A DNA stretch of 63,028 bases, counting the filler, from Lenisia limosa (lineage: Eukaryota; Protista; Breviatea), in assembly GCA_001655205.1 (NCBI GenBank). It is 7 parts of 7 records of this genome, joined end to end, with 100 filler letters (N's around TTAATTAATTAA, not from the genome) between each part and the next. Parts side by side here need not be neighbours in the genome. Positions count along the whole stretch, not along the records: positions 52,347 to 58,692 come from LPNZ01009700.1; 6 more parts are not named here. One strand, 5' to 3'. Under the pieces are notes generated by a model that did no database searches, had not been told where the DNA came from, and saw nothing but the letters and a program-made list of their open reading frames with translations. Numbering within the stretch: position 1 is the first letter of the stretch; each line of letters starts with the position of its first letter. Position numbers and translations under genes: made by a program. Below, piece by piece: positions 1 through 63,028 of the stretch.

Positions 1-40
1 CCCCCCCCCCCCAATCTCCTCTCATCACCGGACCCACCAG

Positions 41-416
41 CCATGAGAGCCATATTGTCAGAGAACGTGCCAACGGTTACTGAAAAATAAAATGTCGGTT
101 CAAATGTACCAGTTTTCCTCCCTGGTTCATGTAAGCCCTTTGTAACTTCGGGGTGTTAACAATGGTGTAATAGTTTATGGTGCTCGAAGAGAGAGTATGT
201 GGTCACAAGAGGCCTCCAGCAGATTGCAAAGATGAACGTTAATGAATGTGGATATGGTGTTTTCCAATCAGAAATAGTTTTTATCATGCTATATTATAAA
301 TTTAGATAGAAGAAACAACAAAAAGCGCCTTGTATGAGCTAGACACATGGGAAAAGTGGATCAAAGACCTCAAACCTTCTTACTTCTCCAAGAATTATAT
401 TAAAGTAGCTTCTTAA
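41..416 (+). CDS. 3' end of a multi-exon gene of unknown function (truncated by window start)
   Basis: Manual splicing of four GT-AG-bounded exons gives AMRAILSENVPT/FSSLVH/REYVVTRGLQQIAKMN/IEETTKSALYELDTWEKWIKDLKPSYFSKNYIKVAS* with TAA at 414-416. No family recognised. Confidence 0.45.
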
Positions 417-587
417 TAAATGTATTTAGTCACAAAATTACAAAATTATTCAATTCGCATTTGTCAATTATTTGTTAATCGAAAACTAATATCGAATATT
501 TTCGAGGGAACTGATAGAACATTGATGGAAGACTAGATAGTCTTTGCGTTTTTACTTAATCATTCCTTTTCCAATGTTCAAAAGGAG

Positions 588-1476
588 ATGAATGCAGTCG
601 CTGAGTTTGTACGCCACCTCAAAGAGGCCGCACAGAAGGAGGTGGGCATGATATGTGATATATTATTCATAGCAATGAGAAATAAAAAATAAGTTTGTAT
701 CTGTGATAGTATATAGATTTCATAAATATGTATATCCCTTATAGTGTTTATTTAAATGTAATCTAGTTTACATAATTGTGTATATGTATGTATGCACTCC
801 TTTTTGGTCGACAGAAGGGGTTGAAGGAAGGAAGCGTCGCTGAAATGCGGAGATGACTCCTCCGCCTTTTGACTCTTCAGGATGTTGCACGTCTTTTGGA
901 GGTGTTGGACTACATTGAAATGCTCACAGTCACCAAAAGCAAACTGCAGGTATGTCTGGACGCAAATGATATGAAAGACAGAAAGTATATGAAGAGACTT
1001 TCGTACTCATGGGCATGATGGTACTAGCTGAACAATTTTTGTATCACATTTCAAATTCGTAACAATGTTCATTTCGCCTTGTGGCAATCGGGTATAGCAT
1101 TCTTCTTTGGCAAAGCACAGGGAACCCAGCAAATTATTCCGCAGGCCTCTGGGTTGTTAGACATGATGACAAGTTTGGAGACCCATTCGCATCCATTAAT
1201 TCGCCAGCGAAGGTTTGTGGTTGTTTTATGTATTGATTAACCGATCATGGTGTGGCTCCGGTCAGATTCAAGCTTTTTCATGTATAAACATTTAGTTATC
1301 TATTTGTTGGTCCTGTATTTATCAACTAATTATAAATATTCATGGGAAGCACTGATATGTGTAGCAAAATGAGAATTTGCAGAATATGAGATCTGATATT
1401 CACTTTTTGCATGATTTTACGTTGACCCTTTAGTTTGGAAACAATTGCACAATGGAAGAGTCAGGAGTTAGTATGA
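588..1476 (+). CDS. Small TFIIS N-terminal (LW/Med26-like) domain protein, 4 exons
   Basis: Spliced product MNAVAEFVRHLKEAAQKE/DVARLLEVLDYIEMLTVTKSKLQ/ASGLLDMMTSLETHSHPLIRQR/SLETIAQWKSQELV* follows the TFIIS-N helical pattern (L..L..l.vT...L...g......L..H....I......i..WK). All junctions are GT-AG and in frame. Confidence 0.7.
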
Positions 1477-1873
1477 AGCATGAAGATACTGACATACTCC
1501 ATATAGCACACTTGGTTTGAAATGGGGAATTGACGAATTTACTGTTCTGTCTGCTACATGCCGTTGTTGTTTGTGTTAACTATTGTCTTTTAATGTAATT
1601 TTATTTTGTATCGTAATCAGTGGACGTTGAAAATTCTTACATTTGAACAAACTAACTACACGCCTTTGATAATACATTGATCCGTTCATCCTGCTTATAC
1701 ACCTTGTTATGCATGATACATCTCAGGTATTCATGGCTCCACGTTGCCACAATTACGAATGGCAATTGTTGAAGTGCATACCGCCATCACAAATGGTCCA
1801 AGAATCTGGGGAGTGTATTGAAGAAACACCTATAAAAAAAAAAATTACCCTATTTCGAAGAAAACCTTTCGCT

Positions 1874-4800
1874 CTACGTGCAGCACCCAGAGGGAACCTT
1901 TTGTGTGAGAATACAAAGGTAAAATTTTTATCAGCTACACACACATCTGGAACAGATTATAGAGAAAATCAGTAGTTCCCAGTCTGAAAGAAGTAACCAG
2001 AATGTTGTTTATTCTATGATACCAAGGACAATGGATATGTCACTGATATGTTTGTGCATTTGGACTTGTTGGTCAATCTTTGTTTTAACTATCCTCAAAA
2101 AGTGGTTTAGCATCAAAACCCAACCTGGAATCGAACTTCAAGACTCATCAAACTCGCCAAGTCATTGAAGAACGACACATCAACTGCACTGCCAAATCCT
2201 TGGGGGGTGAAAAAACTTAGAATTAAGTGTGCAAAAACTCTTTATCCTGTGGCATGGTTATTCCTGTGATAGTGCTTTGCACCATATTGGTATCAAAAAT
2301 ATAAGCGCTTGGTAATCCTTTGATCATTTATTTGTAGCTCGTGGTGATCATTGGCCTCTTGCTAACCTATTGGTTTGAGAGTTGTAGAGTCCAGAAGGGT
2401 CCCGGTATAGGTGTCATTGAGAGTCAAAAGGTGGTTCACCACCCGGGTATTTAGGCAGCTGAAGTATCTACAAACACAGTTAGACAAATGTATACAATAC
2501 CAATACACTAATTATTGAGTAGATAAGAGGACGTTCTCGCCAAAACGCCAAAACATTCCCAACACAAACAATTGATGGAAGAGACCCCCCACGTCCAAGC
2601 AGAGAAATCACCAACCTTGCAAGGGAGTACTCCACTGAAGCTTCAGACTCATCAATGTCGATTTTCTTACTCGCCTCCACCACTTCACCTGGAGGATGAG
2701 GAGGGTAAATGGGAATATGTATAATTTATCACATATGAATCAAATATTATAACCCAAAATATCGGAATATATGAGCTGACAACACCAAAGATTAAATAAG
2801 CCAGTCATGGCTTTGCCTCTGTAGCAATCCCAACTTACTCAAAGACTTGAACATAGCCGCATCCGACGCTGATGGGCCGAGAGGGGAGAACTGGTCTGTA
2901 TCCCCGATATCTGAAAGGCGATTACAGTCTATATTTTGGGGAAACATTGTAAGGTGATAATATGTATTGCATATATGAGGTCTTCAGGTAACAATTGGGT
3001 CTTCAGGTAACAATTGACAAAAGGAGAACAACATTCATACCAATGAAATCATCATGTAGTGAAAAAAAGTTATAAAAACAGACCTCCAATCTTGAGCTCA
3101 TTTCGATTCACTATGAGAAGGTCCCATGATTTAGTTTTGATGCCATATATCAAGTCCGTGGAACCTAAAAGATGAATATTTGGAAATTTGGAGTCACATA
3201 GGAAGCTATAGGAAGAAGAAATTCGTGATGATACCAATGTCTTCAAAAAATAATGATCGTATCTGAGAAGAATTCTTGTTATTCGCACCCACAGGCAATG
3301 TAACATGTCTCAGGCAGGGAGTCAATATCACCAACTCTGCAAGGTTAGAATTACGGAATTACTTCAATTGATAATCAAGGGATTGTCTCAATACTCATAA
3401 ATGAAAAAGAATTGGTTTCAACATGCCTCCAAACTATAAATCATGTGCATATCAATAGTCAACATCACGTTAGTTTGGCTCCACCCACGAAACGTAGAAA
3501 AGGGGGTCAATAGGCCGCACGTGCTCCCATCCGACACTTGAATGTGCACCCAATTGGCAAGAAGCAAACACTAAGATATCAGATTACTAAAAGATATCCA
3601 AGAACCCCCTCCCCCCCGCGAAGCATTCTGCTTGCAAGTTACATTCCTATCTGCTCCAGTCCAGCCATCCAACCAGAAGCTGCTAGACGAGTTACTGGAG
3701 GAGCATCCATTATCATAAGGCGTTGCCGCAACATTACTGCGCGCCAAACTCTAGAATCATAAAAGTAGCACCAGAAAAATAATATGATATTATATGATAT
3801 AGTAACGACTGAACGTCTATACTCAATAAACATCAACATTGGAAAAAAGGATGGAAAAATACTGCAAGAATGAAACGGTAAAGGTGAGCTGACCTGAACA
3901 AATCCTTTTCAAGGTGTCTGAACATACTGTAGAGTCCCCCGTGTCTCAAAAAAGAAATCTTCAGTGTGACAAGTTCAACAAACAGGTGAGAATGGGGACA
4001 GTTTAAATTTCATTAAAACATACCAAAGAAGTGGTAGTGGGCATGATAACCTCTAGAGAGCTTGGTAGCTGGACCTAAAGGGTAAAAAAGAGGAAATATT
4101 CTGAATTAGTGTAGAGAGCATATTGATCACTTTCACTTTATTATAAGAGAGCAATCCATTATGTCAAGAAATGATATTGATCTACTATGAGTTAAACATT
4201 TCTTTAATCTTATCCCCCAATAATAGCCCCACTGATTTCCACGGTTGATGGGAATCTTCGCTTGTATCTTTGGTTTTATACTTCTTGAAATACTCCTCCA
4301 GAGGCTCGGTTGACGGATCCAGAGTCAGCCGTCTGAATAATAATTGAAAATGAAGGGTAATAATATTTGTACGTTAACCATGTAATGATCGCTATAGCAG
4401 TCCCCCCCCCCCACTCTGCCTGCTGAGCAAGCCAATCAATGTGCGGTGAGAGAGTGAAGAGGGATTTGGAAGCAAGCGAGCATGACCGAACAATGGAGCC
4501 TCTCTGAGCCTTATCCTATGAGGGTTAATCTCTGAGCCTTTCAACAAAATCACGCATACTGACCCATCGGAAAATATCAATATTACTAATAGTCAGATTC
4601 AAAACGGAAAAAATCTCTTAATAGCCCTAATGTACAATCTATGGTTTGCAAGTAGTTTCTCAGATTCCAAAAGGCGCAAAACCAAAGAAAAGAACATTTT
4701 AACAAAAGCTCACCGATTGGTCATTTCTTCGATACAGTACTGAAATGACAAACTCGCCCAGAGACGTCCTTGTGTACACCAGGTCGTAGCTCTCATTGTG

Positions 4801-5678
4801 AGCGCCGCTCGGAATCACTCGAAAGTCCACCCCTGCTCAATAACCCAAATAGAATAGTTTTCATGCAATGCATTTCATCACAATCACCCCCAGCACAGCA
4901 CCATCACCCCCACCTAGCACAGCACCATCACCCCGCTCTCTCACCATCTAGTCCGTGGGCGTTTGGCAGCGACCACACCACTTCATTGCCTCTGATCGCG
5001 TCGAAACTGCACACAAAGATTCGGGTCAAGCTAGACGTGGCTGGAGGGGGCCCAAGAATTTGGTCCTGGGGAGATGAGAAAACACAGAAGTCTGGTTAGT
5101 CTGCGATACAGTACTCCATCGAAAATCCGTCATTTTGGGAGAGAGGTAAATTGCTTGCCAGAAATCATAGAAACAGCCCCAATGGCAGAAGCACCATACG
5201 GAAGTATTGATGGAGCCTGGGGGAGCAGTGACTGGTGCAAGGCTTGTGTATTCCACTGGGCTCTGCTCAGGTCAGGAATCGGATTCGAAAATACTATTAA
5301 TATCATAAAGAGATTTGTAGAAAATGAAGCCCATCAGAGAAACTTCAAGTTGTAAGCTGATATAGATTGAGGAGAAAAGGAGAAAAGATAAAACCCGGTC
5401 CAGTAAAAAGACTGAAGAATCCTAACCCATCAAACCAGAATTGGTGGAGGGGACATCAGAAGGCGATGGTGTAGTAGGTCATCTCGCGAATCCCTATGTG
5501 GCTTAAATGACATAGCAACATTAAACAAATTGATAAAATAAAAAGAAGAAAACAAAAATGAGCAAGGCGGATGAGTTGATTAAAGAAATGAAAAGAGTCA
5601 TGCAAAATTGTATAATAATGCAATAAACTGAAACACAATTCTCCAAACCGACCCATCATCATAGTCTTCCTGATTCAT
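1874..5678 (-). CDS. DENND11: DENND11/LCHN (KIAA1147, DUF2347)-like DENN-family protein, multi-exon
   Basis: Exons translate to IFVCSFDAIRGNEVVWSLPNAHGLD/GVDFRVIPSGAHNESYDLVY, DKAQRGSIVRSCSLASKSLFTLSPHIDWLAQQAE/RLTLDP and C-terminal VSFFNDLASLMSLEVRFQ/VPSGCCT*, matching my recollection of DENND11 motifs (F....GN...W.LP....l.GVeFk...SG.H). Start ATG tentative. Confidence 0.75.
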
Positions 5679-6170
5679 AAGGAGTGGCTGCTTGTCTATC
5701 ACCATTGAGCNNNNNNNNNNAGAGAATTCTGCCTGTACATCGATTAAAGAGACAGGGTGTATGGAAATTTGATAAGTAAGGTACCAGTAATGATACTTAT
5801 TATAATTATAATTCAGGCTAATTTTATTATGAATGCCGTAGACAACAAATAAGCATAGTTTAAAAATCTCAATCATCACCTTTTCAATTGAACTATAGAA
5901 AGCAATCTGATATGTGGGGGGGGGGGGGCTTTAGNNNNNNNNNNNNNNNNNNNNNNNNNNNNNNNNNNNNNNNTTAATAATGTTGTCGTGGATGCGGGCG
6001 GTCCTTAGGGGACAGAATGAGAACGATTTTGAAAATTTTGAGCGAAATGCGGTCGCGTTGCTATAATGCGGCCTCGGGGGATATGATTTTATATCGATAT
6101 TTATCGACATTTATCGGAAAATAGAAATTTAATCACTAACAGCTTTAAAATATGTTTCTTATTTTTTGTC

Positions 6171-6243
6171 GGGGATGTAGCTCAAGTGGTAGAGCGCTCG
6201 CTTAGCATGCGAGAGGCACTGGGATCGATGCCCAGCTTCTCCA
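6171..6243 (+). tRNA. trnA-AGC: tRNA-Ala, anticodon AGC
   Basis: GGGGATGTAGCTCAAGTGGTAGAGCGCTCGCTTAGCATGCGAGAGGCACTGGGATCGATGCCCAGCTTCTCCA. Cloverleaf with G3:U70 alanine identity pair, anticodon stem CTCGC/GCGAG, loop TTAGCAT, and A/B boxes. 73 nt, no intron. Confidence 0.97.
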
Positions 6244-6251
6244 TTTTTTTT
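6244..6251 (+). terminator. RNA polymerase III terminator (T8)
   Basis: Run of 8 T immediately after the tRNA discriminator base. Confidence 0.85.
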
Positions 6252-6382
6252 ATTTAAATTTCCCTTTTTTAATGTTTTTTCGCAGGGTCTTTTCTTTTTT
6301 TTTTACTGTTTCTTATTTACCTAGTTAAGTAGTTAAGCCATATCGTTTCTAGGATAGGCTTGCTTTGTAGGGTTCTCTAAAG

Positions 6383-9300
6383 ATGGGTCACGAACGTGTA
6401 TGCGCGGTTTTGGAAGAGATAAACAGTTTAGCATATATCACTAACAAATTTAGGGTGAAGGAAGAAGCGAGAGGCGGCATAGGTATGTTTTTCTTTTGTC
6501 CCCCCTCTTCACTAAAACATTTCTCACTCTTTCAGGTCTCGCTCTCCTAGACGTCGTCGTTCAAGGAGTAGGTCCCCCAGATCAAGCCGAAGCCGGTCAG
6601 TTTAGCCTTTGTAGGATAACTTTTTATATCTGTAGCCGTGAGGAGCGCAGTTCTGGTCGTGATTATGAGAGATCTGAAAGAAGTGAACGTTCTTCAAGGT
6701 CGGAATCCTCCTCAACTCCAGCTGAACGCAAACTCACTCCCCCAATTCCGGAGCCATTTGGCGAAGATGAGCATGCCCAGGATGCTGGCAAGACAAAGGA
6801 TCAGCTTGAAGACGGTTTGGAGGGAATCTAGTATTTCTTTGCACTATTTTGAATAGTTTTTTGTCACTTCGCTTTGATTCTCACTGTTTTAGAGCGCATC
6901 CAACAACAATATGAACGTGATTTGAGGTTTGTGGGACAATTGAATGGATCTTTCGTGTAGCTAATCTTTTATTGCAAAGATCCTTCCTTCTATGTGTGTA
7001 CTTCTTTTCCCCCCTTGTTCTTCTAATAGTATATTAACCTGATAAGTTCAAGGTACATGTTACTTTTTTATTGTGAAAAAGTTGAAGTGGTGGTGGTGGT
7101 TGAATTCATTGAACTCTCTTTTGAACAAACCTCACCTTCAGAACTATTATTGTCTTGAATCTCCACCACGATGCCACTGAAGATGACATTTTCCTGTTTA
7201 TGGAAAAACATGCCGGAAAGGTGGGTGGGGGTGAAATAAGGGAATAAGAGATTGAGAGAAGCAGCGTGATTTGTATAATCCTTTGACTCACTTTTTAGGT
7301 TCGTGATGTCCGTCTTATTACCGACAAAACATCAAGAAGATCCAAAGGTAGACAAGGAGTAAGAGTCCATTTTTGTAGTTTTATTCCACTGATCACTGAT
7401 GCTATTTGCCCCTAATTCAGTTATCGGATACTGGCATTTTTAAGATGATACGGACCGCATATCATTACCTCATTTCGTAGGAATGGCTTACGTTGAATTT
7501 TACCAAAGAGAAGCTGTTGGCCCGGCACTCTCCCTCACTGGTAGGGGGGGGGGGGTCTTAGGGTAATGTATATACCTCTTNNNNNNNNNNNNNNNNNNNN
7601 NNNNNNNNNNNNNNNNNNNNNNNNNNNNGAGGTGGTCTCATTTTATGACTCTTCAGGCCAACGAATCAACAACAAACCTGTTGTCATCCAGCTTTCTCAG
7701 GTTGGTTTTTGCCCGTGTGGATTGTGCCAACAATTATTACTCAATGACGTGATGGAAGGAATGCTTTGGTCAGCAACAAGTAGGGCTTCCCCTCGGTTCA
7801 AAAAAAGTCGATATTTTACCGGTTTTTGAATCGAAGTGAAGCCCAAGCAACAAGGTTAAGTATTTCTCATTACTTCAGCATATCGACAGCCATTTAACTT
7901 ACCCACAGCATATTGGGTTGAAGCATTTTCGTTCATCTTAGATTGAGAACGTTGCCACTCACACATCAGGCCGAGAAGAACCTTGAGGCTGAAATTGCCG
8001 CCCGCGCCGCCCAGAAGTTAACAGAAGCAGTCGGTGAAACTGCCCGCATCCGTATCGACAACCTCAACCCCCAGCTCACCGGCAGGGATGTGCGTGACGT
8101 CTTCGCTCATTTCGGCGAGGTTAGAGGGGTGAAGGGTAACTGTGGGGGGGGAAGGACGGGGTTGTTGCCACGCTAGTCATCCAACACCGTTCATTGTGTT
8201 TTTTTTGCTTCTACAATCCCCCTTTACCCCTTCTGCACTGACCAGCCAGGTTCTGGATATTGTCATGGCAATCGACGAGCAGACTGGTGTGCCTAAGGGC
8301 TATGCCTTCATTCAGTTCCGTAAGATGGTAGATGCCGATACCGCCATTACGTCCCTCCATAACCAGGTGGTCGCGTGCCATGTCGTCCGNNNNNNNNNNN
8401 NNNNNNNNNNNNNNNNNNNNNNNNNNNNNNNNNNNNNNNNNNNNNNNNNNNNNNNNNNNNNNNNNNNNNNNNNNNNNNNNNNNNNNNNNNNNNNNNNNNN
8501 NNNNNNNNNGTTTTGAAACAATAATGGTGGATCACCCACTCCCTCCATTTTCTTCATTCTCCTTACCCTACAGGTGCGCCATGCCAGTCCTGCCGACACT
8601 GATAACCTCACGAGCTGTCTGAAGGAAAACGTCCGTAGCGGAAACGCGGGAATCAGTAACCTTGGCCAGGTTTCACTCATGGCTAGTTTCACAAGTAAGT
8701 TGGTTTGAAGCTATCCTCATTACCATTNNNNNNNNNNNNNNNNNNNNNNNNNNNNNNNNNNNNNNNNNNNNNNNNNNNNNNNNNNNNNNNNNNNNNNNNN
8801 NNNNNNNNNNNNNNNNNNNNNNNNNNNNNNNNNNNNNNNNNNNNNNNNNNNNTTGAGTACCACATCCATAAACCCTTAAAAGTAACGAGCTATTGGGCCT
8901 GGCTTGTTTTGTTTTTCAAACCCTTTTTGAACACTTTTTTTTTTCATAGATTCCTGTTTTCCCATGAACAGCCTTTTCACTTATAATCGTCATCTAAATT
9001 TCCTTCCTTTACCCCCTTCCACATTTATCTTCATGTATCCCAAACCAATATATATTTTATTTTTTCTCTCTCCATAAATTTTCCAATTTTACTCCCCCCA
9101 GACTTCCGCCTTCCAGACGTGCCGACGGTTAGCCAGGCCAGACGGAACCGAGCCGGCAACCCCCTTGACCAGCACCCCCACTACCAGTGCCTGCTCATCA
9201 GAAACTGCTTCAACCTTAGAGAGTATGCCAGGTCTCTATTTACTACGCTATTTTGTTTCCCGCTGATATATCGATTAATCGAGGGATAGACCAATAGTGC

Positions 9301-9894
9301 TTATTGGTGGCACCCTGATGATTGGATTTACGTTTTCAGGGAAATCAAGGACGGATGGGAGTTTGATGTTCGTGACGAGATTGTGGAGGAGTGCAGTAGA
9401 TACGGCCGTCTGACCCATGTCTTTGTTGACAGGACCTCCCAGGATGTAAGCACTTGTCCTTTTACTGTTAAAACGCTTCATTGCAGGATGAGGTTTTTAG
9501 TTCTTATCAATTTCAACCATGTATTTGGTGGATCTCAGGGGTAACTACACCAATTTCACCCATCAGGGACGAGTATACGTGCGGTTTGAGGAGCTGTCAG
9601 CAGCCAGAAGGGCGGCACCGGACATTAACCGTCGCTGGTTCGCTGGCAGACTGCTGAGTGTCGAGTTCGTCCGAGACGAGGTGAGCCAGAGGCAATATTC
9701 ATTTCCACATCTTCAGCACAAGTGCGTGGAAGCATTTCATGAGATAATAAACAGTCTTTTGTTGCTCACAACCTTAGGTGTATCTCCGTCGCTTCCCCAA
9801 CGCTTGTGACGAAGACGGCATTGAGTACGAGAAGGAGGGGAAGGAGCGCGAGAGGAGAGAAAAGGATAAGGAGCACGAAAAGAAAGACCACTAG
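6383..9894 (+). CDS. RBM39: RBM39/CAPER-alpha-like splicing factor (RS domain, RRM1, RRM2, UHM), multi-exon with N gaps
   Basis: N-terminal RSRSPRRRRSRSRSP; RRM1 ERDLR/TIIVLNL...AGK/VRDVRLITDKTSRRSK/GMAYVEF; QLSQ/AEKN linker; RRM2 IRIDNL...PKGYAFIQF; UHM CLLIRNCF...DVRDEIVEECSRYG...GRVYVRF...RRWFAGR. Ends TAG at 9892-9894. Confidence 0.92.
7783..7844. mobile_element. MITE family A, internally deleted copy in RBM39 intron
   Basis: GGGCTTCCCCTCGGTTCAAAAA...TTTTTGAATCGAAGTGAAGCCC terminal inverted repeats, with TA on the left. Confidence 0.8.
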
Positions 9895-10073
9895 CTGTTC
9901 GATGTAAATGTGTACCATTCGGTCTGGTGCTCCAATATGATATGACTTGAGTTTAATATTATGATGATGTTGAGTCAATATTGAGAATAGAGGTGGAATG
10001 GGAGGGGCGGACACTTGTACGGGTTAACAACTACAAATACAACTTCAAAACAAAAAAAGAAAGAAATACCACT

Positions 10074-13040
10074 TTAGGCCTCGAAAACGTAGTTCATCAG
10101 GAGGTCACGGCAAATTAAAACAAAAATACCCCAGGCGGCTTGAAGACCTAAAATGGTCAAAAGATGTGTGGTGAACTTGAATCTAACAGCTAGGACAGAG
10201 TAGCTTAATCATTTTTTGTCTTCCTTGTTTTGCATTATATGTAGATCATGTTGCATCCATACCCCACCAAGTAGAGAGGAGCAAAGCCGATCTTCCCTGT
10301 TGTTGCCAAACATTACAAGCCAGGCATTGATCAAAGTAAGGTTACCTAAAACGTGAGCCATTTGTCTCCACAACTAAAACAACATTTAAAGGGATCAACC
10401 GACATAATTCACGTCAATGTTGATGACGCCACCAATATCACAACCAAGCCCACCTGAAGACTTCAGCAAGCCTGTTTCGGGCACGTAAGTCGGAACGCGG
10501 TGGCGGGGGCAGTGAACAATGCCGAAGAGCTGGGGGAGCAGAATAAACCAAATTTTAGTGAATCCAATCTAGATGCTGTCCGGAACATTTCCTCTCTTCG
10601 TCATAATCAAAATATCCATCTCCCGATGAACACAATCAACAAAATGTACACCCACTTGAGGAATGGAGAGGAGGAAATTGAGGATCTGGGGACCAAATAG
10701 AAGGAGTACCGTCTAAGCAGGAAATCAGTAATGTAACATGGTGCATCATATCAGTTGATAAAAGTTGCAGGTTTATGAAATATGAAATAACGTGTAAAAA
10801 ATGAAACACTCAAGGATGCCCGAAAACACTATTCATTTTAGTGGAAAGAGAACACCAAGATAGCCATGACCAGATGGGAGAATAATTTACACTATCAATG
10901 ATTCTGACCTTGGACTGGTGGCCCAAAATGGCCACAACCGCGAGAGTGATTCCAGCAAAATAGGTAAACGTGTCGCCAACAAACACGCGAGATGGGTACC
11001 TTTACAATAATAAAAGGATTCAATCAACATTCTAATCTCTGTGGAATACTCAGGAGACGTACCAGTTATACTTCAGGAGTGCACATGTCACCGCAATGAA
11101 GGGCAAAATGATCATGAGCGAGAAGATCTGGAATAATATAGAATTATTGTAAGTGCAAGAAAATTGTAGTATTATATAAAATCTTGAGACGTGTTCCAGT
11201 AATGCAATCACTAAACCTTCGCAGGTCAGATGAAACTGAGAAATCTCGTAGTAGTATTATATCATAACAGTATTCATTTATTAAGACAGTACACCTCCTT
11301 CCAACCTGGGCATCTCTGAAGTCCCCAGTTGGCAGGTCGATGATGGAGACAACGTTGTGCAGAGCAACGCAAATGGCAATGATGAGACTCTACAACGTAA
11401 GCAAAGAATATCACAGGTAATCATAATACATCATTTGGAATTGTCGACAGCCCCACCTGTCCGGCTTCGAGTCCATTGATGCCTGCGTAGATATTGATTG
11501 CATTAGTTGCAAAGACCGAAATCATGCCGAGAAACACGTACATCAAGGCTCCTACGAAAAGGTTAAAATAGACACAATAATTTTGTTTGTCAACGGTAGT
11601 AGCACTGCCAACCAAGCTCAAAAGACACGGGGAGAAAACCATGGAGGAAAATGGGAACATTCAGGGTGGTGGGTCCAGCATAGGCGACCAAAAGAGGTAC
11701 GGAACCAACAGTCGGGAGAATGAGCTGACAACAGTTAGAGCTTTATCGAAATCCTTTAACAGTTAGAGCTTTATCGAATTCTTTTACACTGTAAATCAAT
11801 GGTAACAAAGTACAATCAAAGAAGCCATACATTCATATTTCATCAGCATCATCCGAGTGACCAACCTTATAACGCCATCTCAAGTCTAAAACGTCGTCCG
11901 CAAATCCGAGTAACACCTACAGCTGTCAATACTCGTGGGAATAAGAAGTGAAAAAAGGCTGTATCACCGAATCCGAAGTTTGGAAAAAAAAAAGAAGTTT
12001 GTTGAATATTTGGCGTGTTATGCTTCCAATTACGACACAGAGGTACTCACCATGAAACAGATGGAGGCAAGGGCAGCATTGAACATCACCAGTGATGATT
12101 GAAATGGTGAACGCTAAAGGCATAAAAACGACTCAACACATAATTTAATTGATGATATGTGTGTGCAACATAAGATAAAATATGTGAACAATGGCTCCTT
12201 TTCATAATAGAAAAACAAGAGTCCACCAATCAAACCTCCGTGACTTGGAAGACACTGAGTTGAAGGAGAGTGAGGACGAGGAGGTAAATGGCAGCTGGGA
12301 CAACCCCAAGTGCTTCAGGTCTAATATAGGGTCAATTGCGTATATATAGCAACGAGAAATAAAAAATAAGGTAGTATCTGGCCGAAGCCGTCCACACTAT
12401 CACGCTTATAAGATATATTGGATTATAGTATTATAGTATTATATTAATTCACCCAATCATTTGCCTTATAACTCTGTGCACACAGCTTTCTGCGTGTCTC
12501 CCCAGCATACAGAAGAATGATTCAATTAGCCCCAGCTTACACTTTAACTTTGTCATCTTTGGGTTTGTTGATGTCTCTACCCCATAACCCTGCCTTTTCT
12601 GTCAACTCTGCAATCTAAAGGGTGAGAATAAGACTTATAAACATCAACTTGAGTAGCACCAACTTGGGGAATGAGGGAAACAGTCATCCAGTATGCTCCG
12701 ACCGCCAGGGAAATGTTGAGCAAACTGTGGAATGCAATTGAAATCCTAAAAAGTATCAGAGAGGAATAACAAAAAATAGAGGAACTTAACAAAGGGAGAT
12801 TGGTAATTCTCTTTAAGTGAGCTCGGAGGAAAAAAGAACAGTTAGATGAAGGCAGTTCTCCATGAGCAAAAAAGCAAAAGGGCTCCAGACAATCACAGTG
12901 AATCACATAAGAATGGGTTCCTACAGATGAGCTTGGCTACGGTCATAGATGAGAGGGATCAACTTGCTATAGATGATAAAGACCATAAAACCGATAATCG
13001 GAAATGCTGCTACTTTACTGTCTCCTTGACATAATATCAT
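10074..13040 (-). CDS. DPAGT1: UDP-GlcNAc:dolichyl-phosphate GlcNAc-1-phosphate transferase
   Basis: [60 protein letters not shown], and C-terminal TLINAWL...[24 protein letters not shown] (TAA 10074-10076). Start codon tentative. Confidence 0.95.
12345..12490. repeat. Dispersed ~140-bp repeat family B, copy in DPAGT1 intron
   Basis: GCAACGAGAAATAAAAAATAAGGTAGTATCTGGCCGAAGCCGTCCACACTATCACGCTTATAAG...ATTCACCCAATCATTTGCCTTATAACTCTGTGCACAC; near-identical copies elsewhere. Confidence 0.9.
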
Positions 13041-24660: not shown

Positions 24661-27600
24661 ATGAATTCTGCCAGGTACTGATCCCCAATTAGTCACTAAA
24701 ACTCAGGTATTCGAATGTTCCTTCAAGCCATGAATCAAAGGAGCAGTTTTTGAGAAATTTAAAGGAAAGGCGCAAGATGAGACAGCGAACGAAGGCCATT
24801 TCAGGTTCCGTCCTCAAAATACAGGTTGCCCTTCTTTGTAAAATTCCATTCTCGTTTTGACTATTTGGCACATTTGATTAACCTTTTCTTTTGTGATGAA
24901 ACAAATCAAAAGGTATACCATGACCATTGCTGGTTTTTTTGTTGCTATTTGTATTTTATATTTCTTGGTCAATCAAAGTGAAACATCCAAAGTACCAGGC
25001 AATATTTTGGCTCATTCTCCAGGCATGGTATAGAGGGTGTCGGGACAGAAGACTTGTTAGGCCAGTTGCCTATTCCGCTTCTCAGAAACAGATGGCTCTT
25101 CTTGAAGAACACAAATCGTATGTAACAATTTTAACAGGCTTTAGTTATTGCCAGTCCTAGTTGTGACATTTCATTCGCAATTCAACGAATTACTCTGTTA
25201 CTCCTCCAGTACCACCAGTCTGCACAAAGCCTGTGACCTTCTTGCAATGGCTTGTTCAACAAAGCCTGATTATATGGCCTCACATGAGCTGACACTTTCA
25301 GACATCATTTCTCTGCCTGCTGTAGTTGGGCTTGGGCTTTTGCGCTTTCTCATCATTCACAATTCAGAGTTCAATATTTCGGTCTCCCTTTCGACTGGTG
25401 GATCAGGCTGGCGAGGCTCTGTTGAAGCTGGTAAAGATAATACAAAATGTTGGTTGGAATGCTGGTATATGGGATAAAACAATTCGGACTCTGAGCTGAA
25501 CGGACAATGGAGGCTTCCCTATTTTCCAAGGCAAATGAGCATAATAATGGAGGGGGGGGGGGGGACCATNNNNNNNNNNNNNNNNNNNNNNNNNNNNNNN
25601 NNNNNNNNNNNNNNNNNNNNNNNNNNNNNNNNNNNNNNNNTAGAATACACGTGGTTTTAAAGAAAGAAAGAACATCACCACTCAAGCAAAGCAAAATGCC
25701 TGCACCATCATACCTGTTTATTTTCAATTTCTAAACACATCACTTGTCATCAAAGTATTATCAACCATCCAATCATCATAAAGCCAAGCAAAAAAGAACT
25801 AATAAAAAAGCAGACAGACGCTTTACCTCCGGCGGGTGGCGCGATTCTTGCGTCTCTGGCCTGCCGTGGCGTCTTCGAGGGTATGTTCCCTGCCTGCCAA
25901 GTCACAGCACTCATCAAATGGGCACTAAACTCGGATCGGGCGTATCGCCGTGCTGCACGCCATCATTTATTCTACTACCTTCGACAAGCTCTGTACTCCG
26001 ACACTGTAACCTGGAACACTGGTGAGTTACAGCTGTCTCACTTCTGACTGTTCAGACTCCAAAGAACTCTTCGATTCTGTCATTGTGTCGTTTGCTACCA
26101 GCAGCCCGCCAGCTGACATTCTCCAAACGTTCGCACTTCAGATTCTGACCATTCCTGGTCTCACGCGCGAAACGGGGAGCATCAAGGACCTTCCGGTACC
26201 GAACACTTTCCACGCATCGCTTATGACGGCGATTGCTGCACTACCACACCCAGCAAGTTTGTGTCTATTGTTGTCGTATTATAAGCCAATCTATGTCACG
26301 CAAATAATGGGTTCACTTTGCAGCGCAAGTGAGCAAGAAGATCGCATCCCCCCTGGTGGACCCGTCCCTCATGAGAAGCTATGAGATCTCCTCAAGCTTT
26401 GGCCTCTCCGGACCAGGCACTGCAGGTTCGAAAATGGGCGCAATAATGGGGAGTGGCGTAGAATACGATTTGATTGTGACACTTTCAGGGAGTGATGGTG
26501 TTGGAGTGAGCTGTCGCGTCAGTTCAGTGGACAATAGGGCCATCCACTCGTCATCATTCTCAAAGTCCTTCTCCCACGCGTCACCTTCCTTTACGTCGTC
26601 TTCATCTCACCTCGAGGCGTTGCGCCCCGAAGCCACGCCAAAGCCCTCGTTTGTTCCGCATGAGTCGTGGAATGCAGTCGGTGGAGCTCTAGCCGCCTTA
26701 GCCGTTTTGACAGTTCTGGCACCTGTCGTTGGCACTCAGTCAAGTGTTGTCCGCTCCAAGGTGGGAGAGAAATGAGAAGGCTGTGTCGGACCCACGCCGT
26801 CCAGCTTCAGGGGGATAGTATATGGAGTAAACAATGACATAGTTTTCAAATATCATGCTAGTATACATACTATATACAGTATACATACTATATTGTGTGT
26901 CTATGACGTGACGTTGTAGCCCCATTTGGTAGCCCAAGGCCTTGCACCACTGATGGCCGCCCCGGTGGTGTGTCTCGCCAATGGCATGAACTGTGGGCTA
27001 TTAACTTTGTTAATTTTCTGGGATTTTGTTGATATTTAAGCTGTTTTGGGGGGGGGGGGGTGAANNNNNNNNNNNNNNNNNNNNNNNNNNNNNNNNNNNN
27101 NNNNNNNNNNNNNNNNNNNNNNNNNNNNNNNNNNNNNNNCTCTAGCTTTACCAGCAACTTGGTGGATGGACAAATCCGAGTTTGAGGTAATGTCTCCATT
27201 TATGCAAATAGCATTAACACCACAGACCACCATCAAAAAAGATGACCAGGAGTCTGATTCGGATGTCGAAGATTCTGACAACGAGGATAACACCAACGTT
27301 TGTTTTGTTTTATTGTAATTTCGTTAGGAAACTGCAAGTCAGCTGAGCAAAGAACTCAGCCCCTTATTCACCCCCGATTTTGGCCGCATTATTGCCGTTT
27401 CAATGAGATCCTCTTTAGGTAACTTGACGTCACTCCAATTTATGATCCACCTCAATTGCCTTATCCACGCTTACGCGACAGCATCGTACGTGTCGTCCCT
27501 CCCGCCAGACCCTGCAGACCCGTCATTGCCGCCTCTGACCGCCTTGATATCTGACGATGGTCGAATGAACCTTCGCATCCTGGCATCCTGCATAGTCATT

Positions 27601-30273
27601 AGTAACGACGACCGTCAAGCCTTCTCACTGCTCACCTCTGTGGAGGGAGACAAGAGGCTTGCAACCGGCCTTGCTATGTGTCTCATTGCATGTGCCGAGA
27701 CCAAAGTAAGCTGTACCAGACATGTGACAGTAGCTTACAATTCCAGGAATTCCAAAACGCTCTAACTACTGAAGGTTGGTTGGTGTCTGTTGAGACAATT
27801 GTAGTTTTGCCCAGTTTTTGGTATTGACAGCCGCAGATGAGATATCTCAGCCACTTGTTGATCTGATTATTGTGATTGGTGCACTTCTGAGGCTACGCCT
27901 CTCAACCTCGGATGCCGAGTCCACTCTGCCTGCTACATTGGGTCTCAATGACGCCGCCGCCGCAGGGGTCATTATTTCTCTCAATGTGAGTTGCCTTGTA
28001 TCGTTATAGTCAAGAAACTCTGCACCACATTAGTGACGCATCTTGAGCCAAGTAGCCCCATGTGCGCCAAGCCGTTTATCCAGTTCATGGCCCGCGACCT
28101 CTCCTCGGTATGTGCTGCTCATATCAATAAACTTTATCATGATTATAGTTAAATGGGAACATATCCTGGGAGGTGTAAATATACAAGCCAGCAGCTCTGT
28201 CATGTTATAAATATAATACTATAATATCATACATTAGTATCTCAAGATAGTACTCCAGACCCCTTCACGAATTAGACGGTGCGAGCAATTGTGGACCGAT
28301 GCAGTTTGTCCGAGGCCCCCCTGGCCAATTTTGTGGCTCCTTCTGTGTCGTCCAAACAAAACTCTGGTAGGGTGCTCGTCGGCCTGACTCTTGTGTAGCC
28401 GAAGTCGATGAAAGCGGCCGAATTGTTCCCTCACGAACTTCTGTATTTGGAAGGTTGCTTCGATTCGCCCCCTGGTCCATCCAATTGGAGGACAGAATTG
28501 CACTTCTGAGAAAGGCAGTCAGGTATGTTGCCGCACTTATGTGACAGCTGTAGCCGTGGGGAGCTGCTTCCGACTCACACCCGTTTTGAGATCAGTAGAT
28601 CAGATATTATCACTGACGGCCTTAAGGCTGCTGAATCCATGGGTAAACTTCTTGGCCTTTTGACCCTTTGTAGCACCAGGTCAACCGTTAAATATTCGAT
28701 TCATTGATGCTGAGGGTTTCTACGAGCCTGCTTCTGGGGTAAGAAACGGAAATAGCAAAATTCCTCACATGTTTCAGCAAGGCGTTTTCAAAGATTTTGT
28801 TATTGAATTTGGAAAGGCAATCAGCAACCCGGGCGCAGGCATTTTCAGGTACAGCATTGAATGGATGGTGTTCATCCCGTAGATCAACTTCAGAAGGCAA
28901 AGTGTACCCAAGCCTTTCATCCAGCAAACTATATGGTAGAGAACCAATTGAATTGATGCGACTTATTGGACGGTTCTTCGGAGAGGTACTTCTGTTGTTT
29001 TGTGTGTACCGATTTATGGGTTGGGTTATAATGAGTAATTATTTCATCTAAGGAGCAGCGTGTTTCCGTCAGTGATTGATGTAGGCAATTGCGGCGGGAA
29101 TGTTACTCTCGGTCCCATTTCCTCGTTTCTTCATCAATCTTGCCTTTATGGGGAAGCGAAACACCCTCCATGGTAAGTGGTGGGGAATTTAATAGAATTC
29201 TTTCATTCAGGAAATTAAGTATCATCAATCTCCTATAAACGTGAAGGGTAGACGGCTTCGGAAAGACTCGTTATTTTTCTCTTTTCAAGATGATATACTA
29301 TGTGTTTTCTTTTTTGTCATTGCGTTGATTTGTTCTTTATCCTCAGACCTTGCGTCCCTGGACAAAGACGTGTACCACAACTTGAGCCAACTCTCGTCAC
29401 TTCCGTCGTTGGAGTCTGTTGGTCTCACTTTTTCTGTCGTTCGCGACAATAATGGCATGCCTGAGGTTGGCAAACAATGGACATTTGACCAAACTGTCAC
29501 TATGCTTACCCCTTAGGAGGTAGACTTGGTACCAAATGGTTCAACTCTCCCAGTGACCTCAAGTAATGTGCTTCATTATATCTATTTGACCGCGGACTAT
29601 TGGGTCAACACGCAGCATGAGGCGGCATGCCAGTCGTTCAGAGAAGGATTGGCACATTCTTTCCCCCCTGCATGGTAAGCGTTGTCTTTTGGGGCTTAAT
29701 TGACCTCGTTTAGGCTGACCCTGTTCACAGCTGAGGAGGTGATGATGCTTGTTGATGGAGAGAAATGCGAGATTGACGTGATGGACTGGAGAACTAACAC
29801 AGCATATTCTGGGTGGCAAGACGACTCTCCGGTTGTTCAGATGTTCTGGGAGGTGAGGGTGATTTGTTTTGTCCCAACTTTGGTATTTAATTTTAAGTGT
29901 GTATGATTAATACCCTTACCTCAAATCAGTTTGTGTAACTAGCGGTTTAGGTTGTTTCAGAGCTTTCAATGGAGGACAGGAGCAAGCTTCTTAAATTCGC
30001 TACCGCCACCGAAAGGGTGAGCATGCTGGGGTGTTCCTCTGTTTAACTCTTCAGGTGCCTATCGGAGGATTTGTGGGACTCAGTCCGCAGTTTGGATTGA
30101 TCCGTTCCGAACCCGACCGTCTTCCTTCTTCCTACACTTGCATGGTTTGTTGCCCTGACTTGAATATTAATCTTTAGAATTCATTGAGTATTCCCGATAT
30201 CAACGACCGAAAAGAGATGAAAGACAGAATTCAGACTGCGATTCAATCCTCTTCGGGTTTCGGCTTGGCTTAG
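24661..30273 (+). CDS. IQ-motif + HECT E3 ubiquitin ligase, UBE3B/UBE3C (UPL6/7)-like
   Basis: MNSAR/YSN...SKEQFLRNLKERRKMRQR...VLKIQ/AWYRGCRDRR (IQ motif); RFAPWSIQLEDRIALLR; HECT N-lobe NIRFIDAEGFYEPASG/QGVFKDF; C-lobe SPVVQMFWE/VVSEL...LLKFAT...RLPSSYTCM/NSLSIP...SGFGLA* with catalytic Cys. Confidence 0.92.
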
Positions 30274-30547
30274 TTGAAGTATTTATGTTGATTTTTCCTG
30301 ATTTCAATAGGTTGTTTCTTGTTTCTGAGAGCGTAATGAGATTTTCATTTGATTTCAAACTGCATAATAACAAAATACATTCCATTCACAATATACAAAA
30401 TATATTACAACTTAAAAATATTACATGATACCATTACATTACCTACACAGGTTATTTGGAGAAATAGTTTAGGTTTGGAACCTCCTCTCTACTCAGCAAA
30501 CCTTCATGCCCCTCGAGCGGATAAAGCCCTTTTGCTTTGTGGAGACC

Positions 30548-33500
30548 TCACTGTAGGCCTGCACTGTAAATAACATTTCAAGCATTAATCAACTAGTATA
30601 TAACAACATGAGTTCAGACCTTCGGGCGGCGCTAGATGGACGGGTGCGATGAATGCTCTCCGGTTCCTCATAGTGGCTCATTGTTGATCCTGAGACCATG
30701 AAAAATAATACCTTCAATGTCATAGAGTATCTGAGAAAAAGCTGTATCAAGTCAAAACAGGAAGTATATCATATTACAATATACATAAGAACCCAGCGCA
30801 GCATTAAAACGATCCTGCTGAAACGACACCCCACCAGGCCTTGATTGTGGTAGAGGATGCGAAAATGGGTCATTGGTACGTCGTGGTCTTCGAGAGCTTG
30901 AGGCTGAACTGAGGGGTTACCATGGCATGGGTGTCGTGACAAAGTGAATAGTATTATCTGTATATTATACCTCAAAAAAAGAAAACTTTAAACCAACATT
31001 GGACGGGAAGTGATAACATTGGTTGGAGTTCCGCCAACATGCGCTGAACCGGGCCGGATCCCTGCCCGGGGCCTTCCGAACCGAGGCACTTCCGAGCCTT
31101 CTGGGCTGGGTTGTGAATTGTAGCTTAAACGCGATCCAGACGATCTGGCAGAGCTCATCTGAGCAGGCCTGTCGGAACGGCCTGAGAGGCGAGCAGATGA
31201 CCGAGCCGAATGTGGCGGCGGCCGGCCAGGCGAGGCCCCAAGATGCAATCGAGGAACGTCGGGATGTGGGTTGGACCGTCGGGGGGTTGTGTGGAGGGAC
31301 TGCTGCGAGGAGCTTCGAAGGGATGCTTGGTACCTTGAGGAACGGGCTGAAGAGGGTCGCGAAGCTGATTTCGCTGATGTCGGCCGAGCAGACTTGGGGA
31401 GTGGCGGTTTTATCGTTTTCTTGAGGCGAGGGGGCTTCTTATCAGTTTCGGACCTATTTTTTTGGTCAGAACAAAAGATGTGAGTAACGCTACTGCATTG
31501 TGATATGTGCAATGTTTGAGGTGAACGTGTGCAAATCCCCATTATTATTTTGAATACATACCTTGCCTTCAGTGCTTTGAGTGTTTTCGTGGCATTCGTG
31601 TGGATTGTGGAACAATTTCTTTCCAAAGCAAGTGTCTTAACTGCCTCCATAGTTTTCATCGCCTCTGTGTCTTGGCCAAGCATGGCTCGGATATAGCCCA
31701 GATTGTATAACACTCTGGATCAGTAAGTAAATAGAGTAAGTGAAACGGACAAACCCTGGTAAAACTGTGGGGCCCTCGTCCCATCTACTGCCCATAGTGG
31801 CCCAGTCGCCAAGGATCCGTCCGTCAGCAACCGTCTCAGCTTCCGATTCGGCCGGGCCGGGGTCTGTAAATAAGACCAAAAACCAATGAAGTCATTTTAA
31901 AAACTACAACAAATTGCCGAAGCAGCAATACAGACAACAATAAGCATCAAAATGAGGAAAGTAATCAGTTTATAGCGTGTATGTTTTTTGGTATGAGAAT
32001 ACTCTGGCGGCAGACCTTAAGGATTCAGAAATCATCGATGCAACAACTCAATTAGGCACTAAAAAAACCCCACTCGCTCATGGACATAAAAGGTGCAGTA
32101 AGCAAGAAAGTTGAAAATGGAGATCAGTCATACATAAGTGAAACAGGATAATTATAGAAGTACCAAAAGTGATAAGATATCCATCATTGGAGAAAGCCAG
32201 TCTGTGCCCAGGAATCCACAATAATATCCAATAATAGCAACAGTATGGGCAAAGCCAGCAGGGTCACCAATCACCGTGCGGGATGTCTTCAGTCTCTTGC
32301 TCGCCGTCTGACAAGAGCTTATGGATGACGTCATCACTTATGCCTGCCATGCCGTGGCCCTGGCCTATTGATGGCGCGGGGCTCGGAGGTGGCTTCTGCA
32401 CTGTCGCTGTCGGCCGCTCAGTCAAATGAAGCAAGCTGGACTCAACCTGATGAGGGGGGGGGGGTTACAAAAGGAAAATTTATGAAACAAAAACCTCAAA
32501 GTAACCTTGTTGGCAAAACGTTTGAAAACACAAGAGGAAGTCATTAGGAGGGGTACAATGGGATTATGAAACAAGCGACTCGACTGGCTGCATGCTTCAT
32601 GAACACAGAGGTAAGAAACCAAGCGTCGTTTTAAAAGAGGTAAATGATATTTGCTAATTATTATAGGCAATAAGGTCAGCTGACCAACCTTCATTGGTGT
32701 GGGCGCCGAGGCTACTTCCTCCGACTTGGCAAGGAGGTTAACAGCTGTAATGGCGTGTTGAAGTCCGTCATGGTACCTGGAACATGAAACGAGTTGTACG
32801 GTAGAGCCTTACCTTCCCAAAGCACTAAGCACAGCGGCAAGGGACGCGTGGGTCGTGGCCGGGCACATAGAGTTGTCCAGGTCCCTGATTTCCAGGGCAT
32901 ACGCCTCGTCCAAGTGCCGCAATGCTGCATGGTGGTGGCCCTGAAAATGTGACGATGGGGCATTGTTTAGTGGGCTGGTGCGCATATTGGCACGTACAGC
33001 ATACCAGCAGATGATGGGCATTGGCGGTGTTGGTGAGCGTGACAGCCAGGAGTCTTGAAGCCTCGGCCTGGTCCGACTCCAGCAGAGGACCCCTGGCGAG
33101 CTTCAGAGCCGGCGTCAAGATCGTCAGCAACGTGCTCGGATCTAGAGTGTCAGTGCTACGGAATGAAACGGACCTTTGACGGATGTCTTGACGGCGTTGG
33201 CGGCCAGGATGAGGTAACGAGCCCATGCCGGTAGAGGAGACTCTAGAACAAAGGGATCGTTATGCCAGCGAGAGCGTGCGGCTAGGTAGCCGCCCCGCAC
33301 CTCCTTGTAGGCTGCATAGAAGTCCCTCTGGGAGTAAGGAGCCCTGTTGCATGTCGACTCACCTCAGTTGCTAGCGAGTTGGCCCTGTTAAGACATTCGT
33401 AAAGAGAGTCAAGTATCTCAACGTCTGTGTCCCTCTCAATTGGATCCGCTCTAAATGAGAATGTTACATTCTACATCAAATATTCATCATAACACATGGT

Positions 33501-33847
33501 ACCATTCTGAAAACTAATTGAAATTAATAAAACCCTGCTTACGGGAGAGTAAGATTGAGAGTTGAAAGAAGATCATGAATAGGTGTGTCGCGAGGAACCC
33601 TCTGGAGAGAAGAGAGATTCAGTGGCGTAAAAATGTCAGTGGTGTCAGCAGAAAGAGTTGGCGAGTGAGAGTGGGTGCTGGGTGGTCTCGGTGACCCACA
33701 GGAAGGATCGGTTCCTCTCCTCCGCGGTGAAGGGGTTGATCCTGTGTCAGAGTCCTCTTGAACAAATGATCCAAGTGATGAAAGGTCATCACCATTGTTC
33801 TCAGCGGCTAAGTCTTCAATAGTACTTTCATTAATATCAATGTCCAT
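30548..33847 (-). CDS. TPR-like helical-repeat protein with disordered Ser/Arg/Pro-rich C-terminus
   Basis: HAALRHLDEAYALE...ATTHASLAAVLSALG and YNLGYIRAMLGQDTEAMKTMEAVKTLA resemble TPR helices. Long RPxSA-rich tail (ORF 30988-31713) and acidic N-terminus (ORF 33539-33847). Confidence 0.6.
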
Positions 33848-34180
33848 TGTGCTGTCCTCTTTATCAAAGATTTAGCATTTCACCATCTCACATAACCCCA
33901 CGTTCCTGAGCTTTAAACCTGGATTTCCTGGGGTTTTTTTAACAAAAATTAATTTCACCTAAAGTACTCTAAATATTGCAAGGTTGTCCATCCAACAACT
34001 TTCCTTTTGAGGTACTCCCGCCATTTCATTCACCTTTATTGAGTGTGGAGAAGTCTGCCCACAGTTTTCTGGCCAATAAGTTATTTAGAATTATATTTAT
34101 TAACACTCCCACAGTACATACAACTTGACACAAATTGGGTAATCCATTTGGGCAAGTTTCTGGGGAGAGAACAGGAGAGA

Positions 34181-36935
34181 ATGACGGTCCCCCAGCCCTC
34201 TTCCAGCTCCCCCGGTCCTACAAGAAGGCTGTCAAGTCAACATAACGGCACTCTCATTCCTATCACCCCAATGGCACGTCCCACACCAATTCCAGCCCGA
34301 CTTGCTGGGGCCAAGGTCACCATCAACACTGAAACTGTGTAGGTTCTTATGGAAGGTGTTGGAAATGTTGTCTGCAGTAGGGAATAGCACTAATCCTCAA
34401 CTTCAGCTTATTTTGTTTAGCCCATCAAGCATTCAAAGCCCTTCCGCTACTCAGGTTTGTGAGTGTCAAACCCGTTGGAAACCGCCTCCTAATTACAATT
34501 CAGATTGGGTCGCCTTGGGCCATGGAAAGTTCATCTGATCAGACTGTTGCTGCTGCTTCACAGGAGGTTGTGTATTAGTAGTCAATGTGCTTTAATTGAA
34601 TAGGTTGAAATCAATAATTTATCGGAAGCTTTGAGTTCCTTACTTCCTCAAGGCACTACAGGCCCGCGCAATTCTGTGACTTGTCCAAACAGGTGGGGAT
34701 TCGTGGGTTTACCACTCATGCAGTAGTCCCATTTCCCGACCCATGGAGACCGCTCTGAGTTCGGATGGAAGTCGCAGTCAAAACGGAAGCTACACCGGCG
34801 AAATGGTTGCTCTTGATAATGAAAGCAGAGTGGGATGGTTGCTCTTAATGAAAGCAGAGTGGGATGGTTGCTCTTGATAATGAAAGTAGAGTGGGATGGT
34901 TGCTCTTGATAATGAAAGCAGAGTGGGGTGGATATTCAAGGCGTTTTTTTAGTGTTGAGATGTAATTTTACCCACCCCAGACACCAAGTACACGGCGTCG
35001 AAGAAAGCCAAGTAAGATTCCATATTTAGATCAAAGAATAACGGCTTTATAGATGATTGGGCTAATGCAGTTGCAAGTATCATGGCCACCAGTGGTGATC
35101 TCCGAAGCGATAGCGATGATGAGGAACAAACAAGCGTAGGTTTCTTCCATCCTTCATGATGTAGCCATTAAATCGAGATAACTGGCAAAGACCGTCACAA
35201 CTTGAAATGCACACAAGGTCAACAACCTCAATAGTTTGCTGTTTTAGACATAACAACTCAGAACAAGAGTCCCAAAGTGAAATCTTGTGAAACCTTTAGC
35301 AGATTGGAGGAAATTCAAAAGAGTGCTTCCACTACAACCCCAAAAAGTCCAATGTTACAACCTCATAGACATCCCACATACTCGTTGGTAACTCATCTAC
35401 TCATTTTTCAGTCTTCCACCCGGAATGGTCTCAATGCCATCTACACCTATTATATTGGTAAGTCATTATCCTCGTGAACTGGTGCATCATCTGCAAAATT
35501 ATTATTAGCATTTTATTACACTGACCCCATAGAATCCACAACCAGATGCCTCTGATTGCAATTACGTTACTTCTGAATCTCCAAAACCTAATACGAACGG
35601 TGAGGAAGAAGAACCGCCCACTCCAGTCACGGAGTCACCAAAGGTCAAACAAAGTGAAGTAGCGGCTGCTATACCAAAACTACTCCCAAATGTTTGGTTG
35701 AAAGCAATATTCACTATCAGGGCACAATTGAACACCAAGGAATGGCTTTGGGACAGTGTCGAGTGTGCAAGGTATTGTGAAGTTTGCCATTACCATTTAG
35801 GTCTGGGATTATCCGGAATATTTAGTAACCCCCTGTAATTGCCGAAGCACTCGGACCTTTATTCATTCTGCTTGTCTTGCTAAAGCCGTACAAGTACGTC
35901 ATGTTTTGTGTCTCGCAAACAATAAATTATGAAATATGGCAAGTATCTTTGACACTGTAGACAGCGATCATAAATGCTAGAATCAAGGGCCGCCCCGTTG
36001 TACGTTGTCCCGGATGCAAAATACAGTACCATATTTCTTTCCTCAAAGGATGGTTTGTTCATTGATACTCTTATGTAATACAGGCTACCTCAACATTTGC
36101 TGGCAAGACGAAAACCCCAAAATATGAGTGATCAGCAATATACTGTCAGACTTCTCCTAATTACTATCTCGCTTTTACTGGTTAGCAACTTCTTTTTATA
36201 ACATCCTAGATTATTCCGTACATTGCACTGGTTGTTTTTGGGATTGATGGCTGTCACAGTAAAAAGTTGGTACTCCTTCAACGCGTTATATTTCAGAAAG
36301 TACTTTTTGACATGGCTCTGGACTGACGACTACGAGGAGTGTCAATATTGGAGGTAGATCCCTTTGTCATTAATCTTTAGAATTGCACTGGGTATTTTCC
36401 TGTCTAATTGGATCCGATACGTTTACTACGGGCTTATCTACCAAATGAGTTTGTTCTGATTGGAGTAACCATTTTAGTTATCACTGTCCATGACACAAAT
36501 AAACATAGGGGTCCTTGTGAAAACTTCAAATTCTGTTTTTATGGTTTATTTCTTGTTTATAATATTGCAAGAGCTCATGTATTTATCTCAATTATTTTTG
36601 AAATGATGTACATTGCAGACTATGTTGCTCTCAATTATCCTAGTTTGGAGTTTTTCAAATGACATTACATTTAGGACATGATCCTTATTCACTAGCCATC
36701 TTGTTCAATATCATTGTCTTCTTTATCATTTATTTCCTCTTCAAGGTTTGCTTTTAGTCATTACTTGTATTCCATTCACAAGAAACGAACATCTCGAATC
36801 GAATGGCGCCTACCATACGTCACACAGGTTTGCCAGTTGAGAATGGATATTTCTTCCCCTATTATTTCAAATGTCATGTCTCAGCAAACACAACACGTGT
36901 CATCAGGATTCCCTAAGCAACCAAAGAAATTATAA
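34181..36935 (+). CDS. RING-CH (MARCH-like) membrane E3 ligase
   Basis: Spliced CRVCK/VWDYPEYLVTPCNCRSTRTFIHSACLAKA/TAII...RCPGCKIQY gives a C4HC3 RING-CH spacing, followed by hydrophobic exons (36100-36780) and preceded by a low-complexity N-terminus. Confidence 0.8.
34803..34927 (+). repeat. Tandem repeat, 4 copies of ATGGTTGCTCTTGATAATGAAAGCAGAGTGGG (32 bp; copy 2 is 29 bp) spanning an exon/intron donor
   Basis: Copies at 34803, 34835, 34864 and 34896 read directly, with no spacers. Confidence 0.95.
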
Positions 36936-37401
36936 TTTGTATTGTTTATTCTTTTTCATGTATTATTAATATTGTATGCACTGTAAGGGAAATGCATTTT
37001 CAATTCCCCAATTCCCAACACCAAGCACCAAGTCACCAAGTGACAATTGACGCAATCTTATTTGCAGCGTTGTTAACGTTGTCACCCAGCACCCCCACCC
37101 TCTGCACCACAAAGAACAGAAATAACACTGAAGCACTGAAGAAACAATTGTGAAAGCAGGAGAAGTGTTAACAGCCATATTTCGGCTGATCTTTCGAACT
37201 TTCCCTTATTGCTTTTGTCTCGATGTGAGATTGCTTTATGGGACTCCCCAGTGCAAAATCAGAGACTTTCTGTTTCTAGGGTGAATATACCCCCAGATTA
37301 TTGATGCATTAAAGTTCAAAGGTTCAAAGCATTTTCAAAGTTAATGTTACCTCACTGACGAACGTGCTATGAGTCATAAGGCATATTGAGTTGAGAGAAA
37401 A

Positions 37402-40400
37402 ATGAGTTCAAACGGTACTTATAGCGACTATAGTGACGACTTTGATTGTAAGTCGGGGTTTCACCAAAACATTAAAGACGATTTTAGCGGCTTCTCATCT
37501 TCTAACCCTTTAGCTGCATCTAGTTATGCAGGATCAGTGTCCAGGAGTCCGTCTCCGTATTCTTCGAGGTCGGTTTCTCCGTCACCATCCCCTGTTCGAA
37601 GCCGGGGACGGACTAAAGAGCACTCAAAAGGACAATCAGATCGTAAGAAAGGGTCAAAAGAAGCTACAGCCTCTTCGGAGGACCCTGCCCTAGAACTTAA
37701 AGCCGTGAACAAAAGCCTTCAGGATCAGCTTCATGAGCTCAAGTAAGAACAGGGTTAATCTGATGGATTACTTGGGTTATTTCTTCTTCCCTTTTCATTA
37801 TCGCCCAGCGAGGCTCTTGGTATTTCAATGACAAAAGCTGAGGAAAGGGCTGCCAAGAAAAAGGGCTCAACCTCAAATTTACCTAAGACTAAGGCAAAAC
37901 CAAAAGAAAGGTGAGCATCAGGTTGTTGAATACAGTTACACAGTCAGGTCGATCTCACCGTCTTCTCTCATGCCACCCAAACGTGTTGTCCGTGGAAGGG
38001 CTGGCGCACCGCTGTCAGCCAGGTCAAAGAAGAGCAGTATGAGGGTATTAAGAATACAAAGCTTTCTTTTGTGGCGGACATGGCTGAACTTACAGCTGTG
38101 TCTGATGCGTCTTCAATGTACTCAAGGTCAACGACAGGAAGAAGTAGAAAATCTACAGGACAACCGAAAGTGTTGCTGGGGCAATAAAATGTTACAAGGC
38201 CATTTGCTTATTATTATTTAATGTTTTTCTTTTCAGGTTCCGTCTCAATGATACACGAGAACTGGAGGACAAGATTGTCGCCCTTAACCATGAAATTGAT
38301 AGTCTCAAAGCTGAGAACAAGGCTTTAGTCATGGTGAGGGGACAAGCAAAAGGTTGCATTAACATCAACAGATCCAAAGAAGACAGTCAAAAGCGCTAAC
38401 ACAGATCGAGAGTGATAGAGGTGATGTCCCACGACAGGTTCGTTCGTCAACACTGGTTTGATCACCTCTCTAGGTCCAACAGCTGAACGAGGAGAATAAA
38501 AGCCTTAAGGTCTGCTTTTATTGATATTCTGCTGAATTATAATATCAGTCAGTTATTGATATTTTTTGCTGCTTGGTTACTTGTTAGGAGCGAGTAAGAC
38601 GCTATCAGCATAAACATCAGAAGGCGGAGAGAGCAGGAAAATACCAACATGAACAGCTTGAAGCCTACAAAGTAGGTTCAGCAAGTTTTACGAATTATTT
38701 GAGGGATCTTGGACGTATCTAACTCACCCCCAGGACCGGTTTTCGAAGCTTCTTTCGATTGTGAAGGACCGTGAGGTGGACACTGAGCTTCCAGCTAAAT
38801 TCGAGAAAGCCAAAGTTGATGCCGATGCTGCCCAACAGAAGGCACTTGTGAGTGTGGCGTGATCCTTGGTCTAACTTATCTCGTCAGGCTGCTGAGAGAA
38901 GAGCGAATACTCTCCAAAAGTCTCAGGAAAGTAACGAACGAAAGCATAGGCAGACCATGAAGGAAATGCAACAGGTTGGGGGGGGGGGTCTTGTTTCCTT
39001 TTGAATATCCAATTCATTATTCAGCGCCTCACTAAGAGAGAAGAAGAAGTCTTAGATCTTCAGCAACAACTGAGAGTGAGGGGTAAATTACCATCATACA
39101 TAAAATACCATGCAATGATAATGTAGCAATGACAAGTAGCAATTTTAATCATGCATTTTACCCACCTTATTTGAGAGATATTCACACACTAACATAGTGA
39201 GGTATCCACAAATAACTCATCTATGATATGAGATAATAAGAATATCAATCCATATCCCAAAAATGACACAGCAGACTAGCGAGAAGCAGTTGCTCAACGC
39301 CCACCAGAGTATGAGAAAAGCAGGTGTCAAAGCCCATGACTACCATGATGAACCAGATATCCCCTTTTCCAGCCCGTCAAGAGCTAGATCGCACCCTATA
39401 TCACCCTCTAATCAGAGTTCGCCCAAACCAGACCAATCCCCCCATACTCCCATCAAGGCTACATCCGCATCCCATCCCACGCCTCCAGAGCCGAAACAGC
39501 CATCCCCACCTCTCCAGGAACCCTTACCAGTCGTTACCCCGGTAAGAGACCCGTCACCACCGGAAAAGAAAGAACCGGAACCACAGGTCAACCAAACGCC
39601 CTTCCCAAATGAACCTGTTGCTGCATCACCCCCTGTTGCCCCTGTTACCACCGAACCTGCCACTGTCCTCGCCTCCACCAGTCCTGCCCCAGAGATTACG
39701 ACTGTTCCTCAACCCACTCCTGCCGTAGCTCCTCAACCCGCCCCGGTTGCTCCCCGACCTGCGGCAGTTGAGCCATCAGCGCCCATCGCTGAGCCAACTC
39801 GTGCCCCCCAGCCTGTCACCCAGCCCACACAGCCAGCCGGTGCTCAAAAGCCGCTTTTGTACAAGCCAAAGCCTCGTAAGAAGCGGTAATCTTTGTGGAA
39901 ATTTTCTTTTATTTGTCTTATACCGCAGTTCCACCAAGTGACCCCGTTTCTTCGGATTACGATAATAAGTACTCATTCGCTGTTGTAATGGTTGGATTAG
40001 TATTCATTCTGATTGTACCATTATTTTAGACTGTTACCGCCTCACCCTTTAGAAGCCTCCCATTCAACCACCCGCCAGTCAGCCTGCCTCCGCTCCCAAT
40101 ACCTTCGAACCCAACGCACAGCCCTTGTCAGCCCGAGGCCTGCTGTCATCCAGACGGAATCCCGTGCCGACTCAAGAGGTTTGCTTCAATGACCAAAATC
40201 TTCTACATCATGCTATTGAGCATTTGATTCATCACTATTCTGACCATCAGGCCTCACCTGAGGTGGACGAGCCATCTCATCCCGTGAACCCGCCACCAAA
40301 ACGCCCCATCTCCGGTCGCCGCGTCCCGTCTTACTCCACACCCTCACCTGTCACGCCCGCGGAAGAGAAGCCCAAACCTGCAGCAATTCCGTCAGTTTCC

Positions 40401-41142
40401 CGTCCCGCGTATCGCCCCGGAGCCGCACCTGCTAGGTTGGTGTCCTCTTCATATTATAAATGTGATCCTCATGTCAACTTTCTTATTTAGCTTTCTTCTA
40501 TTGAATATTCAAGAATTTTTGTATCTCTGACACTATAGTGCCTCCATGGATCTCTCTTCGGAGGATGACGATTTTGAAGATGATGATGACGTGCCACCGC
40601 CAAGGCCAGTGAGCAGCAAGAAACCTTCGGACCCCTCGCCTTCATGGCTCCAGTCCAAGCCGGAACCTGCCCCCTCGCTCCCTTCCGCCTCATCCGAACC
40701 TGCTGGTTTCGGCCGTCGGAATGTCCCTGTCGCCGCCGCCGCCACCAACGACAAGCCACCCCAGCCCTCATGGCTTGCAGCCTCCAACCCCGCACCGGTC
40801 CAGTCCAACCCTGCTCCGAGCCAGCCTGTCGCATCGTCAGGTTTCGGGAGGCGACGGGCTGAGCCTCAACACGCCCCTCCATCCCCTGATCTTTCCGATA
40901 TCGAAGATGACACTCTTGAAGAGCCCGTGAAACCAGCTTATCGCCCCCCAGTCTCGGGCCAAGCCTCATCTGGGTTTGGACAGTCATCACAGCCATCTTC
41001 AGGTTTTGGGCAACAAGATTCTGGTTTTGGACGGCAAAATTCAAGTTTTGGACAATCATCTTCCGGGTTTGGCTCAAGAGGGGGCTTTGGGGTCCAGGGT
41101 GGCGCACCGACAGCGCAACCTATTGGTAGGCATGCCTACTGA
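37402..41142 (+). CDS. Lebercilin-domain-like coiled-coil protein with very long Pro-rich and SGFG-repeat tail
   Basis: KIVALNHEIDSLKAENKALVM/IQRRQSKALTQIESDRGDVPRQ/VQQLNEENKALR/ERVRRYQ resembles the lebercilin (LCA5) domain pattern (EN..L...q.Rq.kAL..f......P..i..h..E...LrerlR). Pro-rich ORFs at 39263-39889 and 40546-41142. Confidence 0.6.
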
Positions 41143-41212
41143 TCCAATTGAGTTTTATGATTATATCAACTAAATTGAAACATTATTATATTTCTATTTA
41201 TCATTTGTTTCA

Positions 41213-41312
41213 NNNNNNNNNNNNNNNNNNNNNNNNNNNNNNNNNNNNNNNNNNNNTTAATTAATTAANNNNNNNNNNNNNNNNNNNNNNNNNNNNNNNN
41301 NNNNNNNNNNNN
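41213..41312. other. Artificial scaffold spacer
   Basis: TTAATTAATTAA at 41257-41268 within N run. Confidence 0.97.
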
Positions 41313-41363
41313 TATTTGAATAGGTATTCAATGTGGCTGAGTAGGTGGTTAATTGATTATCCA

Positions 41364-41444
41364 GGCTTCCCTACCTATAAAATATCGATATTTATCGAGG
41401 ATTTATCGAGAAATTCAGTCCTTTATGGGACCGTAGGGAAGCCC
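41364..41444. mobile_element. MITE family A copy (CCCTAC subtype)
   Basis: GGCTTCCCTAC...CCGTAGGGAAGCCC followed by TA; internal ATATCGATATTTATCGAGGATTTATCGAG core. Confidence 0.8.
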
Positions 41445-41925
41445 TATTACGAATATAATCCCTATAACTATAATCCAACATCTCATTTTGGATAAATGTT
41501 ATAAAACAAGCATTCCAAAATGGAACCTCTAAATATGGTTGTTTTCCGAGATTCGTTGTATTTTGACAATTGTGGATCAATAATTTGGATTTGAGGTTCA
41601 TTGATCGAAATTTCCTTCGTTTTACCGTACGCTGGAGTNNNNNNNNNNNNNNNNNNNNNNNNNNNNNNNNNNNNNNNNNNNNNNNNNNNNNNNNNNNNNN
41701 NNNNNNNNNNNNNNNNNNNNNNNNNNNNNNNNNNNNNNNNNNNNNNNNNNNNNNNNNNNNNNNNNNNNNNNNNNNNNNNNNNNNNNNNNNNNNNNNNNNN
41801 NNNNNNNNNNNNNNNNNNNNNNNNNNNNNNNNNNNNNNCTGGCTTTTGTCTTGTATTAGCGTTAGTTGCTCGTATTTGTTATTGCTTGTTTTGTCTCCTT
41901 CGTTTTACTCCCCCCCCTCCCCCCA

Positions 41926-43290
41926 GACGACGTTCAGAAAGTGCTTGCAGCTTTCCAGAATCCCCTGGTATACAGTACCGGGGCCTCGACATTCCTGGCC
42001 CTTTTTGCTCTGGCCGTAACTACGCTGTTTATCTCGTTTTGTTGCGCTTTGTAGGGGGTGTGACCTCAACCTTGTTTATATCATTGTCATCTCATGTTAC
42101 TGTGCGTTGTTTGTATGTATCTGGGTTGTATAACCTTGTTCATTCCGTTTTGTTTCCATAATGTTAACACGACGATAAGGGCTTCACTGCGGTCCCAAAA
42201 AGACCGGAAACTATTTAGTATTATTCGAGAGTTCAATCTTTTGTTGTACCTTATTGAAGGCGTAATAACACGCAGGTATGTGGCGAAAGCTTCACTCGGC
42301 TCGCACTTCCGCTATATCTTCCCCCTCAAACTCCTGCGTTTCATCGTATTACTGCTTGTTACAGTACTCTACATTCCTTTACTCAAGTATGGCGCTGGGG
42401 GAGTAGGGGATCTGCCAAGTGGGCCGTTTGTTCATTTTATTTTGACTTTCTTTATTTTTGTCTTCTACATATTCAATTTTTACTCAGTCTATGGAGCAAA
42501 TGGTCCAGTCTTTGTTTTGTTTTTTGTTTTGTTGTTCCNNNNNNNNNNNNNNNNNNNNNNNNNNNNNNNNNNNNNNNNNNNNNNNNNNNNNNNNNNNNNN
42601 NNNNNNNNNNNNNNNNNNNNNNNNNNNNNNNNNNNNNNNNNNNNNNNNNNNNNNGCCAATTAGTGTGGTCGTTCTACCCCTCCATCCAGTGCTGGGGCTG
42701 GCCAAGGTGAGTGTCTATCTTCCACAGTCATGTTTTCAATGCTCTGCCAGCACAGTTAATTTTGGGCTATTTTTGTTTTATAATTTGGTGTTGTCAGCCA
42801 ACAGAGTTGATTCTGGGCTATTTTTGTTTCATAAATACAAATTTTCCAATTTTACTCCCCCCCCCCCCCNNNNNNNNNNNNNNNNNNNNNNNNNNNNNNN
42901 NNNNNNNNNNNNNNNNNNNNNNNNNNNNNNNNNNNNNNNNNNNNNNNNNNNNNNNNNNNNNNNNNNNNNNNNNNNNNNNNNNNNNNNNNNNNNNNNNNAT
43001 GAGGGGGATTCTGTTTTCTCTAATAGATAAGGCTTCCCTACAGTCTCAAAAAAGACCGAATCTCTCGATAAATCCTCGATAAATAGTGATATTTTAACGG
43101 ACCTTTTCGGACCGCAGGGAAGCCCTATTAATAGATGATGGGAGGAGGGGAGTTTCTGTAAATAATAACTGATCGCTATAACTAGTGGCATGGATATTGA
43201 GCTTTATCTGAAAACAATCGTCTCAGGACTTATTGCTTTCTGTAATTCTACTGAATCGGAAAATGCAATATTGTATGCAGCTTTGTTTTA
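41926..43290 (+). CDS. Fragment of a multi-pass membrane protein (possibly TmcB/TmcC-like N-terminal TM region)
   Basis: Hydrophobic exons ...STFLALFALAVTTLFISF, LLRFIVLLLVTVLYIPLLK, VWSFYPSIQCWGWP and DIELYLKTIVSGLIAF. The resemblance to Dictyostelium tmcB-like TM regions is from memory only. Confidence 0.4.
42179..42240. mobile_element. MITE family A, left-end fragment
   Basis: GGGCTTCACTGCGGTCCCAAAAAGACCGG; right TIR not found. Confidence 0.6.
43030..43125. mobile_element. MITE family A copy
   Basis: GGCTTCCCTACAGTCTCAAAAAAGACCG...GGACCGCAGGGAAGCCC-TA. Confidence 0.85.
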
Positions 43291-43451
43291 ATACCTCTTT
43301 CAAATTTTGTCAAATAATTTCATGGAGGTTTTGATTTCACCGCTTGACCGTTTAGATACATTGAATCCAACCCAAAGTCCCGTAACCCTCTATCAAAGGT
43401 GAGAAAGGTTGAAGAGCTACAAAAGCCACTATTGACCCTTGTGTGTATCTA

Positions 43452-43543
43452 GGGCTTCACTATGGTTTGAGGAAGACCGAAATATCGATAGTTTACGAGG
43501 ATTTATCGATAAATTCAGTCTTTTTCGAACCGAAGTGAAGTCC
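43452..43543. mobile_element. MITE family A copy flanked by TA on both sides
   Basis: TA-GGGCTTCACTATGGTTTG...TTTTTCGAACCGAAGTGAAGTCC-TA. Confidence 0.85.
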
Positions 43544-43589
43544 TAATTATCATCATATATTTTTTTTCGTTTAATCTTCTTTATTTTTC

Positions 43590-43712
43590 AGAGTTGTCAG
43601 GCAAATGATTGGGTGAATTAATATTATACTATTATCCAATATCTCATATGCGTGATAGTGTGGACGGCTTTGGCCAGATACAACCTTTTTTTTTTCTTTT
43701 TTTCTCATTGCT
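43590..43712. repeat. Repeat family B copy (reverse orientation)
   Basis: CAGAGTTGTCAGGCAAATGATTGGGTGAATT...GCGTGATAGTGTGGACGGCTTTGGCCAGATACAACCTTTT...TTCTCATTGC. Confidence 0.9.
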
Positions 43713-43736
43713 TAATATATTATAAAATACATATTC

Positions 43737-43836
43737 NNNNNNNNNNNNNNNNNNNNNNNNNNNNNNNNNNNNNNNNNNNNTTAATTAATTAANNNNNNNN
43801 NNNNNNNNNNNNNNNNNNNNNNNNNNNNNNNNNNNN
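43737..43836. other. Artificial scaffold spacer
   Basis: TTAATTAATTAA at 43781-43792 within N run. Confidence 0.97.
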
Positions 43837-43987
43837 GTAACCGCATATTGGGAAAGACCCAGTCGAGCAGATGTTTACTGGACGATGAGAAGAAACAAAA
43901 AAAAAAAATCCAACATAAGAAATGACACAAAAAAACTTCACAAATAGAGTGGCCTTACTAGAAGACATAATAGTATCATGTGTGTGT

Positions 43988-44125
43988 GGCACTGAGAAAT
44001 AAAAGTAAAGATGTATTTGGCCGAAGCAGTTCACAATCACGCTTATAAGAGATATTAGATTTTAGTATAATATTAATTCAACCAATCATTTGCCTTATAA
44101 CTCTGTGCACACAACTTTCCCCAGC
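43988..44125. repeat. Repeat family B copy
   Basis: GAGAAATAAAA...TGGCCGAAGCAGTTCACAATCACGCTTATAAG...CAATCATTTGCCTTATAACTCTGTGCACAC. Confidence 0.9.
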
Positions 44126-44329
44126 GTAATACTAATTCAAATATACATATTGTGAGTAAGCCAATTTAAGCATCTCTCTTTTTAAAAGTGTTTATGTACA
44201 CAGACAAATATTTAAGAATAGGGATACACAAGATTGTAACACCCCTCTACACACACATAACACAAGAAATATAGATAGAATAGAGAAAAAGAAAGGTTTA
44301 AACAGGCCCTTCTACCCATGCACTGCTCG

Positions 44330-46430
44330 TGAGTCAGGGCAGCAGAGCCTTGAACCTCCGGTGGCACCGCTCCCTCCGGACAAGTTCCGCATCGACCGTC
44401 AGACAGGAGAACTTCGGGGTAGGTACAAGCGGAGCAGAGGGACGGCGTGGAAGCAGCGGAGGGACTGGTCATAGCCAGGGGACAGCTGGATTGTAAGATT
44501 TTTTTTGGGGGTGGAGGAAAATTCACAATGAGGAATAAAAAATAAGGTTGTCTCTGGCCCAAGCCGTCAACACCATCACGCTTATAAGCCCCCCCAATTA
44601 AATATCCCGCATTCCAAAACACGCCATCCTCTTCACCTCTTTATTAACTTTTTTCTTCTCTCTTCATCAAGATATTTTAATACTAGAGCCTCACTTTCGG
44701 TTCCGAGACGCCTGTGAAATATCGATATTTGTCGAAGATTTATCGAGAATTCAGTCTATTTTGGAACCGAAAGCGAAGCTTTATTTCATACCCCCTCTCG
44801 CAAAAAGACCACCCTTACTCCCAATAATCATCCCGCAACCTAATGCAAACACTCGACCCCGTCATTGCCGTATAAGTTGACGGCGGGCACGGCTCACAGC
44901 TACCTGCCTCCCCAAAGTAGCCAATGTCACATTTACAGCTGGAAATGATAAATCAAATAAATAAGTGTGGAAATGATGAATTAAATTCATTACGGTGTCG
45001 AGAGGGGTAAAATTAGATGATTTATGAAATAAAAAAAAGCCAAAAATATACTATTGGTTGACAACACACGAGAGTTGAAAACAACAAAACAAACAAAGCC
45101 CAGGCCAGGTGTCGCGGGGGGTCAAAGACAATTTATTATATAATAATGAAAAATCACAGCCTGAAATATATGAAACAAAATCAAGTGCAAGGAAAGGGAT
45201 TAAGATTGGGGGGAAATACATATGAGGGGTGGGGGGGTGAACATTGATGTAACAAGTAAAGGGGAATTGGGAAACTTATTAATAGGTCTTCCCTACGGTC
45301 CAAAAAAGACCGGTGAAATATCGATATTAATCGAGGATTTATCGAAAAATTCAATCTTTTAGACGTTCAAAAAAAAACGCCAAAAGAAATAATAATCCTT
45401 GTACCTGCCCCCGGCAAATTCGGTCGTTTCGCCGTAGCCACAAGGAGAACAAATCAGGCCATTCCTCTGCTCTCCCTGAGGGCAGGGAGTCGCGTCGTCT
45501 GGAGGGTTAAATATAATGATCATTCGTCTATAGGCGGGAAGGGGGAATAAAACGAAGGAAATTTCGATGAAGAATATTGGCGTGAAGGTACTAATGATGA
45601 ACCGAATCATCTGAAACACAAAACCAAAAAAAAAACAAGCAATTACAAACACTAATACTAGACAAAAGCCAGATGACAAAAACACAAAAACAAACAACGG
45701 AAGTAAAACTGGACAATTTATGAAACAAAAGGCCCAAATCAATTCTGTTGGCTGACAACAAACTGGTAGAGGGGGGGGGGGTAAATAGGATGTATAAAAT
45801 GGCATATGAAGCGACTATTGCAAGCTTACCTTGAGCTGTGGGGCCTGGTAGATACCCCAGTTCAAGCTCACACGTCTAAAATGGTTATTTCTACTGCAGA
45901 ATAATATATATACCTAGATACATGAAAAAGATACATTAAAATGATACATTGTCAACAAATTAAAAACATTGTTTGCAGAATGAGAAATAATAAAAGCTTC
46001 ATTTTTGCGACAAAAAGAAATACTAGGGTATAGCTGATAATATTTACGTACGAAACATCGTAATATAGTATACTATCAAATATGATATTATAGTATCCCT
46101 TCGTTTCTGCAGGTTTTTTAGATCATATTTACTCGAGATATGCAGGTGTGGTATCTAGTCTCTGACCGAAGTCACAGACGACACATCACCTATAAGACAT
46201 ACTATTTGGGCTTCACTTCGACTCGAAAAAAGACTGAATTTCACGATAAATCCTCGAAAATTATCTATATTTTACCAGCATTTTTCGAATCGAAGTGAAG
46301 CCCTACATACTATACATATGAATAACTTACAAAAAGCCGTAGTCCAATTATAATCCAACTCGCAAACCTGGTTTTGGAGAGAGTAGCCAAAAGGACATAA
46401 GCTGCAGAAATTCGGATCTAGAAACGTCAA
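44330..46430 (-). CDS. Fragment of a CxxC-repeat (GCC2/GCC3, furin-like) Cys-rich surface protein
   Basis: Exons DPNFCSLCPFGYSLQNQVCELD, PCPQGEQRNGLICSPCGYGETTEFAGG and CSACTYPEVLLSDGRCGTCPEG. Introns are long and packed with repeats. Confidence 0.65.
44686..44781. mobile_element. MITE family A copy
   Basis: GAGCCTCACTTTCGGTTCC...GGAACCGAAAGCGAAGCT with shared core. Confidence 0.8.
45285..45360. mobile_element. MITE family A, right end truncated
   Basis: GGTCTTCCCTACGGTCCAAAAAAGACCGGTGAAATATCGATATTAATCGAGGATTTATCGA. Confidence 0.75.
46208..46303. mobile_element. MITE family A full copy
   Basis: GGGCTTCACTTCGACTCGAAAAA...TTTTTCGAATCGAAGTGAAGCCC-TA. Confidence 0.88.
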
Positions 46431-46507
46431 TACGAATACTATCGAAAGGGGGTACAATTAGAAAATTTATGAAACAAAAAGCACAAATTATCTAGAACTG
46501 TCAACAA

Positions 46508-46563
46508 GATAGTGTTTATTCTTGTTGACTTATCTAGAACTGTCAACAAGAATAAACACTATC
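46508..46563. repeat. Perfect 22-bp inverted repeat with 12-nt loop
   Basis: GATAGTGTTTATTCTTGTTGAC-TTATCTAGAACT-GTCAACAAGAATAAACACTATC. Confidence 0.95.
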
Positions 46564-46574
46564 AGGGGGGGGGG

Positions 46575-46674
46575 NNNNNNNNNNNNNNNNNNNNNNNNNN
46601 NNNNNNNNNNNNNNNNNNTTAATTAATTAANNNNNNNNNNNNNNNNNNNNNNNNNNNNNNNNNNNNNNNNNNNN
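46575..46674. other. Artificial scaffold spacer
   Basis: TTAATTAATTAA at 46619-46630 within N run. Confidence 0.97.
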
Positions 46675-47275
46675 GACGAACACGCAGGGTCTGATGGAGA
46701 ACCAGCGTCGGACGCTGAAGAGGTGCGTTTGCGTTTTCTTCCTCTATCATGACCCTGAATCCCCTATCATATTTGCAGTTTTATGGACTACATTATATAA
46801 TGCATTATATGTGTAGTTTTATCACCCCCACCTTATATCTCTTCTGTAGTTGATGGGTTGAAATGTCACGGTTTTGACGTTTTAGTCTGGCAAGAGGAAA
46901 CCAGCTGCTGCTTCCGGCTCCAAGAAGAAGAAGAAGGTTTGCCATCATTGTCTTTTGTTTTATTCCCTCCATTAGCACTTCTTCCTCCTCTTCCTACTCT
47001 ATTGGGTTTGATTCTGCTCGTTTTTTGTGCTATGTATTTACCGCATTGTTTTTTTCCTTTATCATTAATAATTATTCTACCTACCTTGTTTTTAATCCTC
47101 ACGTATCTCAAATGAACAACAAAGTTGTTTACACCTTCCCCTCACTTGCGTAACTGTTACGTGGTTTTGTTTCTCTCTTTTGTTCCCAAATCAAAAAAGA
47201 GTTTTACCCCCCCCCCCTTAGGAAGATGTTTCCGACTCAGAGAGCGACATTTCGGACCTTGGCCTTTCAGACTAA
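46675..47275 (+). CDS. 3' end of a gene with acidic tail and basic NLS-like segment
   Basis: DEHAGSDGEPASDAEE/SGKRKPAAASGSKKKKK/EDVSDSESDISDLGLSD* via in-frame GT-AG junctions, TAA at 47273-47275. Confidence 0.6.
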
Positions 47276-47347
47276 GGGTGTATTTTTTAATGAATGGTTT
47301 GTAAAGTATTTCATGTGGGATTTCCAAGAGTTACATTTTTCTCTTAT

Positions 47348-47467
47348 AGCAATGAGAAATAAAAAAATAAGGTAGTATCTGGCCGAAGCCGTACGCGCCA
47401 TCACACTATAAGAGATATTGGATTATAGGATAATATTATTCACCCAATCATTTGCCTTACAACTCTG
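47348..47467. repeat. Repeat family B copy between convergent 3' ends, flanked by a 12-bp direct repeat
   Basis: AGCAATGAGAAATAAAAAAATAAGGTAGTATCTGGCCGAAGCCGT...CATTTGCCTTACAACTCTG; AAGAGTTACATT at 47326-47337 and 47468-47479. Confidence 0.9.
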
Positions 47468-47545
47468 AAGAGTTACATTAGTAATACAATCATAAAAAAA
47501 GAGAAGACAGGCCGAAGAGATCTCCTTGCCCATTCACCTAAGGCT

Positions 47546-49651
47546 TCATAACTCCAAAAGCTGCTTGGCAACAGCGTGGTTCTCCCGCTGGGGAGAGGTT
47601 AAGGTGGTACTGTCACAAATTTTAATTTGAATAGCTAAAAAAAATAATACAATAATAACATGACAACGTTCAATAATATGTTGCAGGGCTTGGCTTTGTG
47701 CGAAAAAGCCCCGGTGATGAATAAAGAGTAAAATTTTAAAGAAAAGTTACTTGGTTGTAATTGCTAATGAAAGCGCTGCTTACGGCAAAGAATGTGAGGG
47801 TGGCTTTATTGTAATAGTCTCCGTCACTTTCAATGTTCGAAATGACGTCTTCAAGAAGAATTCCCCTCTCAAACCTGAGAACGTGAGTAGCAAAGTATAG
47901 AGAGATGAGAAATAAAACAAGGTTATATTTGGCGTAAGCTGTCAAGAAAAATATAGATTTACCTGATCATTTGTTTTCAAAATAAATAATAACTCTCTAT
48001 TAGTGGGCTCACTTTTTGACATTACATGCGTGGAGATGAAGGTGATAGAATGACGGGAAGTAGTGGAAAAAGAGTATCACATGGCTTGATGGAACTTCGT
48101 ATCTGAAGAGATTCAAAAATGAGTAGTTAAAAGAAAGTAAAAAACATCATTTTAAAAATCACATTATTCATGAATTTTTCTCACTTTTCTTTGATTGCCT
48201 TATAGAGTCCACTTTGCATTGAGCGCAAAAGGGGCAAATGGGAAGCATCCAAGTCTCGAATGCTCCAAATTGGTTCACTGGACAGAGCTATGCAAAAGTC
48301 ACAACTGGTCAACTTGGGCTAACCAAGAATGTGCAGAGCGTCCAAGCTTGTTCGATTCCATTCAAAGTCGGGAATAGCCATCTAAACCTAATTAATATAT
48401 AGATGCAGATGAAAGAAAATGACTAGGTCCCACCAACCCATTTTTTGTTTTTTGTGATAACTCGGTCAGATTCTGATTTTCCTGAAAGGATATCTTGCAC
48501 CCATCTGAAACAGTCAGAATACTATTGAAATCTGAAACTCTCTCTTGATGACTGGAAGACACAAACCGAGTGCTATTTTGACCCATAACTTCTTGAATAT
48601 AGGGTAAATGGAGTGTACCATACTGGGCTGCTGACTCAACCCCCCTCAATTTCAGCTTTGCTCGATACTACAACGTAAGACATTTCTTCCTTCGCCCTAG
48701 ATTACTTTTTTCAGTTCCCACTCCAACACTGGGTATGTGAGCCGAATTTTGAGGAGAGGATTCTCCGTAACCAGTGTGTACTGGAAAGTGAACTATCACA
48801 AATAAATAGAGGAGATGCTGGGGTGTTACACAAGTCGGTGAAATAACAACATTTTTTTGTTAATATCCCTATGTCTTTTTATGTTTCCCAGATTATTAAT
48901 GTATATATAGTATACACTATTTCTCTTGTCAAAAAAAACTCTTGGATGTTCCAAAAGAACAACTTGACTGACATCAACGCCAACTTTTAGCCCCTTATTA
49001 CCTGGTGATAGATTGACGTATGATCAGTAACATGTAAGTTCCTACAAAGTAACACTTTCAATACACATCATATTGGTGGCCAAACATCGTTTAAGAATTA
49101 CCAAAGCAGTTTACAACACCCAGCATTGAGATAAGAGAGATATGATATGAAGAGAGTCGAACCTGGCTGCCGTTCCAATGACTTCATTTAGGGCGACGCC
49201 CGGGGCCAGGCTCTCAACAATCTGATTGCAGTAAGTGTTCATCACACTGTGTTGCTATTTTTGATTGCTTCGGCGGGAAGTGGGGAAGGCTGCTGTACAA
49301 TTTGTTTGATGTTTGGCAGTAATGATAAGCCCCTCCCCCACGAACCAGTACTCCAGACTTGTTCTCGCCTCGATGGTACACATGGAATGACTGGGTTTTT
49401 CGCTCGCCGTCTGAATCTAAATCATTATTCCCCTGATGTGACTAATGATTCAATGAACTTTGAAAACATCTGAAACTGTAAAGATTAATGAGTTATTATG
49501 CTACGTGTACAGTCTTAGAACAGTTCCGCTGACAGCCTTTTGCAACCCCCCCCCCCCAACTAAGTTCTTCGACAATTTCGAAATCCAGCAGGTTAGCGGG
49601 GGCTTCACTTGCTCTGTCTTCTACATAATCCGATATACTTCCTTCTGACTT
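47546..49651 (-). CDS. DCPS: Scavenger mRNA decapping enzyme (HIT family); first exon/ATG unresolved
   Basis: KIRLTYPVLEWELKK/Y, R/WVQDILSGKSESDRV, PDFEWN, IWSIRDLDASHLPLLR, HYFPSFYHLHLH (HIT triad HxHxH), FERGILLEDVISNIESDGDYYNKATLTFFA. Ends TGA at 47546-47548. Confidence 0.93.
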
Positions 49652-49691
49652 CTGTGGGGGAAAATAAACTTCAGAATATCTTCAAACGTCA

Positions 49692-49710
49692 GTGATACGC
49701 AGCGTATCAC
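49692..49710. promoter_or_regulatory. 19-bp palindrome between divergent genes
   Basis: GTGATACGC-A-GCGTATCAC. The sequence is certain; the regulatory role is inferred. Confidence 0.4.
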
Positions 49711-49737
49711 CTGTACGGTAACTCAGCGTCTTGTATC

Positions 49738-50330
49738 ATGGACTCAGGAGATGCCAGTGAGTAAATTACAGACATCAAAGGCTTTATAGAATCGCACAAA
49801 CTCCTCCCCCCCTACCATGTTGCCAGATTTGGAGTTTGCGAGTTTCAGTGAGCTTATGACCAACACCAGCACGGATCCGCAAAAGAGTAAATCTGCAACA
49901 TTTGTCAGGCTCTCCCAAAAGACCTTTATTCAGAGGACAGAAATTGGGTGGTTTGTAATGATTGGGGAGGTTGTTGTCAGGTATTATGGTGGTTATTTGT
50001 ATTGCTATTTAACATTATTATTAAAATATCAAATTAGTGGAAGAGATCACACAAATTAAAAACTCCCCCCATAGTAGTTTATCGTTTTATCAACATTCTC
50101 AATATTGACCCCCTCTTTAGGCAGGAGCCCATGATCACCAGCACTGATCCGCAAAAGGAGAAAGGGGTAAAGCTGCAACATTTGTCAAACTCTCCCAAAA
50201 CCCCGCCAAACCTGAAGCTATGCGATTTTGGAACCGACGAAAGGCAATGGGGAAGGTTGTCGTCACGTTGTTGATCAGCAAGAAGGTGAACCAAAAATTA
50301 ACTATTCACAAAAGTCCGTTAAGCTGAACT
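49738..50330 (+). CDS. Small multi-exon gene of unknown function with an internal duplicated segment
   Basis: ATG GAC TCA GGA GAT GCC A|gtgagt...ccag| continues in frame to LEFASFSELMTNTSTDPQK. A second TSTDPQK copy at ~50135 has a synonymous ACG/ACT change. 3' structure unresolved. Confidence 0.4.
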
Positions 50331-51089
50331 ACTGCATAAAGCTATATACTGCCCAGTGACAACACTATGGATTTGTCAGGCCACTCAAAATGTCGTTCAC
50401 CAAAATGACAAAAAAGGAAACAATGCAAATTCGCTCAATAGTGTTTCCTAATTAAACAATGCTTTCCAAAATCACGAGTTGGCCCAACCAGCAGCCCAAC
50501 AACCTACCCGCTGCCGCAGCGTTCATTTAAAAGGGCAGAAACACAGCATATGTCAGTCAGAGAATACCTGTTGAGTAGTCCGCTGTTAAAAGCCCCTCAA
50601 GGAAAGGCTTTAGATTTGCTTCTCGCGTTCGCTCCCGGAATTCCTGAGTACTAGAAGTTGGTTATCTTGACATCTTGACCGTTTTATTTTGCAGTTATAT
50701 GTCTGTTTTGATGAAGAAAACCGGAATATGTATAGAAGTTTGTGGTGGCCAATTGGTTGAAAAGCGTGTATTTTGGACTTGTAATCAGCTTAATTTTCTT
50801 ATTAATGTAATTCTATAATCACTGACACCTGCTTAACTGCCTAATTTTATCTTCTTGCTCTCATTTCCCTCTTATTCCCTTTTCAAGGTATTCGAGGATT
50901 GTCGTATTTTTTTTTTTTATTACTCCCTTTTATTGAAGGCTCCCACTGCGAGCCTTTTGCTTCATTCACTTTATTCTCCTCATTTTCCTGTTTTCCGGCT
51001 TGCTCTTTGCTCTTATTGGTTGTGTTTTGAGGCGCTTGAGGCATCAGCTTCAACATCAATAATCTCTTGTCGGCAAGATTCTTTTTCTG

Positions 51090-51640
51090 TTCAAATCTTG
51101 TCTTCTGCCCTCCTCTGGGACTTGTCTTCCCGAATTGTCAGATATCTTGTTAACGTGATGGTGTACATTTTTTTTTTTGATATGGTAGCTTCGACAAGTT
51201 CGTAGTTGTCTCTCAGATGTCTTGTTACTGTGACGCTGATTCATTGTATTACACATATGATGTTGCAGTCGGATGGGGCAGGGTGTTCCTGCCTCTTTCT
51301 AGCCTGGTCTCTCGCAAATCTTCCTCCTTCCTAAAATCAAGAATATGGACCCATCATGCGACAAGCCACCATAAAGAAGATATGTTGACAACCGCCTAAA
51401 GACTCTATAAAAGGGGAAATGTAGCATGTATCACACAGTGAAAGACCAAGAAACCAGGTTAAAATACTAAGAAGGAACGAAAAATACAAACTATTTCTAA
51501 TGTACGTGAAGAAAAAAACGAGACCCCTATTTATAATCATGATAAAGCGTCTCTGATGCTTTGAAGGTCGCTTTCGTGGAACTCACGAAGCAATTCGGCG
51601 GTTGAGGGGTTTGCCGTGGTACCTAACTGGTCAATGTGCG
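51090..51640 (-). CDS. Fragment of a multi-exon gene, unknown function
   Basis: GT-AG-bounded open segments (RYHGKPLNRRIAS; KEEDLRETRLERGRN; TRHLRDNYELVEAT). Frame assignment uncertain. Confidence 0.3.
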
Positions 51641-52092
51641 TTTTTACAAATGTAATAGCTACANNNNNNNNNNNNNNNNNNNNNNNNNNNNNNNNNNNNN
51701 NNNNNNNNNNNNNNNNNNNTCACCAAGATTCAACAAGCCTTGCGACGCTAGATGCTCCTCGTCCTTATTAACCTCGTCCTTATTAACCACGTTTTCTAAA
51801 GTTTGAGATCAAACATGTGAAAGAAGATAATTGTGGAAGCTCATTTTTTGGAAATAGAACGAGTAAGAAAAGATATAACCCTGTGTGTACCTTTTTCAGA
51901 AGGCTGAGGAGGAGGGCAAGGACTGTGCGATTCTCTAAGCTACATTGGGTGAGTAAACGGAGCCTACTTGCATAAAAAGAGAAATATGGGCATGTGATAG
52001 GGATCCGGCAGCTTAACGGATGTGAATCATCGCAGCATTTCAGAACTTGGCCAGGCCCTTATCCCACTCCCAAAGAGTTCCCGAGATCTATT

Positions 52093-52177
52093 GTTCCCTG
52101 CAGTCCCAAAAAAAACTGAATTTCTCGATAAATCCTTAAATATCGAAATTTACCGGTCTTTTTCGGAGCGTAGGGAC
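52093..52177. mobile_element. MITE family A degenerate copy
   Basis: GTTCCCTGCAGTCCCAAAAA...GGTCTTTTTCGGAGCGTAGGGAC with core TTTCTCGATAAATCCT. Confidence 0.75.
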
Positions 52178-52246
52178 TTGTCCATTACCTCCCCCCTCCC
52201 CCCACTTTATTTATCCTGACAAGACTGTCAACAGCGCGAAGGATGG

Positions 52247-52346
52247 NNNNNNNNNNNNNNNNNNNNNNNNNNNNNNNNNNNNNNNNNNNNTTAATTAATT
52301 AANNNNNNNNNNNNNNNNNNNNNNNNNNNNNNNNNNNNNNNNNNNN
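52247..52346. other. Artificial scaffold spacer
   Basis: TTAATTAATTAA at 52291-52302 within N run. Confidence 0.97.
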
Positions 52347-52349
52347 TTA

Positions 52350-53990
52350 GAAGAAGAGTTCTTGAATATTTCAGGTAGTGTCACCACGGAAATTGTGGGC
52401 ACAGTAAATCAGATAGCTTTGTCATTGCTTTCATTGAAGTTTACAGAGTGTAGGCAGGTGAAGCCTAGTTTCAAAAATCACGACCTCGTTATTGTAAGAC
52501 CCCCGCCACTTGTATCATTAACGTCATACCTTGTCTTGCTTCTCTCATCAGAGCAGTCATCTCATGCCGCACATGCTGACCAGACATTTCCTTGACACGC
52601 GTTTCTTTGAGTTGTTGAACTACAAGGAGATAATGTACAGAATTGACAACTTTTGTTATCCAACGAGGAGTAATTTATTCTTCTGGTATCACTCCCTTTC
52701 TATTTCCAACTAACCTTGGGCTTTCAGCAGGGCGTTTTCACGAATTAGCCCTAGAATGTTAAGTGAAAAGATGAGAGAATCATAGAATCATCCCTTTTGG
52801 AGAATCACTCGAGTAACCCAAGTTTCCTTCCAACTTTCGGTTGAATCTACAGAGTTGGAAAAGAATGTCGAGAGCAAGAATTGAAGAATGTTCTCGAAGC
52901 ATATATGAATGGAGGGCCCTGATTACCTTCATCTTCTCCACTCATAGAATCGATGGGATCGGTTCGACAAGATGATGGTGGAAGTGATGCAACCTTAGAT
53001 CATAAAAAGATGACACTCAATCTCATTTGAATATTTAATAAACTGTTCACTATGTCACTATGTGTCATCAATTGGTTAGATTGTTGATGAGGTAGTTTGT
53101 AAAAAAATACCCAACCGAGGAAGCAGGGGATCCTGAAGAAGGACCAGCTAAACGTCTCAAGGCTTCGTGGGTTAACTGAATTGTTATGTGGAAAAATTGT
53201 AAACGTACAAATCCTATTGGTCACGTTAGGTTACCTTAATGGGCGGTGCTTGTAATATGCCAGTGGTATTAGCTTAAAGCATTAGATGAATGTGCAACTT
53301 AACACGATCAAGTGAAGATACGGTTTGAAATTGGTTACGGCAATTATTACACAACTTGATATAGTATAAGTCATACACTCCCAACCATTTTGTGCTGGTT
53401 TGTAATTGTCTGTTGCCAAAACATGTTCGTCCATATCTTCCTGCGTCTTAGAATATAAGAAATACTGGGCGGGCGTAATGAGATACAATGGTCAGCCTAT
53501 CCTCTCCAAAATTTGATGCAATAATTAAATGAACTCCTTACATCTGTGAATAATTTCGGCACTTCAGGAGGGCTTATCTGAAATTGTATAAAAAACAATT
53601 GGATAAGGAAGATAGCTTATATTCAACAAAAATACCTGGTTAAATTGTTCCAAATAAGAATGGCAGGACGAATGATCAAAAGGCTGCTCTAGAGTGTAAA
53701 ACAACAATTGCACTGAATCAAGTGTACTATACCTGGAATTCTTGGATTCGGAAAAGTGATGTGTGGCTCTTGATCTAAACGTAAGCGCAGTAATTATGTT
53801 CTTGAAAACAACCCACCACCTGGGATAAATCGCAAAGGTCAATCTGGATACCTTGGGGGTGAGGGAACAAAGGTAGATGCTCAATAAGATACTTGAGGGG
53901 TGTTGCTACAGCGGCGTTCTAGAAAATGATTCAACTGACAATGGTGACAAGTCGAACTTGGAATACTACGATCCAAAATGTATTCATGTC
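52350..53990 (-). CDS. Multi-exon gene of unknown function
   Basis: Series of short GT-AG-bounded open segments (IKSHTSLFRIQEFQ, ISPPEVPKLFTD, EDMDEHVLATDNYKPAQN, LTHEALRRLAGPSSG). No family recognised. Confidence 0.35.
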
Positions 53991-54533
53991 TACCATTGAG
54001 CCTTCAGTCAAAAGAGAAGGAGAATGAATACCATACCGATTTATTTTGAGATGTTTCCATCAATGCGACGATTTATTAGAAGAGTAAAATAAATGATGAT
54101 TAGAGAGATAATAGTATTCTCTTGGAGTGAGAGGAGGAGTCAGCTCAAGGTTTGACCAAAAGAAATCGTACTTGCCATTTTGGGACAAATGCCAATGGTT
54201 TACGATTGAAGATCTCTATTATTGTCAAGAATTGTTTTAGTAAGTTATTATTTTTTTAGTGTTATTTTGGAGCAGTTTTGGAGTGAGGGGGCATGGGATA
54301 TTTCAGTCAAATCGCGCCCGTAAACGCAAACCGCAAAACCCACATTTATCTTGCCTGTATCCGGGGCTCCGAGCGACGCTTGCGGAGCCAAACTCAAGGG
54401 GATTTTGGGGGTTCCAGAGTGGTCAATCAGAAGCAGATCAGAAGTCTATTAGATAATAAGATACTTTATAACATAATAACATACTAACATAATAATAACA
54501 TCAAATCGCAGAATGGCTTGGTGTTATTAAAGG

Positions 54534-57500
54534 ATGGTAGAGATTAACACGTTTCATCTTGTCTTGCTGCTCCAATGCCTACTGCTGGTCCATGGAGCAT
54601 TTATTACAGATCGCAATCATCTTCCTGAAAGCTTTATGCAAGAGTGGGGGGTCTTTTTATGTTACAGCATCTCCTATCCGCCTTTTACGTGTCAGCATTT
54701 TTCTCCATCAATCATCAGGAGAGTCCCTTTTTCTATTGACCCAGTTAGCGAATCTATTTTGTTTCCAATTTCTTACCAAGAAAACTGCGCTGCATGTCAA
54801 GCCCACGCTCGTAAGCTCCACCAAAGCTAAATTGTAAACGTTTAAACCCCCTCCATATTTAAACATTTTTCCAGTTTTACCCCCCTCACATTCCAGTTGC
54901 AGGGGTAATGAGTGATCGTCTCTGCCGAGCGGAAGAGTACTGTGAACCCTTATCAATTGAGGTTTTTTTGGATACCATTTTTAAATTAGGTTTTTTGTTT
55001 TGCTTTTTACTGGCACTACTCTGTCATTATAATTTTATCCACCAATGTTGCGGGAAGTGAAGCGTTCAAGCAATTATATACTGCCCATGGGTACATGTTT
55101 TATGTATTCAATTCAGCAATCTTGTTGAACATTTGTTTACCCTGCAGCAACTTATCGCTTGTGGAGTGGAAGGTGATGGCTGTTCGTCAGGGTCGGTGGC
55201 GTCCCTTTCCCAATACGCCTGTATGTGATGTGTGATAGCTGCATGGTTATATAGTGTGCTTAGTTAAGTTTCCTTTTTGATACATTAACACCAATGACAT
55301 GATATAGCTGCAAGCGGTTTGTCTTCGGCAAAGGTGGGTTGGTCCGGTAGAATTTCATTTCCCCCTTGTTACGATTGCCGGATAAAAAAAATGAGGGTGT
55401 ATTATTATCTGTTCCAAATGGTTTGTAAATCATTTTAAGAACATTTGTTGTAATTTGCTTCATTATTTATTTGTCTATTTTCACTTCGCCTCCATGTAGG
55501 ATTATCCACTTGTGTCGGTCGAGTCACCGGATCAACCCTGTGATGCTAGTAAAATCAGTGGGGGGGGGGGGGGNNNNNNNNNNNNNNNNNNNNNNNNNNN
55601 NNNNNNNNNNNNNNNNNNNNNNNNNNNNNAATGTTTTGATTTTGATAACATTGACACCTCTAATAGTATTTAGAATTGAAGGCTTATTTACACGGATGGT
55701 CTGGACTGGCAGACGGCTCTCCCGAAGAGATCAAGGTTTGTCCCAGCTGCTATAACCGTTTTGATCTCTTTTTTTGTTATCATCTCATTTTACAACCGCT
55801 TTTGTAGTTTATCGTATCAAAGAAATCCCTTTACTCTTTGCAGCTTGCACTTGTTGATGGGGGTTCTATGACAGCTTGGCTTTTCTTGAAGGAATCATGG
55901 AACTCACATACTTCTGGTGGGTTTAATTTTCCTTTATTTTCCGTGGTGAAAGAAAAACTCTCACTCATTTTCCTCCTATTTAGGAATTTATGACCCCAAC
56001 CCTTCTGAGGATCAAATATCAACCCATGTTACTCGGCTGGTCTGAAGGGGGGGGGGGCATTCAAACGTTTCTTGTGTTTTATGCTTATTTGATAATCACA
56101 TTCATTTTTACTACCCTTACTTAAGTTATATTCCTTTAGGTTGGGTGGAGTGTTGAACCGACTGGTGAAGAATACTGGATCATTGCCAATAGCTACACTG
56201 GGCACAATCAGGTATGTATGCGCCAAACCCCTGTCGTTAATCCACTTTTCCGAATTCCTGAAAAACATTGAAAAATGGACACCCGTTTTTATAACTTAGG
56301 AACGCTATTTCTGGGACTCTGGTACTGGTAAGAGGCTTTTGGTCTGTTTGCTCGCGTGCAATTAAATATAACAAAGATGGTATTAATACAAAATCGACAT
56401 GATAACCTGAATCCATTCTCAATTTTACCTTCAGGATCCCGGGGATACACACGACTCGCAATGTATAGTGACGTCATGAATGTTGAATCCGGAACTGGAA
56501 CTGCATATCCATGTTTTGGAAAATGTCCAACAAGTCAGATGGCTTAATTTCAGTTCCTTTTGAATATGTCCTTGGGCTTCCTTACTGCATTAAAAGAATT
56601 TTTTTTTTTTTTGTACCGTAGAAATCTTGTGAAACTCCCTGGTGATGCCAAAATTCGGCAATTTCCTTATGACATTAGAACCTACTTGCGCCGGACGCAC
56701 AATCAACACAGAATCCATGACTGGAACGTCAGGCTGCTCTGGTACTGTTGATATTCTCTCAAGCTGCACTGTTACGTGAGTCACAATATGCCGGGATTAT
56801 CTTACGCTGTAGTTGTAAATCCGGTTATTGGACTCCTGATTCCGCTACCATTTCACAGTGTTTGGTGTGACGGATATTTGGTATTATTGATGATTATCTT
56901 CATTGTCTTCTGAACATTGAAATGGAAATGTGTTTAGTTTTTCTGTCAAGAATTGCCCACTTCTTTCTGATTGAATAATGGTGTAGAGTGACGGACAGTG
57001 GTCCAAACCGATCCCAACCTGTATCCGTAAGCAGAAGCATTTGATTGAATCCCTATACGAATGTATCTAATCCTTGTTTAGCTAATGGGCAGAAGTTGGA
57101 AAAGGGTCATATGTGTGAGACTGATAATCAGTGTTCAAGGTGGGGACACAACCTCATATTTCCATATAACCTATTCAGTGGCTTTTGCTCGCAGGGTGTA
57201 TGTTGTGAAGAACGATGCAATGCTGGCTGTCGAACTTGTGCACGTAAGGGGTCGAGATGGGGTGTCCATGAAATAAGTATCATTTTTTATCTTCGCTAGA
57301 TACCCTCGGAACCTGCACCAATACCCCGGCTGGTGTCAGAAGCTTTGGCTTCTGCGCAGTATCCAAGCCTGAGGAGTGTGGAACCACGGGCAACTGTGAT
57401 GGGAACGTGGGAAGGGGGTATATGAAGACGAATGTGTCCCCTTTGTCTAATATTATTAGTTTAGATATCATGGGTAGGTCAATAACCGGGGTCTCATATG

Positions 57501-58662
57501 ATTACAGGGAGGCTGTGAAACTGTTGCTGACGGAACGATGTGTCGTGGCCGATCCTGCACTGAGGATCTTACTGCAGTTGGGGGGAACGTGTCAAATACC
57601 GCTTTTGTCTAAATGCTTCTCCAATATACATATTTTTTTATAATGACCATTGCTTTTATGGTGTTGATTCACAGTTCTTCATTTTCATGATTTAGTCAAC
57701 GGAAGCGTCCAGATGTGTGAATGGAGCTTGTCCGATATCTTCAAAGTTCAACAAATGTGCAAATGGTAGGATCCAAGTTCAATTATTCCACTGGATTTGT
57801 TTTATTCAATGCCTTTACTGATTTGTGTAGGATACATTTGCAACGAGTGGGAGTGTCGTGAGAAGTGTTATTGGTATGCTTGGTCAACCTTGTGCTTCTT
57901 TTAGGTCGAATAGCTTCATATCATAATAATATACTATAGTATATAGATACATGATATATTTATCATATGCATAGTATATCATATGTATTATGATATGATA
58001 TGCGTTAGAAAATTACATGGAGATTGGAAGAGCGCATTTGTTTGCTGTATCTTATTTAAAAGGCCGTATCAGTGTCAAACCGGCTTCCGCTGTAATGATA
58101 TCTCCAAAGAATGTGAGCGAAAAAAGAGTGTAGGAGACGTTTGCTCTGAGAATGATGAGTGTCTCTCTGAGTACTGTACAAATGGTGTTTGCTGCATCAC
58201 AAGCTCGTAAGAGGGGAGGGAAAATGTAACCGTTTTATTATTCATTCCTCAGAGCTCCTGGGTGTTCTTTTGTATCATTGTCACCATATTCCTCCTGGAT
58301 TCTACAATGTTGTGTTGCATCTTATTTCCCTACTAGCTGTGGAACATGTCGTCGCTGCGATGTGACCAGTCAGGAGGGCATCTGTACGCCAGTCAAGAAG
58401 TTAGGGCTGGTTTATGGCTCAGTTCCGTGCTGCTCAACTCTCCTCTGCTTTTGACATCAACAGGGGAACCGATCCAAGTGACGACTGCTCTGCGTCCACT
58501 GGCGATGATTGTCCCTTAAATGGTATGCCTCGCTTGCACCCTAAAAGAAATCCCAATTAAATTCTCAAATTTATTGTATGATCCCCTCTAGGTGAATGTA
58601 ATGGAAACGGTTTCTGTGACAGAAGTCAAGGCCTTGAATGTGGTCAAGCAAAATGTCAAGGT
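54534..58662 (+). CDS. Secreted papain-family (C1A, cathepsin B-like) protease domain + Sushi/CCP-like module + Cys-rich repeats; 3' end lost at scaffold break
   Basis: Signal peptide MVEINTFHLVLLLQCLLLVHGA; LPESF; YQENCAACQAHA/LAGVMSDRLC; LSIE/QLIACG..GDGCSSG; DYP; GIY; STHVTRL/VGW..EEYWIIANSY; GYTRL; then CSCKSGY...QCLV/SDGQWSKPIPTC; then C-x5-C-x-SG-x-C-x2-GVCC repeats. Confidence 0.85.
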
Positions 58663-58692
58663 AAGGGCTTCTGTCCTTATTGTAATTGGTTG

Positions 58693-58792
58693 NNNNNNNN
58701 NNNNNNNNNNNNNNNNNNNNNNNNNNNNNNNNNNNNTTAATTAATTAANNNNNNNNNNNNNNNNNNNNNNNNNNNNNNNNNNNNNNNNNNNN
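58693..58792. other. Artificial scaffold spacer
   Basis: TTAATTAATTAA at 58737-58748 within N run. Confidence 0.97.
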
Positions 58793-58999
58793 GTTTTCAC
58801 CGATAGAGGAAAATTCACAGATATATGGACGGTGTGATATCCTATATTATATGACATATCATAATAATCGAGTGTCTCATTTCACTTTTTGGATCCCTTT
58901 TCTACGTGTCACTCTGACACTCGGGATGAACCCTCATATTATCTTCGTTCATTATTTCGATTCGAAAATTGGTCATATGATCATATCGCTAGTGGATAT

Positions 59000-61900
59000 G
59001 GGTCAAAATTGAGAAAAAAAAGGTAATGTTGAACTCCCATCTACTGTGCTTTACAACATGATCAGTGTAAGTGATCATCGGTCGTGGCATCTGAAATAAG
59101 TGAAAAAATTTATGTCTTATACACTACCTACATTTTGGTGTAAGTTTTTGACAAAAAGAGCTACATTGATGAACTCTCCAGTGGTTACAAACGATTCTAT
59201 GGGGGAGATCTAAGAAGTTAGGTTGTCAAAAGGAAGATGTTTGGGATTGTTCACTTCATCTTACAAGAGTATCATTGATTGCTGGAACTTCATGGAAATT
59301 GAGCAGATAAGGTGTGACATAACTATTCCTTTCTGCTCCCAACTGTACACCTGTTGATATTAAAACAAAGGTACAATCATGTACATATTTTGAAAAGATC
59401 AAATTATCTTATTAGTTTCATAAATTATTTACTGAAAGCCTCCCAGAATACCATTATACTCGATAACCTCCCTAAAAAAGTCAAGAAAGTAAAACACAAA
59501 GTGAAGCAAGATTTACGCTACATTACCCAAACCAACTGTATTTCGAGACGTGCAGCAATCGGAGCTTCGTACACAATGAACCCAATAGGACATCCTTCTT
59601 GGTTGGGTGCTGGAGTTGTAAACTGTGAACCTCATTAGGAAGTTTAGAAATATGGTTTAGAGGGTTTAATTTGAGGATGATTGCAGGAGCTTTTCAAGTA
59701 TCTTCTCAGGTACATGTACATAAAAGTTGTTGGATTTTTATAATTAACTCTTCTCTTCTCTATGGTTCTTTGTAGTTGAAAATAAAAAGACAATAAGGCT
59801 GTTTTTTGAGATCACTCCTTCTGTTCTATCTCTCCCCGAACCAAACAAAGGAGCATCATGCATGAATGGGTTTTTAGAATTAAATTCATTGAATTGTGTC
59901 GCCATTTTATGAGAAATTGGGATTTATGAACATTACTTTCAGCCTTTTTGTCTAAACAACGAAAACTATGAGTATATTCTCTATTCTCGCGGACAAATAA
60001 AAAAGGAAACTGTCATTTTGTATGACCCCAAACAAAATATTTTCATGCTGTCATTTTAAAGATGTATGACCAACCAAAAGGAAGAGGCTCAGAGAACAGC
60101 ATGCAGCTAACACCTGATATCTCTGACCGAATATTTGAAAAGTTGAAGCTGAGTGCAGGGTGGTTGCTGTACTGTTATGGAAAACTGGTGGCTTTCTCAT
60201 ACACATTCTTAAAAGAACTGGACTAAAATCGCATACCCCAACAAACTATACAAATATATCGACGATGCCTGAGAAGCCTAAAACAGTGAAGGGATATCCG
60301 TTGGTAATGGTTACAGTTTGATTGATCACTACTTTAAACAAATTGCTTACCATCTGGAAAGCAAAACGGCCACATATGGTCATACTGACTGACTATCATC
60401 GTACGCAACGAGGCATGATAGCCTGGTCCACATTCAATGTCAGCAATCTACAAGGGGATAAAAACACGATTTAGCTGTAAAAGTATGGTTAACATCGCTT
60501 TTATTCGAGAAAAGGAACACAACCTCGGGTGTCAATGTCTCAATTCCTCCTTATTACGTACTCAGGGGGAGAAAATGACACCCACAAACAAAGAACAATC
60601 ATATCCAATAATGGTTATGCATAAATGGTCAGCTGACCATATTCTATCATAATTCTACCAGATTCTATCAGGATTCTATGAAGAATTAGAGAGACTATTT
60701 TTAAGTTCATTTCACTTCTATTTAAGTGAGAACCCCTTTTTACAGAAAACCTCTAAACCCATTGTCGGCACCCCTTTGTGCCACCTCATGTGTTTATGTC
60801 TAACAACTAAATTAATATATGATAGGGCTCTATGGATCTCAGAGAGATCTGACCAGAAAAGCCAGCATAGCTGTCCTCTTCACACTCAATTACGTGTCAC
60901 CTTACCACAGTATCACATTGAAGTAAGAATATTTGTGTGCAATAACAAGAAGAATAAAAGGAAAATTGAGTAAACACTATCCTCCAACCTCTGTACCCAA
61001 AACATGAACATGAGTTTCGGCTGGTGTTCCAGCGGGAGTTGATAACACTGTATACGAGAGAATGTTTGGCGGGGTCTCTTTCGGTAAATAGAGGGGAGTT
61101 GAGTCAAAAGCTGGGAATTTAGGTGATAATCAGTATAAAAACTGATATATGTAAAAAATATGATATCTACATACCTCTATTTGGAATTAAAGTGAAAGGG
61201 TACCCTGGAGTATCGAGTGCTTTGACACCTGTTGCAGTATCATGCTGAAGGTACCATGTACCATTTCCCGCTTCAAATACCAAGTAAAACTGCACAGTAT
61301 TACGTTATAGAAAAAAAAAGCAGAAATTGATTTTATGCGATATGATATGCATGTAATATCACATTAGAGTAATAATTAGAAGTATTATTATACATACTAT
61401 ATGTATGATGCGTCGCTCTATTGTATGACACCATATACCTATCGAGAAAATGAGAAAGTCATATTCGCTTTGAGATCATTTTTTTTATTAATATATTGTT
61501 TTTTTTTATCATTTACAGAACAAAGGAGGGGGTAAGAAGGGCGGGGGATATGGGTGACCTGTCATACTTGTGTATCCTATAGCATCATAATTTGATATGA
61601 TACATATGATATATCATATATCATATGCATAGTATATAATTACTTCATAGTGTACTATACTGTATAATATTCATCAATAGCCCAGCCTTACTGTTTGTGA
61701 TGACTTGTCCATAATGACATCACTCTGATAAAACTGAGAACCAGTTGGTAGTAAACTGCGATATCAGTCAAGCCATACACGCTACGTGTGAACAACATTT
61801 ATTCAGCAAATAACTTGCCATAATTCGGTTTTACGAAAAAAACGCCTGTTAGGACTCNNNNNNNNNNNNNNNNNNNNNNNNNNNNNNNNNNNNNNNNNNN

Positions 61901-62260
61901 NNNNNNNNNNNNNNNNNNNNNNNNNNNNNNNNNNNNNNNNNNNNNNACGGATCTTAGTGGAACCGTCATCAAATTGAAAGAACAGTCCCATCTTGGATTC
62001 TGTAACATAAGAACAGCGTATGGAAACGGATATTGATTTAATACGATTGCAATCTCTAAAAGAACAGTAAAAACCCACTGTCAAAGGAAATTGCACGCAA
62101 TTTTTGATTACCAGCAACCTAAGAAATAAATCTGTGTTTTAAAAAATGTTTTCAGTTCAAATAATTATTGAACCTCTAACTGCTAGACCATTGGATTGAC
62201 GATAAGACGGAGCTTGAGGGTACTCGGATAAGTGTTCAATGGTAGCAATCTGAAAATAAA
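59000..62260 (-). CDS. Fragment of a large multi-exon gene, probably extracellular beta-rich domains
   Basis: GT-AG-bounded open exons such as IADIECGPGYHASL, FSGIVDIF/YSNHPALSFNF, SYVTPYLLNFHEVPAINDTL/ISPIESFVTTGEFINVALFVKN. No family assigned. Confidence 0.4.
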
Positions 62261-63028
62261 ATATTCAGACAATAAAAAAAATGCTCTGATATACTATAGC
62301 TATATGCATATTGTATAAATCGGAGTCTCATAATAGATCGGGAGTCTGCTTAATCTTACTTAACAATTATCTACGATTTAGCCTCACAGGTTGACAGTTT
62401 TAGGCAAATTTTCCCTTCTGTTTTTTTCCTTTCTTCTAAATCAGTGCCGGGAAGCAGACTCCCGCTTTAACTAATTATAAAAAAAATTTCACCACCAAAT
62501 CATTGCAGTTGTTGATAGACACAAAAAGAGAGGCAGAAAGGACGAGAGAAAGAGAACCAACAATCAAGCTTAGATCCTGGTTATTTATTAATCCCGATAA
62601 ACATAAAAATTTTAAGATCAAAAGAACCCAGGTAATGCACCAGGAGAAAAAAAAAAGAAGACTGATCTCGTCTTCAGCTTCTTGTTTCTATTAGATTGTC
62701 TAAGAATACTATCTTTTAATAATCTAGAGGCTTATGGGACACTGAGATTCCGATTGCTTTTAAGATCTCAAAAAATAATCCATAATTATAACTTTCCACC
62801 CCTGTGGCTCGATTGTATGATAAAATAAGCAGACTCCCAAAGTCTAAAAAGAAGAAAAAAATTGAAGGTGGTTTGTAAATTAGGAGATGCTAACCATTTC
62901 AACTTCCGTTCCTTGATAACCAATCATCACTCTTTTCATTTCTAAATCATAGGCAAATGGGAACTCCTTGGACGGCTGTACAAGTCAATGCAAAAACAAT
63001 CCCTGATCTTGACAAAAAAAAAAAAAAA

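Follow-up and report, generated by a model that had tools for sequence, protein, structure and literature searches.

A predicted Lenisia limosa gene combining a cathepsin-B-like C1A domain, a Sushi/CCP-like module and cysteine-rich units of Polyangia type

Papain-family (C1A) proteases that carry a C-terminal cysteine-rich extension have been described, among them cruzipain (PMC8440672) and the plant granulin-domain PLCP triticain-alpha (PMC5535888). In bacteria, the Myxococcus protein TraA combines a PA14 head with TIGR04201 cysteine-rich repeats and MYXO-CTERM (PMC3325183). Multi-unit cysteine-rich surface proteins are also found in Polyangia, for example MCG3172124.1 (P0003), MHB8873286.1 (P0055) and the hypothetical proteins of Polyangium sorediatum (P0066) and Polyangium sp. 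15x6 (P0084).

Here we describe a locus that resembles each of these systems in part. It lies in a window of 63,028 nucleotides from the breviate Lenisia limosa, in the piece at 52,347–58,692. With cruzipain and the granulin-domain PLCPs it has in common that a disulfide-rich C-terminal part follows a head of papain type. However, in those enzymes the extension is a single short domain with no relation to the unit described below, and they keep a propeptide, whereas the head is followed here by a CCP module and at least two 150-residue units. With TraA it shares the design principle of a functional head on a cell-surface cysteine-rich repeat region, but the repeats are of another family. The TraA-type model TIGR04201 (Myxococcales cysteine-rich repeat) matched neither the exons of the window nor the bacterial relatives P0034, P0046 and P0055. 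The Polyangia proteins have the same unit of about 150 residues in tandem, with the cysteines and the motifs G-V-C-C, G-x-D-P, C-D-G-x-G-x-C, P-Y-x-C and K-K-x-x-G in the same order; they differ in being intronless and GC-rich and in having no C1A or CCP part. We consider it probable (about 0.6) that the locus is one spliced gene for a secreted or surface protein, with a signal peptide, a cathepsin-B-like C1A domain, a Sushi/CCP module and at least two units of Polyangia type, which in those bacteria make up the bulk of large surface proteins.

Gene model and protease exons

The plus strand between 54,534 and 58,660 can be read as about 25 short exons, bounded by GT-AG junctions, whose phases are consistent and which contain no in-frame stop. 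The model starts with the ATG at 54,534 and comprises 24–25 exons of 26–144 nt each, separated by 23–24 introns of 37–189 nt (median 100), all of them GT-AG. Over the whole model, exon GC is 0.41–0.57 and intron GC 0.29–0.46. The encoded order is a signal-like peptide, the C1A domain, the Sushi/CCP-like module and the cysteine-rich units. The original prediction, derived by manual splicing, had proposed this domain order, and the phase-compatible exons found here bear it out. Exon 24 ends at a GTAAGG donor (58,661) and the piece itself stops 32 nt later (58,692), indicating that the gene continues and that its 3' end is missing from the piece. The domain calls are based on exon-by-exon matches, each of which is weak taken singly, and exon-level searches found no close relatives of any exon. 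Pfam/NCBIfam scans of the exons and phmmer searches of the PDB with exons 1, 2, 3 and 11 gave little or nothing, because the exons are too short. Upstream, the stop-free stretches of 52,347–54,250 matched no Pfam family, and Rfam returned nothing for the neighbouring region.

Exon 1a (54,534–54,643), open from the ATG, encodes the start codon, a signal-like peptide and the L-P-E-S-F start of the mature protease. As predicted, the N-terminus thus looks like a signal peptide, with a hydrophobic core and small residues ahead of the predicted cut. A GTGGGG donor at 54,644 together with an acceptor before 54,749 gives papain-like spacing to the oxyanion Gln, suggesting an intron inside exon 1, although an unbroken exon 54,534–54,810 would likewise be open. 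Exon 1b (54,749–54,810; positions 9–38 of the C1A profile) carries the oxyanion Gln and the catalytic Cys in the block Q-x-x-C-A-A-C-Q-A-H-A. The active-site helix continues in exon 2 (54,897–54,961; phase 1, GTAAGC donor, CAG acceptor) with an S-D-R-x-C motif, and on the profile the end of exon 2 runs on into exon 3. Exon 3 (55,148–55,220; profile 48–84, 8.5 bits, E=0.034) contains G-D-G-C-S-S-G, the counterpart of the papain G-C-N-G-G block. Exon 4, a C1A linker of 26 nt (55,308–55,333), was chosen because its junctions on either side were the best of those compatible in phase, and exon 5 (55,500–55,557) encodes the D-Y-P ... C segment. Exon 6 (55,674–55,735) was placed by phase and profile alignment and exon 7 (55,844–55,916) at profile 124–156. 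The catalytic His lies in T-H-V-T-R-L of exon 8 (55,984–56,039; profile 148–172) and the catalytic Asn in Y-W-I-I-A-N-S-Y of exon 9 (56,140–56,211; profile 174–191, 6.7 bits). Exon 10 (28 nt; 56,300–56,327), set by the choice of splice junctions, is an insertion relative to the C1A consensus, and exon 11 (56,435–56,533) matches the C-terminal end of the profile. A tiny exon S-C-E-T-P after exon 11 was discarded, as it reads into a stop.

The assembly gap, an N run at 55,574–55,629, falls within intron 5 (55,558–55,673). Exon 5 ends at 55,557 with the donor GTGGGG, or at 55,548 with GTAAAA at 55,549; the donor reads into a G homopolymer and then into the N run. On the other side, an AT-rich stretch ending in TTTAG directly precedes exon 6. 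Both exons are in phase 1 and adjoin each other on the C1A profile, and from the D-Y-P motif to the next helix there are 40 residues, compared to 38 in the C1A consensus. Therefore, the gap need not conceal any coding sequence.

The C1A domain and its activity

The C1A profile was built from 106 C1A ORFs and has 227 positions. Six exons match it collinearly between positions 9 and 217, and the chain scores 18.8 bits compared to 3.9±2.0 for shuffled sequences, none of 100 shuffles scoring as high. The oxyanion Gln and both cysteines of exon 1b align with the Q-G-x-C-G-S-C-W-A-F block, and Gln, Cys, His and Asn are all kept at the aligned positions. Exon 9 alone reaches 13.7 bits with Pfam Peptidase_C1 (E=0.069; gathering cut-off 20.7) and weakly matches cathepsins B and X in the PDB, with cathepsin B as the best. 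Besides the four residues, the domain shares with cathepsin B-like proteases the motifs S-D-R-x-C, G-D-G-C and G-W-x-V-E...Y-W-x-x-A-N-S.

It also departs from them in several respects. The L-P-E-S-F start lies at most 10 residues behind the signal-like peptide in the same exon, which means that there is no propeptide; exon 1a leaves no room in which a cathepsin-B-type propeptide could be placed, and the I29 propeptide profile found nothing upstream of the protease. The G-L-x-S segment and the next helix are about 40 residues apart in exons 4–6, as in a consensus without the loop, indicating that the cathepsin B occluding loop is absent. In cathepsin B, the same interval spans about 75 residues including the loop. 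The head is divergent, Trp26 being replaced by Gln, Trp177 by Tyr and the G-S before the catalytic Cys by A-A, and a long C-terminal extension is present. Two of the three conserved papain disulfides are kept, while the third is lost with both of its cysteines. Scans of genome contigs and of metagenome contigs with a degenerate pattern of the active-site block yielded only off-frame chance matches in GC-rich DNA; nothing close to the protease head was found in this way among bacteria or in metagenomes. The claim of a complete C1A domain thus holds for the collinear chain and its Gln/Cys/His/Asn set, but the domain is a divergent one that lacks a propeptide.

Since this C1A domain is of an unusual, propeptide-less kind and residues near the catalytic ones are replaced, its activity is uncertain. 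In TINAG-type proteins, a cathepsin-B-like domain serves as a binding module and not as an active enzyme. The domain found here could be a pseudo-protease of that sort: the propeptide is absent, both tryptophans and the G-S pair are replaced, one disulfide is gone and the profile score is low. However, all four residues of the active site stand at their aligned positions, two disulfides are intact, and the third was lost on both sides jointly, and we regard a pure binding module as rather unlikely, if worth keeping in mind. If a C1A peptidase can indeed fold without a propeptide, this would be of interest to protease biochemists.

The Sushi/CCP-like module and its junction with the protease

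Exons 12–14 encode the Sushi-like segment that had been noticed in the original prediction. The N-terminal half lies in exon 12 (56,679–56,775), which is followed by the 37-nt intron and which alone matched no family in Pfam/NCBIfam scans or in the Atlas look-up. Exon 13 (56,813–56,864), with a C-x-x-G-Y ... C segment, weakly matches pappalysin-2 and factor H-related protein 2. The module ends with D-G-Q-W-S-x-P-x-P-x-C in exon 14 (56,987–57,026). Although this exon has only 13 residues, it matched 27 PDB chains, all of them CCP proteins (complement receptor 2, E=0.0029). In every case the CCP module is matched at its C-terminal end, in agreement with the consensus G-x-W-S-x-P-x-P-x-C. By reading, the cysteine spacings of 30, 14 and 12 also fit, provided that the 37-nt intron is granted. 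The module has two extra cysteines and lacks the Pro after Cys1, and Pfam Sushi gave no match in the exon-by-exon scans or in the Atlas.

The exon 11/12 junction deserves particular attention. Exon 11 has the weak donor GTCAGA at 56,534, and a TAA follows 10 nt further on (56,542–56,544), so that the protease alone may be produced. In that case, the exons of the Sushi module and of the repeats would form a separate gene or an alternative isoform, and it is true that no homology bridges this junction. However, a phase-compatible junction is available between exons 11 and 12, and the gap between the two parts is only about 100–145 nt. The protease exons are separated from the Sushi exons by 145 nt, and the Sushi exons from the repeats by 55 nt. 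Furthermore, the downstream part by itself lacks a signal peptide, its sole ATG giving a non-hydrophobic start, whereas extracellular cysteine-rich modules need secretion. Two separate products therefore appear improbable to us, and we continue with the single spliced gene.

The cysteine-rich units and their origin

The repeat part consists of two units arranged head to tail. Unit A is complete, has about 155 residues and extends from 57,082 to 58,140 over exons 15–20 and the first part of exon 21 (57,082–57,139, 57,179–57,243, 57,300–57,406, 57,508–57,576, 57,696–57,765, 57,831–57,873 and 58,063–58,140). Unit B begins within exon 21, right after the K-K-x-x-G-x-x end of unit A, and is truncated where the piece ends; it covers 58,141–58,660 with the rest of exon 21 and exons 22–24 (58,141–58,206, 58,337–58,399, 58,464–58,522 and 58,592–58,660). 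The presence of at least two cysteine-rich repeats had been predicted correctly, but the true unit of about 150 residues is roughly twice as long as the repeat outlined then, and of the two units one is complete and one is cut.

In bacterial relatives, inspection revealed tandem units of 145–161 residues, and 28 such units were used to build a profile. Exons 16, 17, 18, 21, 22, 23 and 24 match it in order, with a best single-exon E of 2e-5. The chain scores 51.2 bits compared to 9.6±2.6 for shuffles, and again none of 100 shuffles was as high. For unit A, the matches are exon 16 at profile positions 9–34 (19.7 bits), exon 17 at 34–76 (15.4 bits), exon 18 (8.5 bits) and the first part of exon 21 at 121–149 (11.0 bits). 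For unit B, they lie at 1–20 (13.8 bits), 21–43 (3.5 bits) and 39–63 (6.2 bits) and in exon 24 (16.1 bits).

More than 2000 relatives of the unit were found. In the best 120 of each of two lists, the named ones belong to Polyangia, Polyangium, Sorangiineae, Myxococcaceae or Myxococcota, with one fungal exception, and at least one bacterial relative bears a MYXO-CTERM tag. The repeat had been called typical of Myxococcales, and this assignment agrees with what we found. A phmmer search of 1.84 billion representatives with exon 21 gave 59 matches, of which those with the full motif look bacterial and the named ones are Myxococcota; the Atlas look-up of this exon gave no more than a lead towards Myxococcota clusters (best score 0.87), and a search of metagenome contigs with it found no relative. 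On the bacterial proteins, the units accompany CBM_3, malectin, PA14, CBM_4_9, LamG, Kelch or FG-GAP heads. In none of the retrieved proteins does the repeat occur together with the protease exons or the Sushi exons. This fits the predicted novelty of the architecture as far as the retrieved proteins go. The unit is abundant in Polyangia and has no Pfam or NCBIfam model in the copies searched, and therefore merits a family description of its own.

Because these units otherwise occur almost only in soil myxobacteria, part of the gene probably came from bacteria and received its introns later. The direction of transfer, from bacteria to a eukaryote, is suggested by the abundance of bacterial members. 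The reverse direction, or an old, vertically inherited eukaryotic module resembling Dickkopf, EB or DUF7107, would explain why Pfam Dickkopf_N, EB and DUF7107 appear below threshold both in the window and in bacterial proteins. Exon 21 reaches 17.3 bits with EB (gathering cut-off 24.3) and 12.4 bits with DUF7107, and the bacterial relatives mostly stay below the cut-offs of the three families. Such an origin would also accommodate the wholly host-like composition, the unnamed, eukaryote-looking proteins that have the unit or its head motif, and the fungal member, hypothetical protein DFJ74DRAFT_121991 of Hyaloraphidium curvatum (P0113). This protein is the only named eukaryotic one with the unit in the best-120 lists and shows 43% identity to P0034 and 31–58% to the exons of the window; it differs from the Lenisia gene in being Ala/Pro-rich and in lacking a protease or Sushi part. 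However, the match is not confined to a small knot but follows the whole unit of about 150 residues in order. The bacterial members number in the thousands and carry a variety of heads, compared to one named eukaryotic member in the two top-120 lists, and the 1.84 billion representatives contained no eukaryotic exon-21-like sequence above 49% identity. In its fold, the unit head only weakly resembles Dickkopf/colipase-type modules (VIA; Dkk4, Z 4.9; Dkk1, Z 4.1). An AlphaFold model of P0033 had a mean pLDDT of 67, and Foldseek with this model gave no match at E≤0.001. A non-bacterial origin thus seems unlikely, and we retain the bacterial one.

The bacterial character of the repeats and the N gap of the draft assembly might also be taken as signs of contamination or of a chimeric assembly of unrelated DNA. 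However, the repeat part is interrupted by ten spliceosomal introns, and these are T-rich like those of the protease part. GC3 is 0.43 in the repeat part and 0.40 in the protease part, the high-GC composition of Polyangia is not seen, and the sole gap sits within the protease part and not between the parts. We consider such an artefact very improbable.

Under the bacterial origin, it is conceivable, though we put it forward only tentatively, that a eukaryote captured a Polyangia repeat block and grafted it via the CCP module onto a propeptide-less cathepsin-B-like head, giving a protease on a stalk of bacterial type, without a counterpart among the C1A enzymes described so far. The unit array would have been taken up long ago from a myxobacterium, its composition would have adapted fully to the host, it would have been joined to protease and CCP exons of the host, and spliceosomal introns would have invaded it afterwards. 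By analogy with the bacterial proteins, in which they seemingly stand behind lectin or carbohydrate-binding heads, the disulfide-rich units may form a rigid extracellular stalk or spacer. Such a stalk could place protease head and CCP module at a distance from an anchor at the C-terminus; alternatively, the protein could be an extended secreted rod.

If the single transcript is real, the locus would be a clear example of bacterial domains, not a whole gene, having been transferred into a eukaryotic gene, with the borrowed part now inseparable from the host exons by composition and cut by many introns. On the unit profile, no intron position is common to units A and B, so that all ten introns in the units would postdate the transfer. 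Judged from the sequence, this and the similar GC3 fit an acquisition from bacteria that is old and after which introns were gained. Tandem units that share no intron position would thus offer, on a small scale, a natural experiment on how introns are gained after an event that can be dated.

A single chain of small exons

The analysis was confined to piece 52347-58692, which contains no human-looking sequence. Three-frame translation and enumeration of phase-compatible GT...AG pairs yielded a single plus-strand exon chain from an ATG at 54534 to a GTAAGG donor at 58661, 32 nt short of the piece edge. It comprises 24 exons of 26-144 nt, or 25 when an inferred 105-nt intron (54644-54748) is removed from exon 1, which gives the usual papain spacing from L-P-E-S-F to the oxyanion Gln. 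All introns (37-189 nt, median 100) are GT-AG, phases are consistent throughout, and the exons contain no in-frame stop. GC content is 0.41-0.57 in exons versus 0.29-0.46 in introns, which are T-rich on the sense strand. Two introns are very short (37 and 39 nt) yet credible; removing the 39-nt one restores exactly the C-x-S-G-F-C motif seen in the consensus of the bacterial units.

A 55-nt intron, whose GTAAGC donor is strong, links the Sushi-like module to the repeats. The weak point of the single-gene model is the junction between protease and Sushi, a 145-nt intron with donor GTCAGA and a TAA 10 nt downstream of that donor. Two points speak against separate genes: an intergenic region would not fit into the interval, and the sole downstream ATG opens a non-hydrophobic peptide, which would leave the Cys-rich part without a signal peptide. 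We estimate the probability that protease, Sushi and repeats lie on a single transcript at about 0.8. A short protease-only isoform is possible via unspliced intron 11.

An AT-rich tandem array at 54468-54501 (ATAACATA, 3.5 copies, overlapping an 11-mer repeat) precedes the start codon by 33-66 nt and may belong to the promoter or 5' UTR. Farther upstream, in 52347-54250, the AT and GC skews run counter to those of the protease gene. Several coding-looking stop-free stretches (e.g., 52492-52674 and 53285-53491) lie on the minus strand here. Both features suggest a neighbour gene with small exons in divergent orientation; a Pfam scan of the stop-free stretches returned no family.

A divergent protease head and a probable CCP module

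Domains were assigned from exon-level evidence and collinearity, taking the gene model exon by exon. Single exons are too short for family libraries, and exon 9 alone gave protease-family matches, all weak (Pfam Peptidase_C1, E=0.069; cathepsins B and X in the PDB). A C1A profile of 227 positions, built from 106 C1A ORFs out of 120 giant-virus loci bearing the Q-G-x-C-G-S-C-W-A-F block, was run separately on each stop-free stretch of the piece. Six plus-strand exons were collinear with it (positions 9-38, 48-84, 124-156, 148-172, 174-191 and 196-217), and the best chain scored 18.8 bits, compared to a mean of 3.9±2.0 and a maximum of 10.2 in 100 within-stretch shuffles. All four active-site residues are retained: the oxyanion Gln and the catalytic Cys, His and Asn. 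The complete C1A domain of the original prediction is recovered to this extent, but it is divergent: Trp26 is replaced by Gln, Trp177 by Tyr and the G-S before the catalytic Cys by A-A, and of the three papain disulfides one is gone at both partners while the other two remain. We consider a non-catalytic head with a binding role possible, though less likely.

The motifs S-D-R-x-C, G-D-G-C and G-W-x-V-E...Y-W-x-x-A-N-S, which we take to be those of the cathepsin B branch, point to that branch together with the exon 9 PDB matches. There is no space for an occluding loop. As predicted, the N-terminus is signal-like when read by eye, with a hydrophobic core and V-H-G before the presumed cut. The mature protein starts at most 10 residues later, within one exon; the propeptide is absent, and an I29 propeptide profile found no match upstream of the head.

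The assembly gap falls within this head. Exon 5 ends at 55557 with donor GTGGGG (alternative GTAAAA at 55549, identical phase), which leads into 16 consecutive G and the N block 55574-55629; 44 AT-rich nt ending in TTTAG then precede exon 6, which begins at 55674. Since exons 5 and 6 are both phase 1 and adjoin on the C1A profile (40 residues from the D-Y-P motif to the next helix, 38 in the consensus), the gap is intronic and requires no hidden exon. Small exons can be concealed by scaffold gaps, as was cautioned for the Physarum polycephalum assembly (PMC4758236); here, the C1A alignment argues against it. Published traits of that assembly recur in the piece: many small exons, ~100-nt introns with abundant pyrimidines and homopolymers, an assembly gap next to a mononucleotide run and a short scaffold, though this is a resemblance only. 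Mononucleotide runs in our introns are G16 at 55558-55573 (left edge of the gap), G13 at 56046-56058 (intron 8) and T15 at 56597-56612 (intron 11).

Exon 14 (13 real residues) retrieved 27 PDB chains, all from CCP proteins, including complement receptor 2 (E=0.0029), decay-accelerating factor, E-selectin, Crry, factor H and MASP-1, and every alignment falls at the G-x-W-S-x-P-x-P-x-C end of a CCP module. Exon 13 weakly matched pappalysin-2 and factor H-related protein 2. Given the 37-nt intron, the Cys of exons 12-14 are spaced (30, 14, 12) as in a CCP module. Two additional Cys occur in the N-terminal half, which matched no family when searched alone. Exons 12-14 are probably a CCP module, with proof confined to the C-terminal third of the proposed Sushi-like segment.

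Cysteine-rich units and their relatives

In bacterial relatives the motif recurs every 145-161 residues, so the true unit is ~150 residues long, double the repeat originally outlined. Against a profile of 28 bacterial units, unit A (57082-58140) aligned through exon 16 (positions 9-34, 19.7 bits, E=2e-5), exon 17 (34-76, 15.4 bits, E=4e-4), exon 18 (reported at 36-88, with residues aligning to ~69-88 only; 8.5 bits, E=0.058) and the first part of exon 21 (121-149, 11.0 bits, E=0.0099). Unit B (58141-58660) aligned through the second part of exon 21 (1-20, 13.8 bits, E=0.0014), exon 22 (21-43, 3.5 bits, E=2.0), exon 23 (39-63, 6.2 bits, E=0.29) and exon 24 (reported at 93-123, 16.1 bits, E=2.6e-4). 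By reading, we place exon 24 at ~63-86, on the earlier of the two C-D-G-x-G-x-C motifs in the unit. The best chain (exons 16 and 17 of unit A, exon 24 of unit B) scored 51.2 bits versus 9.6±2.6 for shuffles preserving Cys content, none of 100 reaching that score. On these alignments, two units lie head to tail; only one is complete, the second being cut by the piece edge. Unit A agrees better with the bacterial consensus (~53%) than with unit B (~33%) across the first 30 positions (values read off alignments), indicating that the two are not a recent duplicate.

Exon 21 (47 aa), used as a phmmer query on 1.84 billion representatives, retrieved 59 proteins. In those carrying the predicted motif, the N-termini look like bacterial lipoprotein or signal sequences, and named relatives are a Myxococcota MAG protein (MCG3172124.1), a Myxococcaceae MAG protein (MHB8873286.1) and a TIGR03382-family protein. 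Word-indexed searches with two unit-bearing proteins (P0034 and P0113) gave >2000 matches each at E≤0.001; among the best 120 of each, all named proteins were from Polyangia, Polyangium, Sorangiineae or Myxococcales, as expected for a myxobacterial repeat, with one exception. This is P0113 itself, a hypothetical protein of the fungus Hyaloraphidium curvatum (DFJ74DRAFT_121991; contig of 732 kb), which consists mostly of the unit, is 43-45% identical to Polyangium proteins and may represent a second, independent eukaryotic acquisition.

The unit occurs in great numbers in Polyangia proteins and has the look of a repeat family not yet described. Pfam and NCBIfam leave it uncovered above threshold, with sub-threshold Dickkopf_N, DUF7107 and EB only. 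It is not a TraA-type TIGR04201 repeat, which had no match in the window exons or in the bacterial relatives P0034, P0046 and P0055. An AlphaFold model of one relative (P0033), confident for the unit head only, weakly resembles Dkk4, Dkk1, Draxin and Bv8 (Z up to 4.9). Two mucin-like, eukaryote-looking proteins (P0035, P0040) have signal peptides, Thr-rich regions and a shorter repeat of ~50 residues. The head sub-module may be spread wider than the full unit, because this short repeat carries the unit's head, K-K-x-x-G-x-x-C...C-x-S-G-x-C-x-x-G-V-C-C.

Possible role and origin

Bacterial relatives display varied binding or enzymatic heads on unit arrays, at times with a surface-sorting tag: CBM_3, malectin, PA14, CBM_4_9, LamG, Kelch or FG-GAP heads were found, a MYXO-CTERM tag on one protein and nine tandem 161-residue copies in another. 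TraA likewise combines head, Cys-rich repeat region and tag (PMC3325183), although its repeat region is a different one. By analogy, we infer that the units would act as a disulfide-braced stalk that displays the cysteine-protease head and CCP module extracellularly. Cysteine-rich extensions at the C-terminus of C1A heads are already known from cruzipain (PMC8440672) and granulin-domain plant proteases (PMC5535888). The present combination of an absent propeptide, a CCP module and intron-split Polyangia-type units was not found in the searches run, and none of the 178 retrieved proteins matched the protease or Sushi exons by tblastn.

GC3 is 0.40 in the protease, 0.43 in the Sushi and 0.43 in the repeats, and intron composition is equal in both gene halves; this is neither contamination nor a recent transfer. 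Placed on the unit profile, unit A has introns near 9, 31, 68/69, 90, 111 and 125 and unit B near 21, 44, 62 and 86, with no position in common. Host-like composition, unshared introns and bacterial abundance fit the predicted bacterial origin with later intron gain, in which an intronless multi-unit block would have been acquired first and introns then inserted independently. Intron loss or sliding could possibly also account for the unshared positions, and transfer from a eukaryote to a bacterium is a possible direction. Intron 20, the longest of the repeat region, contains an AT-rich, partly palindromic 11-nt tandem repeat at 57965-58001 (ATATCATATGT, 3.4 copies).
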